Assembly: GCA_902555945.1 (NCBI GenBank)
Contig: CACDUS010000006.1
Coordinates: 9,505 to 73,504, forward strand
Length of the DNA stretch: 64,000 nt
Origin: an uncultured Pelagibacteraceae bacterium
GTDB lineage: Bacteria > Pseudomonadota > Alphaproteobacteria > Pelagibacterales > Pelagibacteraceae
Reading direction: 5' to 3'
In this document: in pieces, positions 1-64,000 of the stretch
Layout of the letters: each line of letters begins with the position of its first letter
How positions within the stretch are numbered: position 1 is the stretch's first letter
Notes under the pieces: generated by a model
What the model saw: only the letters and a program-made list of their open reading frames with translations
Database searches by the model: none
Told to the model about the DNA's origin: nothing
Translations under genes and position numbers: made by a program

Positions 1-1246
1 TATGTTCTGAGTACAATGAGTCTATTACCGATGAAACGACAAGTTTATCAATAAATCTATTGTCTTTAGTCATTTTTGATGGAATGAAAGATAAAATCTT
101 TTTGAGTATATCGGGGCCGGTATTAAACAATATACCTTGAAGACAACCTTTGCCTCTTATTTCTTTTATATATTTTGGATACTTATCTTTTAATTTACTT
201 AAGTTTTCAAAAATTTTTTTACCTATAGTTTTTGCTTTATGAGGATAATTTTCTTCTACAGCTATATTAACAGCTTCCAAAGCAGTAACACTTTCTTCGC
301 CAAAAGCGTTATACGTCGTTGAATGAATAGTGCTGTCTGTCAAAACACCGTATGCTTTTTCAAATATTTTTTTAGTAGTTGTGTAACAAGATATTGAAGA
401 TTTTCCTCCTCCAAAAGATTTTGACATAGTTAAAATATCTGGAACTAAATCTTTGTATTGCATAAAATAAAAAAATTCACCAGTTTTTCCCCACCCTGTA
501 TAAATTTCATCGAATATCAAAATTATTTCATTATCTGAACAAATTGATCTCACTTCTCTTAGAAAATTTTCTGAACATTCTAATAAACTTGAAGCGCTAA
601 AGGGTTCGATTATAATTGCATAAATATCTGACTCACCATCTTTATTTTTATATTTTTCAATTTTATTCTTTAAATCTTCGATGTCGTTCCAATTGAATTG
701 CTCAGTATTTGTTAATCCTGGAAATTTAAATTTTACCTCAGGTGATGAGCTTATACTTCCTGTTCCTAATAATTTACCATGAAAAGAGATATTAGAGTGT
801 AAAATATATTTTCTTTTTCCATTATGATATTTATAGGCAAGTTTGATTGCCCCTTCATTTGCTTCAGCTCCTGAGTTTGGTAAATAAGATACATTTAAAT
901 CACCTGGTAAAATTTGTGATATATTGAAGCTTAAAGCTGCTAGATAAGGGCATAAAAAATTTTTATGTACCTCTACTTTATTTTGATTTTGAAAATTTAT
1001 TCTTGCATTTATTATTCTGTCATGATTGTGACCATGATTTAAAACTCCAAATCCTCCAGTAAAATCGTAAATTTTTTTTCCTTTTTTTGTATAAATATAA
1101 ATTCCCTTAGAGGTTTTTGCCAAGTCATTACCAAACTCAAAAGAGGACAATAATTTTATTTGACTAGAACTTACATGATTGTTGTATAAATCTTTTACTT
1201 TTTCTAGTGAAAAATTATCAATTTCTTCGGATTTAATTAGTTTCAT
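1..1246 (-). CDS. Class III PLP-dependent aminotransferase (ornithine/putrescine aminotransferase-like), 3'-truncated by the window edge
   Basis: Not in the ORF track. Manual translation from the ATG at 1246 gives MKLIKSEEIDNF...DFTGGFGVLNHGHNH...NSGAEANEGAIKLA...SFHGK...FDEIYTGWGKTG...DILTMSKSFGGG. These are class III motifs including the PLP lysine. The frame is open at the window edge. Confidence 0.9.
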   Translation of the reverse strand, partial: MKLIKSEEIDNFSLEKVKDLYNNHVSSSQIKLLSSFEFGNDLAKTSKGIYIYTKKGKKIYDFTGGFGVLNHGHNHDRIINARINFQNQNKVEVHKNFLCPYLAALSFNISQILPGDLNVSYLPNSGAEANEGAIKLAYKYHNGKRKYILHSNISFHGKLLGTGSISSSPEVKFKFPGLTNTEQFNWNDIEDLKNKIEKYKNKDGESDIYAIIIEPFSASSLLECSENFLREVRSICSDNEIILIFDEIYTGWGKTGEFFYFMQYKDLVPDILTMSKSFGGGKSSISCYTTTKKIFEKAYGVLTDSTIHSTTYNAFGEESVTALEAVNIAVEENYPHKAKTIGKKIFENLSKLKDKYPKYIKEIRGKGCLQGILFNTGPDILKKILSFIPSKMTKDNRFIDKLVVSSVIDSLYSEH

Positions 1247-1341
1247 TTATAAGTTAAGATGCATCCAAAATAACTCCTACACCTATATTAAAAAATTGTC
1301 TATTATATTCAATAAAAACTAATAAATTATAAATATAATAA

Positions 1342-1427
1342 TGGTGCGGCTAGAGAGACTCGAACTCTCATGGACTAAGTCCACACGGCCCTCAACCGTG
1401 CCTGTCTACCAATTTCAGCATAGCCGC
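1342..1427 (-). tRNA. tRNA-Leu(GAG), CCA encoded
   Basis: Reverse complement GCGGCTA...CACGG-TTGAGGG-CCGTG, long variable arm TGGAC-TTA-GTCCA, GAGAG-TTCGAGT-CTCTC, TAGCCGC-ACCA. Confidence 0.97.
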
Positions 1428-1483
1428 AAATATGACCCATATTAAATCAATGACAATTAGGTTTCAAATTGATAAATTTTAAT

Positions 1484-2473
1484 ATGGAATTTAATCAAGA
1501 AGTAAAAAAAGCTACTGATCCTATTTATCAAAAAATATCAAAGGTTGTGCCTGAGATTGAATGGTCAGTACATGCTCCTTACATTCACAAAATTAATAAA
1601 CTTAAAAAAGAAAAAAATGCAGTAATTCTTGCTCACAACTATCAAACGCCAGAAATCTATCATGGTATCGCTGATTTTTCAGCTGACTCTTTAGCACTTG
1701 CAGTTGAAGCTTCAAAAACATCAGCTGATATAATTGTAATGGCAGGAGTTCATTTTATGGCTGAGACTGCAAAATTAATGAGTCCAAATAAAAAAGTTTT
1801 ATTACCAGATATGGATGCTGGTTGTTCTTTATCTTCATCAATAACAGGTGAAGATGTAAGATTGCTGAAAGAAAAATATCCTGGAGTTCCTGTTGTTTCA
1901 TATGTTAACACATCTGCTGATGTAAAAGCTGAAACAGATGTATGTTGTACATCAGCTAATGCTGTAAAAATTGTAAAATCATTAGGTGTGAAAAAAGTAA
2001 TCTTCTTACCTGATGATTATTTAGCAAAATATGTTGCATCACAAATAGATGTTGAAATTATTTCATGGAAAGGAATTTGTATAGTTCATGATCAATTTAA
2101 TGAAAATGAAATAAATGATATAAGAAAAAATAATCCTGGAATAAAAATTATTGCTCACCCTGAATGTCCGCCAGAAGTTATAAAAGCTAGTGACTTTGCT
2201 GGTTCAACTTCAGGTATGATAAAATATGTCAAAGATAATCAGCCAAAAAAAGTTATGATGGTTACTGAATGTTCTATGAGTGATAATATTCAAATTGAAA
2301 ATCCAAATGTTGAATTTATCAAGCCATGTAATATGTGCCCACATATGAAAAAAATTACTTTACCAAAAATTCTTGATTGTCTAGAAAATGAAAATGGCGA
2401 AATAACTATGGACCAAAAAACTATAGATAAAGCTAGATTATCAGTGGAGAAAATGGTTGCTATTGGTAGATAA
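1484..2473 (+). CDS. nadA: Quinolinate synthase A
   Basis: ILAHNYQ, GVHFMAETAK, GCSL, YVNTSA, CIVH, AHPEC, CPHM motifs. ATG at 1484 chosen; the track starts at an upstream TTG (1469). Confidence 0.96.
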   Translation: MEFNQEVKKATDPIYQKISKVVPEIEWSVHAPYIHKINKLKKEKNAVILAHNYQTPEIYHGIADFSADSLALAVEASKTSADIIVMAGVHFMAETAKLMSPNKKVLLPDMDAGCSLSSSITGEDVRLLKEKYPGVPVVSYVNTSADVKAETDVCCTSANAVKIVKSLGVKKVIFLPDDYLAKYVASQIDVEIISWKGICIVHDQFNENEINDIRKNNPGIKIIAHPECPPEVIKASDFAGSTSGMIKYVKDNQPKKVMMVTECSMSDNIQIENPNVEFIKPCNMCPHMKKITLPKILDCLENENGEITMDQKTIDKARLSVEKMVAIGR

Positions 2474-2478
2474 TTTTT

Positions 2479-3315
2479 GTGTCTCAAATTAAATTAAGTA
2501 AAAATTTTATTAAAGATCGAGTTAAACTTGCTCTTACAGAAGATCTATACCCTTCTGGAGATATAACTTCTGGTTTAATAAAAGAAAATAAAATTATCAC
2601 AGCAAAATTAATTTCTAATCAAAAAGCTGTTGTTGCAGGTTTATTGTTTGCAAAACAAGCTTTTGCTCAAGTAGATAATAAACTTAAATTTATAATTAAA
2701 AAAAAGGATGGATGTTTAGTAAAAAAGAATTCTTTGATAGCAACAATAAAAGGTAAGGCAAACTCAATATTAATTGCTGAGAGAGTTGCCTTAAATTTCT
2801 TATCTCATATTTCAGGTATAGCTACTAAAACAAATCAGCTTGTAAGACTCGCAGGAACCAAATGTAAAATTTGTTGCACAAGAAAAACTATTCCAAATTA
2901 TAGAGTTATTCAAAAATATGCAGTTAAATTAGGTGGTGGAACAAATCATAGATTTAATTTAAGTGATGAATTTTTAATCAAAGACAACCATATTGCTAGC
3001 TCCAATATTAGAGAGCTTGTTATATTAGCAATTAAAAATAAGAAAGGAAAAAAAATTACTGTTGAAGTTGATAATATTAAACAGCTAAAAAAAATTATAG
3101 GACTGAAATTTAATAGAGTTTTATTTGATAATATGAGTATTAAAAATTTAAAAGCAGGAGTTAAGCTTGCAAAAAAATATTACGAAACTGAGGCATCAGG
3201 AAATATTAATTTAAAAAAAATAAAATCAGTTGCTGCAACTGGAGTAAATAGAATTTCTGTAGGTAGCATTACACATAGTGCTCCAGCTGTAGATTTTAAA
3301 TTAGAAATCAATTAA
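2479..3315 (+). CDS. nadC: Nicotinate-nucleotide diphosphorylase (quinolinate phosphoribosyltransferase)
   Basis: ERVALNFL, TRKT, HRFNL, LIKDNH, LFDNM, EASGNI, ISVGSITHS. Confidence 0.96.
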   Translation: MSQIKLSKNFIKDRVKLALTEDLYPSGDITSGLIKENKIITAKLISNQKAVVAGLLFAKQAFAQVDNKLKFIIKKKDGCLVKKNSLIATIKGKANSILIAERVALNFLSHISGIATKTNQLVRLAGTKCKICCTRKTIPNYRVIQKYAVKLGGGTNHRFNLSDEFLIKDNHIASSNIRELVILAIKNKKGKKITVEVDNIKQLKKIIGLKFNRVLFDNMSIKNLKAGVKLAKKYYETEASGNINLKKIKSVAATGVNRISVGSITHSAPAVDFKLEIN

Positions 3316-3679
3316 CAAACTTAGAAAGATCAGGCTTAAAGTAATTAGGACCTTTCATTACTTTTCCATGTTCATTATAAATTGGTTCTCCATTTTCATC
3401 TAATTTACTCATATTTGAATTTTGAACCTCTTCAAAACATTTATCAAGATTAATACCAAACGCATGTCCTGCTCCATAAGTAACATAAAGAATATCTGTT
3501 AATGCATCAGCAACCTCCAATAAATCTTTATTATTCATTGCCTCTGTTAGTTCAGTAAGTTCTTCTTTAATCAAATCAAGCCTTAGTTTGTTAATTTTAT
3601 CTGTACTAAATGAGGGTTTTGTTTTGACTTCTTGGCCAAAAGTTTTCATAAAAGTTCCTACTTTATCGAAATTTGTCAT
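3308..3679 (-). CDS. MazG-like / PRA-PH-like all-alpha NTP pyrophosphohydrolase (DR2231-type)
   Basis: [47 protein letters not shown]. Confidence 0.85.
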
Positions 3680-3745
3680 TTTGCTCCTGTAAGTTTAAAT
3701 AAAAGTAATATATATCTATTGTATATACTTTTAAAAATATTATTC

Positions 3746-5134
3746 ATGAAATTAAGAAAAGAATTCGACAGCATTGGAAAAATCAGTGTTCCAGATGATA
3801 AATATTGGGGTGCATCAACTCAAAGATCAAAAAAATATTTTGATATCGGTGAGTTTTTAGTAAGACCGATTCTTATTAAATCTATTGCAATAATTAAAAA
3901 AGCAGCAGCCATAGTTCACAGAAAAGAAAAACAGATTTTACCAAATATCTCTAATGCAATTGTGAAAGCGTCAAACGAAGTAATAAGTGGTAAATTAAAT
4001 GAACATTTCCCATTAAAGGTTTGGCAAACAGGGTCTGGTACTCAAACAAATATGAATGTGAATGAAGTAATAGCTAATAGGGCTATTGAAATTCTTGGAG
4101 GAAAAAAAGGAACAAAAAAACCTGTTCATCCTAATGATCATGTAAATAAATCTCAATCTACAAATGATGTTTTTCCAACTGCAATGCATATCGCAATAGC
4201 ACTTGAAACTAAAAACAAATTATTACCATCATTAGAATTATTAAATAAAGAATTAAAGAAAAAAGTTTCTCAATTTAAAAATATAATAAAAGTTGGTAGA
4301 ACACATCTTCAAGATGCTACCCCCTTATCTTTAGGGCAGGAATTTTCAGGATATCAATCGCAAATGGAGGATTGCATTGGTAGGATTAAAAATGCTTTAA
4401 CAGAAATTTATTTTTTAGCCCAAGGAGGAACTGCTGTTGGAACAGGAATTAATAGTAAAAAAGGCTTTGACAAAAAGATAATTAATGAAATTAAAAAAAT
4501 TACTAAATTACCATTCAAACCAACAAAAAATAAATTTGCAGCACTAGCTGCACATGATGAAATAGTAAATTTTTCTGGAACATTAAATACCACAGCAGTT
4601 AGCTTAATGAAAATAGCTAATGACATAAGATTTTTAGGATCAGGACCTAGGGCTGGATATGGTGAAATTATATTACCTGCTAATGAACCTGGCTCTTCAA
4701 TTATGCCAGGTAAAGTAAATCCTACTCAATCAGAAGCAGTAACGATGGTATGTGTAAAAGTTATTGGTAATCACAATGGTATTACAATGGCAGGTTCACA
4801 TGGGCATTTTGAATTAAATGTTTTCAAACCATTAATTGCTCATAACATTTTGCAATCTATAGATTTATTAGCCGATAGTACTAAAAATTTTGCTTTATAC
4901 TGTGTAAAAGGAATTAAAGCAGATAAAATTAAAATTAAGAAACTTTTGGAGAACTCTTTGATGTTAGTTACAGCTTTAGCACCTCAAATTGGTTATGATA
5001 ATGCTGCTAAAATAGCTAAATCAGCACTAAAAAATGGAACTACATTAAAAGAAGAGGCTTTAAAAACAAAATTAATTAACGAAAAAGATTTTGATAAAAC
5101 TGTTGATCCAAAAAAAATGATTCATCCAGCATAA
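3746..5134 (+). CDS. fumC: Class II fumarate hydratase
   Basis: [46 protein letters not shown] signature. ATG at 3746 is the likely start. Confidence 0.97.
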
Positions 5135-6612
5135 GCATTAAAAAAATTGCTTACAAAATTTTTAAATGTAATTTTATTAAAAATTCTATTTTGAGATGAA
5201 TTAAAATTGTCCAAATATTTTTGAAGATTTTCGTTATCAACATTATCAACTTTAATATTATCAAAGCTAAATGTTTTTTTATCTACACTATATATAAAAT
5301 CAAATTCTATATTTTTTAATTGATTTCTATTATCTTTTTTCACCTGGAAAGATTTGTAGAAATTATCTAAATCTTTAAAATCAAGAATAGCTTTGCCAAT
5401 AAATTTAATTTCATTTTCATTGTAACTTAAAAAACTTTCTTTAAATGAAATCTTTAAATCTTTTTTCCACATTAAATTGGTGTCAGAAAAATTAATTTCC
5501 CCTTGCTCAATATCGATTTTCAAAAATAAATTATTTAACTCGTTAATATCAGTGATATCTTTTAGATTTAAAGTAATTTTAGCATTGAAATTTTTATTGC
5601 TAAGAATTTCAGTTTTAATGATGTCAACGAGAATAGAATCATCATTTATTAAATTTTTTGAACTCAAGCCTAAATATTTAAAATTAGCAACTAAGTAAAA
5701 AGGTTTAAATTCAATTATTCCTTGGTAAGAATTATTATCTTTTAAAGAAAAAAATTTTAATGAATTTTTACTTATTTCATAATCAAATGACGTATTCTTA
5801 TTTATAAATCTTATATTTAAATTTCCATTCTTTATTTCTTCATCATAATTAATTTGATTGTCTATGTTTAATCTTATTTTTTTTGAATTAAAATTCGTAA
5901 TTATATTTTTATTAAATTTATCGTTCTTAATAGAAATTTTAAATGGAAGATTAAAAATTTCATTTTTTGCATGAAGAACATTTAGTAAATTCTTTTGATC
6001 ATAAAAAAACTTACTATTACTTAACTTATTTATAAATAATACTTCTTCATCTTTATTTTCAAAAAAAATATTACTATTTTTGATTACAATTTTATTTTCA
6101 TTAGGTTCAATTTTTAAAAGTTTTTGAAAAAATGATAAATCTTTTAATTGAATATTAAAATCAGTTTCATTTAAAATTATATCTTTTATAAAAACTTCAT
6201 TAAATGAGAAAAATTTTTTGGGTGATATAAAAATTTTGATATTTCCAATATTAGCAATTTTTTTTTTATCTTTAATTATTGATGAATTTTTTGAAGCATA
6301 ATGTGGAGATGGTAATAATGAGTAATATATTTCTTCATTAAAATTTAAATCAATATTATATTTTTTTAAAATATGGGTCTTAATTTTTGCCTCAATTTGA
6401 GTTTTATTATTGAATGTAGGTATCAAAAAATAACTTAAAATAAGAATTAATGATATGCCGACACCTAAAACAACTTTACTATTAGTGTCAAATTTCTTTT
6501 TTTTTATATTTTTAATAAAAAGTGTTAAATTATTAAAATAGCTTTCTAATAAATCATTAATTAATAGAAATTGTCTCTTAATTTTTTTAGCAAATAAGTT
6601 ATCTTTACGCAT
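5122..6612 (-). CDS. AsmA-like envelope protein, single N-terminal TM helix
   Basis: Hydrophobic stretch [19 protein letters not shown] followed by an AsmA-N-like segment (...YYSLLPSPH...) and a long beta-rich K/N-rich body. Confidence 0.55.
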
Positions 6613-6646
6613 ATTAATTTGATCAACTTATATTAAATATATTAAA

Positions 6647-8680
6647 ATGGTAAACTCTGAATATTTAAAAAAACTTAATAATGCCCAAAAAGAAGCTGTT
6701 CAGCATCTTGATGGGCCTTTATTGATTGTTGCGGGAGCTGGATCAGGCAAAACAAAGGTACTTACAACTAGGATTGCTAATATAATTAAAGAAAAGAAAG
6801 CATTTCCTAATCAAATCTTAGCTGTAACATTTACCAATAAAGCGGCTAAAGAAATGCACTTGAGAGTTAGCAAAATCCTTGGTTCAGCAGCAACAAATCT
6901 TTCCTGGTTAGGAACTTTTCATTCTATTTGTGCAAAACTTTTAAGAAAACATGCGTCAGCAGTAAATTTGAACTCGAACTTTACGATAATAGACACTGAT
7001 GATCAAACAAGATTAATTAAAAATATTTGTAAGGCAGAAAATGTTGATATAAAGCAACTTTCTCCAAAATATATACTAGCAATTATTGATCGTTGGAAAA
7101 ATAAAGGTTTTTACCCAAATGAAGTAATCATCAATAGCAAAGATATTTATGAAAAAATTGTTTTACCAATTTATAAAATTTATCAACAAAAACTAATAGA
7201 CCTAAATTCATGTGATTTTGGTGATTTAATTTTACATACTGTTAAAATTTTAGAAAAAAATTCTGATATTAGAGAAATTTACTCAAAAAATTTTAAATAT
7301 ATTCTTGTAGACGAATATCAAGATACAAACTTTATTCAAAGCAAATGGTTAAATTTATTATCTGAAAAAAATAACAATATTTGTTGTGTTGGTGATGATG
7401 ATCAATCAATCTATAGCTGGAGAGGGGCAGAGATTAAAAATTTTTTAGAATTTGATCAAGTTTATAAAAATACTAAAGTTATAAGACTTGAACAAAATTA
7501 TAGATCTACACAAAATATACTTTCTGTAGCCTCAGATTTAATTTCTAATAACCAAAATAGAGTCGGAAAAACTTTAAATACTACTCGTGAAGAAGGTGAT
7601 GCTGTAAAACTTAATTGTTTTAAGAATGGCAAGGATGAAGCAATAGGTATTTCTGATGAAATTGAAAAAATAAAAAAAAACTTTAAACTAAATGATATTG
7701 CAATACTTGTAAGAGCAATATTTCAAACTAGAGAATTTGAAGAAAGATTTTTAAAAGTTGGAATACCTTATCGAATATTAGGTGGGACTAAATTTTATGA
7801 AAGAGCTGAAATTAAAGATTGTTTAGCTTATTTACGCCTTACCTACCAAGAAAAAGATGATTTAGCTTTTGAGAGAATAATCAATAATCCTAAAAGATCT
7901 ATTGGAGACAGCACATTAAAACTAATTCATGAATATTCAAAAAAAAATTCTCTATGTTTAGAAGTTTCGTCAAAAAAAATGATTCAAGACAATCTAATTA
8001 AACCTAAAGCGAAAATTGGATTAACTTCTTTTTTAGATTTGATGATTAAATGGAGAAATGATTTAAATATAAAAAAGATAAATCATGTTAAATTATTACA
8101 AATTATTTTAGATGAGTCTGGTTATTCTGCAATGTTAAAAAATAAAAAAGATATTGAAAATGAAAACAGATTGGAAAATATCAAAGAACTTTTAAGTGCT
8201 ATGAAAGAATTTGATAATTTAGAGAGTTTTTTAGAACATGTTTCTTTAGCAACTTCTATAGATCAAGATTGGGAAGGAGAAAAAGTAAATATGATGACGA
8301 TGCATGCAGCCAAAGGTTTAGAATTTGAAACTGTGTTTCTGCCAGGATGGGAAGAAGGTCTTTTTCCTCATCAAAAATCTATTGAGGAAAAAGGTCAAAA
8401 CGGTTTAGAAGAAGAAAGAAGACTTGCATATGTTGGGATAACACGGGCGAAGAAAAAAGCTATTATATCTTTTTCAATGAATAGATTTTACCAAGGGGAT
8501 TGGATAGATAGTATGGCTTCAAGATTTGTGGATGAATTACCAGAAAAATATATAGAAAAAAATTCTTTTTTTGACGAAACAAAAGATGAATTTGATGACT
8601 TTGAATTTAATCAAGATTTTGATGATAGTGACAACGTAAGAAGTCCTGGCTGGATAAGATACCAAAAAAGAATAAAATGA
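6647..8680 (+). CDS. uvrD: UvrD/PcrA superfamily 1 DNA helicase
   Basis: AGAGSGKT, TFTNKAA, LVDEYQDTN, VGDDDQSIYSWRGA, LEQNYRS, MTMHAAKGLEF, EERRLAYVGITRA. Confidence 0.96.
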   Translation: MVNSEYLKKLNNAQKEAVQHLDGPLLIVAGAGSGKTKVLTTRIANIIKEKKAFPNQILAVTFTNKAAKEMHLRVSKILGSAATNLSWLGTFHSICAKLLRKHASAVNLNSNFTIIDTDDQTRLIKNICKAENVDIKQLSPKYILAIIDRWKNKGFYPNEVIINSKDIYEKIVLPIYKIYQQKLIDLNSCDFGDLILHTVKILEKNSDIREIYSKNFKYILVDEYQDTNFIQSKWLNLLSEKNNNICCVGDDDQSIYSWRGAEIKNFLEFDQVYKNTKVIRLEQNYRSTQNILSVASDLISNNQNRVGKTLNTTREEGDAVKLNCFKNGKDEAIGISDEIEKIKKNFKLNDIAILVRAIFQTREFEERFLKVGIPYRILGGTKFYERAEIKDCLAYLRLTYQEKDDLAFERIINNPKRSIGDSTLKLIHEYSKKNSLCLEVSSKKMIQDNLIKPKAKIGLTSFLDLMIKWRNDLNIKKINHVKLLQIILDESGYSAMLKNKKDIENENRLENIKELLSAMKEFDNLESFLEHVSLATSIDQDWEGEKVNMMTMHAAKGLEFETVFLPGWEEGLFPHQKSIEEKGQNGLEEERRLAYVGITRAKKKAIISFSMNRFYQGDWIDSMASRFVDELPEKYIEKNSFFDETKDEFDDFEFNQDFDDSDNVRSPGWIRYQKRIK

Positions 8681-10374
8681 TTAGAAAGAGAATAGATCAA
8701 TTAAGAAAAAAATTTATAAATTTAAAAATAGATGGATATATAATCCCTAAAAATGATGAATTTTTTTCAGAATATTCAAAAAAAGATAGATTAAAATTTA
8801 TTTCAAATTTTAGTGGCTCTGCAGGTTATGCAATAATTTTAAAAAAAAAAAATTATTTATTTATAGACAGTAGATACACTATTCAAGCTGAGCTTGAGTC
8901 AAAAGATCAATTCAAAATTATAAAATTAGAGGATATTGTTAATTGTAAATTATTTAAAGATATAACCATAGGTTTTGATCCAAAACTTTTTACATCAAAC
9001 CAGATTTCAAATTTTTTTCTAAAATTTAATAAAGTCAAAAAAATTGATATTAATCTTATTGATATTCTAATGAAACAAAACTCATTTATATCAAAACCCT
9101 TTTTTTCTTTAAGTAAAAATATTGTAGGTCAAAGTCATTTAAATAAGATAAAAAAGGTATCAAATTTTCTTAAAAAGAATAATTCAGATTATCTTTTTGT
9201 AAGTGCACCTGAAAATGTTGCATGGATTTTAAATATTAGGGGTTTTGATAATCCAAATAGTCCAGTACCAAATTGTCGACTATTAATTAATAATAAAAAT
9301 AGATTTTTTTTAATTGCCGAAAAAAAAAAATTAAAAAAACTTATTAAAGAAAAAAAAATAATAAAAAAACAAATAATTGAACCAACAAACTTTGAGCATT
9401 TAATTGATAAAATAGATAAAGGTAAAATTATAATTGACAATAAAAGTTGCTCAATATTTTATGAAACCTTAATAGCTAAAAAATTTAAAATATTAAAAAA
9501 ACAGGACCCAATTTATTTTTATAAATCAATTAAGAATAAAATTGAGATTAAAAATATGATTCAAAGTCATATTTTTGATGGTGCTGCTTTAACAAAATTT
9601 TTATACTGGATAAAAAAAATAAATAAAAAAAAAATTACAGAATTTGAGGCACAAAAAAAGCTTGAGAGTTTTAGAAAACAGAATAAGAATTATTTATTTC
9701 CAAGTTTTAATACTATTGCTGGAACTGGTGCAAATGGTGCGATAGTTCATTACAAAGCAAATAAAAAAAACTCAAGAATAATAAACAAAAAAGATATTTT
9801 TTTATGTGACTCTGGTGGTCAATATAGTTATGGAACTACCGATGTAACTCGTACTATATGTTTTTCAACACCAAATAACTCTATAAAGAACATTTTTACG
9901 AGAGTCTTAAAAGGACACATAGCTGTCGCTAATGCAGATTTAAAAAAATATTTCACAGGAAAAATGATTGATGTTTTAGCAAGAAAAAGTTTAAAAGAAA
10001 AAAAGCTTGATTATGGACATGGAACTGGTCATGGAGTTGGTTTTTTTTTAAATGTTCATGAAGGCCCTCAAGCTATATCAAAATTAAATGAGGTAAAAAT
10101 TTGTGAGGGTATGATTTTAAGTAATGAACCAGGTTTTTATAAAAAAGGTTCATTTGGAATCAGGATTGAAAATCTTGTGTATGTTAAAAAAATAAAAAAT
10201 AGATTAAGTTTTAAAAATTTAACTTTAGCACCTATAGAAAAAGAACTAATCAATTTTAAACTTTTAAATTCAGAAGAGGAAAAGTATCTTTTTAAATACC
10301 ATTTCGAAGTTTATCAAAAAATTTCAAAGTTTTTAAATAAAAATGAGAAAAAGTGGTTAGCTAGCATTATCTAA
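8677..10374 (+). CDS. Xaa-Pro aminopeptidase (aminopeptidase P, M24B)
   Basis: SNFSGSAG, DSGGQY..GTTDVTRT, HGTGHGVGFFLNVHEGP, SNEPGFY, GIRIENL. Confidence 0.93.
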   Translation: MIRKRIDQLRKKFINLKIDGYIIPKNDEFFSEYSKKDRLKFISNFSGSAGYAIILKKKNYLFIDSRYTIQAELESKDQFKIIKLEDIVNCKLFKDITIGFDPKLFTSNQISNFFLKFNKVKKIDINLIDILMKQNSFISKPFFSLSKNIVGQSHLNKIKKVSNFLKKNNSDYLFVSAPENVAWILNIRGFDNPNSPVPNCRLLINNKNRFFLIAEKKKLKKLIKEKKIIKKQIIEPTNFEHLIDKIDKGKIIIDNKSCSIFYETLIAKKFKILKKQDPIYFYKSIKNKIEIKNMIQSHIFDGAALTKFLYWIKKINKKKITEFEAQKKLESFRKQNKNYLFPSFNTIAGTGANGAIVHYKANKKNSRIINKKDIFLCDSGGQYSYGTTDVTRTICFSTPNNSIKNIFTRVLKGHIAVANADLKKYFTGKMIDVLARKSLKEKKLDYGHGTGHGVGFFLNVHEGPQAISKLNEVKICEGMILSNEPGFYKKGSFGIRIENLVYVKKIKNRLSFKNLTLAPIEKELINFKLLNSEEEKYLFKYHFEVYQKISKFLNKNEKKWLASII

Positions 10375-12387
10375 CATTTTTAACCATTCCTTTTGATTTA
10401 AAATTGTAATGCCAAAATCTTTTGCAGCATCTATTTTTCTTTTTGTAGGTTTATCTCCAACTATCAGATAATTAAGTTTTTTTGATATATTACTAATTAT
10501 TGTTCCTGAATTTTGTTCTATGATTGATTTAGCTTCAGCTCTACTCATTCCATTTAATTTACCTGTTAAAAGAAAAGTTTTATCTTTTAACAGTCCATTT
10601 CTTTTTGTTTCAATGCTATCTTTTATTGATAAAATTTTTGAAAGATCATTTAAAACTTTTAAATTTGTTTTGTTAGAGAAAAAATTTTTAATTGATTTGA
10701 TCTGAGTTTCACCTATTCCATCAATATTTAATAATTCATTTATTTTTTTATTTTTTGAAAGATCTGAGAATTTTTTGAAAGTTTTTAAATATTTCGCAAT
10801 CAATTTTGCGTTTTCAAGACCAATGTGTCTAATGCCAAGTGAATAGATAAACCTTTCAAAAGAAATATTTTTACGAATATCAATTGAATATTTTAGATTT
10901 GAAACTGATTGTCTTCCCCAACCCTCCATACTTTGAATTTTATTATAATCTAAATTAAATATATCTTGAGGTAATTTAATTAATTTTAGTTTCCAAAAAT
11001 TTTCAACAATTTTTTTTCCAAAACCCTCGATATTTAAAGCTTCTTTTGAAACGAAATGTTTTATCTTTTCAACTGATACTTTATTACATTCAAATCCTTC
11101 GCTTGAACATCTTCTTACAGCATCTTCTTTTTTTGTTATTACATTAAATTCTTTTATAGTTTTTGAACCACAGGAAGGGCAAATAGTAGGAAATAAAAAT
11201 TTAGTTGATTTTTTATCTCTTTTATTTAAATCCACTGAAATAATATGTGGTATAACATCTCCAGCTCTTTCAACTGTTACCACATCTCCAATTCTTATAT
11301 CTTTTCTATTTATCTCATCTTCATTATGTAAAGTTGCATTTGATACAACTACTCCACCTATATTTATTGGATGAATTTTAGCTACAGGTGTAAGTGCACC
11401 TGTTCTTCCAATTTGAATATCAATATCTATAATTTTTGAAATTCCATTATTTGCAGAAAATTTATGCGCAATAGCCCATCTTGGTGCATTAGCTACAAAA
11501 CCCAATCTTTTTTGAAGTTGAAAATCATTGATTTTATAAACAATTCCATCAATATCAAAATCTAATTCGCTTCTTTTTTTTTCGATCTGATAATAGTTTG
11601 CCATCAAATTTTTTGTTCCAACTATTAATTTATTTAGTGGATTGGTCTTAAATCCCCAGTCGCTCAATTTATTCAAATAATCATTTTGACTATTTATTTT
11701 CATCCCTTTCACAAAACCAAATGTGTAAGCGATAAACTTAAGAGGAATTTTTTTTGTATCCTCAGGATTTTTTTGTCTTAAAGAGCCAGATGCAGCATTT
11801 CTTGGATTAGCGAAAGTATCTGATAATTTTTTAAAATCACTATTTTGAATAAAAACTTCACCTCTTATATCGATTTCTTTAGGAAAATCTTTTGATGAAA
11901 TATATTGCGGTATATCTTTTATTGTTTTTAAATTTTCAGTTATATCCTCTCCTTCTTGACCATCACCTCTAGATAAACCCGTAACAAGTTTTCCATTGAC
12001 ATAAACTAAAGATGCAGAAATTCCATCAATTTTTGGTTCTGCACTATATTCAATTTTAAAATATTTATCTTTATCTAGATAATTTGCTATTTTTTTTTCA
12101 AAATTAATCAAGTCTTCCTCAGTAAATGCGTTAGCAAGTGATAACATTGGGACTTTGTGTTGAACTTTTTTAAAATTCTTAGATGGTTTAAAACCAACTA
12201 TTTTTGAAGGTGAAAGTTTATGATCTAAAAAATCGTATTTTTTTTCTAACTGTAATATTTCTTTTTTTAATAAATCATATTTATCATCAGATATTAAAGG
12301 ATTATTTTTATCATAATAGTTTTCATTATATTTATTTATTTCTTTTATTTTTTTTAAATAATTACTTTTAATTTTGGCATCCTTCAT
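10357..12387 (-). CDS. ligA: NAD-dependent DNA ligase
   Basis: EPKIDG (adenylation Lys), TRG-equivalent SRGDGQEGEDIT, NPRNAASGSLRQ, Zn-finger cysteines, C-terminal BRCT. Confidence 0.97.
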   Translation of the reverse strand: MKDAKIKSNYLKKIKEINKYNENYYDKNNPLISDDKYDLLKKEILQLEKKYDFLDHKLSPSKIVGFKPSKNFKKVQHKVPMLSLANAFTEEDLINFEKKIANYLDKDKYFKIEYSAEPKIDGISASLVYVNGKLVTGLSRGDGQEGEDITENLKTIKDIPQYISSKDFPKEIDIRGEVFIQNSDFKKLSDTFANPRNAASGSLRQKNPEDTKKIPLKFIAYTFGFVKGMKINSQNDYLNKLSDWGFKTNPLNKLIVGTKNLMANYYQIEKKRSELDFDIDGIVYKINDFQLQKRLGFVANAPRWAIAHKFSANNGISKIIDIDIQIGRTGALTPVAKIHPINIGGVVVSNATLHNEDEINRKDIRIGDVVTVERAGDVIPHIISVDLNKRDKKSTKFLFPTICPSCGSKTIKEFNVITKKEDAVRRCSSEGFECNKVSVEKIKHFVSKEALNIEGFGKKIVENFWKLKLIKLPQDIFNLDYNKIQSMEGWGRQSVSNLKYSIDIRKNISFERFIYSLGIRHIGLENAKLIAKYLKTFKKFSDLSKNKKINELLNIDGIGETQIKSIKNFFSNKTNLKVLNDLSKILSIKDSIETKRNGLLKDKTFLLTGKLNGMSRAEAKSIIEQNSGTIISNISKKLNYLIVGDKPTKRKIDAAKDFGITILNQKEWLKMLDNAS

Positions 12388-12388
12388 T

Positions 12389-13228
12389 TTATCTAAAAAG
12401 TTTTTTAAAACCTCTGAGTATAATATTTTGTTTATCTTTTTTTATTTTTTCTTTTGGATCTTCATAATCTTTATTAAAAACTCTATAGCTTTCTTTATAC
12501 CATTCACTGCTTTGATAATTATAGCCTAATAAAGATGCATATTTTTTCGCTTCATTTTCAAGTCCTATCATATAATTTATTTCAACCAACCTATGAAGTG
12601 CTTCCTCGACATATTCTGTTTTTTCAAAGTTATTTACGACATTTTTAAATCTATTAATTGCAGGTATCCATTTTTTTCTAGATACATAATACTTTCCAAT
12701 ATAAATTTCTTTAGAAGCTAAAACATTTTCTATTAAATCTAATTTAAATTTAGCATCTAGGGCGAAATCAGTGTTTGGAAAATCTTTTACAACAATATTA
12801 AAATATTTTTTTGAATTAAGTAAAGGTGAAAGATCTTTTTTTTCATCAACTATCAATTCATAATAACAAGTACCAAGTAAGAAATAAGCGTAAGATATAT
12901 TTTCATTTGTTGGATAATTTCTCAAAAATCTTTTCAATTCTGATATTGCATCACCATAATAATCTTGACTGTAAAAAGAATATGCAGCCATTAAAACAGA
13001 TCTTGATGCCCAAATAGATTGCGGATATAGATTTTCAACTGCATTAAAGTTTTTTGCAGCAAAAAGTACATCTCCTTCCTCTAAAGATTTAAGGCCTTCA
13101 TTATAAGCATTGATCATCTCTGCTTCTAAATCTATACCTTTAATATCAACTTCTTTTTCTTTCTTGCCACCACAACTTGCTAGAAACGATAAAAGAAAAA
13201 TTAATAGAAATTTGAAAATATATTTCAT
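12389..13228 (-). CDS. bamD: Outer membrane protein assembly factor BamD (lipoprotein)
   Basis: Lipobox-like LASC, TPR helices, YP.S.WA, EEALHRLVE, W..ESY. Confidence 0.92.
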   Translation of the reverse strand: MKYIFKFLLIFLLSFLASCGGKKEKEVDIKGIDLEAEMINAYNEGLKSLEEGDVLFAAKNFNAVENLYPQSIWASRSVLMAAYSFYSQDYYGDAISELKRFLRNYPTNENISYAYFLLGTCYYELIVDEKKDLSPLLNSKKYFNIVVKDFPNTDFALDAKFKLDLIENVLASKEIYIGKYYVSRKKWIPAINRFKNVVNNFEKTEYVEEALHRLVEINYMIGLENEAKKYASLLGYNYQSSEWYKESYRVFNKDYEDPKEKIKKDKQNIILRGFKKLFR

Positions 13229-13256
13229 AATCCCTATTATTAGTTTAAAAAAATTT

Positions 13257-14177
13257 TTATGCTATTGATTTAAATAGATTTTTTTTGATATAGGTATGAG
13301 GTAAATTCTTTTCTTTTATCTCAATAATTGAAAAATTATCATTATTATTGAATACTTTTCTCAATAGTTCATTAGTCAAATGATGACCTCCTTGAGAGCA
13401 TTCAATTTTTGCTAACAATCTATAACCACATGTATAAAGGTCCCCAATGCAATCTAAGATCTTATGATTTACAAATTCTTTTTTGTTTCTTAAGCCTTCA
13501 TCATTTAAAATTTCCTTATCTTTAACAACTATAGCATTGTCTAAACTACCACCTTTAGCTAAACCATTTTTTTTAATTTCTTCGATATCCTCGTAAAGAC
13601 AAAAAGTTCGTGAATTAAAAATATCCTCAAGGTTATCTTCATAAACATTAATCTTATTTCTTTGGCTTCCTATAACTGGGTTGCTGTACTTAAGCTCATA
13701 ATCAATATCTAAACTTAATTTTGATGGTTCAATTGAAATTTTTCTTTCACCATCTTTAAACTCAACTTTTTGATTAATCTTTATAATTTTAATAGGCACT
13801 GAACTTACTTGTAATCCAGTCAAAAATATCTTTTCAATAAATTCTTTTGCAGATCCATCAAGTATAGGAATTTCAATATTATCAATTTCGATTAAAGCAT
13901 TGTCTACACCTAAGCCAAATAAAGCACCCATCAAATGTTCAATAGTAGATACCTGAACACCATACTCATTTGATATTGTGGTATTCAAGGATGTATTGCT
14001 AACATTTTCAAAACTTGGATAAATCAAATTATTTTGATTTAAATCTATTCTTTTAAAAACTATTCCTGTATTTGGAGTAGCTGGTTTTATTGATAAATTA
14101 ACCTTCTCACCACTATGGAGCCCTACTCCCGAAAAATTTACATTATTTTTAACAGTTTTTTGATTTAACGCTGACAC
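13257..14177 (-). CDS. lpxC: UDP-3-O-acyl-GlcNAc deacetylase
   Basis: GVGLHSG, STIEHLMGAL, PILDGSA, HKILDCIGD, GGHHL; GTG start. Confidence 0.97.
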   Translation of the reverse strand: MSALNQKTVKNNVNFSGVGLHSGEKVNLSIKPATPNTGIVFKRIDLNQNNLIYPSFENVSNTSLNTTISNEYGVQVSTIEHLMGALFGLGVDNALIEIDNIEIPILDGSAKEFIEKIFLTGLQVSSVPIKIIKINQKVEFKDGERKISIEPSKLSLDIDYELKYSNPVIGSQRNKINVYEDNLEDIFNSRTFCLYEDIEEIKKNGLAKGGSLDNAIVVKDKEILNDEGLRNKKEFVNHKILDCIGDLYTCGYRLLAKIECSQGGHHLTNELLRKVFNNNDNFSIIEIKEKNLPHTYIKKNLFKSIA

Positions 14178-14241
14178 GTCAAACTTTTAATATTCATTCA
14201 CTTAAAATCAAAAACAACTAATGTTACTAGAAAATACAAGG

Positions 14242-14943
14242 TTAGCTAAAAAAATTAAAAAATTTCTCAAAAAAACCCTTATTTTTCGAGGTTTTAACAT
14301 AAAACTCCACTTCATTAGGGTTGCAACCTTCAGTTATTTTTTTGGTATTTTTAAAAAAATCATCTTTGTTGTTAAAGTAACTCTTAACATACTGGCCACT
14401 TACAATTTTATTAATCGAGATTTGATACTTCTCCAAACAGTTCTCTAATTTTGAAACTAAATTAATTGATAAACAAATAAAATTTATATCTAAAGAGTAA
14501 TTATTACATATTAAATCTCTTGGCAACTTAGAGTAATCATTATTATTAATTTTAAAATTATTAATTAACATATGAATTATTTTTTTATTTTCTAAAGTTT
14601 TTTCACATTGATCTTTAGCTTCATTTAAAGAATAAGATAAATCTTCTAAAGTAAGAATTTTACCATTATTGTTATTTTTTACTGACAATTGAACATTCAA
14701 GAAACCTTCAGTTTCAAGAATTAAGGTTACTTGTTTTATGAATTGCTTTAAATTTTTTTCAAGTTTTAAAATGTTATTATCCAAAAATTTTTGTAACTTT
14801 TCAAAATCAAATTCATTTAAATTGTTTTCAATTAATAATTCATATTCGTAAATTTTTTCAGAAGTATCATGTTTCATTGCAGAAATTGCAAATTTATTTT
14901 TTGACACAAGTATAAAAACTTCAAAAACTAAATCATCATTCAT
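14242..14943 (-). CDS. Reduced FtsA-like cell division protein (apparent loss of ATPase motif and lobe 2)
   Basis: Sits directly after ftsQ. Has a 1C-like segment (IIHMLINNFKIN...LENCLEKYQISINKIV) and a C-terminal amphipathic FFEKFFNFFS. Only 233 aa and no DIGT motif. Confidence 0.65.
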   Translation of the reverse strand: MNDDLVFEVFILVSKNKFAISAMKHDTSEKIYEYELLIENNLNEFDFEKLQKFLDNNILKLEKNLKQFIKQVTLILETEGFLNVQLSVKNNNNGKILTLEDLSYSLNEAKDQCEKTLENKKIIHMLINNFKINNNDYSKLPRDLICNNYSLDINFICLSINLVSKLENCLEKYQISINKIVSGQYVKSYFNNKDDFFKNTKKITEGCNPNEVEFYVKTSKNKGFFEKFFNFFS

Positions 14944-15607
14944 TTATTATCACTTGATTTTTTTGCCTTAAATCAATTGTTTTTATTTTTTTAAAATCAT
15001 TTTTTTTTATTAATTCAACATAAAAATTAAGAGTCTCATCAACCATTGACCTTGGCAATTTTATAATTACTCCTGAAAAAGTTTCAATATCCCATCTACC
15101 AGATGTAAAGAAAAATAAATTTTTTACCTCATCAAATTCAAAATTTGATCTTTCAATATCCTTTTTTAGATCAAAAAACTTTTCGATTTCTAAATCACCA
15201 TAAATAAGAGGTAATTTTTTTTTCATATCACTGGCTACAATCAATTTTTTATTAGATCCTAAAATAAAAGTTTTATTATCTTTAATTGTATAAGCCATAT
15301 ATTTAGCCTTTTGGATCTTAACATTTAATGTGGTTGGATATTTTTTAGACATATTAAATTCATCTATGTAACTTATATTATTTATTATTTTTTCTATTTT
15401 TTTAGGATCCAAAAAAAATAAATTATCACTTTTAAGGACTTCTAAACTTTTTAAAATTTCTGAATTTTCTTGATTATCTAATCCACTAATATTGATTTGA
15501 TTTATTTTTGGAAAATGAAAATTACTTAAATTTTTATTATTTAAAGTTCCTATTATGCAAAACAAAAAAAGATATATTAGTATTTTTTTATTTTTTTTTG
15601 TATGCAT
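14936..15607 (-). CDS. ftsQ: Cell division protein FtsQ/DivIB
   Basis: After ddl. N-terminal TM, POTRA-like INISGL...KKYPTTLNVKI, C-terminal GRWD and IDLR motifs. Confidence 0.82.
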   Translation of the reverse strand: MHTKKNKKILIYLFLFCIIGTLNNKNLSNFHFPKINQINISGLDNQENSEILKSLEVLKSDNLFFLDPKKIEKIINNISYIDEFNMSKKYPTTLNVKIQKAKYMAYTIKDNKTFILGSNKKLIVASDMKKKLPLIYGDLEIEKFFDLKKDIERSNFEFDEVKNLFFFTSGRWDIETFSGVIIKLPRSMVDETLNFYVELIKKNDFKKIKTIDLRQKNQVIINE

Positions 15608-16502
15608 CTTTTAAAATTAATTCAATAAGTTTAATAAAACTTATACCATGATAAGCTGCAATCTCAGGTACTAATGATAAACTGGTCATACCAGGCTGAG
15701 TATTAATTTCTAAAAGATAAAATTTGCCTTTATAAAATTTAAAATCTGATCGTGTAACTCCACTACAGCCAATTAATTGATGAACTTTAAAACTTACATT
15801 CATCAATTTATTATAATCTTTTTTTGATAAATCTACCGGAATGATATGTTTTGTTTTAGCTTTTGAACTATATTTTGCTTTATAATCATAAAATTTTCTT
15901 TTAGGTTTTAATTCTATGGCACCAAGTTTTTTTGGTCCTATAATTGCTGCTTGAATTTCTCTGCCTGGAATAAATTCTTCTATAATTATTTTTTTATAGT
16001 CTTTTAATAATTCAATATATTTGAAAAGATTTAGTTTTGTGCATATAAAAACATTTACACTAGATCCTTCATTTATAGGTTTTATTACTACTGGAAATTT
16101 TAAATTTTTATTTATCTGATTAACTAATTTGTTTTTTGAAATATTAAAAGAATAAGCAATATATTTTGGGGTCAAAATATTATTTTTGAGAAATATCTTC
16201 TTCGATAACTCTTTATCCATTGCGATTGCAGATGCAATAACTCCAGAGTGTGTATAAGGTATACCTGATGTTTCTAATACACTTTGTATGTAGCCATCCT
16301 CACCAAATTGTCCATGAAGAGCATTAAATACAATGTTTGGTTTAAATGATTTTATTTTTTGAAATAATTCAAAATTTGGTTCAGTAATTTCAACATTATA
16401 ATTATTTTTTCTAAGTTCTTTAGCAACCTGTTTACCTGTATCCAGACTTATTTCTCTCTCTTTTGAAATACCCCCGCAGATTACTAATATTTTTTTTTTC
16501 AA
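15588..16502 (-). CDS. ddl: D-alanine--D-alanine ligase
   Basis: GGISKEREISL, NALHGQFGEDG, KPINEGSS, EEFIPGRE, LEINTQPGMT. Confidence 0.97.
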   Translation of the reverse strand: MKKKILVICGGISKEREISLDTGKQVAKELRKNNYNVEITEPNFELFQKIKSFKPNIVFNALHGQFGEDGYIQSVLETSGIPYTHSGVIASAIAMDKELSKKIFLKNNILTPKYIAYSFNISKNKLVNQINKNLKFPVVIKPINEGSSVNVFICTKLNLFKYIELLKDYKKIIIEEFIPGREIQAAIIGPKKLGAIELKPKRKFYDYKAKYSSKAKTKHIIPVDLSKKDYNKLMNVSFKVHQLIGCSGVTRSDFKFYKGKFYLLEINTQPGMTSLSLVPEIAAYHGISFIKLIELILKDAYKKK

Positions 16503-16503
16503 A

Positions 16504-17415
16504 TTATTCTAAAATTTTAATTTCTTTTTCTAAACTAATTCCAGTTTTTTCCAAAACATTTTTAGCTACAAAATTTATAAGTTTCACCATATCATCAAAT
16601 GATGCATTGCCTTTGTTTACAAAAAAATTATAATGTTTTTCAGAAATACAGGCATCTCCGAATTTTTTGTCCAGAGGTACCGATTCTTTTATTAGCTCCC
16701 AAACCTTTTTTTTTGTTTGCAATATTGGATTTTTAAAAGTACTACCACTTGTTTTTATTCTGGTTGGTTGATTTCTTTCTTTTTCAATTTTCAACTTATT
16801 CATTTCATTCTTTATTTTGTTATAATTGCTTTTAATACCTTTAAATGAAGCACTTAAAAAAATAAAATCTTCCGATAAATCATTTTTTCTATATTCAAAT
16901 TTAATATTTTTCTTTGGTATTGTTATTACATTTCCTTTTTTATCAATAGCTTGTATTGATAATAAAATATCTTGAAATTCTTTTCCAAAACAGCCAGCAT
17001 TCATTCTAATTCCACCACCCACTGTACCTGGAATACATGATAAGAATTCAAACCCACTTAAATTATTTTTCAATGCAAATTCAGAGAGAGTTTTATCTAA
17101 AACTCCACTTCCTGCTATTATTATGTCATCTTTTAATAAAGAAATATTATTAAAATCTTTGCTCAGTTTTATAACAACACCATTGTATAAATTATCTGTT
17201 ATTAAAGTGTTTGATCCTGCACCTAATATAAAAATTTTTTCATTTTCATTTATTTTTTTTAGAAACTTTATTAAATCTTTGAGGTTATTTGCTCTATAGT
17301 AAACTTTTGATTTTCCACCAATGTTAAACCAATTTTTTTTTTTTAAATCATATTCAAATTTAACGTCATCTCTAAATTCATTTAACAAATTTTGAAGTTG
17401 ATTTATTTCCATCAC
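16504..17415 (-). CDS. murB: UDP-N-acetylenolpyruvoylglucosamine reductase
   Basis: GAGSNTL, IPGTVGGGIRMNAG, SGSTFKNP. Confidence 0.96.
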   Translation of the reverse strand: MMEINQLQNLLNEFRDDVKFEYDLKKKNWFNIGGKSKVYYRANNLKDLIKFLKKINENEKIFILGAGSNTLITDNLYNGVVIKLSKDFNNISLLKDDIIIAGSGVLDKTLSEFALKNNLSGFEFLSCIPGTVGGGIRMNAGCFGKEFQDILLSIQAIDKKGNVITIPKKNIKFEYRKNDLSEDFIFLSASFKGIKSNYNKIKNEMNKLKIEKERNQPTRIKTSGSTFKNPILQTKKKVWELIKESVPLDKKFGDACISEKHYNFFVNKGNASFDDMVKLINFVAKNVLEKTGISLEKEIKILE

Positions 17416-18806
17416 ATTAATTCTGGAATTTTTCTCATCCAGCTAGAAATTGTTCCAGCGCCCATTCCAATCACAATTTTCTTTCCATACATATTTTTTT
17501 TAAGAAATTTTGCTAGCTGATCGTTGTTTTTCACAAAAAAAAGTTTTACTTTAGAATTCTTTATAATCTCTTTTGCAAACTTTAAATAGCTGAAGCCAAG
17601 CTTAACTTTTTCACCAGCAGTGTAAATCGGACACAAAATAACCATGTCAGCATTTTTAAACGCAAAAGAAAACTCTTTTCTTAGATCTTTTAATCTTGAA
17701 ATTCTATGAGGCTGAAAAACGCAAATTTTTTCATAATTTTTATAAACTTTATCAACACCATCTAAAACAAATTCTATTTCAGTCGGATGATGTGCATAGT
17801 CATCATAGAAATCTATATTATTAAATGTAAATATCTTATTAAACCTTCTTTGAACTCCTTTAAAATTTATTAATCCTTTTTTTATTTTTGAAATAGAAAT
17901 ACCAACATTTAGAGCTACTGCTGCAGCACCAACAGAGTTTCTAATATTGTGTATTCCAATTAATGGGATTTTGATACTTTTGATAATAATTTTTTTCTTA
18001 TTTGGAACATTTATTTGTAAATCAAATTCAGAAAATTTAGTATTTTGTTTAATATTTTTTATCAAATAATTTGATTTAGGGTTTGTTCCATAAGTATAAA
18101 AGTTTTTACTTTTTAGTCTTTTAACTAAATCAATATTAATTTTATCATCTATACAAATAAATGATTTTCCAAAAGACGGAACGTTATTTATAAATTTAAT
18201 AAAATATTTTTTTATATCTTCCATAGATTTGTAAAAATCCATATGCTCTCTATCGATATTAGTAATAATGGAATATGTTGGTGGTATATGTATAAAACTA
18301 CCATCAGACTCATCGGCCTCTAAGATTGACCAATCACTTTTACCTAATTTAGCAGTGTTTTTAATAGAATTAATTACCCCTCCGTTAATTATTGTTGGAT
18401 CAATTTTAGTTTTTTGAAAAATTGAGGCTACTAATGAGGTTGTAGTAGTTTTACCATGAGACCCCACAACAACTATATTCTTCATTAAAGAAACTATGTG
18501 AGCAAGCATTTGACCTCTTTTGATAATTGGTAAATTTTTCTTCCTAGCCTCAAGCACTTCTGGATTATTTTTTTTTATTGCAGAAGAAACAACAACAATA
18601 GTAGCATTTTTTAAATTTTGTTTTTTTTGACCTAAAAAAATTTTAATTTTTTCTTTTTTTAATCTTTCAATATTCTTATTAAAAACTAAATCACTTCCCT
18701 GTACTTTAAACCCTTTTCCATTCATAATTAAAGATAGTCCACTCATTCCAATTCCTCCAATACCAATAAAATGAATGATTTCAGTTTTAGCTAATTCAAT
18801 TTTCAT
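17412..18806 (-). CDS. murC: UDP-N-acetylmuramate--L-alanine ligase
   Basis: GIGGIGMSG, GSHGKTTTT, EADESDGS, GVQRRF, DDYAHHPTE, FQPHR. Confidence 0.97.
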   Translation of the reverse strand: MKIELAKTEIIHFIGIGGIGMSGLSLIMNGKGFKVQGSDLVFNKNIERLKKEKIKIFLGQKKQNLKNATIVVVSSAIKKNNPEVLEARKKNLPIIKRGQMLAHIVSLMKNIVVVGSHGKTTTTSLVASIFQKTKIDPTIINGGVINSIKNTAKLGKSDWSILEADESDGSFIHIPPTYSIITNIDREHMDFYKSMEDIKKYFIKFINNVPSFGKSFICIDDKINIDLVKRLKSKNFYTYGTNPKSNYLIKNIKQNTKFSEFDLQINVPNKKKIIIKSIKIPLIGIHNIRNSVGAAAVALNVGISISKIKKGLINFKGVQRRFNKIFTFNNIDFYDDYAHHPTEIEFVLDGVDKVYKNYEKICVFQPHRISRLKDLRKEFSFAFKNADMVILCPIYTAGEKVKLGFSYLKFAKEIIKNSKVKLFFVKNNDQLAKFLKKNMYGKKIVIGMGAGTISSWMRKIPELM

Positions 18807-19860
18807 TTAAACTTTCTAATATTTTTTTATTAACATTTGCCCAAGTATTCTCATTATTTAATTTTTTTAAATTTTCTTTTTTTTTAATGTAATCATTTTT
18901 TTTTTCAAAAATACTAATTAATGTTTGTTCAATTTTTTCTTCAAAGTAATTTTGTTCTATTAACCAGCAACAGTCATTTTTTTCATAAAAATTAGCATTT
19001 TCAAATTGATGGTTGTCTCTAGAGGACGGTAAAGGGACAGCTATAAATGGAATATTTAAAATAGACAATTCAGCTAAAGTGGAAGCACCAGCTCTTGTAA
19101 TACAAAGATCTGCTTCACTTATAATCCTCAAAAAGTTTTTTTCAAAACTAAATATTTTATTCTCAATATTATTATTAGAATAAAAATCTCTCAAATAAGA
19201 AATATTATTCTGACTCGTTTGATGAATAACCTTAATTGAATTTTTTTTTGAAATATTAACTATCGAGTTTTTTAAATTTTTATCAAAAATATTTGCTCCT
19301 TGGCTACCACCTACGATTAAAATGTTAATTTTTTCTTCTTTTTTAAATTCTTTTTTTACTTTATAAATATCTTTTTTCACAAGAGGATAAATTTTAATTA
19401 TCTTGCTTTTGAAATTTTGTGGAAAATTTTTTATTTTATTTGAATAACAAAAAATTTTTTTACATGAATTTAGAAAAAATTTATTTGCCCTACCTAAAAC
19501 TTGATTTGGTTCAATTAAATAAATATCTAAATTAAGTAATTTTGCAGCAAAAATTAAAGGTAAAGACATATATCCACCTGTTGAAAAAATTTTTTCTATT
19601 TTCTTAGTTTTTAAAATCAAAAAAGATTTAAAGATAAGAAATAGGATTACAAAAAAATTGATTGGTAAAAGAAAAATATTATTTAATCTTGGTGTGTCGA
19701 TTATATCAATGTTAGTAATATCTCTGTCTATATATTTCAATCCTCTTTTGTCTGTCGAAATGACAATATTTACTTCTTCTGACAAATGTTGATAAAGTAT
19801 TATCGCAGGAATTACATGGCCACCTGATCCACCAGTGCTAATCAAAAAATTTTTTTTCAT
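18796..19860 (-). CDS. murG: Lipid I GlcNAc transferase
   Basis: GGSGGHVIPA, TGGYMS, GGSQGA, RAGASTLAE, HQFENA. Confidence 0.95.
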   Translation of the reverse strand: MKKNFLISTGGSGGHVIPAIILYQHLSEEVNIVISTDKRGLKYIDRDITNIDIIDTPRLNNIFLLPINFFVILFLIFKSFLILKTKKIEKIFSTGGYMSLPLIFAAKLLNLDIYLIEPNQVLGRANKFFLNSCKKIFCYSNKIKNFPQNFKSKIIKIYPLVKKDIYKVKKEFKKEEKINILIVGGSQGANIFDKNLKNSIVNISKKNSIKVIHQTSQNNISYLRDFYSNNNIENKIFSFEKNFLRIISEADLCITRAGASTLAELSILNIPFIAVPLPSSRDNHQFENANFYEKNDCCWLIEQNYFEEKIEQTLISIFEKKNDYIKKKENLKKLNNENTWANVNKKILESLNEN

Positions 19861-20985
19861 TTAATTAATTTTTCTTTTAGTTAAATTCAAAATTATACCT
19901 GATAAAATTGAAATGCTAATTATCGAAGATCCTCCATAACTTATAAAAGGCAATGTCATTCCAGTTGTTGGAAATAATCTTATATTTACTCCGATATGTA
20001 TCATTGCCTGCATTAAAATTAAACTTATACATCCAACTAAAATTAATTTTATTTTTTCATCATTTTCTAAATAAACTTTTTTAAAAACTGAATAGATAAA
20101 AATTAAAAACAATAATAAAATTAGAATTATGGCAATTACACCAAATTCCTCTGAAATTACCGAAATTATATAATCAGTGTGAGCCTCTGGAACTCTATTC
20201 TTTAAAGTCCCTTCTCCAATTCCTTTACCAAAAAAACCTCCACTTATAATTGACTCAATTGCCTTATCCGACTGAAAGTTATGTGTGCCCCCCGTAGAAT
20301 CAAAAAAGGATAATAATCTATCTTTTATGTATCCAAATTTTTCAACATAAAAAACCAAATATAAAAACAATAAAATTATTGAAAAAAATAATACTAATAA
20401 AAAGATTATATTAATACCTGATGTGAAAATTAAAATCGACCAACTAAAAAAAACTAAAAGAGTTTGTCCTATGTCTGGTTGAAGAGCTAATAATAAAGCG
20501 ACTGATAATGTTAAAAGAAAAGAAATTAAATATTTAAAATAAATATTAGTATAAATCTGACTACTAAGTATTGAACTAATTAAAATTATTAAAAAGGGTT
20601 TTACTAATTCTATAGGTTGGAATCTTGGTAGCAAATATAAATCTATCCATCGCTTAGATCCTTTAACTTCTATACCAATAAATGGTACTAAAATTAAAAA
20701 AAATAAAGAAAATAAAAATATTATAAAAGAAAATTTGAGGAGTTTTTGTTGATTTATTGAAGAAAAAAAAATGATTATCAGAGTTGCAAGAAAAATAAAA
20801 AAAAAATGTTTAAAAAAAAAAGAATAATCATTAGTATTCAATTTATCTGAAGCTATCAACGAAGTAGAAACCAATGAAAAGAATAAACCTGTAAGAAATA
20901 ATAATATTATTAAAAAAAATATTAATTTATCAATATTTTTCCACCATTCATAATAAAAACTATATAAATAATTTTTATAATCCAT
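19861..20985 (-). CDS. ftsW: SEDS family peptidoglycan polymerase FtsW
   Basis: Multi-TM protein, GSKRW, FQPIELVK, LQPDIG, PEAHTDYI, PTTGMTLPFISYGGSS; between murD and murG. Confidence 0.95.
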   Translation of the reverse strand: MDYKNYLYSFYYEWWKNIDKLIFFLIILLFLTGLFFSLVSTSLIASDKLNTNDYSFFFKHFFFIFLATLIIIFFSSINQQKLLKFSFIIFLFSLFFLILVPFIGIEVKGSKRWIDLYLLPRFQPIELVKPFLIILISSILSSQIYTNIYFKYLISFLLTLSVALLLALQPDIGQTLLVFFSWSILIFTSGINIIFLLVLFFSIILLFLYLVFYVEKFGYIKDRLLSFFDSTGGTHNFQSDKAIESIISGGFFGKGIGEGTLKNRVPEAHTDYIISVISEEFGVIAIILILLLFLIFIYSVFKKVYLENDEKIKLILVGCISLILMQAMIHIGVNIRLFPTTGMTLPFISYGGSSIISISILSGIILNLTKRKIN

Positions 20986-22270
20986 TTAAATGTCTCTTAA
21001 TAGATTTATTGAAATAAAGACCTCTGTCTTCAAAATTTTTAAAACTATCAAATGATGCTGCACACGGACTGAATAGTATTGTTTTATCGTTTAATTTATC
21101 TTTTTTAATTAATGAAAATATTTTTTTAATTGCTGCATCTAAATTGTAAAAGCTTTGAAATTTAATTTTTCCTTTTAATTTTTTAATAAAAAAACTTTGA
21201 TTTTTTCCAAAAATAAAAGCTTTAATATTTTTAAAATATTTTTTCTGCAAATTTAGTTTATCTTTTTTTTTATAAATGCCCCCTAATAACCAATAGATGT
21301 TAGAATAGGTTTTCAATAAAGCAATAGACGAAGAAAAGCTTGTTGATTTTGAGTCATTAATAACTGTTAGATTATTTTTTTTATAAATAACTTGTTGACG
21401 ATATTTTAAACCTTTAAAATTTTTAATAGTATCCTTTAATAAGTTTCTTTTTAAATTTAATTTTTTTGAAATCGCCAAAACAAAAGATAAATTTTCTTTA
21501 TTTGTATCTGTAAAAAAATACTTATTGTCTAGTCTTTTGATTAAAAGATCAATTTTTTTTGTATTCACTTTGATTATATTACTATTTAACTTATTAAACT
21601 TAAGTTTTTTATTAATATTATGATCGTCCTTTTTTACAAATGCAGTATTCCCTTTAATTTGATTTTTTAAAAGTTTAAATTTGGCTTCGACATACCGGTC
21701 AAAAGTCTTATGTCTTTCAATGTGGTCAGGGGATATATTTAATATAACTGAGAATTTTGATTTAAAAATTTTACTATACTCTAATTGATAAGAAGATGCT
21801 TCAATTACAAAGATTGTTTTTGGTTTCACATTTTTTATAGACAAGATGGGATTTCCAATATTTCCAACTAATTTTACATCAAATTTTTGATCTGATAAAA
21901 TCTCATATAAAAGTTTACAAGTGGTAGATTTTCCATTTGTGCCTGTTATCGTAATACAGTCATTTTTATAAAATGAATAGAACACATCAAGATCTGTGTA
22001 TATTTTAGAAAAATTTATCTTTAAGAATTTTGATAATTTACAATTTGAAATATCAATTCCTGGACTTAAAATTATTTTATCAAATTCTATTTGAAATATT
22101 TTTTTTTTACTTATAAACTTTTTGTTTATCTTTGCTTTAATATTTAAATTATCATCAAATAAATATACATCAGCTTTATCTTTTAAAAAATTGTAAGATG
22201 AAATACCGCTCTTTCCAAGACCATAAATTAATATTTTTTTACCAAAAAAAATATTTTTCAATTTTAGCAT
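20975..22270 (-). CDS. murD: UDP-MurNAc-L-Ala--D-Glu ligase
   Basis: GLGKSG, SPGI, TGTNGKSTT, EASSYQL, LNISPDHIERH, NDSKST, SPCAASFD; ATG at 22270 chosen. Confidence 0.95.
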   Translation of the reverse strand: MLKLKNIFFGKKILIYGLGKSGISSYNFLKDKADVYLFDDNLNIKAKINKKFISKKKIFQIEFDKIILSPGIDISNCKLSKFLKINFSKIYTDLDVFYSFYKNDCITITGTNGKSTTCKLLYEILSDQKFDVKLVGNIGNPILSIKNVKPKTIFVIEASSYQLEYSKIFKSKFSVILNISPDHIERHKTFDRYVEAKFKLLKNQIKGNTAFVKKDDHNINKKLKFNKLNSNIIKVNTKKIDLLIKRLDNKYFFTDTNKENLSFVLAISKKLNLKRNLLKDTIKNFKGLKYRQQVIYKKNNLTVINDSKSTSFSSSIALLKTYSNIYWLLGGIYKKKDKLNLQKKYFKNIKAFIFGKNQSFFIKKLKGKIKFQSFYNLDAAIKKIFSLIKKDKLNDKTILFSPCAASFDSFKNFEDRGLYFNKSIKRHLNGL

Positions 22271-23355
22271 TATCTTAATTTTAAAGTAGCTAAACCTATC
22301 ATGGCTAAAATAATTGAGATAATCCAAAATCTAATTACAACAGTTGATTCTGGCCATCCCTTTTTTTCAAAATGATGATGGATAGGTGCCATTTTAAAAA
22401 TTCTTTTTCCGGTGAGTTTATAAGAAATTACCTGGACCATTACTGAAACTGCTTCAAGAACAAAAAGACCTCCTGTAATAGCTAATACTATTTCATGCTT
22501 AGTTATAATTCCTACGGCTCCTAAAGAACCACCAAGTGATAATGAACCAGTGTCTCCCATAAAAATTTTTGCTGGTGGGGCATTAAACCATAAAAATCCT
22601 AAACAAGAACCTATGATGGCTCCACAAAAAATTGAAATTTCTCCAGTTCCTTGAATGTAGGGTATTTGTAAATAGTTTGAAAATACAATATTTCCAGTAA
22701 CATAACTTATAAATGCGAAACAAGTTGCAACTAAAATTACTGGAACAGTAGCTAAACCATCTAAACCATCTGTCAGATTAACTGCATTAGAGGAACCAAT
22801 AATTACAAACACTGAAAAAGGAATAAAGAACCATCCTAAATTTATTATTAAATTTTTAAAAAAAGGAAAATATAAATAATTGATTTCCTGATAATCAACT
22901 AGGTTTACAAAAAAGCTTACTCCGATAATAGCTAAAGTAATTTGTGAAATTATTTTAAACTTTGATGAAATTCCAGAAGAATTACTATATTTAATTTTTT
23001 TGTAATCATCTAAAGCACCAAGCAATCCAAAAGAAATCGCTATATATATGCAAAATAAAATATTAATATTTGTTAAATCTCCCCAACATAATACTGATAT
23101 TAAAAGTCCAAATAAGATAATCACTCCACCCATTGTTGGTGTTCCAATTTTTTTAACAATATGCTCCTCCGGTCCATCATCACGTATTGGATTTAAAATT
23201 TTTTGATTTGAAAAAAATTTAATAAAAGGGCCACCAATAATCAAAACAATAATTAAAGAAGTAAAAAATGATAAACCAGTTCTAAATGTTAGATATCTAA
23301 AAACATTTAAAAATCCAAAAGTATCTACAAAATTTAGTAAAAATTGATAGAGCAT
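22270..23355 (-). CDS. mraY: Phospho-MurNAc-pentapeptide transferase
   Basis: GTPTMGG, DDY.K, NAVNLTDGLDGL, FMGDTGS, MAPIHHHFE. Confidence 0.97.
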   Translation of the reverse strand: MLYQFLLNFVDTFGFLNVFRYLTFRTGLSFFTSLIIVLIIGGPFIKFFSNQKILNPIRDDGPEEHIVKKIGTPTMGGVIILFGLLISVLCWGDLTNINILFCIYIAISFGLLGALDDYKKIKYSNSSGISSKFKIISQITLAIIGVSFFVNLVDYQEINYLYFPFFKNLIINLGWFFIPFSVFVIIGSSNAVNLTDGLDGLATVPVILVATCFAFISYVTGNIVFSNYLQIPYIQGTGEISIFCGAIIGSCLGFLWFNAPPAKIFMGDTGSLSLGGSLGAVGIITKHEIVLAITGGLFVLEAVSVMVQVISYKLTGKRIFKMAPIHHHFEKKGWPESTVVIRFWIISIILAMIGLATLKLR

Positions 23356-26198
23356 TATTTAAGTCCTTTTATCTCTTTTACTATCTTATTGAAACCTGTC
23401 GCATTTGAGGCTTTTATCATTAAATAATCATTATTATTTAAATCATTTCTAATAAATTCAATTATTTGCAATTTATTAAATAAAATTTTACCTTTTTTAG
23501 AATTATTGATTTTTTCGAATATATTTGAAACTTTATTTCCTTTTACAAAAACTTTATCTATTCTAGTTTTATTTATAATCGGAACAATAGATTGATGAAG
23601 TTTTTTTGAGTGGCCTCCAAGCTCCAACATATCACCAAGCAAAAGATATTTTTTGGATTTTTTTTTTTCAATTTTATCATAATTCAGTATTGCAGATTTT
23701 AGTGATAAAGGATTTGAATTATAACTTTCATCAATTAAATTAATTTTTTTTTTATTTATCTTAACAACTGAAAGATCACCCCTGCCTATAGGTATTTTAA
23801 AATCTAAAAATATATTTTTTTTTAAGTTATGAATATCAATATAAATACTCATTACTGATAAAGAACCTAGAATATTATAAATATGATTTTTAAAATCATT
23901 AGAAATTAAGAAATTTTTTATTAAATTATTCTTTTTAATAGCAATTTCAAAATATTTATCTTTTTTATTAATATTTGCAAATTTAATATCTGATTTCTTA
24001 TTTTTAATTCCAAATGAAATTACTTTAAGATTCTTACTTAAAGCTTTTTCTTTGTGTAGTTTAAAAAAACTATCGTCTGCATTTAAAACAACAAAACCAT
24101 CTTGTTTTGTGTTGTCAATAATTTCTGATTTAGCGATTGCAATATCTTTGATGTTTTTAAAATTTTTAGCATGAGCATAATTAATATTAGTTATAACAGA
24201 TACATCCGGTTGAATAATTTTTGATAAATAATCTATTTCACCTTTTTTATCCATACCAACCTCTAAAACACCATAATCATCATTATGTCTTAAATTTAAA
24301 AGACTTAAAGGAACACCATATTTATTGTTAAACGATTTTGGAGATATGCTTACTTTTGAAATTTTTTTTAAAGAATTTCCCAAAAGTTCTTTAAGTGTAG
24401 TTTTTCCACAGCTTCCTGTTATAGCAATTATTTTTGTGTCAATATTTTTCCTGAAAGTTTTTGAAACATCAGTTAAAAATCTTAACGAATTATTAACTAT
24501 CATTTGTTTTCTATCAGAAAATTTTTTATTGATATTATTTGTGACTACTATTGATGCTTTTTTTTTAAAAGACTCGCCAATGTATTTATTTCCATCATTT
24601 TTTTTTCCTTTAATGGCAAAAAAAATGTCACCCTTGCTTACCTCTCGTGAATCAATTCTAGCTTTATTTATAAGGTCAACCAAAAGTGGTTTCTTATTTT
24701 CAGATAATTCATTTAATATATTCAATTTTAGATTATCTGATAAATTTGAATTTTTTCTTTTAATTGCTTCTAAAATTATTTTTTTGTCTGAAAAATAAAT
24801 TTTTTTATTCCCTATAATTTGTGTTTTTTCATGTCCCTTACCAGCTACTAACAAAATTTCACCCACTTTTAAATTTTGGATTGCTTCAAATATTGCTTTC
24901 GCTCTATTAGAAATTTCTTTAAATTTTTTTCTTATTATACCTTTTTTAATATCTCTTCTAATTTTATCAGCATTTTCAAATCTTGGATTATCATCAGTTA
25001 GGTAAATCTTATCTGAATAAACATCAGCAATTTTACCCATCTTTGATCTTTTATTCTGATCTCTATTTCCACCACATCCAAAAACTAAAGATATTTTTTT
25101 ATTTGGGAATTGTTCTTTTAAATTCAAAAGACAAGTTTTCAAAGCCTCTGGTGTATGTGCATAATCAAGAATTACTCTAGATTGATTTCTAATTCTGCCA
25201 ATTTTTTCTAACCTTCCCTTTACAGGATTAAGTTTTGAGATAACATTAAAAATATCTTTATAATCTAATTCGCTTTTATTAGCTGCAATTGCTGCCATTA
25301 ATACATTTTTAATTTGAATTCTTCCTATTAATTTTAGATTTATAATTTTTGTAAAATTGTTGAATTTAATTTTAAGTATTTGATGTTCACCATTAAAAGT
25401 ATGTGACAAAACTTTTAAATTGTCTTTATCATTATTTATTGAACTAAGTTTTAATTTTTTATTAATTGCAATTTTTTTAATTTTATTAAACTCAGATATT
25501 TTTTTATCTGTTATAGCATTACCCTTATTTATAATTAGTCTTTCAAAAAGATAAAGTTTGGCCTTTAAGTAAGCTTTAAGGTTTTTGTGATAATCTAGAT
25601 GATCTTGAGAAAAATTTGTAAATATTCCCGACCTAAATTTTAACCCATCTAATCTATTCTGATGAAGACCATGGCTTGAGGCCTCCAAAATTACATTCTC
25701 AATTTTTTGAATTTTAAGTTTATGAAGTATTTGGCTTAATAATAATGGATCAATAGTTGTATTTTTTAAATTTAAATTAAAATGTTTAGATTTAACTCCT
25801 AAAGTTCCAATCGAAGCAACTTTCCTATTATTCAAATTTAAGATTTGATAATAAAAATCAGCAATTGAAGATTTCCCATTTGTCCCAGTGACAGCGATTA
25901 AATTTTTTGGTTTTAAATTGTAAATTTTGAATGAAACTTCAGCTAATAACTTTCTTATATTCTTAGTTTGAATAAATAAAATTCCATTTTGAAATTCTTT
26001 ATTCTTATTTTCAGTAACTATGATTTTGGAACCCTTTTTGATAGCTATTTGAATAAAATTGTTACCATCAAGATTATTACCCTTTATAGCAAAAAAAATA
26101 TGATTTTTTTTTATCTTCGAACTGTTTGAAGAAATTCCTGAAAAAAAAAATTTTGAATATTCTTTTTTAATATTTGGAATATAATCTTTGAGCAGCAT
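23355..26198 (-). CDS. murEF: Fused MurE (meso-DAP ligase)-MurF (D-Ala-D-Ala ligase)
   Basis: One 947-aa ORF. MurE half: TGTNGKSS, DYAHTP, GCGGNRD, DDNPR, AGKGHE. MurF half: IDSR, TGSCGKTT, NN.YGVP, EVGM, DESYNSNP, GDMLELG, KASN. Confidence 0.95.
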   Translation of the reverse strand: MLLKDYIPNIKKEYSKFFFSGISSNSSKIKKNHIFFAIKGNNLDGNNFIQIAIKKGSKIIVTENKNKEFQNGILFIQTKNIRKLLAEVSFKIYNLKPKNLIAVTGTNGKSSIADFYYQILNLNNRKVASIGTLGVKSKHFNLNLKNTTIDPLLLSQILHKLKIQKIENVILEASSHGLHQNRLDGLKFRSGIFTNFSQDHLDYHKNLKAYLKAKLYLFERLIINKGNAITDKKISEFNKIKKIAINKKLKLSSINNDKDNLKVLSHTFNGEHQILKIKFNNFTKIINLKLIGRIQIKNVLMAAIAANKSELDYKDIFNVISKLNPVKGRLEKIGRIRNQSRVILDYAHTPEALKTCLLNLKEQFPNKKISLVFGCGGNRDQNKRSKMGKIADVYSDKIYLTDDNPRFENADKIRRDIKKGIIRKKFKEISNRAKAIFEAIQNLKVGEILLVAGKGHEKTQIIGNKKIYFSDKKIILEAIKRKNSNLSDNLKLNILNELSENKKPLLVDLINKARIDSREVSKGDIFFAIKGKKNDGNKYIGESFKKKASIVVTNNINKKFSDRKQMIVNNSLRFLTDVSKTFRKNIDTKIIAITGSCGKTTLKELLGNSLKKISKVSISPKSFNNKYGVPLSLLNLRHNDDYGVLEVGMDKKGEIDYLSKIIQPDVSVITNINYAHAKNFKNIKDIAIAKSEIIDNTKQDGFVVLNADDSFFKLHKEKALSKNLKVISFGIKNKKSDIKFANINKKDKYFEIAIKKNNLIKNFLISNDFKNHIYNILGSLSVMSIYIDIHNLKKNIFLDFKIPIGRGDLSVVKINKKKINLIDESYNSNPLSLKSAILNYDKIEKKKSKKYLLLGDMLELGGHSKKLHQSIVPIINKTRIDKVFVKGNKVSNIFEKINNSKKGKILFNKLQIIEFIRNDLNNNDYLMIKASNATGFNKIVKEIKGLK

Positions 26199-26201
26199 AT
26201 G

Positions 26202-27896
26202 TTACTCAATTTCAATAAATTTTGTGGCTAAAATAGGCCCAATTTTTTCTATAATATGTCCTGTAGTCTCCACGCTATTCCAACCAGCTGTGTTTCTTGG
26301 ACTACCTTTCAATTCAAAACCAGAGCCATCTCTATATTTATAAATATATTCATCATTAATTTTTGGCTCATCTAACATTACTGCTAAAATAAACTTTGGT
26401 TTTGTTGTTGGAAAAACTGATACAAAAGTATTTATTTTTTTATTTGAATACCCCCCATCTGAACTTTTATTAGCCGTTCCTGTTTTTCCACCAATTTCAT
26501 AACCATAAACATTTGCTAAATTAGCTGTTCCTTCCTTTGTGGTTACAATTTTTCTCAAAATAGGTAAGATTTTTTTTGAAACATTATTTCCCAAAATTTT
26601 TTCTTTTTTAATTTTTTTACTTTTTTTAATTAATATAGGATCAATGTAATATCCTCCATTAACAATAATTGAGTATGCTTTAACTATCTGAAGTAAAGTA
26701 GTTGTAATTCCATGTCCAAAAGAAGCAGTTGCAAGAGGACATTTACCCCAATTAAAATCTATTGGTTTTCCAACCTCTTCTATATCAAAATTAATCTCAT
26801 TAATTATTCCAATTTTTTTTAGGAATAATTTAAACTTTTCTACTCCTACTTTTTGCCCAATCTTAACTGATCCGATATTGCCAGATCGAATTAAAATTTG
26901 TTCAGCAGTCAAATCTGATGGTATTTTTTCATCATATTCTCTAATTGGAAATCCTGCGCAAGAAATTGATTTTGGTAAATCAGAAAATTCTGTTTGTGGT
27001 TCTATAATTTTTTGATCAACTGCCGCTGCTAAAGTAAATGTTTTAAAAACAGATCCAAATTCATAAACACCTTTAGTGGCTCTATTTATAAAATTTACAT
27101 CAGAAATTTCCTCTCTTTTATTTGGATCAAAATCAGGCAATGAAACTAGTGATAAAATTTCACCGCTGTTAACATTCATTAAAATTGCTGCACTACCCTT
27201 GGTTTTAAAAATTTTATTAAATTTTAATAATTCTTTTCTAACAAGAAACTGAATATCTTTATCAACAGTTAATTCAACTGGCTTTGAGACACTTTTCAAA
27301 TCCTCATCAAGTGATTTTTCTAATCCAGATATGCCATTATTATCATTATCAATTTGACCAATTATATGACTAAATAAATTTTTTTCTGGATAAATCCTGA
27401 TCAATTTTTCTTCAGATTGAATGGATTTATCACCAAGTTTCATAATTTTTTCATAATTTTCATTTGATATTTTTTTTTCAAAATAAAAAAATTTTTTATT
27501 TTCCAAGTCAAATTTTATTTTTTCAAAATCTTTATTTGGAAAGATGTACTTTAAGTTGAGTATTAGTTTTTTTTTATCTATAACATTTGATGTGTTTATA
27601 CCAATATTTATAGAGCTTACAGTTTTACTTAAATAGTTCCCATTTCTATCAACAATATCTGCTCTATAAAGTTCGTTGTTCAAAAATTTCGAAGTATTGT
27701 TAGTTTTTAAATTTTGATTTCGAGATCCAAGATGAATCAAATGAATTGAATAAATGATAAAAATTATGAAAAAAATAAAAAAAATAAATGAAATTCTATT
27801 AAATGTTATATTCAGGTTTGATCTACTTTTTTGATATGAAAATTTATTTTTACTTTCTTCTAAAATAATTTTTAAACTTCTACTTTTCATTAACAA
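26202..27896 (-). CDS. ftsI: Class B penicillin-binding protein FtsI (PBP3)
   Basis: RADIVDRNG, GSVFK (SxxK), SGN (SxN), KTG; position in dcw cluster. Confidence 0.93.
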   Translation of the reverse strand: MLMKSRSLKIILEESKNKFSYQKSRSNLNITFNRISFIFFIFFIIFIIYSIHLIHLGSRNQNLKTNNTSKFLNNELYRADIVDRNGNYLSKTVSSINIGINTSNVIDKKKLILNLKYIFPNKDFEKIKFDLENKKFFYFEKKISNENYEKIMKLGDKSIQSEEKLIRIYPEKNLFSHIIGQIDNDNNGISGLEKSLDEDLKSVSKPVELTVDKDIQFLVRKELLKFNKIFKTKGSAAILMNVNSGEILSLVSLPDFDPNKREEISDVNFINRATKGVYEFGSVFKTFTLAAAVDQKIIEPQTEFSDLPKSISCAGFPIREYDEKIPSDLTAEQILIRSGNIGSVKIGQKVGVEKFKLFLKKIGIINEINFDIEEVGKPIDFNWGKCPLATASFGHGITTTLLQIVKAYSIIVNGGYYIDPILIKKSKKIKKEKILGNNVSKKILPILRKIVTTKEGTANLANVYGYEIGGKTGTANKSSDGGYSNKKINTFVSVFPTTKPKFILAVMLDEPKINDEYIYKYRDGSGFELKGSPRNTAGWNSVETTGHIIEKIGPILATKFIEIE

Positions 27897-28188
27897 AATA
27901 AAATTGGTTAACTTCTATGTTATCTAAATTCTTGTTGATTATTCCCATTTTCTCAATATTTTGTTCAGATAATTCTTTATCAAAATATAAATTTTGTAAT
28001 TCCAATAATCTTTCAGCAGAGCTTAAAAAGTCATATTCTAATTTTGTATTTTCAAAATCTTTTTTTAAACTTCTTATATTTTCTTTTATTGTAAAAATAT
28101 CATCGTCAATTCTTTTTGTTGAATTTTTAATTATTGCTGTTGAAAAGATTAAAAATATAATTAATGAAATTACAAAAAATTTTTTCAT
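27880..28188 (-). CDS. ftsL: FtsL-like cell division protein
   Basis: Between rsmH and ftsI; N-terminal TM plus coiled coil ending [12 protein letters not shown]. Confidence 0.7.
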
Positions 28189-29195
28189 AACTTATTTCCA
28201 ATATTTTCAATATCAATTAAGTTTTGAAATTTTTTTAAAATATCAGTTTCAAAGTTATAAAAATTTTTTTTTTTTATTATGTATCTTAATTTTGCTGATC
28301 TTGAAGGTAAATTTTCATTTAATTCTTTTAATGAAGGTGTAATAGGTTTTTTTTCTAACATATTAAATAAGGTTTCTGTTTCATCTATTTTTGGAACATA
28401 TCGCGAAACACTTTTGTTTTCAGACAAACTTTTAAAAAAATATTTTACTATTTTGTCTTCTAATGAGTGAAAAGTTACAACTGCCAATATTCCATCTTTT
28501 TGTAAAACTTTTGTAGCAGCAATTAATCCATGTATTAGTTCACTAATTTCATTATTTACAAAAATTCTTAATGCTTGAAAAACTTTTGTAGCATTATTTT
28601 TTTTGAAATTTTTTTTTCTTTTAGATTTTTCAATCAATTTGACTAAAGATTGTGTATCAATTTTTTTTAATTTTCTTTCTTTTGCAATACTTAATGCAAT
28701 CCTTTTTGCTTCTTTCTCTTCCCCAAAAAATTTAAAAATTTTTTCTAACTCTTTTGTCTCTAATTTATTGACAACATCTTCTGCAGAAAACTGGTTTAAG
28801 CCCATTTTCATATTTAATTTTCCAGTATCACTAAATGATAAACCTTTTTTTGGATCTTTTACTTGAGTATAAGAATAACCCAAATCAAAAACTATACCTT
28901 TTATATTTTCATTTTTAAGTTTGAGATTATCTAATTGACTAAATTTTTTATTTTTAAATATGAATCTATTTTTATATTTATCAAAAAACTTTTCAGCTAT
29001 TTTCTCACTTTCAGAATCTCTGTCTAAGGCAATAACATTGGTGTTTTTATAACTTAATATTTTTTTTGTGTAGCCACCTTGACCAAAAGTACAGTCAATA
29101 AATGTGCCACCATGTTGAGGGGAAATAATGCTAATTAATTCATTTAGCAGTACCGGATAATGTTTTGGAGCATCCGATACCATGGTGGCTTCCAT
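28185..29195 (-). CDS. rsmH: 16S rRNA m4C1402 methyltransferase
   Basis: [48 protein letters not shown]. Confidence 0.96.
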
Positions 29196-29213
29196 TTATT
29201 TTTTCGAAGACCA

Positions 29214-30674
29214 TTAATTTTTTTGTCTTCTTAAAAATGCTGGTATTTCAAGATCATCTTCTTCATTATCACTCTCTGATGAACTAAGTAAATCATCTGA
29301 TGCAGAATCTTGATCCTGTGAATTAAACAAATCTGGCTCATTAGTATCAACTCCAAATTCTTTTAAATCACCTGAAACTTCATTTACAGGCTTTTCAGAA
29401 ATTACTTCTTGCGAAAATGATATTTCATTATCATTAGATGTATTTTCAACAATATTTTCAACTTCTTGATTTTTTAATAATTCTTCATGATATTGATTAT
29501 TAACTTCATCAATAGACTCATTATTGAAATTTTCTGTTACAACCTCATTTTCTAATTTTAAAGCATTAGCTCCATGTGATACAGGATTCGTACTTGCATT
29601 AGAAAAACTAAATGAGGTAGTTCCATTATTTGTATTGAAATCAGAATAGCCAGGATTACGATTTTGAATTCTATGAACCATATTTATAACTGATTTAGTC
29701 TCTGGTTGTTGACCATCTAAAGAAGTTGCAACAATTGAAACTCTCATTTTGCCATCTAGCTCTGGGTCAGTAATAGCACCTATAATTAGTTCGGCTTCTG
29801 GATCAACTTGATCTCTAACTTTGTTGACTGCTTCATCAACTTCAAAAAGCTTTAGATCTTTACCACCTGTTATATTCACTAATAAACCCTTTGCACCTTT
29901 AAGAGTATAATCATCAATTAATGGATTGCTAATCGCCATCTCTGCAGCTTTCATCGCTCTTCCTTCGCCTTCAGCTTCACCTGTTCCCATCATTGCTTTA
30001 CCCATTGAAGCCATAACAGACTCAACATCAGCAAAATCTAGATTTATTAATCCAGGTCTTACCATAAGGTCAGTTATACTTTGAACGCCATGCATTAAAA
30101 CATTATTTGAAAGATTAAAAGATTCTTCAAATGTAGTTTGTTCATTTGCTATTTTGAATAAGTTTTGATTAGGTATGACTATTATTGTATCTACATGTCG
30201 TCTAAGTTCTTCTAAGCCTTGGTGAGCTCTTCTCATTCTTGAAGGACCTTCATATAAAAATGGCAATGTAACTACTCCAACAGTTAGTATATTTAATTCT
30301 TTTGCAGCTCTAGCAATCACATGTGCAGCACCAGTTCCAGTTCCACCTCCCATGCCAGCAGCTATAAATACCATGTTTGCACCTTGTAAAATATTTACAA
30401 TATCATTTAACGACTCATCTGCAGCTGCTTGACCAATATCAAGTTTTGCACCAGCTCCAAGTCCTTTTGTTAAATTTAGACCAATTTGAATTTTTGATTT
30501 AGCTTTACTGTGTTTTAAATCTTGAGCGTCAGTGTTAACAGCGATAAACTCAACACCCTGCATTCCACTATCAATCATCTCATTAATTGCATTTCCACCT
30601 GCGCCACCAATTCCCATTACTAAAAGTCTTGGTTGCAATTCTTTTATCTCTGGCACTTTAAAGTTAATTGTCAT
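29214..30674 (-). CDS. ftsZ: Cell division protein FtsZ with long acidic linker
   Basis: [24 protein letters not shown]-terminal [13 protein letters not shown]. Confidence 0.98.
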
Positions 30675-30688
30675 CTTATTATCCCCCG

Positions 30689-31144
30689 TTATTTGTTAAG
30701 TTGATGCTCCCATTTAAGGCTTGCACGATTTAAATTTGCTTTTTTTCTTGCATTAACCTTAAATTTTTCAAAAACTGTTGGTTCCCAAATTTGAAATGTT
30801 TTACCTTGGCCAACAAACATCATGCTATTTTTTATTTTTGCATGCTTTAATAATTTTGGTGTGAGTGAAATTCTACCTTCACTATCAAATTGTAAATTTA
30901 TACTTTCAGATAATATTGATGTTGCAAAAAAATCTCTTTTTTCTTCAAAAGGATTAAGTGAGTCAATTGTATTTGAAATTTTTTCTATTCTATCTTGAGG
31001 CCATGCTTCAATCGATTGATTGTTAAATGATGGGTAACAGATTACTCCGTTGTATCCAAGATTAGATAAGTATGACCTAAAGCTTGCAGGCACTGACACC
31101 CTCCCTTTTTTGTCTAATTTGTTTTCGTAAGTAGATAAAAACAT
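30689..31144 (-). CDS. mraZ: dcw cluster transcriptional repressor MraZ
   Basis: Two D.KGRV / DSEGRI SpoVT-AbrB repeats, GQGKTFQIW. Confidence 0.95.
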
Positions 31145-31163
31145 AATTCATAAATTCCTTTAT

Positions 31164-31198
31164 TCCCAATTTATGGGAATATTTGGGATATTATGGGT
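31164..31198. promoter_or_regulatory. Putative MraZ operator
   Basis: + strand TGGGA (31174), TGGGA (31184), TGGGT (31194) at exact 10-bp period, plus inverted TCCCA at 31164. Matches the TGGGN-N5 repeats bound by E. coli MraZ. Confidence 0.8.
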
Positions 31199-31216
31199 TT
31201 TTAAGATTAGAGTCAA
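31188..31216 (-). promoter_or_regulatory. Putative sigma70 promoter of the mraZ-ftsZ-dcw operon
   Basis: Minus strand TTGACT (31216-31211), 17-bp spacer, TAATAT (31193-31188). Confidence 0.75.
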
Positions 31217-31311
31217 CAACTACTATTAACAATCAAAATATGTGAAATTTAACTAAAAAAGGAATCAAAACGTGAACATTTAAAACAGTGTGTAGATTTT
31301 AGAAAAGATTA

Positions 31312-31666
31312 GCCAGATGAACTATAAGCCGGGTTCTGTCATTAAAACTTATCATTTGTCTAGGCTTAAGATCACTCTCAAGCTCAAGCAACTAACCCTG
31401 ATGACTAGCCAAGGATGGCTTTTAGTTTTTCAACAATGTCATCTCTACTTAGTCTTGCTCCCAGTGGGGTTTTCCAGCGTTCATTGTTGCCAATAGAACC
31501 GGTGTGCTCTTACCACACCTTTTCACCCTTGCCATGTTATGGCGGTTTATTTTCTGTGGCACTATCCCTAGGGTCGCCCCCGCCAGGTATTACCTGGCAC
31601 TGTATCCTTGTAGAGTCCGGACTTTCCTCTTTAAAAATTTTTAAAGCGATAAGTCGTTCATCTGGC
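31312..31666 (-). ncRNA. rnpB: RNase P RNA (bacterial type A)
   Basis: Minus strand GAGGAAAGTCCGG near the 5' end, ACAGAACCCGGCTTAT near the 3' end, and P1 GCCAGATGAAC / GTTCATCTGGC. Lies between amidase and mraZ as usual in alphaproteobacteria. Confidence 0.96.
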
Positions 31667-31718
31667 AAATTCAATTTATAATTTAATTTATAAATTACAA
31701 GAATAATTATCCTCGAAT

Positions 31719-32441
31719 TTAGAGGTTTTTACTTATCAAATAACACTCTTTATCGACTTTTCCATTAACCAGACTTTGTCTAAATTTTCTTTGAAAAGCT
31801 TTAACTAGATTAATTTCTTCCAATTTCTTGGCAATTTTGCCTGATTTTCGATAGCCAATTTTATGTAATTTTTGAAAAAATATTTTTACCTCATTATGCT
31901 TTAATTTATGATTTCTATATTTCTTAATCTTAGTCTCATTAAGATTATGCCAGACACTTAAATTTTTTTTTGCTAATTTTTTCCAAGGAAACTTTTCCCC
32001 AGGATCTTTTTTACGATTTGGAGAAATATCCGAATGCCCTAAAATATCTTGTTTTTTAATATTATATTTTTTCATTAAATTTTTTAATAATTTTATAGTT
32101 GAAGAAATTTGTTTTTTAGAGAAATACTTATATTGATAATCATGTCCTGGATTATTTATTTCAATACCTATTGAATGTTTATTTAATGACTTAAATTTCC
32201 TCCAGCTGGATTCTCCTGCGTGCCATGCCTCATATAAATCAGGCACTAAATTTAAAATTTTTCCTTCATTAGTAACAAAGTAATGTGAGCTCACTTTGGC
32301 TTTATAGTCTGACAATCTGTTAATTGCCTCTGACTGTTTTTTCATTCCTGTGTAATGTATCACTATAAATTTAATTAATTTTTTTGAACGTTTAGGCAAA
32401 CTAAAGTTAATCGAGTAATTTCTGGTCAAATTTAAGCCCAT
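31719..32441 (-). CDS. N-acetylmuramoyl-L-alanine amidase (Amidase_2, AmiD/AmpD-like)
   Basis: IVIHYTGM, VSSHY, AWHAG.S.W, SIGIEI, GHSDI.P.RK.DPG. Confidence 0.92.
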   Translation of the reverse strand: MGLNLTRNYSINFSLPKRSKKLIKFIVIHYTGMKKQSEAINRLSDYKAKVSSHYFVTNEGKILNLVPDLYEAWHAGESSWRKFKSLNKHSIGIEINNPGHDYQYKYFSKKQISSTIKLLKNLMKKYNIKKQDILGHSDISPNRKKDPGEKFPWKKLAKKNLSVWHNLNETKIKKYRNHKLKHNEVKIFFQKLHKIGYRKSGKIAKKLEEINLVKAFQRKFRQSLVNGKVDKECYLISKNL

Positions 32442-32505
32442 TTTTCAGCTCATTTATATTAAATAGTTAATTTACTTTAGTTTTTTATATAATATAAGGA
32501 CAACA

Positions 32506-33294
32506 ATGATAAAAAAATTTGTCATAATATTAATTACAACTCTGACGTTAGCTGTCAATGTTAACGCTGCTTCTGATGGTGAATTATTATTGAAAAAAAA
32601 TGAACCTTCAGAGGTAAAGGATTGTTTTGAAAAAATTAACAGGGCAACTTTTGCTTTTAATCAAGTTTTAGATGGAGTTATATTTAAGCCAGTAGCCAGT
32701 GCATATAGAATTTTACCTTCTCCTGTAAAAACTGGAGTAAGTAACTCATTAGATAATCTATCTAATCTAGTGACAATTCCTAATAATATTCTTCAAGGAG
32801 ATTTTAAGCAAGCTGGTTTGAATACAGGAAGATTTTTAATTAATACAACTGTAGGTGTTTTAGGTTTAATAGACGTAGCTCAACATCTTGGAATGTCTGA
32901 ATATGAGAAAGAGGATTATGGACAATCATTGGCTAAAGCTGGAGTAGGCCCTGGTTGTTATATAGTTTTACCTGTTTTAGGTCCAAGCACTGCACGAGAT
33001 ACAATTGCTTCAGTAGGAAATTTTGTGGGTGGTGATGCTTGGTACAATGTAACAGTTAAAAATGACACTCATTATTTCAGAGATATCGACTATTATTCAT
33101 CAAAAGTAACAGCAGGAATAGATTTTAGAGCAAAAAATTATGATTCAATTGATAATCTTGAAAAAAATTCAATAGACTTTTATGCTTCGGTCAAAAGTTT
33201 ATATTTGCAAGATAGACAACAGAAAATTTTAAACTCAAAAAAAGTTATAAGTACCCAAGATGATAGTGATTGGGAAGAAATAGATAATAAATAA
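32506..33294 (+). CDS. mlaA: VacJ/MlaA family protein
   Basis: EKINRATFAFN, RFLINTTVG..GLIDVA, EDYGQSL, PYL-equivalent CYIVLPVLGPSTARD. Confidence 0.9.
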   Translation: MIKKFVIILITTLTLAVNVNAASDGELLLKKNEPSEVKDCFEKINRATFAFNQVLDGVIFKPVASAYRILPSPVKTGVSNSLDNLSNLVTIPNNILQGDFKQAGLNTGRFLINTTVGVLGLIDVAQHLGMSEYEKEDYGQSLAKAGVGPGCYIVLPVLGPSTARDTIASVGNFVGGDAWYNVTVKNDTHYFRDIDYYSSKVTAGIDFRAKNYDSIDNLEKNSIDFYASVKSLYLQDRQQKILNSKKVISTQDDSDWEEIDNK

Positions 33295-33310
33295 ATAATC
33301 ATCTCCCATA

Positions 33311-33901
33311 ATGAAAATTAAATATATAGTTTTAATTTTTTTACTGAATCTAACTCTGTTAGTTAAAGCACACTCAACTGCGCCTGATATTTTTGTTCAA
33401 TCAACAGTCAACAGAGCATCAGATATTTTATCTAATAATTTATCTAAGGAAGAAAAAATTTCAGAACTAAAATTAATTGCAAAAGAAACCGTAGATATAC
33501 GAGGTATTGGTTTTTATACGCTCGGGTCTGCAAGAAATAGTTTGAATGAAGCACAAAAAAAAAAGTACGCAGAATTATTTGAAAAGTATTTTTTGAAAAG
33601 TTTTTCAAGTAGATTAGCTGAATACACAAACCCTGAAATAGATGTTATGGGCAAAAATGTTCTAAATGAAAACTACACGATTGTTAATAGTTTATTAAAA
33701 GCTACAAATGAAAGGCCTGAAATAAAAATTGATTGGAGAATTTATACCAAAGATCCAAATAATCCTTTAATTAGAGATTTAATAATTGAAGGCCTTAGTT
33801 TGGCAAGAACACAAAAAGAGGAATTTCAATCAATTTTGAATTCTAATGATGGAAATATTGAAATTTTATTTGAAACTTTAGAAAAATTTTCAAATGAATA
33901 A
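33311..33901 (+). CDS. mlaC: MlaC/Ttg2D phospholipid-binding periplasmic protein
   Basis: Signal peptide, IDWR, DLIIEGLSLARTQKEEF; follows mlaA. Confidence 0.85.
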   Translation: MKIKYIVLIFLLNLTLLVKAHSTAPDIFVQSTVNRASDILSNNLSKEEKISELKLIAKETVDIRGIGFYTLGSARNSLNEAQKKKYAELFEKYFLKSFSSRLAEYTNPEIDVMGKNVLNENYTIVNSLLKATNERPEIKIDWRIYTKDPNNPLIRDLIIEGLSLARTQKEEFQSILNSNDGNIEILFETLEKFSNE

Positions 33902-33908
33902 TTAAAAT

Positions 33909-33985
33909 TGGTGGGCCCGCCAGGACTCGAACCTGGGACCAATACATTATGAGTGTACTGCTCTAACCAACTGAGCTACAGGCCC
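33909..33985 (-). tRNA. tRNA-Ile2(CAT, lysidine type), CCA encoded
   Basis: GGGCCTG...GTACA-CTCATAA-TGTAT...CCAGG-TTCGAGT-CCTGG-CGGGCCC-ACCA. C4/C5 acceptor pairs and the CTCATAA loop fit Ile2 rather than Met (inference). Confidence 0.9.
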
Positions 33986-34088
33986 TATTGAATTTTCTGC
34001 TTTTATCGTGTTTTTAAATTCCATTCAAGTAAAGAAAAAAGTTTTATTATTTTAGTATTATTTTTTTGCATAAAATATGATTTACAAA

Positions 34089-34457
34089 CTATTCATCTTT
34101 AATTTTGTTCAAAATATCTTTAAGAGATTCTGCTCTTATTAATTTATTAATTTTTTTTTCAAGAATATTAATTTTTACAAGTGAAATATAATAAAGAATT
34201 AATAATGAAATTATTGAAATAACACTTAGAATATAAAATAAATCAATTTTATAATTATTGATAAAATAATCATCTATGGAAACTGGTCTCAGGGAAACAA
34301 AAATTATTAAAATCCAGATAACGATCCATAACAAATAACTTAATTTACTAAAATTTTTTTTTTTGTAGTTTATTTGTGTGATATAAATCATGATTAATGA
34401 AAAAACTATTGCGGTAATAGATAGTATAGTTTTTATAATCATTTGAATATTCTCCAA
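34089..34457 (-). CDS. DUF2304-like (GacJ/Rv3632-type) three-TM membrane protein
   Basis: Three hydrophobic segments, W...W.....LRP..ID, C-terminal KINILEKKINKLIR coiled coil; overlaps the upstream GT2 gene. Confidence 0.75.
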   Translation of the reverse strand: MENIQMIIKTILSITAIVFSLIMIYITQINYKKKNFSKLSYLLWIVIWILIIFVSLRPVSIDDYFINNYKIDLFYILSVISIISLLILYYISLVKINILEKKINKLIRAESLKDILNKIKDE

Positions 34458-35113
34458 TACAAAATCATTAGCATTAAGTACAATCCTTGAATTATGTTCA
34501 TTCCTTTATATTTTTCACTTGAAAAGGTTTCAATTGGAATTTGATCAATTTTACACTTATTTCTAACAGCATTACATGTTATCTCTGCATCTGCAAAGTA
34601 ATGGTTTATTCCTGTAGAGTACCAATAAATCATATTCTCTATTGAAATATCAAAAATTCTTAATCCTGATTGGATATCGTAAACTTTTTTTTGGTACAAA
34701 AAGAAAAAAAGTTTTTGAAGTATTATTGTCCCTAATCTTTTTTTCAAATTCAAATTTTTTAAATTCTCTCTATATCCAATAATTAATTGATGATTTTCCT
34801 CATGTATTTTTTTACAAATATTAATTAAATCACTTATTTTATGTTGTCCATCGGCATCCATAAATGCAAGAAATTTAAAATTTTTTATCTTAGCGAATTC
34901 TAAAGCTGTTTTCATAGACTCAGATTTTCCTAAATTATAACTATGTTTAACTAAAAATATTTTAAACTTATTTGCCTCTTCAAGAGTTTGATCCTCTGAA
35001 TTATTGTCAACAACTAAAACGTTGGCAAATTTTTTTGTAACCTCAGTTAATACATTGGAAATTTTTTTTTGCTCATTATAAGCAAGAATTGCTACAAGAG
35101 TATCGTTATACAT
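34439..35113 (-). CDS. GT2 glycosyltransferase, polyprenol-phosphate-sugar synthase (DPM/DPG-like)
   Basis: AYNE, VVDNNSED.T, NLGK, FMDADGQH, DIQSGLR. Confidence 0.88.
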   Translation of the reverse strand: MYNDTLVAILAYNEQKKISNVLTEVTKKFANVLVVDNNSEDQTLEEANKFKIFLVKHSYNLGKSESMKTALEFAKIKNFKFLAFMDADGQHKISDLINICKKIHEENHQLIIGYRENLKNLNLKKRLGTIILQKLFFFLYQKKVYDIQSGLRIFDISIENMIYWYSTGINHYFADAEITCNAVRNKCKIDQIPIETFSSEKYKGMNIIQGLYLMLMILYWRIFK

Positions 35114-35114
35114 T

Positions 35115-35786
35115 CTAATATTTTTTTTTTCTAAAAGTTGTTAATTGTTTCAAATTATCAATAGTAAACCATTTTTTTGGCGTTACATCAGAAACAATCA
35201 ATTTTTTCTTTAAAATTAATTTTTTCCATAAAATATTAAAATCTTCAGTTCTATTTACAATTCTATTAATTTTATATGGATTAATAATCTGTATACCTGA
35301 GCAATAAATATCACTCTTTTCTTCTCTAGATAATCTTAAAACAATATTTTTTTTTTTGTGAATATAATCACCTTCTAAATTTTTGATTGGTTTTACAGGT
35401 ACCAAAAAACATTCTGGATTTCCCTTTTTTCTATAATCTTTTTCTATCAAACTAAAATTAATATTCGTAATATTATCACATGTTAGAACAAAAACTGGTT
35501 CATTAAGTTGATTAAATGGAAAATTGAAAATCCACCAAGCATTACCTCTCTTATTAGTATTTATTACTGAATTTACTTTATTTTCAATGACATGTTTTGC
35601 TAACATACTTCCTTTATATCCTACAGTTATATGAATATTATTAATATATTTTTGAATTTTTTTTATTCCATTAAGAATTAAAGTTTGATTTTTTACCTTC
35701 ACCATTGCTTTTGGAATTCTTTTTGTTTTTGGCATCATTCTAATGCCCCTGCCTGCAGCTAAAATAATGGCATGATTTATCATCAA
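35115..35786 (-). CDS. Sugar-phosphate nucleotidyltransferase (NTP_transferase family)
   Basis: IILAAGRGIRM.P.T..IPKAMV, CDN, W.TID. Confidence 0.85.
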   Translation of the reverse strand: MMINHAIILAAGRGIRMMPKTKRIPKAMVKVKNQTLILNGIKKIQKYINNIHITVGYKGSMLAKHVIENKVNSVINTNKRGNAWWIFNFPFNQLNEPVFVLTCDNITNINFSLIEKDYRKKGNPECFLVPVKPIKNLEGDYIHKKKNIVLRLSREEKSDIYCSGIQIINPYKINRIVNRTEDFNILWKKLILKKKLIVSDVTPKKWFTIDNLKQLTTFRKKKY

Positions 35787-35789
35787 AGA

Positions 35790-36734
35790 TTAATTTAATC
35801 CTAACTTTAATAAATTATATATTTCATCTTTATTTAATTTTGGAGCGTTTTCAGATGAAACGATCTTATTTAATGGTTTTGATGATTTTTTTTCAAAATC
35901 AATTAAGTAAAATAGTTTTTTATTTTGATAAATTTTTTTTGTATAATTCAACTCATTTTCACCGATTAAATATTCATCTAATCTATCACCTTTTCTACCT
36001 TGAATAATTTTATAACTCCCACCATAATTTTGAATCCAAACTTTAATTATATCAATCAATTTACTAGCTTTCATATCTGCACATAAAATTTTACCACTAA
36101 ATTTTTTACCTTTATTCAATGCAAATAAAACTAGATCAACTGCATCATTAATTGTAAAAAAAAATCTTCTCATAAATGGTCCTGTTGTTAAAATTTTTTT
36201 ATTCTTATGAAACATTTGTTTCCATATTGGTAAAACTGAGCCTGTCGACCAAGCAACATTTCCATATCTTACACAGAGAAAATTAGTTTTTGAGTTTTGA
36301 TTAGCATTTAGAAATAGCTTTTCCATAGTTGCTTTACTAAAACCATAAAAATTTTTAATTGGCTGTGTGGCTTTATCTGTAGAAATCCCAATAACAGTTT
36401 TTACTCCTCTTTCGATTGCAACTCTAGCTATATTTGTCGATCCAAGAATATTTACATCTGAACACTCGAAAGGAAATTTTTCTGAAATATCTACAAACTT
36501 TGTTGCTGCTGCATGAATTATAGTATCTGGCTTACAATAGATAAGGGCGTCTCTTACAGACTCTATATTAGTTACATCTAAAGGTATAGACTCACATCCT
36601 GTCTCTAAGCTAGCATCATAATTTCTTTTTTGATTTCTTGATCCTATGTAGACATTATATTTTTTTTTTAAACTTAGCGCTAAATTAACTCCCAAAAATC
36701 CACTTCCACCAGTTATAAGTAAATTTTTTTTCAT
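35790..36734 (-). CDS. NDP-sugar 4,6-dehydratase/epimerase (PseB/FnlA/CapD-like)
   Basis: ITGGSGFLG, HAAATKFV, STDKA, YGFSK, VRYGNV..STGSV. Confidence 0.88.
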   Translation of the reverse strand: MKKNLLITGGSGFLGVNLALSLKKKYNVYIGSRNQKRNYDASLETGCESIPLDVTNIESVRDALIYCKPDTIIHAAATKFVDISEKFPFECSDVNILGSTNIARVAIERGVKTVIGISTDKATQPIKNFYGFSKATMEKLFLNANQNSKTNFLCVRYGNVAWSTGSVLPIWKQMFHKNKKILTTGPFMRRFFFTINDAVDLVLFALNKGKKFSGKILCADMKASKLIDIIKVWIQNYGGSYKIIQGRKGDRLDEYLIGENELNYTKKIYQNKKLFYLIDFEKKSSKPLNKIVSSENAPKLNKDEIYNLLKLGLN

Positions 36735-36827
36735 AAGAATAATTTTCTACAAAAATTAGCTTATATAATTTATTATATAATGAAAAATATTATTTAACTA
36801 ATTTCTGAGAAACTATTAACATAAATA

Positions 36828-36902
36828 TGGTGGGCCGTGTTGGTTACGCTCCAACTACCCCTGCAATGTCAATGCAGTACTCTACTATTGAGCTAACGGC
36901 CC
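36828..36902 (-). tRNA. tRNA-Val(GAC) with non-canonical D- and T-loops, CCA encoded
   Basis: GGGCCGT/ACGGCCC acceptor stem, CTGCA-TTGACAT-TGCAG anticodon arm, T arm GTTGG-AGCGTAA-CCAAC. Confidence 0.9.
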
Positions 36903-36906
36903 AAAA

Positions 36907-38733
36907 TTAACTTTCTAAAAAGCTTTTTAATTGTTTAGATCTGCTGGGATGTTTTAATTTTCGAAGTGCTTTTGCTTCAATTTGTCTAATTCTTTCTCTA
37001 GTAACTGAAAATTGTAATCCCACTTCCTCTAGTGTATGATCCGTATTCATACCTACACCAAATCTCATTCTAAGCACTCTTTCCTCTCTTGGGGTAAGTG
37101 TCGATAAAATCTTTGTAGTAGCTTCTCCCAAGTTTGATTTGATAGCCTGCTCTAAGGGTGCTAATGCTTTTGTATCTTCTATAAAATCACCCAAACTACT
37201 ATCTTCCTCATCACCCACGGGTTTTTCAAGTGAAACGGGTTCCTTTGAAATTTTTAAAACTTTTCTCACTTTGTCTAATGGCATTCTAAGTTTTTTAGCC
37301 AACTCTTCTGGGGTTGCTTCTCTTCCAAACTCACTCAAAATTAATCTTTGAGTTCTCACTATTTTATTTATTGTCTCAATCATATGCACTGGAATTCTAA
37401 TTGTTCTAGCTTGGTCTGCAATTGATCTAGTAATTGCTTGTCTTATCCACCAAGTTGCATAAGTAGAAAACTTATAACCTCTTCTATATTCAAATTTATC
37501 CACTGCTTTCATTAAGCCAATATTACCCTCTTGGATTAAGTCTAAAAATTGCAAGCCTCTATTAGTATATTTTTTAGCTATTGATATAACTAATCTTAAA
37601 TTAGCTTCTACCATTTCTTTCTTGGCTATCCTAGACTCTTTTTCTCCCTTTTGAACTCTGCTAACTAATTTTTTGAAATCTGTAACAGACATTCCAAGCT
37701 TGTGACTAATTTCAACCAATCTATCTCTTATATTTTTAAACTCTTCTTTATTTTTTGAAAAAAATTGTTTCCATGTAGCATTAGTATCCAAAAATTTTTT
37801 AAGATTAGGGTTAATTTCGTTTCCTATATAAAATTTAATAAACTCGTTTCTAGAAATATTTTGGTCAATTGCTAATCTTAATAAATTACCCTCAAGAGAA
37901 ATAATTTTTTTATTCTCAACATAATGTTTTTGAACCAAATCTTCTAGTACTGAAGGAGATAATTGAAGTGATTTAATATTTTCTAAGATATCATTTACAA
38001 TTTTTTCATAACCTTTTTCTTTCGCGGGAGAAAATATTTTAGTATTCAAAACGCAATCTAATTTTTCTTTCTGATATTTAATTAATTTATTATATTCTTT
38101 TGTAAGTGTATTTACTGTCTTTAAAACCTTTGGTTTAATCTCACTTTCCATTGCAGCAAGTGTGGGATTAAATTCTTCATCATCATTCTCATTTGAGCTA
38201 TCTTCTTTTTCAGTTTCTCCTGAATTTTTCTGTTTTGCACTAGGACCTGTTGTTTCATCTTCCATGTAATTTGTATCAATATCAATGATTTCCCTAACTA
38301 AAATTTCATCTTTTTGAAGTTTATCGTTCCATTCAAAAAATTGTTGTGCAGTAATTGGACTTTGTGATAAAGCAATAAGCATTACATCCTTTCCAGCCTC
38401 TATTCTTTTAGCAATAGCGATCTCACCCTCTCTAGATAGAAGTTCTACACCACCCATTTCCCTTAAATACATTCTTATTGGATCGTCACTTTTTTCAATT
38501 GTTTTTCCTTCTTCTTTGGAAGAACTTTCTTTTTTCCTTAAAACTTTGAAATCTGATTTTTTTTCTACTAATGTAATTTTTTCATCTAAGATATGAATAA
38601 AAGCTTGACTTAAATTATCGTCTGATAAATTTCTCTTACCTAAAGATTTGCTTAATTCTTCATAAGTTATAAACCCTCTATGAGTACCACGACCCATTAG
38701 TCTTGCGAACGATTTTGTAATTATTCTTTCCAC
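36907..38733 (-). CDS. rpoD: Primary sigma factor RpoD
   Basis: [69 protein letters not shown]; GTG start. Confidence 0.98.
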
Positions 38734-38799
38734 AGCTAGTTATTAGAAGAGTCTTATATAATGTTAAATCTCCAAAAATCCATTATTAATTTTATCAGA

Positions 38800-40575
38800 T
38801 TAATTAATATTTTGCTTTTTTTTAAGCTCTTTTAGCTCATTAAATGTCGTCTCACTCAAATCTTTAGAAAACTTCGACTCGAGTTCCTGGATTCTGAACT
38901 CCAAATCATAATTATTTAGATCTCGGCCAATGTCATCTAACAGTTCAACTATTACATGCTCATCTTCTGACTTATTTTTTAGTATATGTTTTATTGGAGC
39001 AAACTTACTTATTTTATCTATCAACTGATTATCTATTTCCATTTGATCTATTGTTAGCTGTTCACTAGATTTAAGTTTATTTAAAATTTTTTCAAAAATT
39101 TGTTTATTCACCTCTGTAAATAATTTTATATTCTCAACCATGTGAATATTCTGCTGTATCAGGTCTAAATTATTTATGATTAAGTAAATTAATGAAAATT
39201 CCTTTAATTCTACTCCACTTAAAGATTTACTTTCATTAAAATGTTTTTTTGTTTTTTCAAGTGATTTGGTCTTTTTAAAACTGAAATTTTTTCTATTTTG
39301 ACTGGTATGAGGAGTTAATTCAGATATTTTTTCTAAAAAATATTCCAATACATATTTTTTAATAAAACTATCTTTTATAGAATTAGCTATAGATCTAAGT
39401 TTCTTATCAAAAATTGCCATTGAAGATGGATCGTTTTTAGTATTTTTTTCGTAGTGCTTAAATATAAATTGATGTATTGAAATTTTATTTTGTTTAGAAA
39501 AGTCCAAAAAATAATTTTTTCCATTTTTATTAACAAAACTATCTGGATCCTCTTTATCTGGTAAAAATAAAAATGAAATTTGTTTTTCAGGTTTTAAGTC
39601 TTTAATTGAATTTTCTGCAGCTCTTAAAGCAGCTTTATAACCACTTTCATCACCATCAAAACATATAATAATGTCATCAAAAAACTGGTTCAAAGTAAAT
39701 ATTTGCTTTTCTGTCAAAGATGTACCTAAATTAGCTACAGCATTTTCAATTCCATTTTTACTTAAACCAACTACATCCATGTAACCTTCAACCAAAAAAA
39801 TATTTTCTAATTTATTAGACAACTTTCTTGCTAAATCTAAATTATATAAATTAGATCCTTTTTTAAAAAAAGGAGTTTCAGGTGAATTAATATATTTTGC
39901 AAAAAAATCATTTTTTTCTATTATTCTTCCGCCTAATGCAATTGGTTGCCCAGAAATATTATTAATTGGAAAAATTAAACGGCCCTTAAATCTTTCAACA
40001 TAAATTTTATTTCTTTCATCAAAATAAAATAATCCAGTTTCTAATATATCTTCATTATTAAATTCCACTTTTAATTTTTCAAAAAAATTTGGATTTTTAT
40101 CAACATAACCTATTTTAAACTTTTTTACCTGATGTTTGTCTAAAGATCTTCCTTTCAAATAATCTCTTGCAATTAAACTTGAATCATTTTTTAAAAGTTG
40201 ATCGTGATAAAAATTCACATATTGACTATAAATTGACAAATAAATTTTCCATTTTTTTTCTCTCTCTTCATCTTGCTTTGAAAAAATATATGGTTGCATA
40301 CCCGCAAGATTTGCTAAGTATTTTACTGCCTCACCAAATCTTAGATTTTGAGTTTTCATAACAAAATCAAAAATATTTCCATGTTCAGATGTTGCAAAAC
40401 AATGATAAAATTCTTTTTCATCATTCACAGTAAAGGAAGGAGTTTTTTCATTTTTAAATGGTGAAAGTCCTACAAATTCTTTTCCTCTTTTTTTTAAAGT
40501 TACAAATTTTGAAACTACTGATGAAACTTTTAATCTTGTTTTAATTTCATCAAGATATTCTTTTGGATATTTCAT
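38800..40575 (-). CDS. dnaG: DNA primase
   Basis: SPFKNEKTPSF..., YHCF, KYINSPET, VEGYMDV, FDGDESG..AA, DPD. Confidence 0.97.
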   Translation of the reverse strand: MKYPKEYLDEIKTRLKVSSVVSKFVTLKKRGKEFVGLSPFKNEKTPSFTVNDEKEFYHCFATSEHGNIFDFVMKTQNLRFGEAVKYLANLAGMQPYIFSKQDEEREKKWKIYLSIYSQYVNFYHDQLLKNDSSLIARDYLKGRSLDKHQVKKFKIGYVDKNPNFFEKLKVEFNNEDILETGLFYFDERNKIYVERFKGRLIFPINNISGQPIALGGRIIEKNDFFAKYINSPETPFFKKGSNLYNLDLARKLSNKLENIFLVEGYMDVVGLSKNGIENAVANLGTSLTEKQIFTLNQFFDDIIICFDGDESGYKAALRAAENSIKDLKPEKQISFLFLPDKEDPDSFVNKNGKNYFLDFSKQNKISIHQFIFKHYEKNTKNDPSSMAIFDKKLRSIANSIKDSFIKKYVLEYFLEKISELTPHTSQNRKNFSFKKTKSLEKTKKHFNESKSLSGVELKEFSLIYLIINNLDLIQQNIHMVENIKLFTEVNKQIFEKILNKLKSSEQLTIDQMEIDNQLIDKISKFAPIKHILKNKSEDEHVIVELLDDIGRDLNNYDLEFRIQELESKFSKDLSETTFNELKELKKKQNIN

Positions 40576-41036
40576 TATTTATTCAACAACTCTTTTAATA
40601 AAGCGCCTGCCTTTGCAAAATCAATTTTATCAGCGTGCATTTTTTTTAACTCACTCATAACCTTGCCCATATCCTTAATTGAAGTAGCACCCAGTTTTGA
40701 AATAATTTCTCCACAAATTTTTTTTGTATCTTCATCATTAAGTTGTTTGGGTAGAAAACTTGATAAAATATCATATTCATTTTGCTCTACCTCTAAAAGG
40801 TCTAAACGATTATTTTTTTTATATATATCTATTGATTCGGCTCTTTGCTTAACCATTTTCTTAAATAATTTTTTAATATCTTCGTCATCAGTTTCCTTTT
40901 TGTTAGGTCCTGATCTATTTAAAATATCAAGATCCTTTATTGATGATAAAATTAACCTATAAGTTGAGATTTTAGATTTATCTTTAGATTTTAAAGCATT
41001 TTTATATTCAGTTTCGATTGTTTCTTTTAGTGACAT
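40575..41036 (-). CDS. GatB/YqeY domain protein
   Basis: KMVKQRAESI..Y, E..E..IL..FLPKQL, KDMGKVM. Confidence 0.92.
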   Translation of the reverse strand: MSLKETIETEYKNALKSKDKSKISTYRLILSSIKDLDILNRSGPNKKETDDEDIKKLFKKMVKQRAESIDIYKKNNRLDLLEVEQNEYDILSSFLPKQLNDEDTKKICGEIISKLGATSIKDMGKVMSELKKMHADKIDFAKAGALLKELLNK

Positions 41037-41162
41037 ATTTTTTTAATCTACTTTAAAGAAAAAATTCTTCAAAAGAAAAATTGTTTTTTTACAATTTTAT
41101 AATACATCTCTGTTGCGATAATAAACCATTTATTGTATTAACCTTTAACTTATGAGTTGTAA

Positions 41163-42359
41163 TTGATCAAAAAAGCAAAAAAAACTAACTCAAACAAAAT
41201 TTCACAAATTCAAACAGGCATTTTAGTTCTTGAAAATAAGAAAGTTTTTAAAGGTATTGGAATTGGATACCAAGGAGAAGCTACAGGGGAAGTTTGTTTT
41301 AATACATCTTTAACAGGGTACCAGGAAATCATCTCAGATCCATCATATGCAGGTCAAATTATTAACTTTACTTTTCCCCATATTGGAAATGTTGGGACTA
41401 ACAAAGAAGATCATGAATCTAATAAAATATGGGCTAGAGGAGTAATATTTAACTCTGAAATAACTTCACCTTCAAACTACAGATCGTTTTTACATCTAGA
41501 TGGTTGGCTAAAAAAAAATAAAATTGTTGGAATAACTGGTTTAGACACAAGAAGTCTTACAAACTTTATTAGAGACAGAGGTGCACCTAAAGGTACGATC
41601 AGTTATTCAAAAAAAGGTAAATTCAATATCAACAAATTAACTAACTCTACCATCAAGTGGAGTGGATTAAAAAATCTTGATCTTGCAGAGGTGGTTTCAA
41701 CTCAGAAAGATTATGTTTGGAAAGGTCTTAAAACTTGGAAAAAAGAATCTGGATATATAAAAAACAATAAAAATTTATTTCATGTTGTTGCAATAGATTA
41801 TGGGATTAAAAAAAATATCTTAAGATATTTTTCTGACTTCAAATGTAAAGTTACTGTTGTTTCTTGTAAAACTAACGCACAAAAAATTTTAGCTTTAAAA
41901 CCAAATGGAATATTTCTATCAAATGGTCCTGGAGATCCAGCTGCAACAGGTAAATATGCTATAGGGATTATTAAAGATCTTATTAAAGAAAATTTACCAA
42001 TATTTGGTATTTGTTTAGGTCATCAAATTTTAGCTTTGACATTGGGAGGCAAAACAAAAAAAATGAAGCTTGGTCATAGAGGAGCAAACCATCCAGTCAA
42101 AAATTTAATTCATAACAATGTAGAAATAACAAGTCAAAACCATGGATTTGAAGTAGTTAAAGAAAATTTACCAAAAAATATTGAGGTCACACATAAATCT
42201 TTATTTGATAATAGTATTGAAGGTATCAGACTAAAAAATAAACCAGTATTTTCAGTTCAATATCATCCAGAATCTAATCCTGGACCTCAAGATAGTGTTT
42301 ATTTGTTTCAAGAATTTATTAACAACATGAAAAAAAATGCCAAAAAGAAAAGATCTTAA
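41163..42359 (+). CDS. carA: Carbamoyl-phosphate synthase small subunit
   Basis: [40 protein letters not shown]; TTG start. Confidence 0.97.
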
Positions 42360-45300
42360 AAAAATATTAGTTGTAGGAGCTGGTCCAATAATTATAGGAC
42401 AAGCATGTGAATTTGACTACTCAGGCACACAAGCATGTAAAGCTCTAAAAGATGAGGGTTATAAAGTAGTGTTAATAAACTCAAATCCTGCAACAATTAT
42501 GACTGATCCAGATGTTGCAGATAAAACTTATATTGAACCAATTACACTAGATGTATTAGAAAAAATTCTTAAAAAAGAAAAACCAGATGCAATTCTTCCA
42601 ACAATGGGAGGACAAACTGCACTTAACCTTGCAATGGAAGCAGAGAAAAAAGGAATACTCAAAAAATACAAAATTGAATTAATAGGAGCAAATTCAAAAG
42701 CAATTTCTAATGCGGAAGATAGAAAGAAGTTTAGAAAAAATATGATAGATATTGGCTTAGATTTACCCAAATCTGAAATTGTAAATAATAATAAACAAGC
42801 ATCAAAAGTATTAAAAAAAATTGGATTACCAGTAATTATAAGACCTGCCTTTACACTTGGTGGACTTGGCGGAGGGATAGCTAAAACCAAAAAAGACTAT
42901 TTTAAGATTGTTAAAAATGGATTGCATGAGTCTCCTGTAAGCCAGGTTTTAGTTGAGGAATGTTTGGAAGGTTGGAAAGAATTTGAGATGGAGGTAGTAA
43001 GAGACAAAAAAGATAACTGTATTATCATTTGCTCAATTGAAAACATAGATCCAATGGGAATTCATACGGGTGATTCAGTAACAATTGCACCTGCTCTTAC
43101 TCTTACAGATAAAGAATATCAGGTGATGAGAAATGCATCTATTGCATGTTTGAGAAAAATTGGAGTTGAAACTGGAGGATCAAATGTTCAGTTTGCTATC
43201 AACCCTAAAAACGGTCGAATGGTTGTCATTGAAATGAATCCCCGTGTATCAAGATCATCAGCACTTGCATCAAAAGCAACTGGATTTCCAATTGCAAAAG
43301 TAGCTGCTAAATTAGCAGTTGGTTATACTCTGGATGAATTAAAAAATGAAATAACTAAAATTACCCCAGCATCATTTGAGCCAAGTATAGATTATATTGT
43401 AACTAAAATTCCAAGATTTACATTCGAAAAATTTTCAACTTCTCCTGCAACTTTAGGAACATCTATGAAATCAGTTGGTGAAGCAATGGCAATAGGAAGA
43501 AACTTTAAAGAGTCCCTGCAAAAGGCTTTAGTATCTCTTGAAACTGGTTTTTCAGGTTTAGATAGAATTTTTAATTTAAATAAAAAACAAATAGAAAAGA
43601 AACTTAAAGAAACTATTCCAAATAAGATATTATTGGTTGCTGAAGCAATTAGAAAAAAAATAAATTTAAAGAAAATATACAATTTATCTAAAATTGACCC
43701 TTGGTTTTTAGAACAAATCAAAGAAATAGTTGATTGTGAAACGCAAATCAAAACTAAAGGACTTCCTAAAGATTTCGGAGAATTTAATAGAATAAAATCT
43801 ATTGGATTTTCAGATAAAAAACTTTCAGAATTAACCAAAACTTCTGAGGAAATTGTTAGAAGAAAAAGATCAGCACTTAAAATACTTCCAGTTTATAAAA
43901 AAGTTGATACTTGTGCAGCTGAATTCAAATCTTTTACACCTTATATGTATTCAACATATCAAAGAAATTTTTCAATTAACTCAGAATGTGAATCTGAAAT
44001 ATCTAATAAGAAAAAAATAATCATTTTAGGAGGAGGACCAAATAGAATTGGTCAAGGAATTGAGTTTGATTATTGCTGCTGTCAGGCTAGTTTTTCATTA
44101 AAAGAAGCAGGTTTTGAGACAATAATGGTAAATTGTAACCCTGAAACGGTTTCCACAGACTATGATACGAGTGATCGACTGTACTTTGAGCCTTTAAAAG
44201 AAGAATATGTTTTTAATATAATTAAGAAAGAGCAAGAAAAAGGAAACCTAATAGGTGTGATAGCTCAATTTGGTGGCCAAACTCCAATTAAACTTGCTAA
44301 ATTTTTACATGACAATAAGCTTCCAATTTTAGGAACACAATATTCCTCAATAGATTTAGCAGAAGATAGAGATAGATTTAGAAAACTATTAAATAAATTA
44401 AGATTAAAACAAGCTGAGAGTGGAATTGCAAAAAGTTTCAATCAAGCTATTAAAATTGCTGATAAAATCGGATTACCATTGATGGTTAGACCGTCTTATG
44501 TTTTGGGTGGACGAGCAATGGAAATTGTTCATGAAAAAAGCCAACTAAAAAATTTTGTTCAGGAAGCATTTAAAGTAGCTGAAAATAATCCAATTTTAAT
44601 TGATAAATTCTTAGATCATGCAATGGAAGTTGATGTAGATGCAATATCAGATGGGAAAAAAGTACATGTTGCTGGAATTATGCAACATATTGAAGAAGCT
44701 GGAATTCATTCAGGAGATTCAGCCTGTAGTCTTCCTCCTATATCAATTAAACCATACCTAATTAAAGAAATTGAAGATCAAACTAAAAAATTAGCTATTG
44801 CTTTAAAAGTAAAAGGATTCATGAATATACAATTTGCAATAAAAAAAGATGAGATCTTTGTAATAGAGGTTAATCCAAGAGCAAGCAGAACTGTACCTTT
44901 TGTATCTAAAGCGAAAGGTTTACCCCTAGCAAAAATTGCCTCTAGAGTTATGACTGGTGAAAAGTTATCTAAATTTAATTTAAAAGATAAATCTAAAGGA
45001 ATGTACGCGGTGAAGGAAGCTGTGTTTCCTTTTAATAAGTTTCCAAACAGTGATTTACTTTTAGGACCAGAAATGAAATCAACTGGAGAAGTAATGGGTT
45101 TTGATAAAGATTTTGGTATGGCCTTTGCAAAAAGTCAAATTGCATCGGCTAATTCTCTTCCAAAAGAAGGTTTAGCATTCATATCATTAAAAGATTCACA
45201 TAAAGATGAAGGAATTGATCTATCTAGAGAACTTTTAAAATTAAACTTTACTTTATGTGCTACGAAAGGAACTGCTGAATATATCCAAAAACACGGGATG

Positions 45301-45564
45301 AAATGCAAAATAATAAATAAAGTAAGCAGTGGATCCCCCCACATAGTTGATGTTTTAGACTCCAAAAAAATAGCCCTGGTAATAAACACAGGTGGTGGAA
45401 ATAGTGAGCACAGGCTTAGTGATGCTATCGCACTTAGAAGAGCTACTTTGAAAAATAAAGTTCCGTACTGCACAAATATGTCCACAGCACTTGCATGTAT
45501 TGAAGGAATAAAATCCCTTAAGAAAAAAATAATAGAAGTGACTTCACTCCAAGAAATTAGATAA
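42337..45564 (+). CDS. carB: Carbamoyl-phosphate synthase large subunit
   Basis: [19 protein letters not shown], duplicated ATP-grasp domains, C-terminal MGS domain. Confidence 0.98.
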
Positions 45565-45700
45565 CTTTAATCAATTAAAAGTTGTTATTTAAAGTTACAA
45601 TTAATAGTTGAAAATAATTTTCAATTTAATTTTCATTAACCCAAAATGATTAGTAAGTTGCTTGATATAAATTACAAAAAATTTTTAATAGCTATAGTTT

Positions 45701-45946
45701 ATGAGTTCAGAACTTCACAAGCACATAGAAAAAGCAATAGATAAAAAAGAAAATTTATTTAATGCAAAAATAATTAATTTTCCAAACGAAAAAGATTCAA
45801 ATAACACCCTTGATTTTAAAATTAAAAATTTTGATCACTGGAAAATTAGTGATGATTCTAACATTGATCAATATAAAGCAGTAACTGGTATTTGTTTTAT
45901 GATAGGAATTTTGACAATATTAGGACTATATTCAAATCTTTTGTAG
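45701..45946 (+). CDS. Small hypothetical protein with a C-terminal TM helix
   Basis: 81-aa ORF filling the gap after carB; hydrophobic tail AVTGICFMIGILTILGLYSNLL. Confidence 0.6.
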   Translation: MSSELHKHIEKAIDKKENLFNAKIINFPNEKDSNNTLDFKIKNFDHWKISDDSNIDQYKAVTGICFMIGILTILGLYSNLL

Positions 45947-45956
45947 CTAAATTTAG

Positions 45957-46619
45957 CTAGTCAACTTTCCAATCTGTAGGAAAAGTAACATAATTTACCT
46001 GAATACATCGTCTTTCTTTTATAATTTTTTTTTTTTCCATCCCATGCCAAGTATTAGGGCCACTACTAAACAAATATCCATAGTTATGTTTATAAGGAAC
46101 TGTTTTTACTTTCTCCAATTTTTCATTATAAAAATCTGTGCCTAAATCCTCAGACTCGTTTTTATCATTTACAAAAATTAAACCAGACATTAGTTTTTCT
46201 TTAATATCGCAATGAGGCTTTAACCAGAAACCTTCTCTATCACATATAACTTCTACCCTTACATATGATTTAGATAAATCCTTATTAATCATTTTTGAGA
46301 TAATTTGATAAGTTTCTTTAGATTGTAGTTCATTAATAAATTTTACAAGATTAGGAAATTGAGATGAATTTTCTTTAGTGATGAAACATCTAAATTTAAT
46401 AGCCTTACCTCCAGAAGCGATACCTTCTCTAAATTCAGGAGTACCTCCATCAATAGCTCTTGTTCCATCATAAGATAAATCATGTTTACTTACATCTGGA
46501 ATATCTGCATTTATAATTTCTTTAATTGCACCTTCGCTCAAAGCATTATTGTATTCCCAGTGATCAAATGGAAAATCATGTTTCTTGGATTGATTTAAAA
46601 TAGATTTAAGAAAAGTCAT
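45957..46619 (-). CDS. 2OG-Fe(II) dioxygenase-like protein
   Basis: HxD (PHCD), distal H (TWHG), RxxxxxN terminal strand (ERRCIQVNY). Confidence 0.75.
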   Translation of the reverse strand: MTFLKSILNQSKKHDFPFDHWEYNNALSEGAIKEIINADIPDVSKHDLSYDGTRAIDGGTPEFREGIASGGKAIKFRCFITKENSSQFPNLVKFINELQSKETYQIISKMINKDLSKSYVRVEVICDREGFWLKPHCDIKEKLMSGLIFVNDKNESEDLGTDFYNEKLEKVKTVPYKHNYGYLFSSGPNTWHGMEKKKIIKERRCIQVNYVTFPTDWKVD

Positions 46620-47556
46620 AATTTTTAATATGGTCTTTTATATATCTTGATATTCTGTCAGTTTCATTAAGTTTTTCATAATTCCAATTTTCAATTGAGT
46701 TTTCTAAATCTTTAACGATATTTAAATTTTTAAATAATTCAAAAAATTTTTTAAATCTCTTATTTTGTTTTATGGGAGGCATTTGAGCTATATAAATTGG
46801 TTTTCCAGTCATAGCAGCTTCTGAAATCATTGAAGTTGAATCGCATGTTACAACTATGTAATCTGACAACTTTAAAGATGAAAGATATGCTTTTTTATCA
46901 ACTTCATCAATAATGATTTGATCATTATCGAAACTATTTTTTGCTAAATCAATTATTTTTTCAGGTGTTCTCATTGAAGGAATTAAAATTAATTGAAAAC
47001 CTTTTTCAATGAAATTTTTTTTAATTTTTAAAAATATTTCATTAATAATTCCTTCATTATAATCATAGTATTTATTAGGACCTCCTACAATTAACGTAAC
47101 AATTTTTTCTTTCTTTATCAGATGTTTTAAGTAATTAGCATTTTCATTTAACTCGTTTTCTCTTAAGTAATGTATTGCACCTTTGCTTGTAATAACGTTT
47201 TTTCCCTCTATGCTGTCATGTTCTGGCGCAACAATAAAATCAAAATTTTTTAATGAAACTTTTGGATCTTGAATATGAATATTCACAATTTTATTCTTAG
47301 ATTTTTTTTTCAAAAAAATTGAGGGAATGACACTTTTTCTTCCACAAGAAATAACAATATCAAAATTTTGATTTATTTTATTTTTAAAAACAAATTCTTT
47401 TATTGGAGTAAATTTTGGGGGAATCAATTTCCAAAAATTATTAAGTTCAATTTTCTCGTGTGTAAAATCTAGATCTAATGCCTTAGCAAGTCCCTCGACT
47501 TGACTAATCATTCCATGCATTCCTTCTGTTAATAATAAACCTTTTAATTTAGACAT
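46606..47556 (-). CDS. ELM1/GtrOC1-family putative glycosyltransferase
   Basis: GMISQVEGLA, ISCGR, IHIQDP, FDFIV.PEHD, GAIH, LIVGG, SMRTP, VTCDSTSMISEA. Confidence 0.85.
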   Translation of the reverse strand: MSKLKGLLLTEGMHGMISQVEGLAKALDLDFTHEKIELNNFWKLIPPKFTPIKEFVFKNKINQNFDIVISCGRKSVIPSIFLKKKSKNKIVNIHIQDPKVSLKNFDFIVAPEHDSIEGKNVITSKGAIHYLRENELNENANYLKHLIKKEKIVTLIVGGPNKYYDYNEGIINEIFLKIKKNFIEKGFQLILIPSMRTPEKIIDLAKNSFDNDQIIIDEVDKKAYLSSLKLSDYIVVTCDSTSMISEAAMTGKPIYIAQMPPIKQNKRFKKFFELFKNLNIVKDLENSIENWNYEKLNETDRISRYIKDHIKNYDFS

Positions 47557-47577
47557 TAATTACTATATAGCTTTCAT

Positions 47578-48522
47578 ATGAGTCAAAATCCAACTAAACA
47601 CACAAAAGTGTTAATAATTGGATCCGGTCCAGCCGGATACACAGCTGCAGTTTATGCTGCTAGGGCAATGTTAAATCCAGTTTTAGTTTATGGTTCTGCA
47701 CCAGGTGGACAATTAACAACTACCACTGATGTTGAAAACTATCCTGGTTTTGCAGATGTTATCCAGGGCCCATGGTTAATGGATCAAATGAAAGATCAAG
47801 CGAAAGCTGTTGGAACTGAAATGATTGAAGATCATATTGCTTCGGTAAATTTAAAATCAAAACCTTTTGAAGCTGTGGGTGATAGTGGTCAAAAGTATAC
47901 AGCGGATAGTATTATTATTTCAACAGGTGCTCAAGCACGATGGTTAAATTTAAAATCAGAACAAGAATTTAGAGGTTTTGGAGTTTCAGCTTGTGCGACT
48001 TGCGACGGCTTCTTTTTTAAGGACAAAGAAGTTGCAGTTGTGGGAGGTGGAAATGCTGCGGTTGAAGAAGCTATGTTTCTAACAAAATTTGCATCTAAAG
48101 TTAAATTAATACACAGAAGAGATAGTTTGAGAGCTGAAAAAATGCTTCAAAAAAAATTAATGGAAAATAAAAAAATTGAAATTATTTGGGACTCAATAGT
48201 TGAAGATGTTATTGGTGATAATGAACCGAAAAATGTTAAAGGAATAAAAGTAAAGAATGTCAAAACGAATAAAGTTGATGAATTAAAACTAGATGGATTA
48301 TTCATTGCAATTGGTCATGATCCAGCAACACAATTATTCAAAAATCAATTAGATATGGATAAAGAGGGATATTTAATTACTAAACCTGACTCAACAGAAA
48401 CGAATATTCCAGGTGTTTATGCTGCAGGAGACGTGAAAGATAAAACTTTCAGACAAGCAGTTACTGCTGCAGGAATGGGTTGTATGGCTGCATTGGAAGC
48501 AGAAAAGTTTTTATCTCACTAA
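47578..48522 (+). CDS. trxB: Thioredoxin-disulfide reductase
   Basis: GSGPAGYTAA, SACATCDGFF, GGGNAAVEEA, AGDV.D..FRQAVTAAG.GC. Confidence 0.97.
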   Translation: MSQNPTKHTKVLIIGSGPAGYTAAVYAARAMLNPVLVYGSAPGGQLTTTTDVENYPGFADVIQGPWLMDQMKDQAKAVGTEMIEDHIASVNLKSKPFEAVGDSGQKYTADSIIISTGAQARWLNLKSEQEFRGFGVSACATCDGFFFKDKEVAVVGGGNAAVEEAMFLTKFASKVKLIHRRDSLRAEKMLQKKLMENKKIEIIWDSIVEDVIGDNEPKNVKGIKVKNVKTNKVDELKLDGLFIAIGHDPATQLFKNQLDMDKEGYLITKPDSTETNIPGVYAAGDVKDKTFRQAVTAAGMGCMAALEAEKFLSH

Positions 48523-51902
<3,380 letters not shown>

Positions 51903-51921
<19 letters not shown>

Positions 51922-52658
51922 TTATTACTGGTGGAGCAACAAGAATTGGTGCGGCCATAGCTGAAAAATTATCAGGTCCTGATAATCAAATTGTAATTCA
52001 TTACCATAAATCTAAGACAAAAGCTGAAAATCTAAAAAAAAAACTTCAAAATTATGGAACAAAAATATACTTAGTTAAAGGAGATCTTAGTAAGGAAAAA
52101 GATATCATTAAAATTATTAAATTTTCAAAATCAAAAATGAAATTTTTTGACTGCTTAATAAATAATGCCTCATTATTTGAAAATGATAAATTAGATAATT
52201 TTACATCAAAAAGTTGGGAAAAACATATTTCTACAAATCTTAAAGCTCCTGCTCTTTTATCAAAAGAGTTTTCAAAGAATATTAGAGACGGAAATAACAA
52301 TATTATCAATATAATTGATCAAAGAGTATTTAAGCTTACTCCATATTTCTTCTCATACACATTAAGTAAAACAGGCCTTTATACTTTAACGAAAACAAGC
52401 GCGATGAGTTTGTCACCAAACATAAGAGTTAATGGAATAGCCCCTGGACCTACAATTAAAAATAAAAGACAATCAGAAAAACATTTTAAAAGTCAATATT
52501 TAGCAACTCCACTTAAACAACAAGTTGATGTAAATGAAATTTGTAATGCTGTTGACTTCTTTATTAAAAACAGTTCTATTACAGGACAAATTTTGGCAAT
52601 AGATAGTGGTCAAAGTTTGAATTGGCAAACACCAGATATACTTAAAGGTAAAGAATGA
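51903..52658 (+). CDS. SDR oxidoreductase, pteridine reductase/FolM-like
   Basis: [35 protein letters not shown]. Confidence 0.82.
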
Positions 52659-53080
52659 GAAAAAATAATTTTAAGATTGTTAAAATTGATAAATCCAAAA
52701 GCTTATTTAACTATGAGAAAAAAATTCTAATTAATGAACTTATTTTGGATTTAAAGCTTGGCTATTATGATTTTGAGAAAGAGAAAGCACAAAAAGTAAA
52801 ATTTAGTTTAGAAATTGACTATCAAGACAAAAAACCTTCGAATGATAAAGATCTCAAATCAATCGTAAATTATGCAACTATTGTAAAATTAATTAAAAAA
52901 CTTATTAAAAAGAAGCACTATAATTTTTTGGAAACTTTAGCTGAAGCTGTTTTTGATGAGTTATTTAAAGATAAAAGAATTGGTAAAATAATGTTAAAGA
53001 TTGAAAAAATGGAAATTTTAAAAGAATGTTCATCAGTTGGTATTCAAATTACCAAAAAAAGAAGTCATGATAAGCTCTGA
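52655..53080 (+). CDS. folB: Dihydroneopterin aldolase
   Basis: G.YDFEK...Q, SIVNYA, FLETLAE, KIEK, VGI.I. Confidence 0.82.
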
Positions 53081-54902
53081 GATTGGCAAAGAAGTAATTA
53101 AAAAAGAACTCACCCTTATTCCCAAACTACCTGGTGTTTACCGAATGCTTAACAATAAAGGAGATATCCTTTATGTTGGTAAAGCAAAAAATTTACCTAA
53201 TAGACTAAAAAGCTACATAGCTGAAAAAAATCATATCATTAGAACAGAAAGAATGTTGTCTCAAACAAGAAAGCTAGAAATAACCACAACCTCAAATGAG
53301 AGTGAAGCTTTACTTCTTGAAGCAAATTTAATCAAAAAATATAAACCAAAATTTAATATTCTTTTAAGAGATGATAAATCTTTTCCATTTATTTATATTG
53401 GCAACAAAGATAAATGGCCACAAATAAAACGACATAGAGGAAAAAAGACAAAAGAAGGATTTTACTTTGGACCGTTTGCTTCAGCTGGTTCTGCTAATTG
53501 GACTATTAAAATGATACAAAAAATTTTCCACCTAAGAGTTTGTGATGATACAGTTTTTAAAAATAGACAACGACCTTGCATTTTATATCAAATCAAAAGA
53601 TGTTCTGGACCATGTGTTGGGTATATAAATGAAAATGAATATAAAAAGACTGTCGACGATGCAATTGAATTTGTCTCTGGTAAATCAAGAAAAATACAAA
53701 AAAGTCTTTCAGACCAAATGGAAAAAGCGAGTGAAGATTTAGATTTTGAAAAAGCAGTAATTTTAAGAGATAGAATAAAATCATTAAACATAATTCAATC
53801 ATCACAAAGAATTAATGAGGCAAATTTAATTGAAGCGGATGTAATTGCTGGCTATAAAGAATCTGGTAAAACTTGTATTCAAGTTTTTTTTTATCGTTCA
53901 AAACAAAATTGGGGTAATCAAGCTTTTTTTCCAAAGCATGATCCTGACGAAAAATTAAGTGATATATTAAATTCTTTTGTTTCTCAGTTTTATGAAAATA
54001 AAAGTGTTCCTTCATCAATAATATTATCTGAGGAAATTAAAGAAAAAACTTTGATTGAAAAAACTCTTTCTCAAAAAGAAGAAAAGCAAATTGTTATTTC
54101 TGTTGCAAAAAAAGGATCAAAATTAAAAGTAATTAATCAAGCAATAAAGAATGCTAAGGATAGTCTAAATAGAAAACTTTATGAAAGCCAAAATAATAGA
54201 GAATTATTCGATGCAGTTGCAAGTAAATTTAGTCTGGAAACAAATATCAATTTAATTGAAGTATATGACAATAGTCATATTCAAGGAACAAATAGTGTTG
54301 GAGCATTAATTGCCTATGGTGATGAAGGTTTTATTAAAAAAAGGTATAGAAAATTTAATATTAAGATACAAAAAAATGAGCAAGATGACTATGGTATGAT
54401 GAGAGAAGTACTAAACAGAAGATTTAAAAGAGCTATTCAAGAAAAAGACAATTACCTGACTTTTCCTGATTTGGTTATGATTGATGGGGGCAAAGGTCAG
54501 TATTCTGTCGCAAGAGAAACTCTAAATGAACTTGGGCTTCACGATTTACCGATAGTTGCAATAGCCAAAGGGAAACAAAGAAATAGTGGCAATGAGACTT
54601 TTTTTCATAATGGTAAAGAGTTTAAATTTACGAAAAATGACCCTACTCTTTTCTTCCTTCAAAGAATCAGAGATGAGTCCCATAGATTTGCAATAAGTGC
54701 ACACAGAGCTAAAAGAAAAAAAGGAATAAGCAAATCTTTACTTGATCAAATTGAGGGCATAGGATCCATAAGAAAAAGAGCTTTATTAAATCATTTTGGA
54801 TCTGCTAGAGCTGTTGAGTCGGCTAGTCTTGATGAAATTAAATCAGTAGAAGGTGTTGAGGCAAAAGTTGCTAAAAAGATATATAACTTCTTTCATGAAT
54901 AA
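53067..54902 (+). CDS. uvrC: Excinuclease ABC subunit C
   Basis: [36 protein letters not shown], HhH motifs; ATG at 53067 chosen. Confidence 0.97.
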
Positions 54903-54910
54903 AAATTATT

Positions 54911-55495
54911 ATGCTTAAAAAAATACCAAATATATTAACAGTGGGTAGAATTTTAATTGTGCCTTTTTTTGTTTTGGCTTTTTATTTACCAGGATTTTAT
55001 GGGGATTTAACAGCTTTAATATTATTTATTATTGCATCATTTACAGATTTTTTAGATGGTATGTTAGCTAGATTGCTAGGTGAAGAGTCTAAACTGGGTG
55101 AATTATTAGATCCAATAGCAGACAAGATTATTGTAGCTACTGCTCTAATTTTATTAGTGATGGATGGAACAATTCGTAATTATGAGGTGATCGCTGCGAT
55201 AATTATTTTAACAAGAGAAATATTAATTTCAGGTTTAAGAGAATTTTTAGCAAAAGGAAAAATAAAACTACCAGTTTCAAATCTTGCAAAATTAAAAACA
55301 GTTTTACAAATGGTATCAATTGCTCTTTTGCTTTCTGGTGATACAGGGAATAAAATTATTAATTTTCAAGATTATAACGCTCAAACTATTGGGATAATCC
55401 TTTTATGGCTTTCAGCTGCTCTCACACTTTTTACAGGATATGAGTACATGCGAAAAGGAATTGATCACGCAATATCAGAAGACAATAAAGATTAA
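54911..55495 (+). CDS. pgsA: CDP-diacylglycerol--glycerol-3-phosphate 3-phosphatidyltransferase
   Basis: PNILT..R, TDFLDG.LAR...EESKLG..LDPIADK, REILISGLRE. Confidence 0.95.
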   Translation: MLKKIPNILTVGRILIVPFFVLAFYLPGFYGDLTALILFIIASFTDFLDGMLARLLGEESKLGELLDPIADKIIVATALILLVMDGTIRNYEVIAAIIILTREILISGLREFLAKGKIKLPVSNLAKLKTVLQMVSIALLLSGDTGNKIINFQDYNAQTIGIILLWLSAALTLFTGYEYMRKGIDHAISEDNKD

Positions 55496-56373
55496 GCTGC
55501 TTTTTTCTTTTTTACTAAAGCTTGATAAGACTCGTTTAAATCAATTATCATTTCACAAACTTTAAAATGATTTTCAGCTATACATGACACAGGTGTTACT
55601 TCAGCTGCCGTTCCCGTTAAGAAACATCCTACAAAACTTTTTAATTCCTCTGGTTTAATTTTTCTTTCATGAACTTTTATATTTTTTGATTTTGCTATTT
55701 CAATTACAGTTCTTCTTGTAATTCCATCTAAAAATGAGTCGGGTATTGGAGTATGTATTTCTCCATTTTTATCTTTAAAAAAAATATTCGCTCCTGTAGC
55801 CTCGGCAACATTTCCTTCATGATCTAGCATAAGCGAATCTGTATAACCTTGTTTTTCTGCTTCATGTTTTGAGAGTGTACAGATCATGTACAATCCTGAA
55901 GCTTTTGTATCCCATGGTATAGTATTAGGTGCAGGTCTTCTCCAACTTGAAATATTTAATTTTATTCCTTCAATCTTTAACTTTGGGTCGAAATATGAAC
56001 CCCATTCCCAAGTTGCAATTGCAACATGAATTTTAGTTTGTTGAGCAGAAATCGCCATCATCTCACTTCCTCTCCATGCAACAGGTCTTACGTAGCCATT
56101 TTTAACTTTCTGAGTAGCTATAATTTTTTTTGATGCTGAATTAATTTCACTTTCACTATATGGGATTTCAAAACCCATTCTTTTTGCAGAATAAAAAAGT
56201 CTTGATGTGTGTTCCTCTAACTTAAATATTGAACCATCATAAACTCTTTCACCCTCAAAAACACAGCTCGCATAATGTAATCCATGGCTTAATACATGTA
56301 CTTTTACATCTGACCAATCAACTAATTCGCCATTGTACCATATTTTTCCTGATCTCTTGTCGTAGGGTATCAT
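55492..56373 (-). CDS. ilvE: Branched-chain amino acid aminotransferase (class IV)
   Basis: LHYASCVFEG.R, K..G.Y, EATGANIF, LDGITR, GTAAEVTP. Confidence 0.95.
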   Translation of the reverse strand: MIPYDKRSGKIWYNGELVDWSDVKVHVLSHGLHYASCVFEGERVYDGSIFKLEEHTSRLFYSAKRMGFEIPYSESEINSASKKIIATQKVKNGYVRPVAWRGSEMMAISAQQTKIHVAIATWEWGSYFDPKLKIEGIKLNISSWRRPAPNTIPWDTKASGLYMICTLSKHEAEKQGYTDSLMLDHEGNVAEATGANIFFKDKNGEIHTPIPDSFLDGITRRTVIEIAKSKNIKVHERKIKPEELKSFVGCFLTGTAAEVTPVSCIAENHFKVCEMIIDLNESYQALVKKKKAA

Positions 56374-56394
56374 TTTAGAAATTTAAAAAAATTA

Positions 56395-56430
56395 TTACCA
56401 AAAAATATCTTTGTATCTATAATATGTCAA
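56395..56430. promoter_or_regulatory. Overlapping divergent sigma70-like promoters (ilvE / marR-family gene)
   Basis: + strand TTACCA (56395) - 17 bp - TATAAT (56418); minus strand TTGACA (56430-56425) - 17 bp - TATTTT (56407-56402). Confidence 0.5.
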
Positions 56431-56445
56431 TATAACTTACCTATA

Positions 56446-56883
56446 ATGAAAGAACTTTTATATCTAAAAGACGATCAATTGAAAGATTTAATCGAAAAAT
56501 TATTCATTGGCTATAGAGAAACATTTTCAGACTCAAAAAGAATTCTTGATAAATATTCGATTGGTCTAGCTCACCAAAAAGTTATTCATTTATTATCGAT
56601 GTATGAGGGTATTTCAATTTCAGAGTTACTTAAAAAACTAAAAGTTACAAAACAAAGTTTAAATAGAGTTTTAAAAGATTTAATTAAATTAGAAATTATA
56701 AACTTTCAAAAAAATGAGCAAGATACAAGGGTTAAACATATTTTTTTAAATGAAAAAGGAAAAAAAATTTTTGATGAAATTTTTGATTTACAAAAAAAAA
56801 GAATTTATAACGCTTTATTAAATTCTAGTTCTGAAGAAGTAATAAATTTTGATAAGGTTTTAAAAAAGATAATTAATGGATAA
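56446..56883 (+). CDS. MarR-family transcriptional regulator (PetP-like)
   Basis: wHTH ISELLKKLKVTKQSLNRVLKDL, D.RVK.I.L; divergent from ilvE and upstream of a response regulator. Confidence 0.88.
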   Translation: MKELLYLKDDQLKDLIEKLFIGYRETFSDSKRILDKYSIGLAHQKVIHLLSMYEGISISELLKKLKVTKQSLNRVLKDLIKLEIINFQKNEQDTRVKHIFLNEKGKKIFDEIFDLQKKRIYNALLNSSSEEVINFDKVLKKIING

Positions 56884-57553
56884 TTTTATAGCTCATATAT
56901 TGGTTGTTGATGATGATGAAGGTATCAGATTACTTGTTAAAAAATATTTAAATGAAAATAATTTTTTAGTTTCTACTGCTAAAAGTGCAGAAGATGCTTC
57001 AAAAAAAATAGAGATAATAAAATTTGATTTGATTATCTTAGATATAATGATGCCTGGTAAAAGTGGTCTTGATTTTATTCAAGAAAATAGAAAAAATTTA
57101 GAAACACCAATAATCCTTCTTACCGCCAAAGGAGAACCTAATGAAAGAATTGAAGGATTAGAAATAGGAGCAGATGATTATCTACCTAAACCATTTGAAC
57201 CAAAGGAATTAATATTAAGATTAAAAAATATATTAAATAAAACAAAAAAGATAAATCAGAAAAGAGTAATTGAATTTAGTGATATAAAGATTGACTTAAA
57301 TAAACTTATAATTTCAAAAAAAGATAGTGAATACAAAATAAATAATACAGAGAAATTGATACTGGAAAAAATGATCAACAACCCTGGAAAGACTTTTTCA
57401 AGAGAAAACATTGGTACTTTAATTAACTTAGATAAAGAAAGATCAATAGATGTCATAATAACTAGGCTGAGAAGAAAAATAGAAATAGATCCAAAAAATC
57501 CAAAATTTTTACAAACAATAAGAGGTGAAGGATATGTTCTCTGGATTGAATAA
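56876..57553 (+). CDS. OmpR-family response regulator (PetR-like)
   Basis: VVDDD, LDIMMPG, LTAK, ADDYLPKPF, RSIDV.ITRLRRKIE, TIRG.GY. Confidence 0.93.
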   Translation: MDNFIAHILVVDDDEGIRLLVKKYLNENNFLVSTAKSAEDASKKIEIIKFDLIILDIMMPGKSGLDFIQENRKNLETPIILLTAKGEPNERIEGLEIGADDYLPKPFEPKELILRLKNILNKTKKINQKRVIEFSDIKIDLNKLIISKKDSEYKINNTEKLILEKMINNPGKTFSRENIGTLINLDKERSIDVIITRLRRKIEIDPKNPKFLQTIRGEGYVLWIE

Positions 57554-58853
57554 ATTTATAAAAAATATTCTTCCAAAAAGTTTATTTTACAGAGCATTAC
57601 TAATTGTTGCTGTTCCAGTATTAGTTTTACAACTAGTTATAACAATAGTTTTTTTTGACAGTCTTTGGATCAAAACAACTAAAGGTATGACGAGGGCACT
57701 AGTAAATGAAATGAGTACATTTTTGGAAATTTATAATAATGAAAATTATGATAAAGAAGAAATAGCAAATCTTTTCTCTGTTTATCAAGATTTAAATTTT
57801 AAATTTATTGAAGATGACAATTTTCAGTTTAGTTATAATGAAAGATGGTTTAGCCCAATAGATAGGACATTAAGAAGAGAGCTCAAATCAAGATTTGATC
57901 AAAATAATTTTTGGTTTGATACTACAAACTACAAAGAATTGATCGATATTCGAATAAAATACAAAAATGGTTATTTCAAATTTTTAGTTCCACGAGATAG
58001 AGTCACAACTTCATCAGCTAGGATATTTGCACTTTGGATTACAGTGCCAGCACTAATTATGATTTTTATATCATTAATTTTTTTAAAAAATCAAACAAGA
58101 CCAATAACAAATCTTGCAAGAGCTGCTGAAAAATTTGGTAAAGGAGAACAAATTGAAGAATTCAAACCCTCTGGTGCCTCTGAGATTAGACAAGCAGGTT
58201 ACGAATTTGACAAAATGAGAAAAAGAATAGTGAGACACTTAAATCAAAGATCAGAAATGCTATCAGGAATTAGTCACGACTTAAGAACACCTTTGACAAG
58301 AATGAAATTACAAATAGCTTTTATAAAAGACCAAGAGTTATCAGATAAATTAGCAGACGACGTTAATGAAATGGAAAAAATGCTTAATGAATATCTTCAA
58401 TTTACAAAATCATCATTCCAAGAAAAAGATGAGATGTTTAATTTAACTGATCTATTGGACGATATAATAAATAAATATAACAAAAATAATATATCAAAAA
58501 ATTTAATGCCCAGAGTTTATTATAATGGTAGAAAAAATTTAATTAAAAGATGTATCAATAATTTAATTGATAATGCAATCAAATATGGAAATAAAATCAA
58601 TATAGAGCTTAATAAAAGTAATGAAAGTTTGTTCATAAAAGTTGAGGATGATGGTCCTGGAATACCAAAGGATGAATATGAAAACGTATTTAAACCATTC
58701 TATAAAGTAAATAAAGGAAGAGCAGATTCTAAATCAAGTGTTGGATTGGGATTATCTATTGCATCTGATATCATAAGATCTCATGGAGGAAATATTAAAT
58801 TAGTAAAATCCTCTATGAACGGACTAGGTGTTAAGATTTTTTTGCCCGTTTAG
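57534..58853 (+). CDS. EnvZ-like sensor histidine kinase
   Basis: Two TMs, HAMP, SHDLRTPL, NLIDNA, EDDGPGI, GLGL. Confidence 0.92.
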   Translation: MFSGLNKFIKNILPKSLFYRALLIVAVPVLVLQLVITIVFFDSLWIKTTKGMTRALVNEMSTFLEIYNNENYDKEEIANLFSVYQDLNFKFIEDDNFQFSYNERWFSPIDRTLRRELKSRFDQNNFWFDTTNYKELIDIRIKYKNGYFKFLVPRDRVTTSSARIFALWITVPALIMIFISLIFLKNQTRPITNLARAAEKFGKGEQIEEFKPSGASEIRQAGYEFDKMRKRIVRHLNQRSEMLSGISHDLRTPLTRMKLQIAFIKDQELSDKLADDVNEMEKMLNEYLQFTKSSFQEKDEMFNLTDLLDDIINKYNKNNISKNLMPRVYYNGRKNLIKRCINNLIDNAIKYGNKINIELNKSNESLFIKVEDDGPGIPKDEYENVFKPFYKVNKGRADSKSSVGLGLSIASDIIRSHGGNIKLVKSSMNGLGVKIFLPV

Positions 58854-59076
58854 TTTTATTTTTATTCTTTAACTTATTAATTCTCTCCTCCAGATTTTCT
58901 ACTCTTTTTGACAATACTTCAAATTCATCTTTACTGGTTAATTTCATCTTAAAAACTATCTCGTCTCTTTTGGATTTTAAAATATTCATTAATTCATTTG
59001 CTATATCTTTTGAAGAAATCAGACCCTGTTCAAATATTTTAGCAAGTTTATCAATTACAAACTTTGAATTTTTCAT
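58831..59076 (-). CDS. UbiK/BMFP-family accessory factor
   Basis: KMKLTSKDEFEVL...LEERI..L resembles the LVTREEF motif; divergent from lgt. Confidence 0.7.
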   Translation of the reverse strand: MKNSKFVIDKLAKIFEQGLISSKDIANELMNILKSKRDEIVFKMKLTSKDEFEVLSKRVENLEERINKLKNKNKTKRAKKS

Positions 59077-59126
59077 GTTATTTTATTCTAACTTATTATA
59101 GTTATAACTTATATTTATAATTTAAA

Positions 59127-59909
59127 ATGTTCATTAATAATATTGACCCAGTTGCAATCCAATTCTCATCTATAGAAATAAGGTGGTATTCATTGGCGTA
59201 TATAGTTGGAATTTTACTTGGTTGGATTTTGAGTAAACAAATTTTTATATCTAGTAGAGAATTAAAGTATAAATTTGACGATTATGTAACCTATTTAATA
59301 ATAGGTATAATAATTGGTGGAAGATTAGGATATGTCTTTTTTTACAACTTCACTTACTATTATAATAACTTTATTGATATTTTCAAAATTTGGCAAGGAG
59401 GGATGTCATTTCATGGAGGTCTATTAGGTGTAATTATTGTAAGTATTTGGTTCGCAAAAAAAAATAATGATAATCCTTTTATTTACTTAGATATTGTCTC
59501 TATAGTAGCTCCTATCGGAATATTTTTCGGGAGAGTTGCAAATTTTATTAATTCAGAATTATATGGATTTGAAACAAACCTTCCTTGGGCAGTAAAATTT
59601 GTTCGTGTTGATAATTTATTTAGACACCCATCACAATTATATGAAGCCTTATTTGAGGGATTAGTTTTATTTACAATTCTGCTTTATTTTAGAAAAAAAG
59701 GATTTTTAAAAACTCCAGGTTTAATTTCAGCTTTATTTTTATTTTTCTATTCAACATTTAGATTTATATTAGAATTTTACAGAGTCCCTGACGAACAAAT
59801 AGGTTATTTATTTTTTAATTTATCAATGGGACAAATAATAAGCATCGTATTTTTATTAACTGGAACTTATTTATTTATAAACAAATATGAAAAAAAAAGA
59901 GATACTTAA
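59127..59909 (+). CDS. lgt: Prolipoprotein diacylglyceryl transferase
   Basis: IRWYSL.Y, GGRLGYV, GGMSFHGG, GRVANFINSEL.G, RHPSQLYE. Confidence 0.97.
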   Translation: MFINNIDPVAIQFSSIEIRWYSLAYIVGILLGWILSKQIFISSRELKYKFDDYVTYLIIGIIIGGRLGYVFFYNFTYYYNNFIDIFKIWQGGMSFHGGLLGVIIVSIWFAKKNNDNPFIYLDIVSIVAPIGIFFGRVANFINSELYGFETNLPWAVKFVRVDNLFRHPSQLYEALFEGLVLFTILLYFRKKGFLKTPGLISALFLFFYSTFRFILEFYRVPDEQIGYLFFNLSMGQIISIVFLLTGTYLFINKYEKKRDT

Positions 59910-60933
59910 ATTATCTTTAGATAAATTTATAAATCTAAGCCTATATAACAAAAAATTTGGATACTATATGAAAAAAAACCCTTTTGGTAAAAAGGGTGAT
60001 TTTATAACTGCCCCTAATATTTCAAGACTTTTTTCTGAGATGATTGCAATTTGGATTTTAAGTTTTTGGCAGAGTTTAGGATCACCAAAAAAATTTAATT
60101 TAGTTGAGCTTGGAGCAGGTAATGGGGAGATGATGAAAATCTTTATTGAAAGTTTTAAAAATTTTCCACTTTTTTTTAAATCCTGTAATTTCATAATTCA
60201 TGAAAAAAGTCCAAAATTAGTCAAAATTCAAAAAAATAAATTAAGTAAAAGTAAAATAATTTGGATCTCTAAACTCAAAAAAATTGAAAAAATTCCAAGT
60301 ATATTTATCGCTAATGAATTTTTTGATGCAATGCCAATAAGACAGTTTGTTAAAAGAGGAAATTTATGGTTTGAAAAATATGTAAATTTACAAAATAAAA
60401 AAAAACCTTTTTTTTTTGAAAAAAAAATTAACATTAATGATATTGAAAAGAAAATTGGACTGAACATATCTAAAAATCAAAATTTTATAGAATACTCTCC
60501 AATTGGGATTGATTACTTAAAGGAATTATCAAAAGTAATAAATGAAATTTCAGGAGGCTTGTTATTGATAGATTATGGATATACAGAAAAAAAAATGAAA
60601 AATACCTTAAAAGGTATAAAAGATCACAAATTCGCCAATATCTTAAGCAATATTGGTAACGCTGATATCACTCACAATATAAGTTTTAAATTGTTTAAAG
60701 ATTTAATTAAGAATTTTAATAATCTAGATATTAATTTGACAACTCAAAAGAATTTTTTAATCAAAACTGGAATAAAAGAAAGAGCAGAAATTATATCAAG
60801 AAATTTAAGTTTTTCAAAAAAAGCTGACATTTATTACCGTATAAAAAAACTTATTGATGAAAAAGAAATGGGTAGCTTATTTAAAGTAATGTTAATTAAA
60901 AATAAAAAAAATAGATTTAACTTAGGGTTCTAA
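59887..60933 (+). CDS. NDUFAF7/MidA-like SAM-dependent methyltransferase
   Basis: GYY, GDFITAP.IS.LFSE, ELGAGNG, ANEFFDA.P, IDYG, ADIT.., MG.LFKV. Confidence 0.9.
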   Translation: MKKKEILKLSLDKFINLSLYNKKFGYYMKKNPFGKKGDFITAPNISRLFSEMIAIWILSFWQSLGSPKKFNLVELGAGNGEMMKIFIESFKNFPLFFKSCNFIIHEKSPKLVKIQKNKLSKSKIIWISKLKKIEKIPSIFIANEFFDAMPIRQFVKRGNLWFEKYVNLQNKKKPFFFEKKININDIEKKIGLNISKNQNFIEYSPIGIDYLKELSKVINEISGGLLLIDYGYTEKKMKNTLKGIKDHKFANILSNIGNADITHNISFKLFKDLIKNFNNLDINLTTQKNFLIKTGIKERAEIISRNLSFSKKADIYYRIKKLIDEKEMGSLFKVMLIKNKKNRFNLGF

Positions 60934-60934
60934 A

Positions 60935-61696
60935 TTGATTAAATCAAAAAAATTATTATCAAAAAATAAAATAAGCCATGGTTTTTTTAACAGAATTGGT
61001 GGCAAGTCAACTGGGGTCTTCAAAAGTTTAAATTGTGGCCCTGGCTCTAATGATAAAATGGAAAATGTCCAAAAAAATTTAAGAATTGTAAAAAATAAAA
61101 TAAGTAAAAAATCTAAAGATATTTTTTTAACTCATCAAATACATAGTAGCAGATTTGTTTTTATTGATAAGAATTATAAATTTAAAAAAAAAAAAATTGA
61201 AGCAGATGCAATAATTACAGATCAAAAAAAACTTCCTATTGCTGTTTTGACTGCAGATTGTGCTCCTATCCTGTTATATGATAAAAAAAAGAATATGATT
61301 GCTACTATTCATGCTGGATGGAAAGGTGCTTTCAAGGGTATAGTTGATAAGGTAATAAAATTTATGTTAAAAAAAGGATGTGAACCTAAAAATATTATAG
61401 CTGCTATAGGTCCATGTATATCTGTAGATAGCTACAATGTAAGAGAAAATTTTAAGAAAAAATTCATAAAAAAAAACAGAAACAATGAAATTTTTTTCAA
61501 AAAAAAACACAAAAAGGTTTATTTTAATTTACCAAATTTTGTAAAATTTCAGCTAAAATCAAATAATATTGATAATATTGATTTATTAAAAATAGATACT
61601 TTTAATAAAAAGAATAATTTTTTTAGTGCTAGAAGGTCTTTAAAATTAAACCATGATGATTATGGTAGAAATATTTCAATAATTATGATTAATTAA
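60935..61696 (+). CDS. pgeF: PgeF/YfiH peptidoglycan editing factor (purine nucleoside phosphorylase-like)
   Basis: SLNCG, HQIHS, ADA..T, TADCAP, HAGWKG, IGPCI, FFS.R. Confidence 0.92.
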
Positions 61697-61704
61697 ACTT
61701 TTCA

Positions 61705-62637
61705 ATGAAATTATTATCAGGAAATAGTAACAAAGTTTTAAGCAAAAATATTGCAAAATATTTGAAAACAAAATTAGTCAACTCAAGTATTAGAAAGTTT
61801 GCAGATGGGGAGGTGTACGTTGAGATAAATGAAAACATTAGGGGCAATAGTATTTTTATTGTTCAGTCTATTTCTTCACCTGCAAACGATAATCTTATGG
61901 AATTATTACTATGCATTGATGCACTTAAAAGATCATCAGCAAAAAATATCACAGCTGTTGTTCCTTATTTTGGTTATGCAAGACAAGATAGAAAAGTTGT
62001 TCCTAGAACCTCTATATCAGCAAAACTCGTTTCGAATTTAATTACTAAAGCAGGTGCTGATAGGGTTGTAACAGTTGATTTGCATGCCGGCCAAATCCAA
62101 GGATTTTTTGATATTCCTGTAGACAATCTCTTCGCAACACCAATATTTGCAAGACATGCAAGAAAAAAAATTAAAAGTAAAAAAATTATTTGTGTAGCTC
62201 CTGATGTGGGTGGAACTGAAAGAGCAAGAGCACTTGGAAAACTTCTGGATGTAGGTCTTGCAATAGTTGATAAAAGAAGACCAAAACCTGGTCAATCAAA
62301 AGTAATGAATGTAATTGGAGATGTAAAAGATCAAACATGTATCATTGTGGATGATATAATTGATTCAGGTGGCACAATAGTTAATGCAGCTAAAGCATTA
62401 AAAGAGAGAGGTGCAAAAGAAGTTTATGTTTACATTACTCATGGGGTTTTGAGTGGAGATGCCGTTAAAAAAATAAAAAACTCAGTAATTAAAAATTTAG
62501 TTATTACTGACACAATTAATAATGGTGAAAAAACAAAAAATGTTAAAAATATAGAAGTTTTACCTATTTCAACCCTTATGGGTGAGGCAATAAAAAGAAT
62601 ATCAAACTCAACATCTGTATCAGATTTATTCAAATAA
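61705..62637 (+). CDS. prs: Ribose-phosphate pyrophosphokinase
   Basis: [40 protein letters not shown]. Confidence 0.98.
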
Positions 62638-62679
62638 TTTCTTGATTATTTGAAAACATGGGTTAAAAAACTCCTTCTT

Positions 62680-63417
62680 ATGAATTCATTAGACGCCAAT
62701 ATAAGAGAAAACACTACCAAGGGTCAATTAAGTACTCTTAGAAATAAGGGTAATGTTCCTGCTATAATATATGGTGGAAAAGATCAGAACCAAAAGGTAT
62801 CCATATCAAAAAAATCTTTAAAAACATTAATTGAAAAAGAAAATTTTTTATCAAATATAATTACTTTGAATGTAGATGGTAAAACACAAAATGTTTTACC
62901 TAGAGAAGTCAAATATCATATCTTGAGTGATGAACCTACTCATGTAGATTTTTTAAGAGTATTACCAGGAGTTAGTATAAAAATTGAGGTTCCAGTAAAT
63001 TTTATTAATCACGACAAGTCCCCTGGATTAAAAAGAGGTGGTGTTTTAAATATAGTTAGAAGAAAAGTTGAATTAAAATGTCCTAGTGAAAAAATTCCTG
63101 AAAATTTAACTCTTGATCTTGATGGTATTGATATAGGAGAAAGTTTCAAAATTTCATCAGTAAAATTAGACTCTGATGTAGTTCCGACTATCCAGGGAAG
63201 AGACTTTGTAATTGCAACTTTAGCGGCACCAACTGTAATGAAAGAACCAGAAAAACCTGCCGAAGCTGAGGCAGCTGAAGGTGCAGAAGGAGCTGAAGGT
63301 GCAGAAGTTGCTGCTGCTGACGGGGATAAACCAGCAACAGACGCAGCTAAAGGTGAGAAAAAAGAGGGTGATGACAAAAAGGCAACAGATAAAAAAACAC
63401 CTGAAGAAAAAAAATAA
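62680..63417 (+). CDS. rplY: 50S ribosomal protein L25/Ctc (long form)
   Basis: LRNKG.VPAIIYG, HVDF, SPGLKRGGVL, P.KIP..L..D; ATG at 62680 chosen. Confidence 0.95.
   Translation: MNSLDANIRENTTKGQLSTLRNKGNVPAIIYGGKDQNQKVSISKKSLKTLIEKENFLSNIITLNVDGKTQNVLPREVKYHILSDEPTHVDFLRVLPGVSIKIEVPVNFINHDKSPGLKRGGVLNIVRRKVELKCPSEKIPENLTLDLDGIDIGESFKISSVKLDSDVVPTIQGRDFVIATLAAPTVMKEPEKPAEAEAAEGAEGAEGAEVAAADGDKPATDAAKGEKKEGDDKKATDKKTPEEKK
63273..63307 (+). repeat. Two tandem copies of a 17-bp unit (period 18) in the rplY tail
   Basis: AGCTGAAGGTGCAGAAG at 63273-63289 and 63291-63307, encoding AEGAEG repeats. Confidence 0.85.
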
Positions 63418-63451
63418 TTAATCAAAATTGAAAATTTAATCTCCTTTATTT

Positions 63452-64000
63452 ATGCTTTTATTTGTAGGATTAGGTAATCCAACACCAGATAGTGAAAATA
63501 ATAGACATAATGTTGGATTTAAAATAATTGATACAATTAATAAAAAATTTAACCTCTCAAAACAAAAACCAAAATTTAAAGGTCTTTTAACAACAGGAAA
63601 TATTGGAGACAAAAAAATCTACGCAATAAAACCTTTAACATTTATGAACAACTCCGGAATTTGTATTAGAGAATTAATTGAATATTTTAAAATTGATGCT
63701 GAAGATGTAATTGTTTTTCATGATGATCTAGATGTAGAGTTTGGAAGGATAAAAGCAAAATTTGGAGGATCTGATGCTGGTCATAACGGAATAGCTTCTA
63801 TTGATAAATTTATTGGCAAAGATTATTCAAGAGTGAGAATAGGAATAGGTAAACCGAAAAACAACATTGAAATAGCAGATTATGTATTACAAAATTTTGA
63901 TGAAGAAGAATCTATTGGTATAGAAAAAATTTCAAATAACATTACTGAGTCAATTTCGATACTTGTTGAAAAAAAATTAGATTTATTTTCTAGCACCGTG
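63452..64000 (+). CDS. pth: Peptidyl-tRNA hydrolase, 3'-truncated by the window edge
   Basis: Not in the ORF track. Manual translation gives MLLFVGLGNP...RHNVGF...KPLTFMNNSG...HDDLD...GHNG. Confidence 0.95.
   Translation, partial: MLLFVGLGNPTPDSENNRHNVGFKIIDTINKKFNLSKQKPKFKGLLTTGNIGDKKIYAIKPLTFMNNSGICIRELIEYFKIDAEDVIVFHDDLDVEFGRIKAKFGGSDAGHNGIASIDKFIGKDYSRVRIGIGKPKNNIEIADYVLQNFDEEESIGIEKISNNITESISILVEKKLDLFSSTV

Follow-up and report, generated by a model that had tools for sequence, protein, structure and literature searches.

A half-length FtsA in SAR11 bacteria and its possible role in cell division

What kind of protein occupies the ftsA position of a division gene cluster when the only reading frame there encodes 233 residues? 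Models of Gram-negative FtsA give the protein three activities: binding of the FtsZ tail through subdomain 2B, formation of ATP-dependent (double) filaments at the membrane, and activation of FtsN, FtsQLB and FtsWI through subdomains 1C and 1A. Solved FtsA structures show that 2B holds the FtsZ C-terminal peptide and also forms half of the filament contact. The window (the whole 64,000-nucleotide stretch analysed; G+C approximately 25%) belongs to contig C6, one of 26 contigs in a 1.14-Mb genome assembly with an estimated completeness of 90%. On its minus strand is a dcw cluster that runs mraZ, ftsZ, rsmH, ftsL, ftsI, a murE–murF fusion, mraY, murD, ftsW, murG, murC, murB, ddl, ftsQ, the 233-aa ORF (here called mini-ftsA) and lpxC.

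Several statements of the initial annotation of this DNA held when the ORF list, the Pfam matches of the neighbouring genes and the window sequence were checked. Mini-ftsA is the sole ORF between ftsQ and lpxC and lies directly downstream of ftsQ, where ftsA is found in dcw clusters; the 64-bp gap to lpxC leaves no space for a second ftsA half and holds none; the strings quoted in the annotation are residues 10–22 (FILVSKNKFAISA) and 223–233 (GFFEKFFNFFS) of the protein; and FtsZ still carries its C-terminal peptide (Table 1). The order ddl–ftsQ–X–lpxC is kept at 73 of 78 genome loci, and the remaining five loci end at contig ends.

Table 1 Features of the mini-ftsA locus, in window coordinates
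Feature	Position	Strand	Basis or remark
mini-ftsA, 233 aa, FtsA without subdomains 2A and 2B	14242..14943	-	ORF list, profile matches, hhalign, AlphaFold2, Foldseek
ftsQ, 223 aa	14936..15607	-	Pfam POTRA_1 and FtsQ_DivIB_C; stop overlaps mini-ftsA start by 8 nt
lpxC	13257..14177	-	LpxC, E 1e-94; 64 bp downstream of mini-ftsA
ftsZ, 486 aa, between mraZ and rsmH	29214..30674	-	TIGR00065, E 7e-116
FtsZ C-terminal peptide	29217..29258	-	Invariant alongside mini, mid or long FtsA
Residues 1–80, N-terminal 1A: three strands, helix 47–65, strand 71–77	14704..14943	-	Model
Residues 81–159, subdomain 1C (SHS2 insert)	14467..14703	-	SHS2_FTSA match, PDB profile alignment, conservation
Residues 160–206, rest of 1A: helix 160–171, strand 176–182, helix 183–190, helix 196–204	14326..14466	-	Model
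Residues 207–221, linker with invariant N208, N210 and E211 (G-x-N-x-N-E-V)	14281..14325	-	Common to full-length relatives
Residues 222–233, amphipathic helix KGFFEKFFNFFS, presumed membrane-targeting sequence	14245..14280	-	Nearly invariant
Deletion junction, approximate, residues ~190–196	14356..14376	-	Placed visually using the two-piece match; accurate to within a few residues

Fold and ancestry of the 233-residue protein

Curated FtsA profiles recognize mini-FtsA weakly. TIGR01174 matched residues 85–186 at profile positions 84–183 of 371 (E = 1e-6; 28 bits, below the curated cut-off of 175.85 bits) and Pfam SHS2_FTSA matched residues 92–156 (E = 0.0027; 18.5 bits against a cut-off of 25.4), while a profile search with the Pfam FtsA domain PF14450 gave no match in the protein. 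An AlphaFold2 model built from an alignment of 50 mini forms (pLDDT 87, pTM 0.80) consists of three strands, a helix and a strand assigned to 1A, a sheet–helix–sheet at residues 82–159 assigned to 1C, a helix, a strand and two further helices belonging to 1A, and a detached terminal helix. Foldseek comparison of this model with the PDB returned FtsA of T. maritima, S. aureus, Vibrio and E. coli as the best matches (E = 6e-13 to 1e-10; 4a2a, 7q6i and 7q6d among the top FtsA structures), over approximately 190 columns and with TM scores of 0.63–0.67 by query and approximately 0.4 by target; PilM and the GspL cytoplasmic domain followed far behind. A 375-aa relative, also modelled with AlphaFold2 (pLDDT 82), matched FtsA over 360–398 columns, with TM scores of 0.70–0.74 by query and 0.64–0.75 by target.

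In the model, mini-FtsA is the complete 1A + 1C half of FtsA: 1A with the inserted 1C (SHS2) is present and the 2A + 2B part of the two-domain actin fold is absent. The 1C/SHS2-like middle described in the initial annotation is borne out by both profile matches and by the model, and the comparison with FtsA structures places FtsA first and returns half an actin fold, not an intact one. Its description of a 1C-only adaptor stands in part: 1C and the tail are present, but all of 1A is kept too, and the stretch between 1C and the tail, given there as about 50 residues, is actually approximately 63 residues long and completes 1A. Subdomain 1C is the best conserved part of the protein (S87, K89, N92, L106, N107, H124 and F155) and aligns in PDB profile alignments with residues 107–195 of E. 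coli, Vibrio and Xenorhabdus FtsA. In the alignment with 368–398-aa relatives, helix 196–204 is the counterpart of the final 1A helix in full-length FtsA. A membrane-targeting C-terminal helix is predicted from sequence and from a hydrophobic moment of 0.54, against 0.57 in E. coli FtsA; the predicted helix 222–231 has a low pLDDT, in keeping with a detached tail.

Compared with canonical FtsA (E. coli, T. maritima, S. aureus and Vibrio; 7q6d, 4a2a, 3wqt and 7q6i), mini-FtsA has in common the ftsQ-adjacent position, 1A with 1C/SHS2, the last 1A helix, the flexible linker, the amphipathic tail and a conserved His in a 1C strand (IIH motif). It differs in lacking 2A and 2B, approximately 140 of 375–420 residues, and with them the phosphate-2 and adenosine motifs and the 2B site for the FtsZ peptide; its phosphate-1 motif is decayed.

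Longer relatives connect mini-FtsA to bona fide FtsA. Using hhalign, we aligned it with Pelagibacter full-length FtsA at a probability of 99.9 (E = 6e-33). The exhaustive HMMER search described below also returned relatives of 368, 375 and 398 aa, which match residues 1–190 of mini-FtsA and share its C-terminal tail (EGANEHEVSIIPRRASKKGLFERFFNLFQ and similar), the common tail region reading EG-N--EV...K-GFFEKFF; between their N-terminal part and this tail, they match PF14450 above threshold. The hhalign result, the PF14450-passing Pelagibacter FtsA proteins and the shared tail indicate common descent with bona fide FtsA. Full-length Pelagibacterales FtsA shows 27–32% identity to mini-FtsA over the N-terminal half, with the same tail and synteny, but keeps 2A and 2B and the invariant D-x-G, D-I-G...T and G-x-G motifs, which mini-FtsA does not. 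In the 370–380-aa Pelagibacterales forms 2B is already trimmed; the modelled 375-aa relative has helices only, without the hairpin that E. coli FtsA has at VPSVGGRPPRSLQRQ.

We ran the mini-form profile across 151 genomes of the order. Within the same GTDB genus, approximately 53 of the 78 genomes sampled have the mini form (ORFs of 222–245 aa, a set that includes six partial copies: three at contig ends, two frameshifted and one on two contigs). Another 15 genomes of the genus have 370–380-aa ORFs, in which the profile matches in two pieces (3–214 and 188–234) around an insert, and one more has a 401-aa FtsA; other genera and the sister family gave ORFs of 394–407 aa in this survey, and their FtsA proteins span 394–411 aa overall. 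The missing part, approximately 140 residues, corresponds to E. coli FtsA residues ~196–361; it begins with the phosphate-2 strand and ends immediately ahead of the last 1A helix. MAFFT placed the tail before the gap and hhalign extended its alignment collinearly through residues 190–219; we rejected both placements and assigned these residues to the C-terminal end because EG-N--EV and the tail match there. In a tree of the shared N-terminal part, the 118 mini representatives all grouped together (SH-aLRT 98); a single 398-aa protein was nested, with weak support, close to the base of this group. Constraining the mini forms to one clade gave a higher likelihood and the AU test did not reject this topology (p-AU 0.88), so that one ancient deletion is the simplest account. 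Judged by its sequence, the 233-aa ORF is an ftsA orthologue that has lost subdomains 2A and 2B through one ancient in-frame deletion. By homology to the solved structures, this loss of domain 2 removes half of the known longitudinal filament contact.

A selected protein family without an intact nucleotide site

Mini-FtsA has more than 340 homologues of 231–237 aa in marine metagenomes. A word-indexed search matched 344 proteins, of which the best 120 are nearly all 233–234 aa long, and an exhaustive HMMER search of 1.84 billion representatives gave 438 matches, with full-length mini forms of 229–237 aa and identity down to approximately 27%. All genome records with relatives of mini-FtsA are classified as Pelagibacteraceae or Pelagibacterales, that is, SAR11. 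Public names of the mini form are 'hypothetical protein', and one Tara gene-catalogue entry is assigned to COG0849/K03590 (ftsA). The literature searched on FtsA or the divisome of SAR11, Pelagibacter or Pelagibacterales yielded no description of domain loss.

Across the mini forms, length is constant (231–245 aa) despite divergence to approximately 30% identity. Thirteen alignment columns are invariant, tail included, and M1, the tail motif GFFEKFF and the G-x-N-x-N-E-V motif are invariant or nearly so. In genome pairs with unsaturated synonymous sites, dN/dS was 0.18–0.19 for mini-ftsA, 0.18–0.21 for ftsQ and 0.08–0.10 for lpxC and ddl. Purifying selection is equally strong on mini-ftsA and on ftsQ. 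A chance ORF was rejected on the basis of the more than 340 homologues, the synteny at 73 of 78 loci and the dN/dS of 0.18.

None of the three nucleotide-binding motifs (phosphate 1, phosphate 2 and adenosine) is intact in mini-FtsA, whereas D11/G13, D206/G208/T212 and G308/G310 are invariant in full-length Pelagibacter FtsA. The alignment indicates that the phosphate-2 and adenosine motifs were removed with the deletion. At phosphate 1, where the initial annotation had correctly noted the lack of a DIGT motif, mini-FtsA reads FILVSKNKF and its relatives D-x-G-S-S. None of 181 mini forms has the Asp, in place of which they carry Tyr, Phe or Leu, whereas all 122 full-length proteins have it; the Gly is present in 27 of 181, compared with 121 of 122. 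Such decay is what one would expect had nucleotide binding disappeared along with domain 2. On these alignments, mini-FtsA should be unable to bind nucleotide in the usual way.

A full-length ftsA elsewhere, which the initial annotation had named as a refuting outcome, was absent from this assembly and from closed relatives: in this genome and 10 closed mini-form genomes, TIGR01174 found MreB (344–359 aa), DnaK and the mini form only. A full-length ftsA in the unassembled 10% of this genome is unlikely because closed relatives lack one. For a detached domain 2, a Pelagibacter domain-2 profile gave no match below E = 0.02 when run on six-frame ORFs from this genome, and none in 12 closed or nearly closed mini-form genomes; the same profile detected domain 2 in three positive controls with full-length FtsA (1e-24 to 1e-50).

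These data bear on three other accounts of the protein. The ORF might be a PilM- or GspL-type SHS2 half-actin protein in the ftsA position that does not derive from FtsA, as PilM and the GspL/EpsL cytoplasmic domain are among the fold matches and the FtsA models score under their curated cut-offs. However, FtsA structures rank first by at least five orders of magnitude in E-value, and an unbroken chain of homologues with the same tail and gene position leads to bona fide FtsA; we rejected this identity, which is almost certainly wrong. The cytoplasmic domain of GspL/EpsL (1w97 and 4pht) and PilM are nonetheless instructive as reduced or nucleotide-free SHS2 actin-like membrane adaptors, as mini-FtsA is proposed to be, although they are weaker matches (TM 0.37–0.47) of other origin and context, and GspL, unlike mini-FtsA, keeps a second RNase H-like domain. 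An arrangement in which the FtsA halves come from two genes, or in which a different actin-like protein provides domain 2 in trans and so rebuilds the ATP-binding fold, would fit a deletion exactly at a domain boundary and the structural autonomy of the RNase H-like halves of the actin fold. We consider it extremely improbable: the domain-2 profile that succeeded in the controls found nothing in this genome or the 12 mini-form genomes, which led us to reject a split ftsA, TIGR01174 returned only MreB and DnaK besides the mini form, and the phosphate-1 motif has decayed. A functionless, decaying remnant, kept through translational coupling to ftsQ or because it has not yet had time to disappear, is very improbable as well. 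It could draw on the evolution of mini-ftsA at approximately twice the rate of lpxC and ddl and on frameshifts in two closed genomes (G101 and G119). Both of these are single shifts at poly-A runs, and another closed assembly (G035) has ftsZ and mreB split too, which point to assembly errors; the dN/dS of 0.18 is at the level of ftsQ and far below 1, and 231–245 aa have been maintained across the clade with 13 invariant columns, tail among them, at divergence to approximately 30% identity. Given dN/dS, the constant length and the age of the clade, we rejected the pseudogene reading and retained a deletion-derived FtsA.

FtsZ and its candidate anchors

Because the half that binds ATP and FtsZ is lost, FtsZ is probably anchored in another way, and mini-form cells probably use another protein as the anchor. 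The 2B site for the FtsZ C-terminal peptide is absent from mini-FtsA, as 2B is missing in both the model and the alignment. In 23 genomes of the genus, whichever form of FtsA they encode (mini, mid or long), the peptide itself, which starts D(D/E), does not differ, and three of four outgroup genomes have it too; the adjacent linker varies freely. The invariance of the peptide suggests that some peptide-binding partner is still under selection. Profile searches found neither SepF nor ZipA, and we rejected both as tethers. SAR11 bacteria mostly lack ftsE, zipA, sepF, minCD and mipZ (10.1101/2025.06.25.661606).

A candidate for this partner came from a different family. All 28 mini-form genomes tested encode a heparinase II/III-like protein (PF07940, 1e-42 to 1e-57). 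So do all eight mid-form genomes, a genome whose FtsA is 401 aa long and each of the three other genera tested; in Pelagibacter it is single and 530–550 aa long. It is absent from seven of eight genomes of the sister family, whose FtsA is more canonical at 397 aa. The Caulobacter FtsZ anchor FzlC reportedly belongs to the heparinase II/III family, a finding said to be that of Meier et al. in 2016, and PF07940 also matches the Caulobacter control genome. The Pelagibacter gene lies between rpe and purH, a position that is conserved across alphaproteobacteria; binding of FtsZ and of the membrane is known for the Caulobacter protein. Single-copy FzlC-like homologues occur in 39 of 60 alphaproteobacterial families. 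Among six alphaproteobacterial loci, rpe is adjacent in five, and purH is present in the two with enough flanking sequence. NCBIfam has no model for the FzlC-like protein.

A PF07940 search of this genome's assembly did not find the FzlC-like gene. The genes that flank it in the two nearest closed relatives are, in this assembly, the terminal genes of contigs C11 and C7, and the assembly lacks purH and rpe as well; the FzlC-like gene therefore most probably lies in an assembly gap, and we rejected its loss. The suggestion in the initial annotation that FtsZ must be tethered by a new surface or another protein is modified by these results: a new surface is not required, and the FzlC-like protein present in 28 of 28 mini-form genomes is a candidate for the other protein. 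Of the tethers it had named, ZipA and SepF are absent and the FzlC-type family is present in all mini-form genomes tested.

In published work, FzlC attaches to the FtsZ C-terminal peptide and draws FtsZ to membranes ahead of FtsA arrival (10.1101/171280, 10.1101/632075). It is dispensable in Caulobacter (PMC8429850), and its sufficiency as a sole anchor is for this reason not established. Z-rings form without FtsA in Agrobacterium (10.1101/412759). The late arrival of FtsA in Caulobacter and these FtsA-free Z-rings make a division of labour between an early anchor and a late FtsA plausible for the class. On the other hand, FtsA signalling to cell wall synthesis in Caulobacter has been proposed to need FtsZ peptide binding (10.1101/632075), which argues against a fully uncoupled FtsA.

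The main rival to anchoring by another protein is that mini-FtsA itself is the main FtsZ anchor through a newly evolved surface for the FtsZ C-terminal peptide or another FtsZ motif, for example on the 1A face that formerly contacted 2A. Several observations favour it: the phosphate-1 Asp has given way to Tyr, Phe or Leu in almost every mini form, which may expose a new hydrophobic patch; Caulobacter can do without FzlC (PMC8429850); mini-form genomes have an invariant FtsZ C-terminal peptide; and the FtsZ linker of this genus carries a second conserved motif, PDLF. We regard a new surface as unlikely. The peptide is just as invariant alongside full-length FtsA, PDLF also occurs in genomes with a 370–401-aa FtsA and is hence not linked to the mini form, and all mini-form genomes tested keep an FzlC-like protein, a known type of peptide binder.

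A proposed division of labour

We propose that mini-FtsA, derived by deletion, acts as a nucleotide-free adaptor of the late divisome and that an FzlC-like protein anchors FtsZ, a reading in which the functions are inferred from sequence and structure prediction and to which we assign a probability of roughly 0.6. In this model, mini-FtsA would be a peripheral membrane adaptor without nucleotide, incapable of forming canonical FtsA filaments. It would retain the late role, coupling to or activating septal synthesis by FtsQLB/FtsWI via 1C and 1A, and anchoring of the Z-ring through the invariant FtsZ C-terminal peptide would pass to the FzlC-like heparinase II/III-family protein. The split would resemble that of Caulobacter, where FzlC acts on the FtsZ peptide early and FtsA comes late, and redundancy between FzlC and FtsA probably permitted the loss of domain 2 during genome streamlining. 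A stricter version, in which the FtsA–FtsZ link is wholly severed, mini-FtsA is a monomeric nucleotide-free 1A–1C adaptor and the Z-ring depends on the FzlC-type protein alone, falls a little short of an even chance.

Engineered E. coli FtsA fragments (isolated 1C in polar recruitment assays, and deletions of 1C and of S12–S13) were reportedly described by Corbin et al. and Rico et al. in 2004, and 1C alone is said to recruit late division proteins independently of FtsZ. This recruitment is the function proposed here for the natural protein. The fragments differ in being laboratory constructs that do not support division alone, whereas mini-FtsA is natural and fixed in an abundant free-living lineage. 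As to possible partners, FtsN was not found among the SPOR-domain proteins, the sole one being a 255-aa RlpA-type lipoprotein; we therefore rejected FtsN as the 1C partner, and the best-known partner of 1C is missing. Evolutionary distances of FtsQ and mini-FtsA correlate (r = 0.92; partial r = 0.64 when controlling for lpxC and ddl), which we take as a hint only, given that these genes overlap, recombine together and are inherited jointly. The FtsQ–FtsA pair has been listed as a fast-diverging locus in Pelagibacterales (10.64898/2026.10.07.757358).

A large branch of SAR11/Pelagibacter, the ocean's most abundant bacteria, has an FtsA without its FtsZ-binding and polymerizing half. This adds a molecular item to the missing division regulators and the loss of cell-cycle control under perturbation in SAR11 (10.1101/2025.06.25.661606). 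Mini-FtsA offers a naturally occurring minimal FtsA with which to test what activities are essential: binding of the FtsZ tail and ATP-dependent filaments, the first two, would have been removed by nature, and the proposed third would be kept under selection. The 233-aa, 370–380-aa and ~400-aa forms within one genus provide a natural comparative series, and the FzlC-type protein is indicated as a possibly sufficient Z-ring anchor. If true, a severed FtsA–FtsZ link would mean that nature has separated the two functions of FtsA, and ATP binding, polymerization and FtsZ binding by FtsA would be dispensable for division in a free-living Gram-negative bacterium.

Reduced and interrupted forms of FtsA

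The 233-aa mini-FtsA, which lacks subdomains 2A and 2B, is not the only shortened FtsA in the genus. In part of the genus (genomes G063 and G051, among others), FtsA is 370–380 aa long and its subdomain 2B is trimmed to helices only (P0226, P0270 and similar proteins), leaving it approximately 25 residues shorter than in the 398–411-aa forms. The phosphate-2 loop of these proteins reads DIGYEKTS rather than DIGGGT. The 370–380-aa form is a second, independent reduction of FtsA within one genus.

In two closed genomes, G101 and G119, mini-ftsA is interrupted by a single frameshift, located in each case at a poly-A run, and both parts of the gene are otherwise intact. These frameshifts could be real, but the likely source is homopolymer error in long-read assemblies; in another closed genome (G035), it is ftsZ and mreB that are split.

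Candidate partners and neighbouring genes

We searched for FtsN, the best-known partner of FtsA subdomain 1C, and no FtsN-like protein was detected in the assembly of this genome. The only SPOR-domain protein detected in this genome was a lipoprotein that is apparently RlpA-like. An assembly gap bears on the FzlC-like gene, which encodes a heparinase II/III-like protein and is a candidate FtsZ membrane anchor: going by two closed relatives, this gap should contain the FzlC-like gene together with rpe, purH and two others. Within the window, one ORF occupies the expected place of both murE and murF.

Coordinates of the features discussed
Feature	Location	Details
ORF at the murE–murF position	window 23355-26198	947 aa
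ftsZ	window 29214-30674	flanked by mraZ and rsmH
FtsZ linker motif (A/E/S)PDLF(S/N)	window about 29310-29330	~35 residues ahead of C-terminal peptide
SPOR-domain lipoprotein	C9:49275-50042	255 aa; signal peptide ending LLSC
Assembly gap	between contig ends C11 (about 45.8 kb) and C7 (about 78.9 kb)	roughly 6.5 kb
mini-ftsA with frameshift (L128)	G101:C1:193850-194455	closed genome
mini-ftsA with frameshift (L129)	G119:C1:959361-960061	closed genome

A conserved FtsZ linker motif and the position of ftsZ

Comparison of FtsZ linkers revealed a short motif, (A/E/S)PDLF(S/N), that is kept in all genomes of the genus compared, whichever form of FtsA they encode, while the linker around it is variable; two genomes carry the variants TPELF and TPNLF. 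The motif was not evident in the FtsZ linkers of the other genera compared. Possibly, FtsZ uses it as a second motif for binding.

In the window, ftsZ lies approximately 15 kb from ftsQ–ftsA. Locus coordinates revealed the same spacing in relatives with mini-, mid- (370–380 aa) and long (~394–411 aa) FtsA, as well as in two of the family's other genera. Because the spacing is common to all of these, the relocation of ftsZ is older than the FtsA deletion and independent of it.
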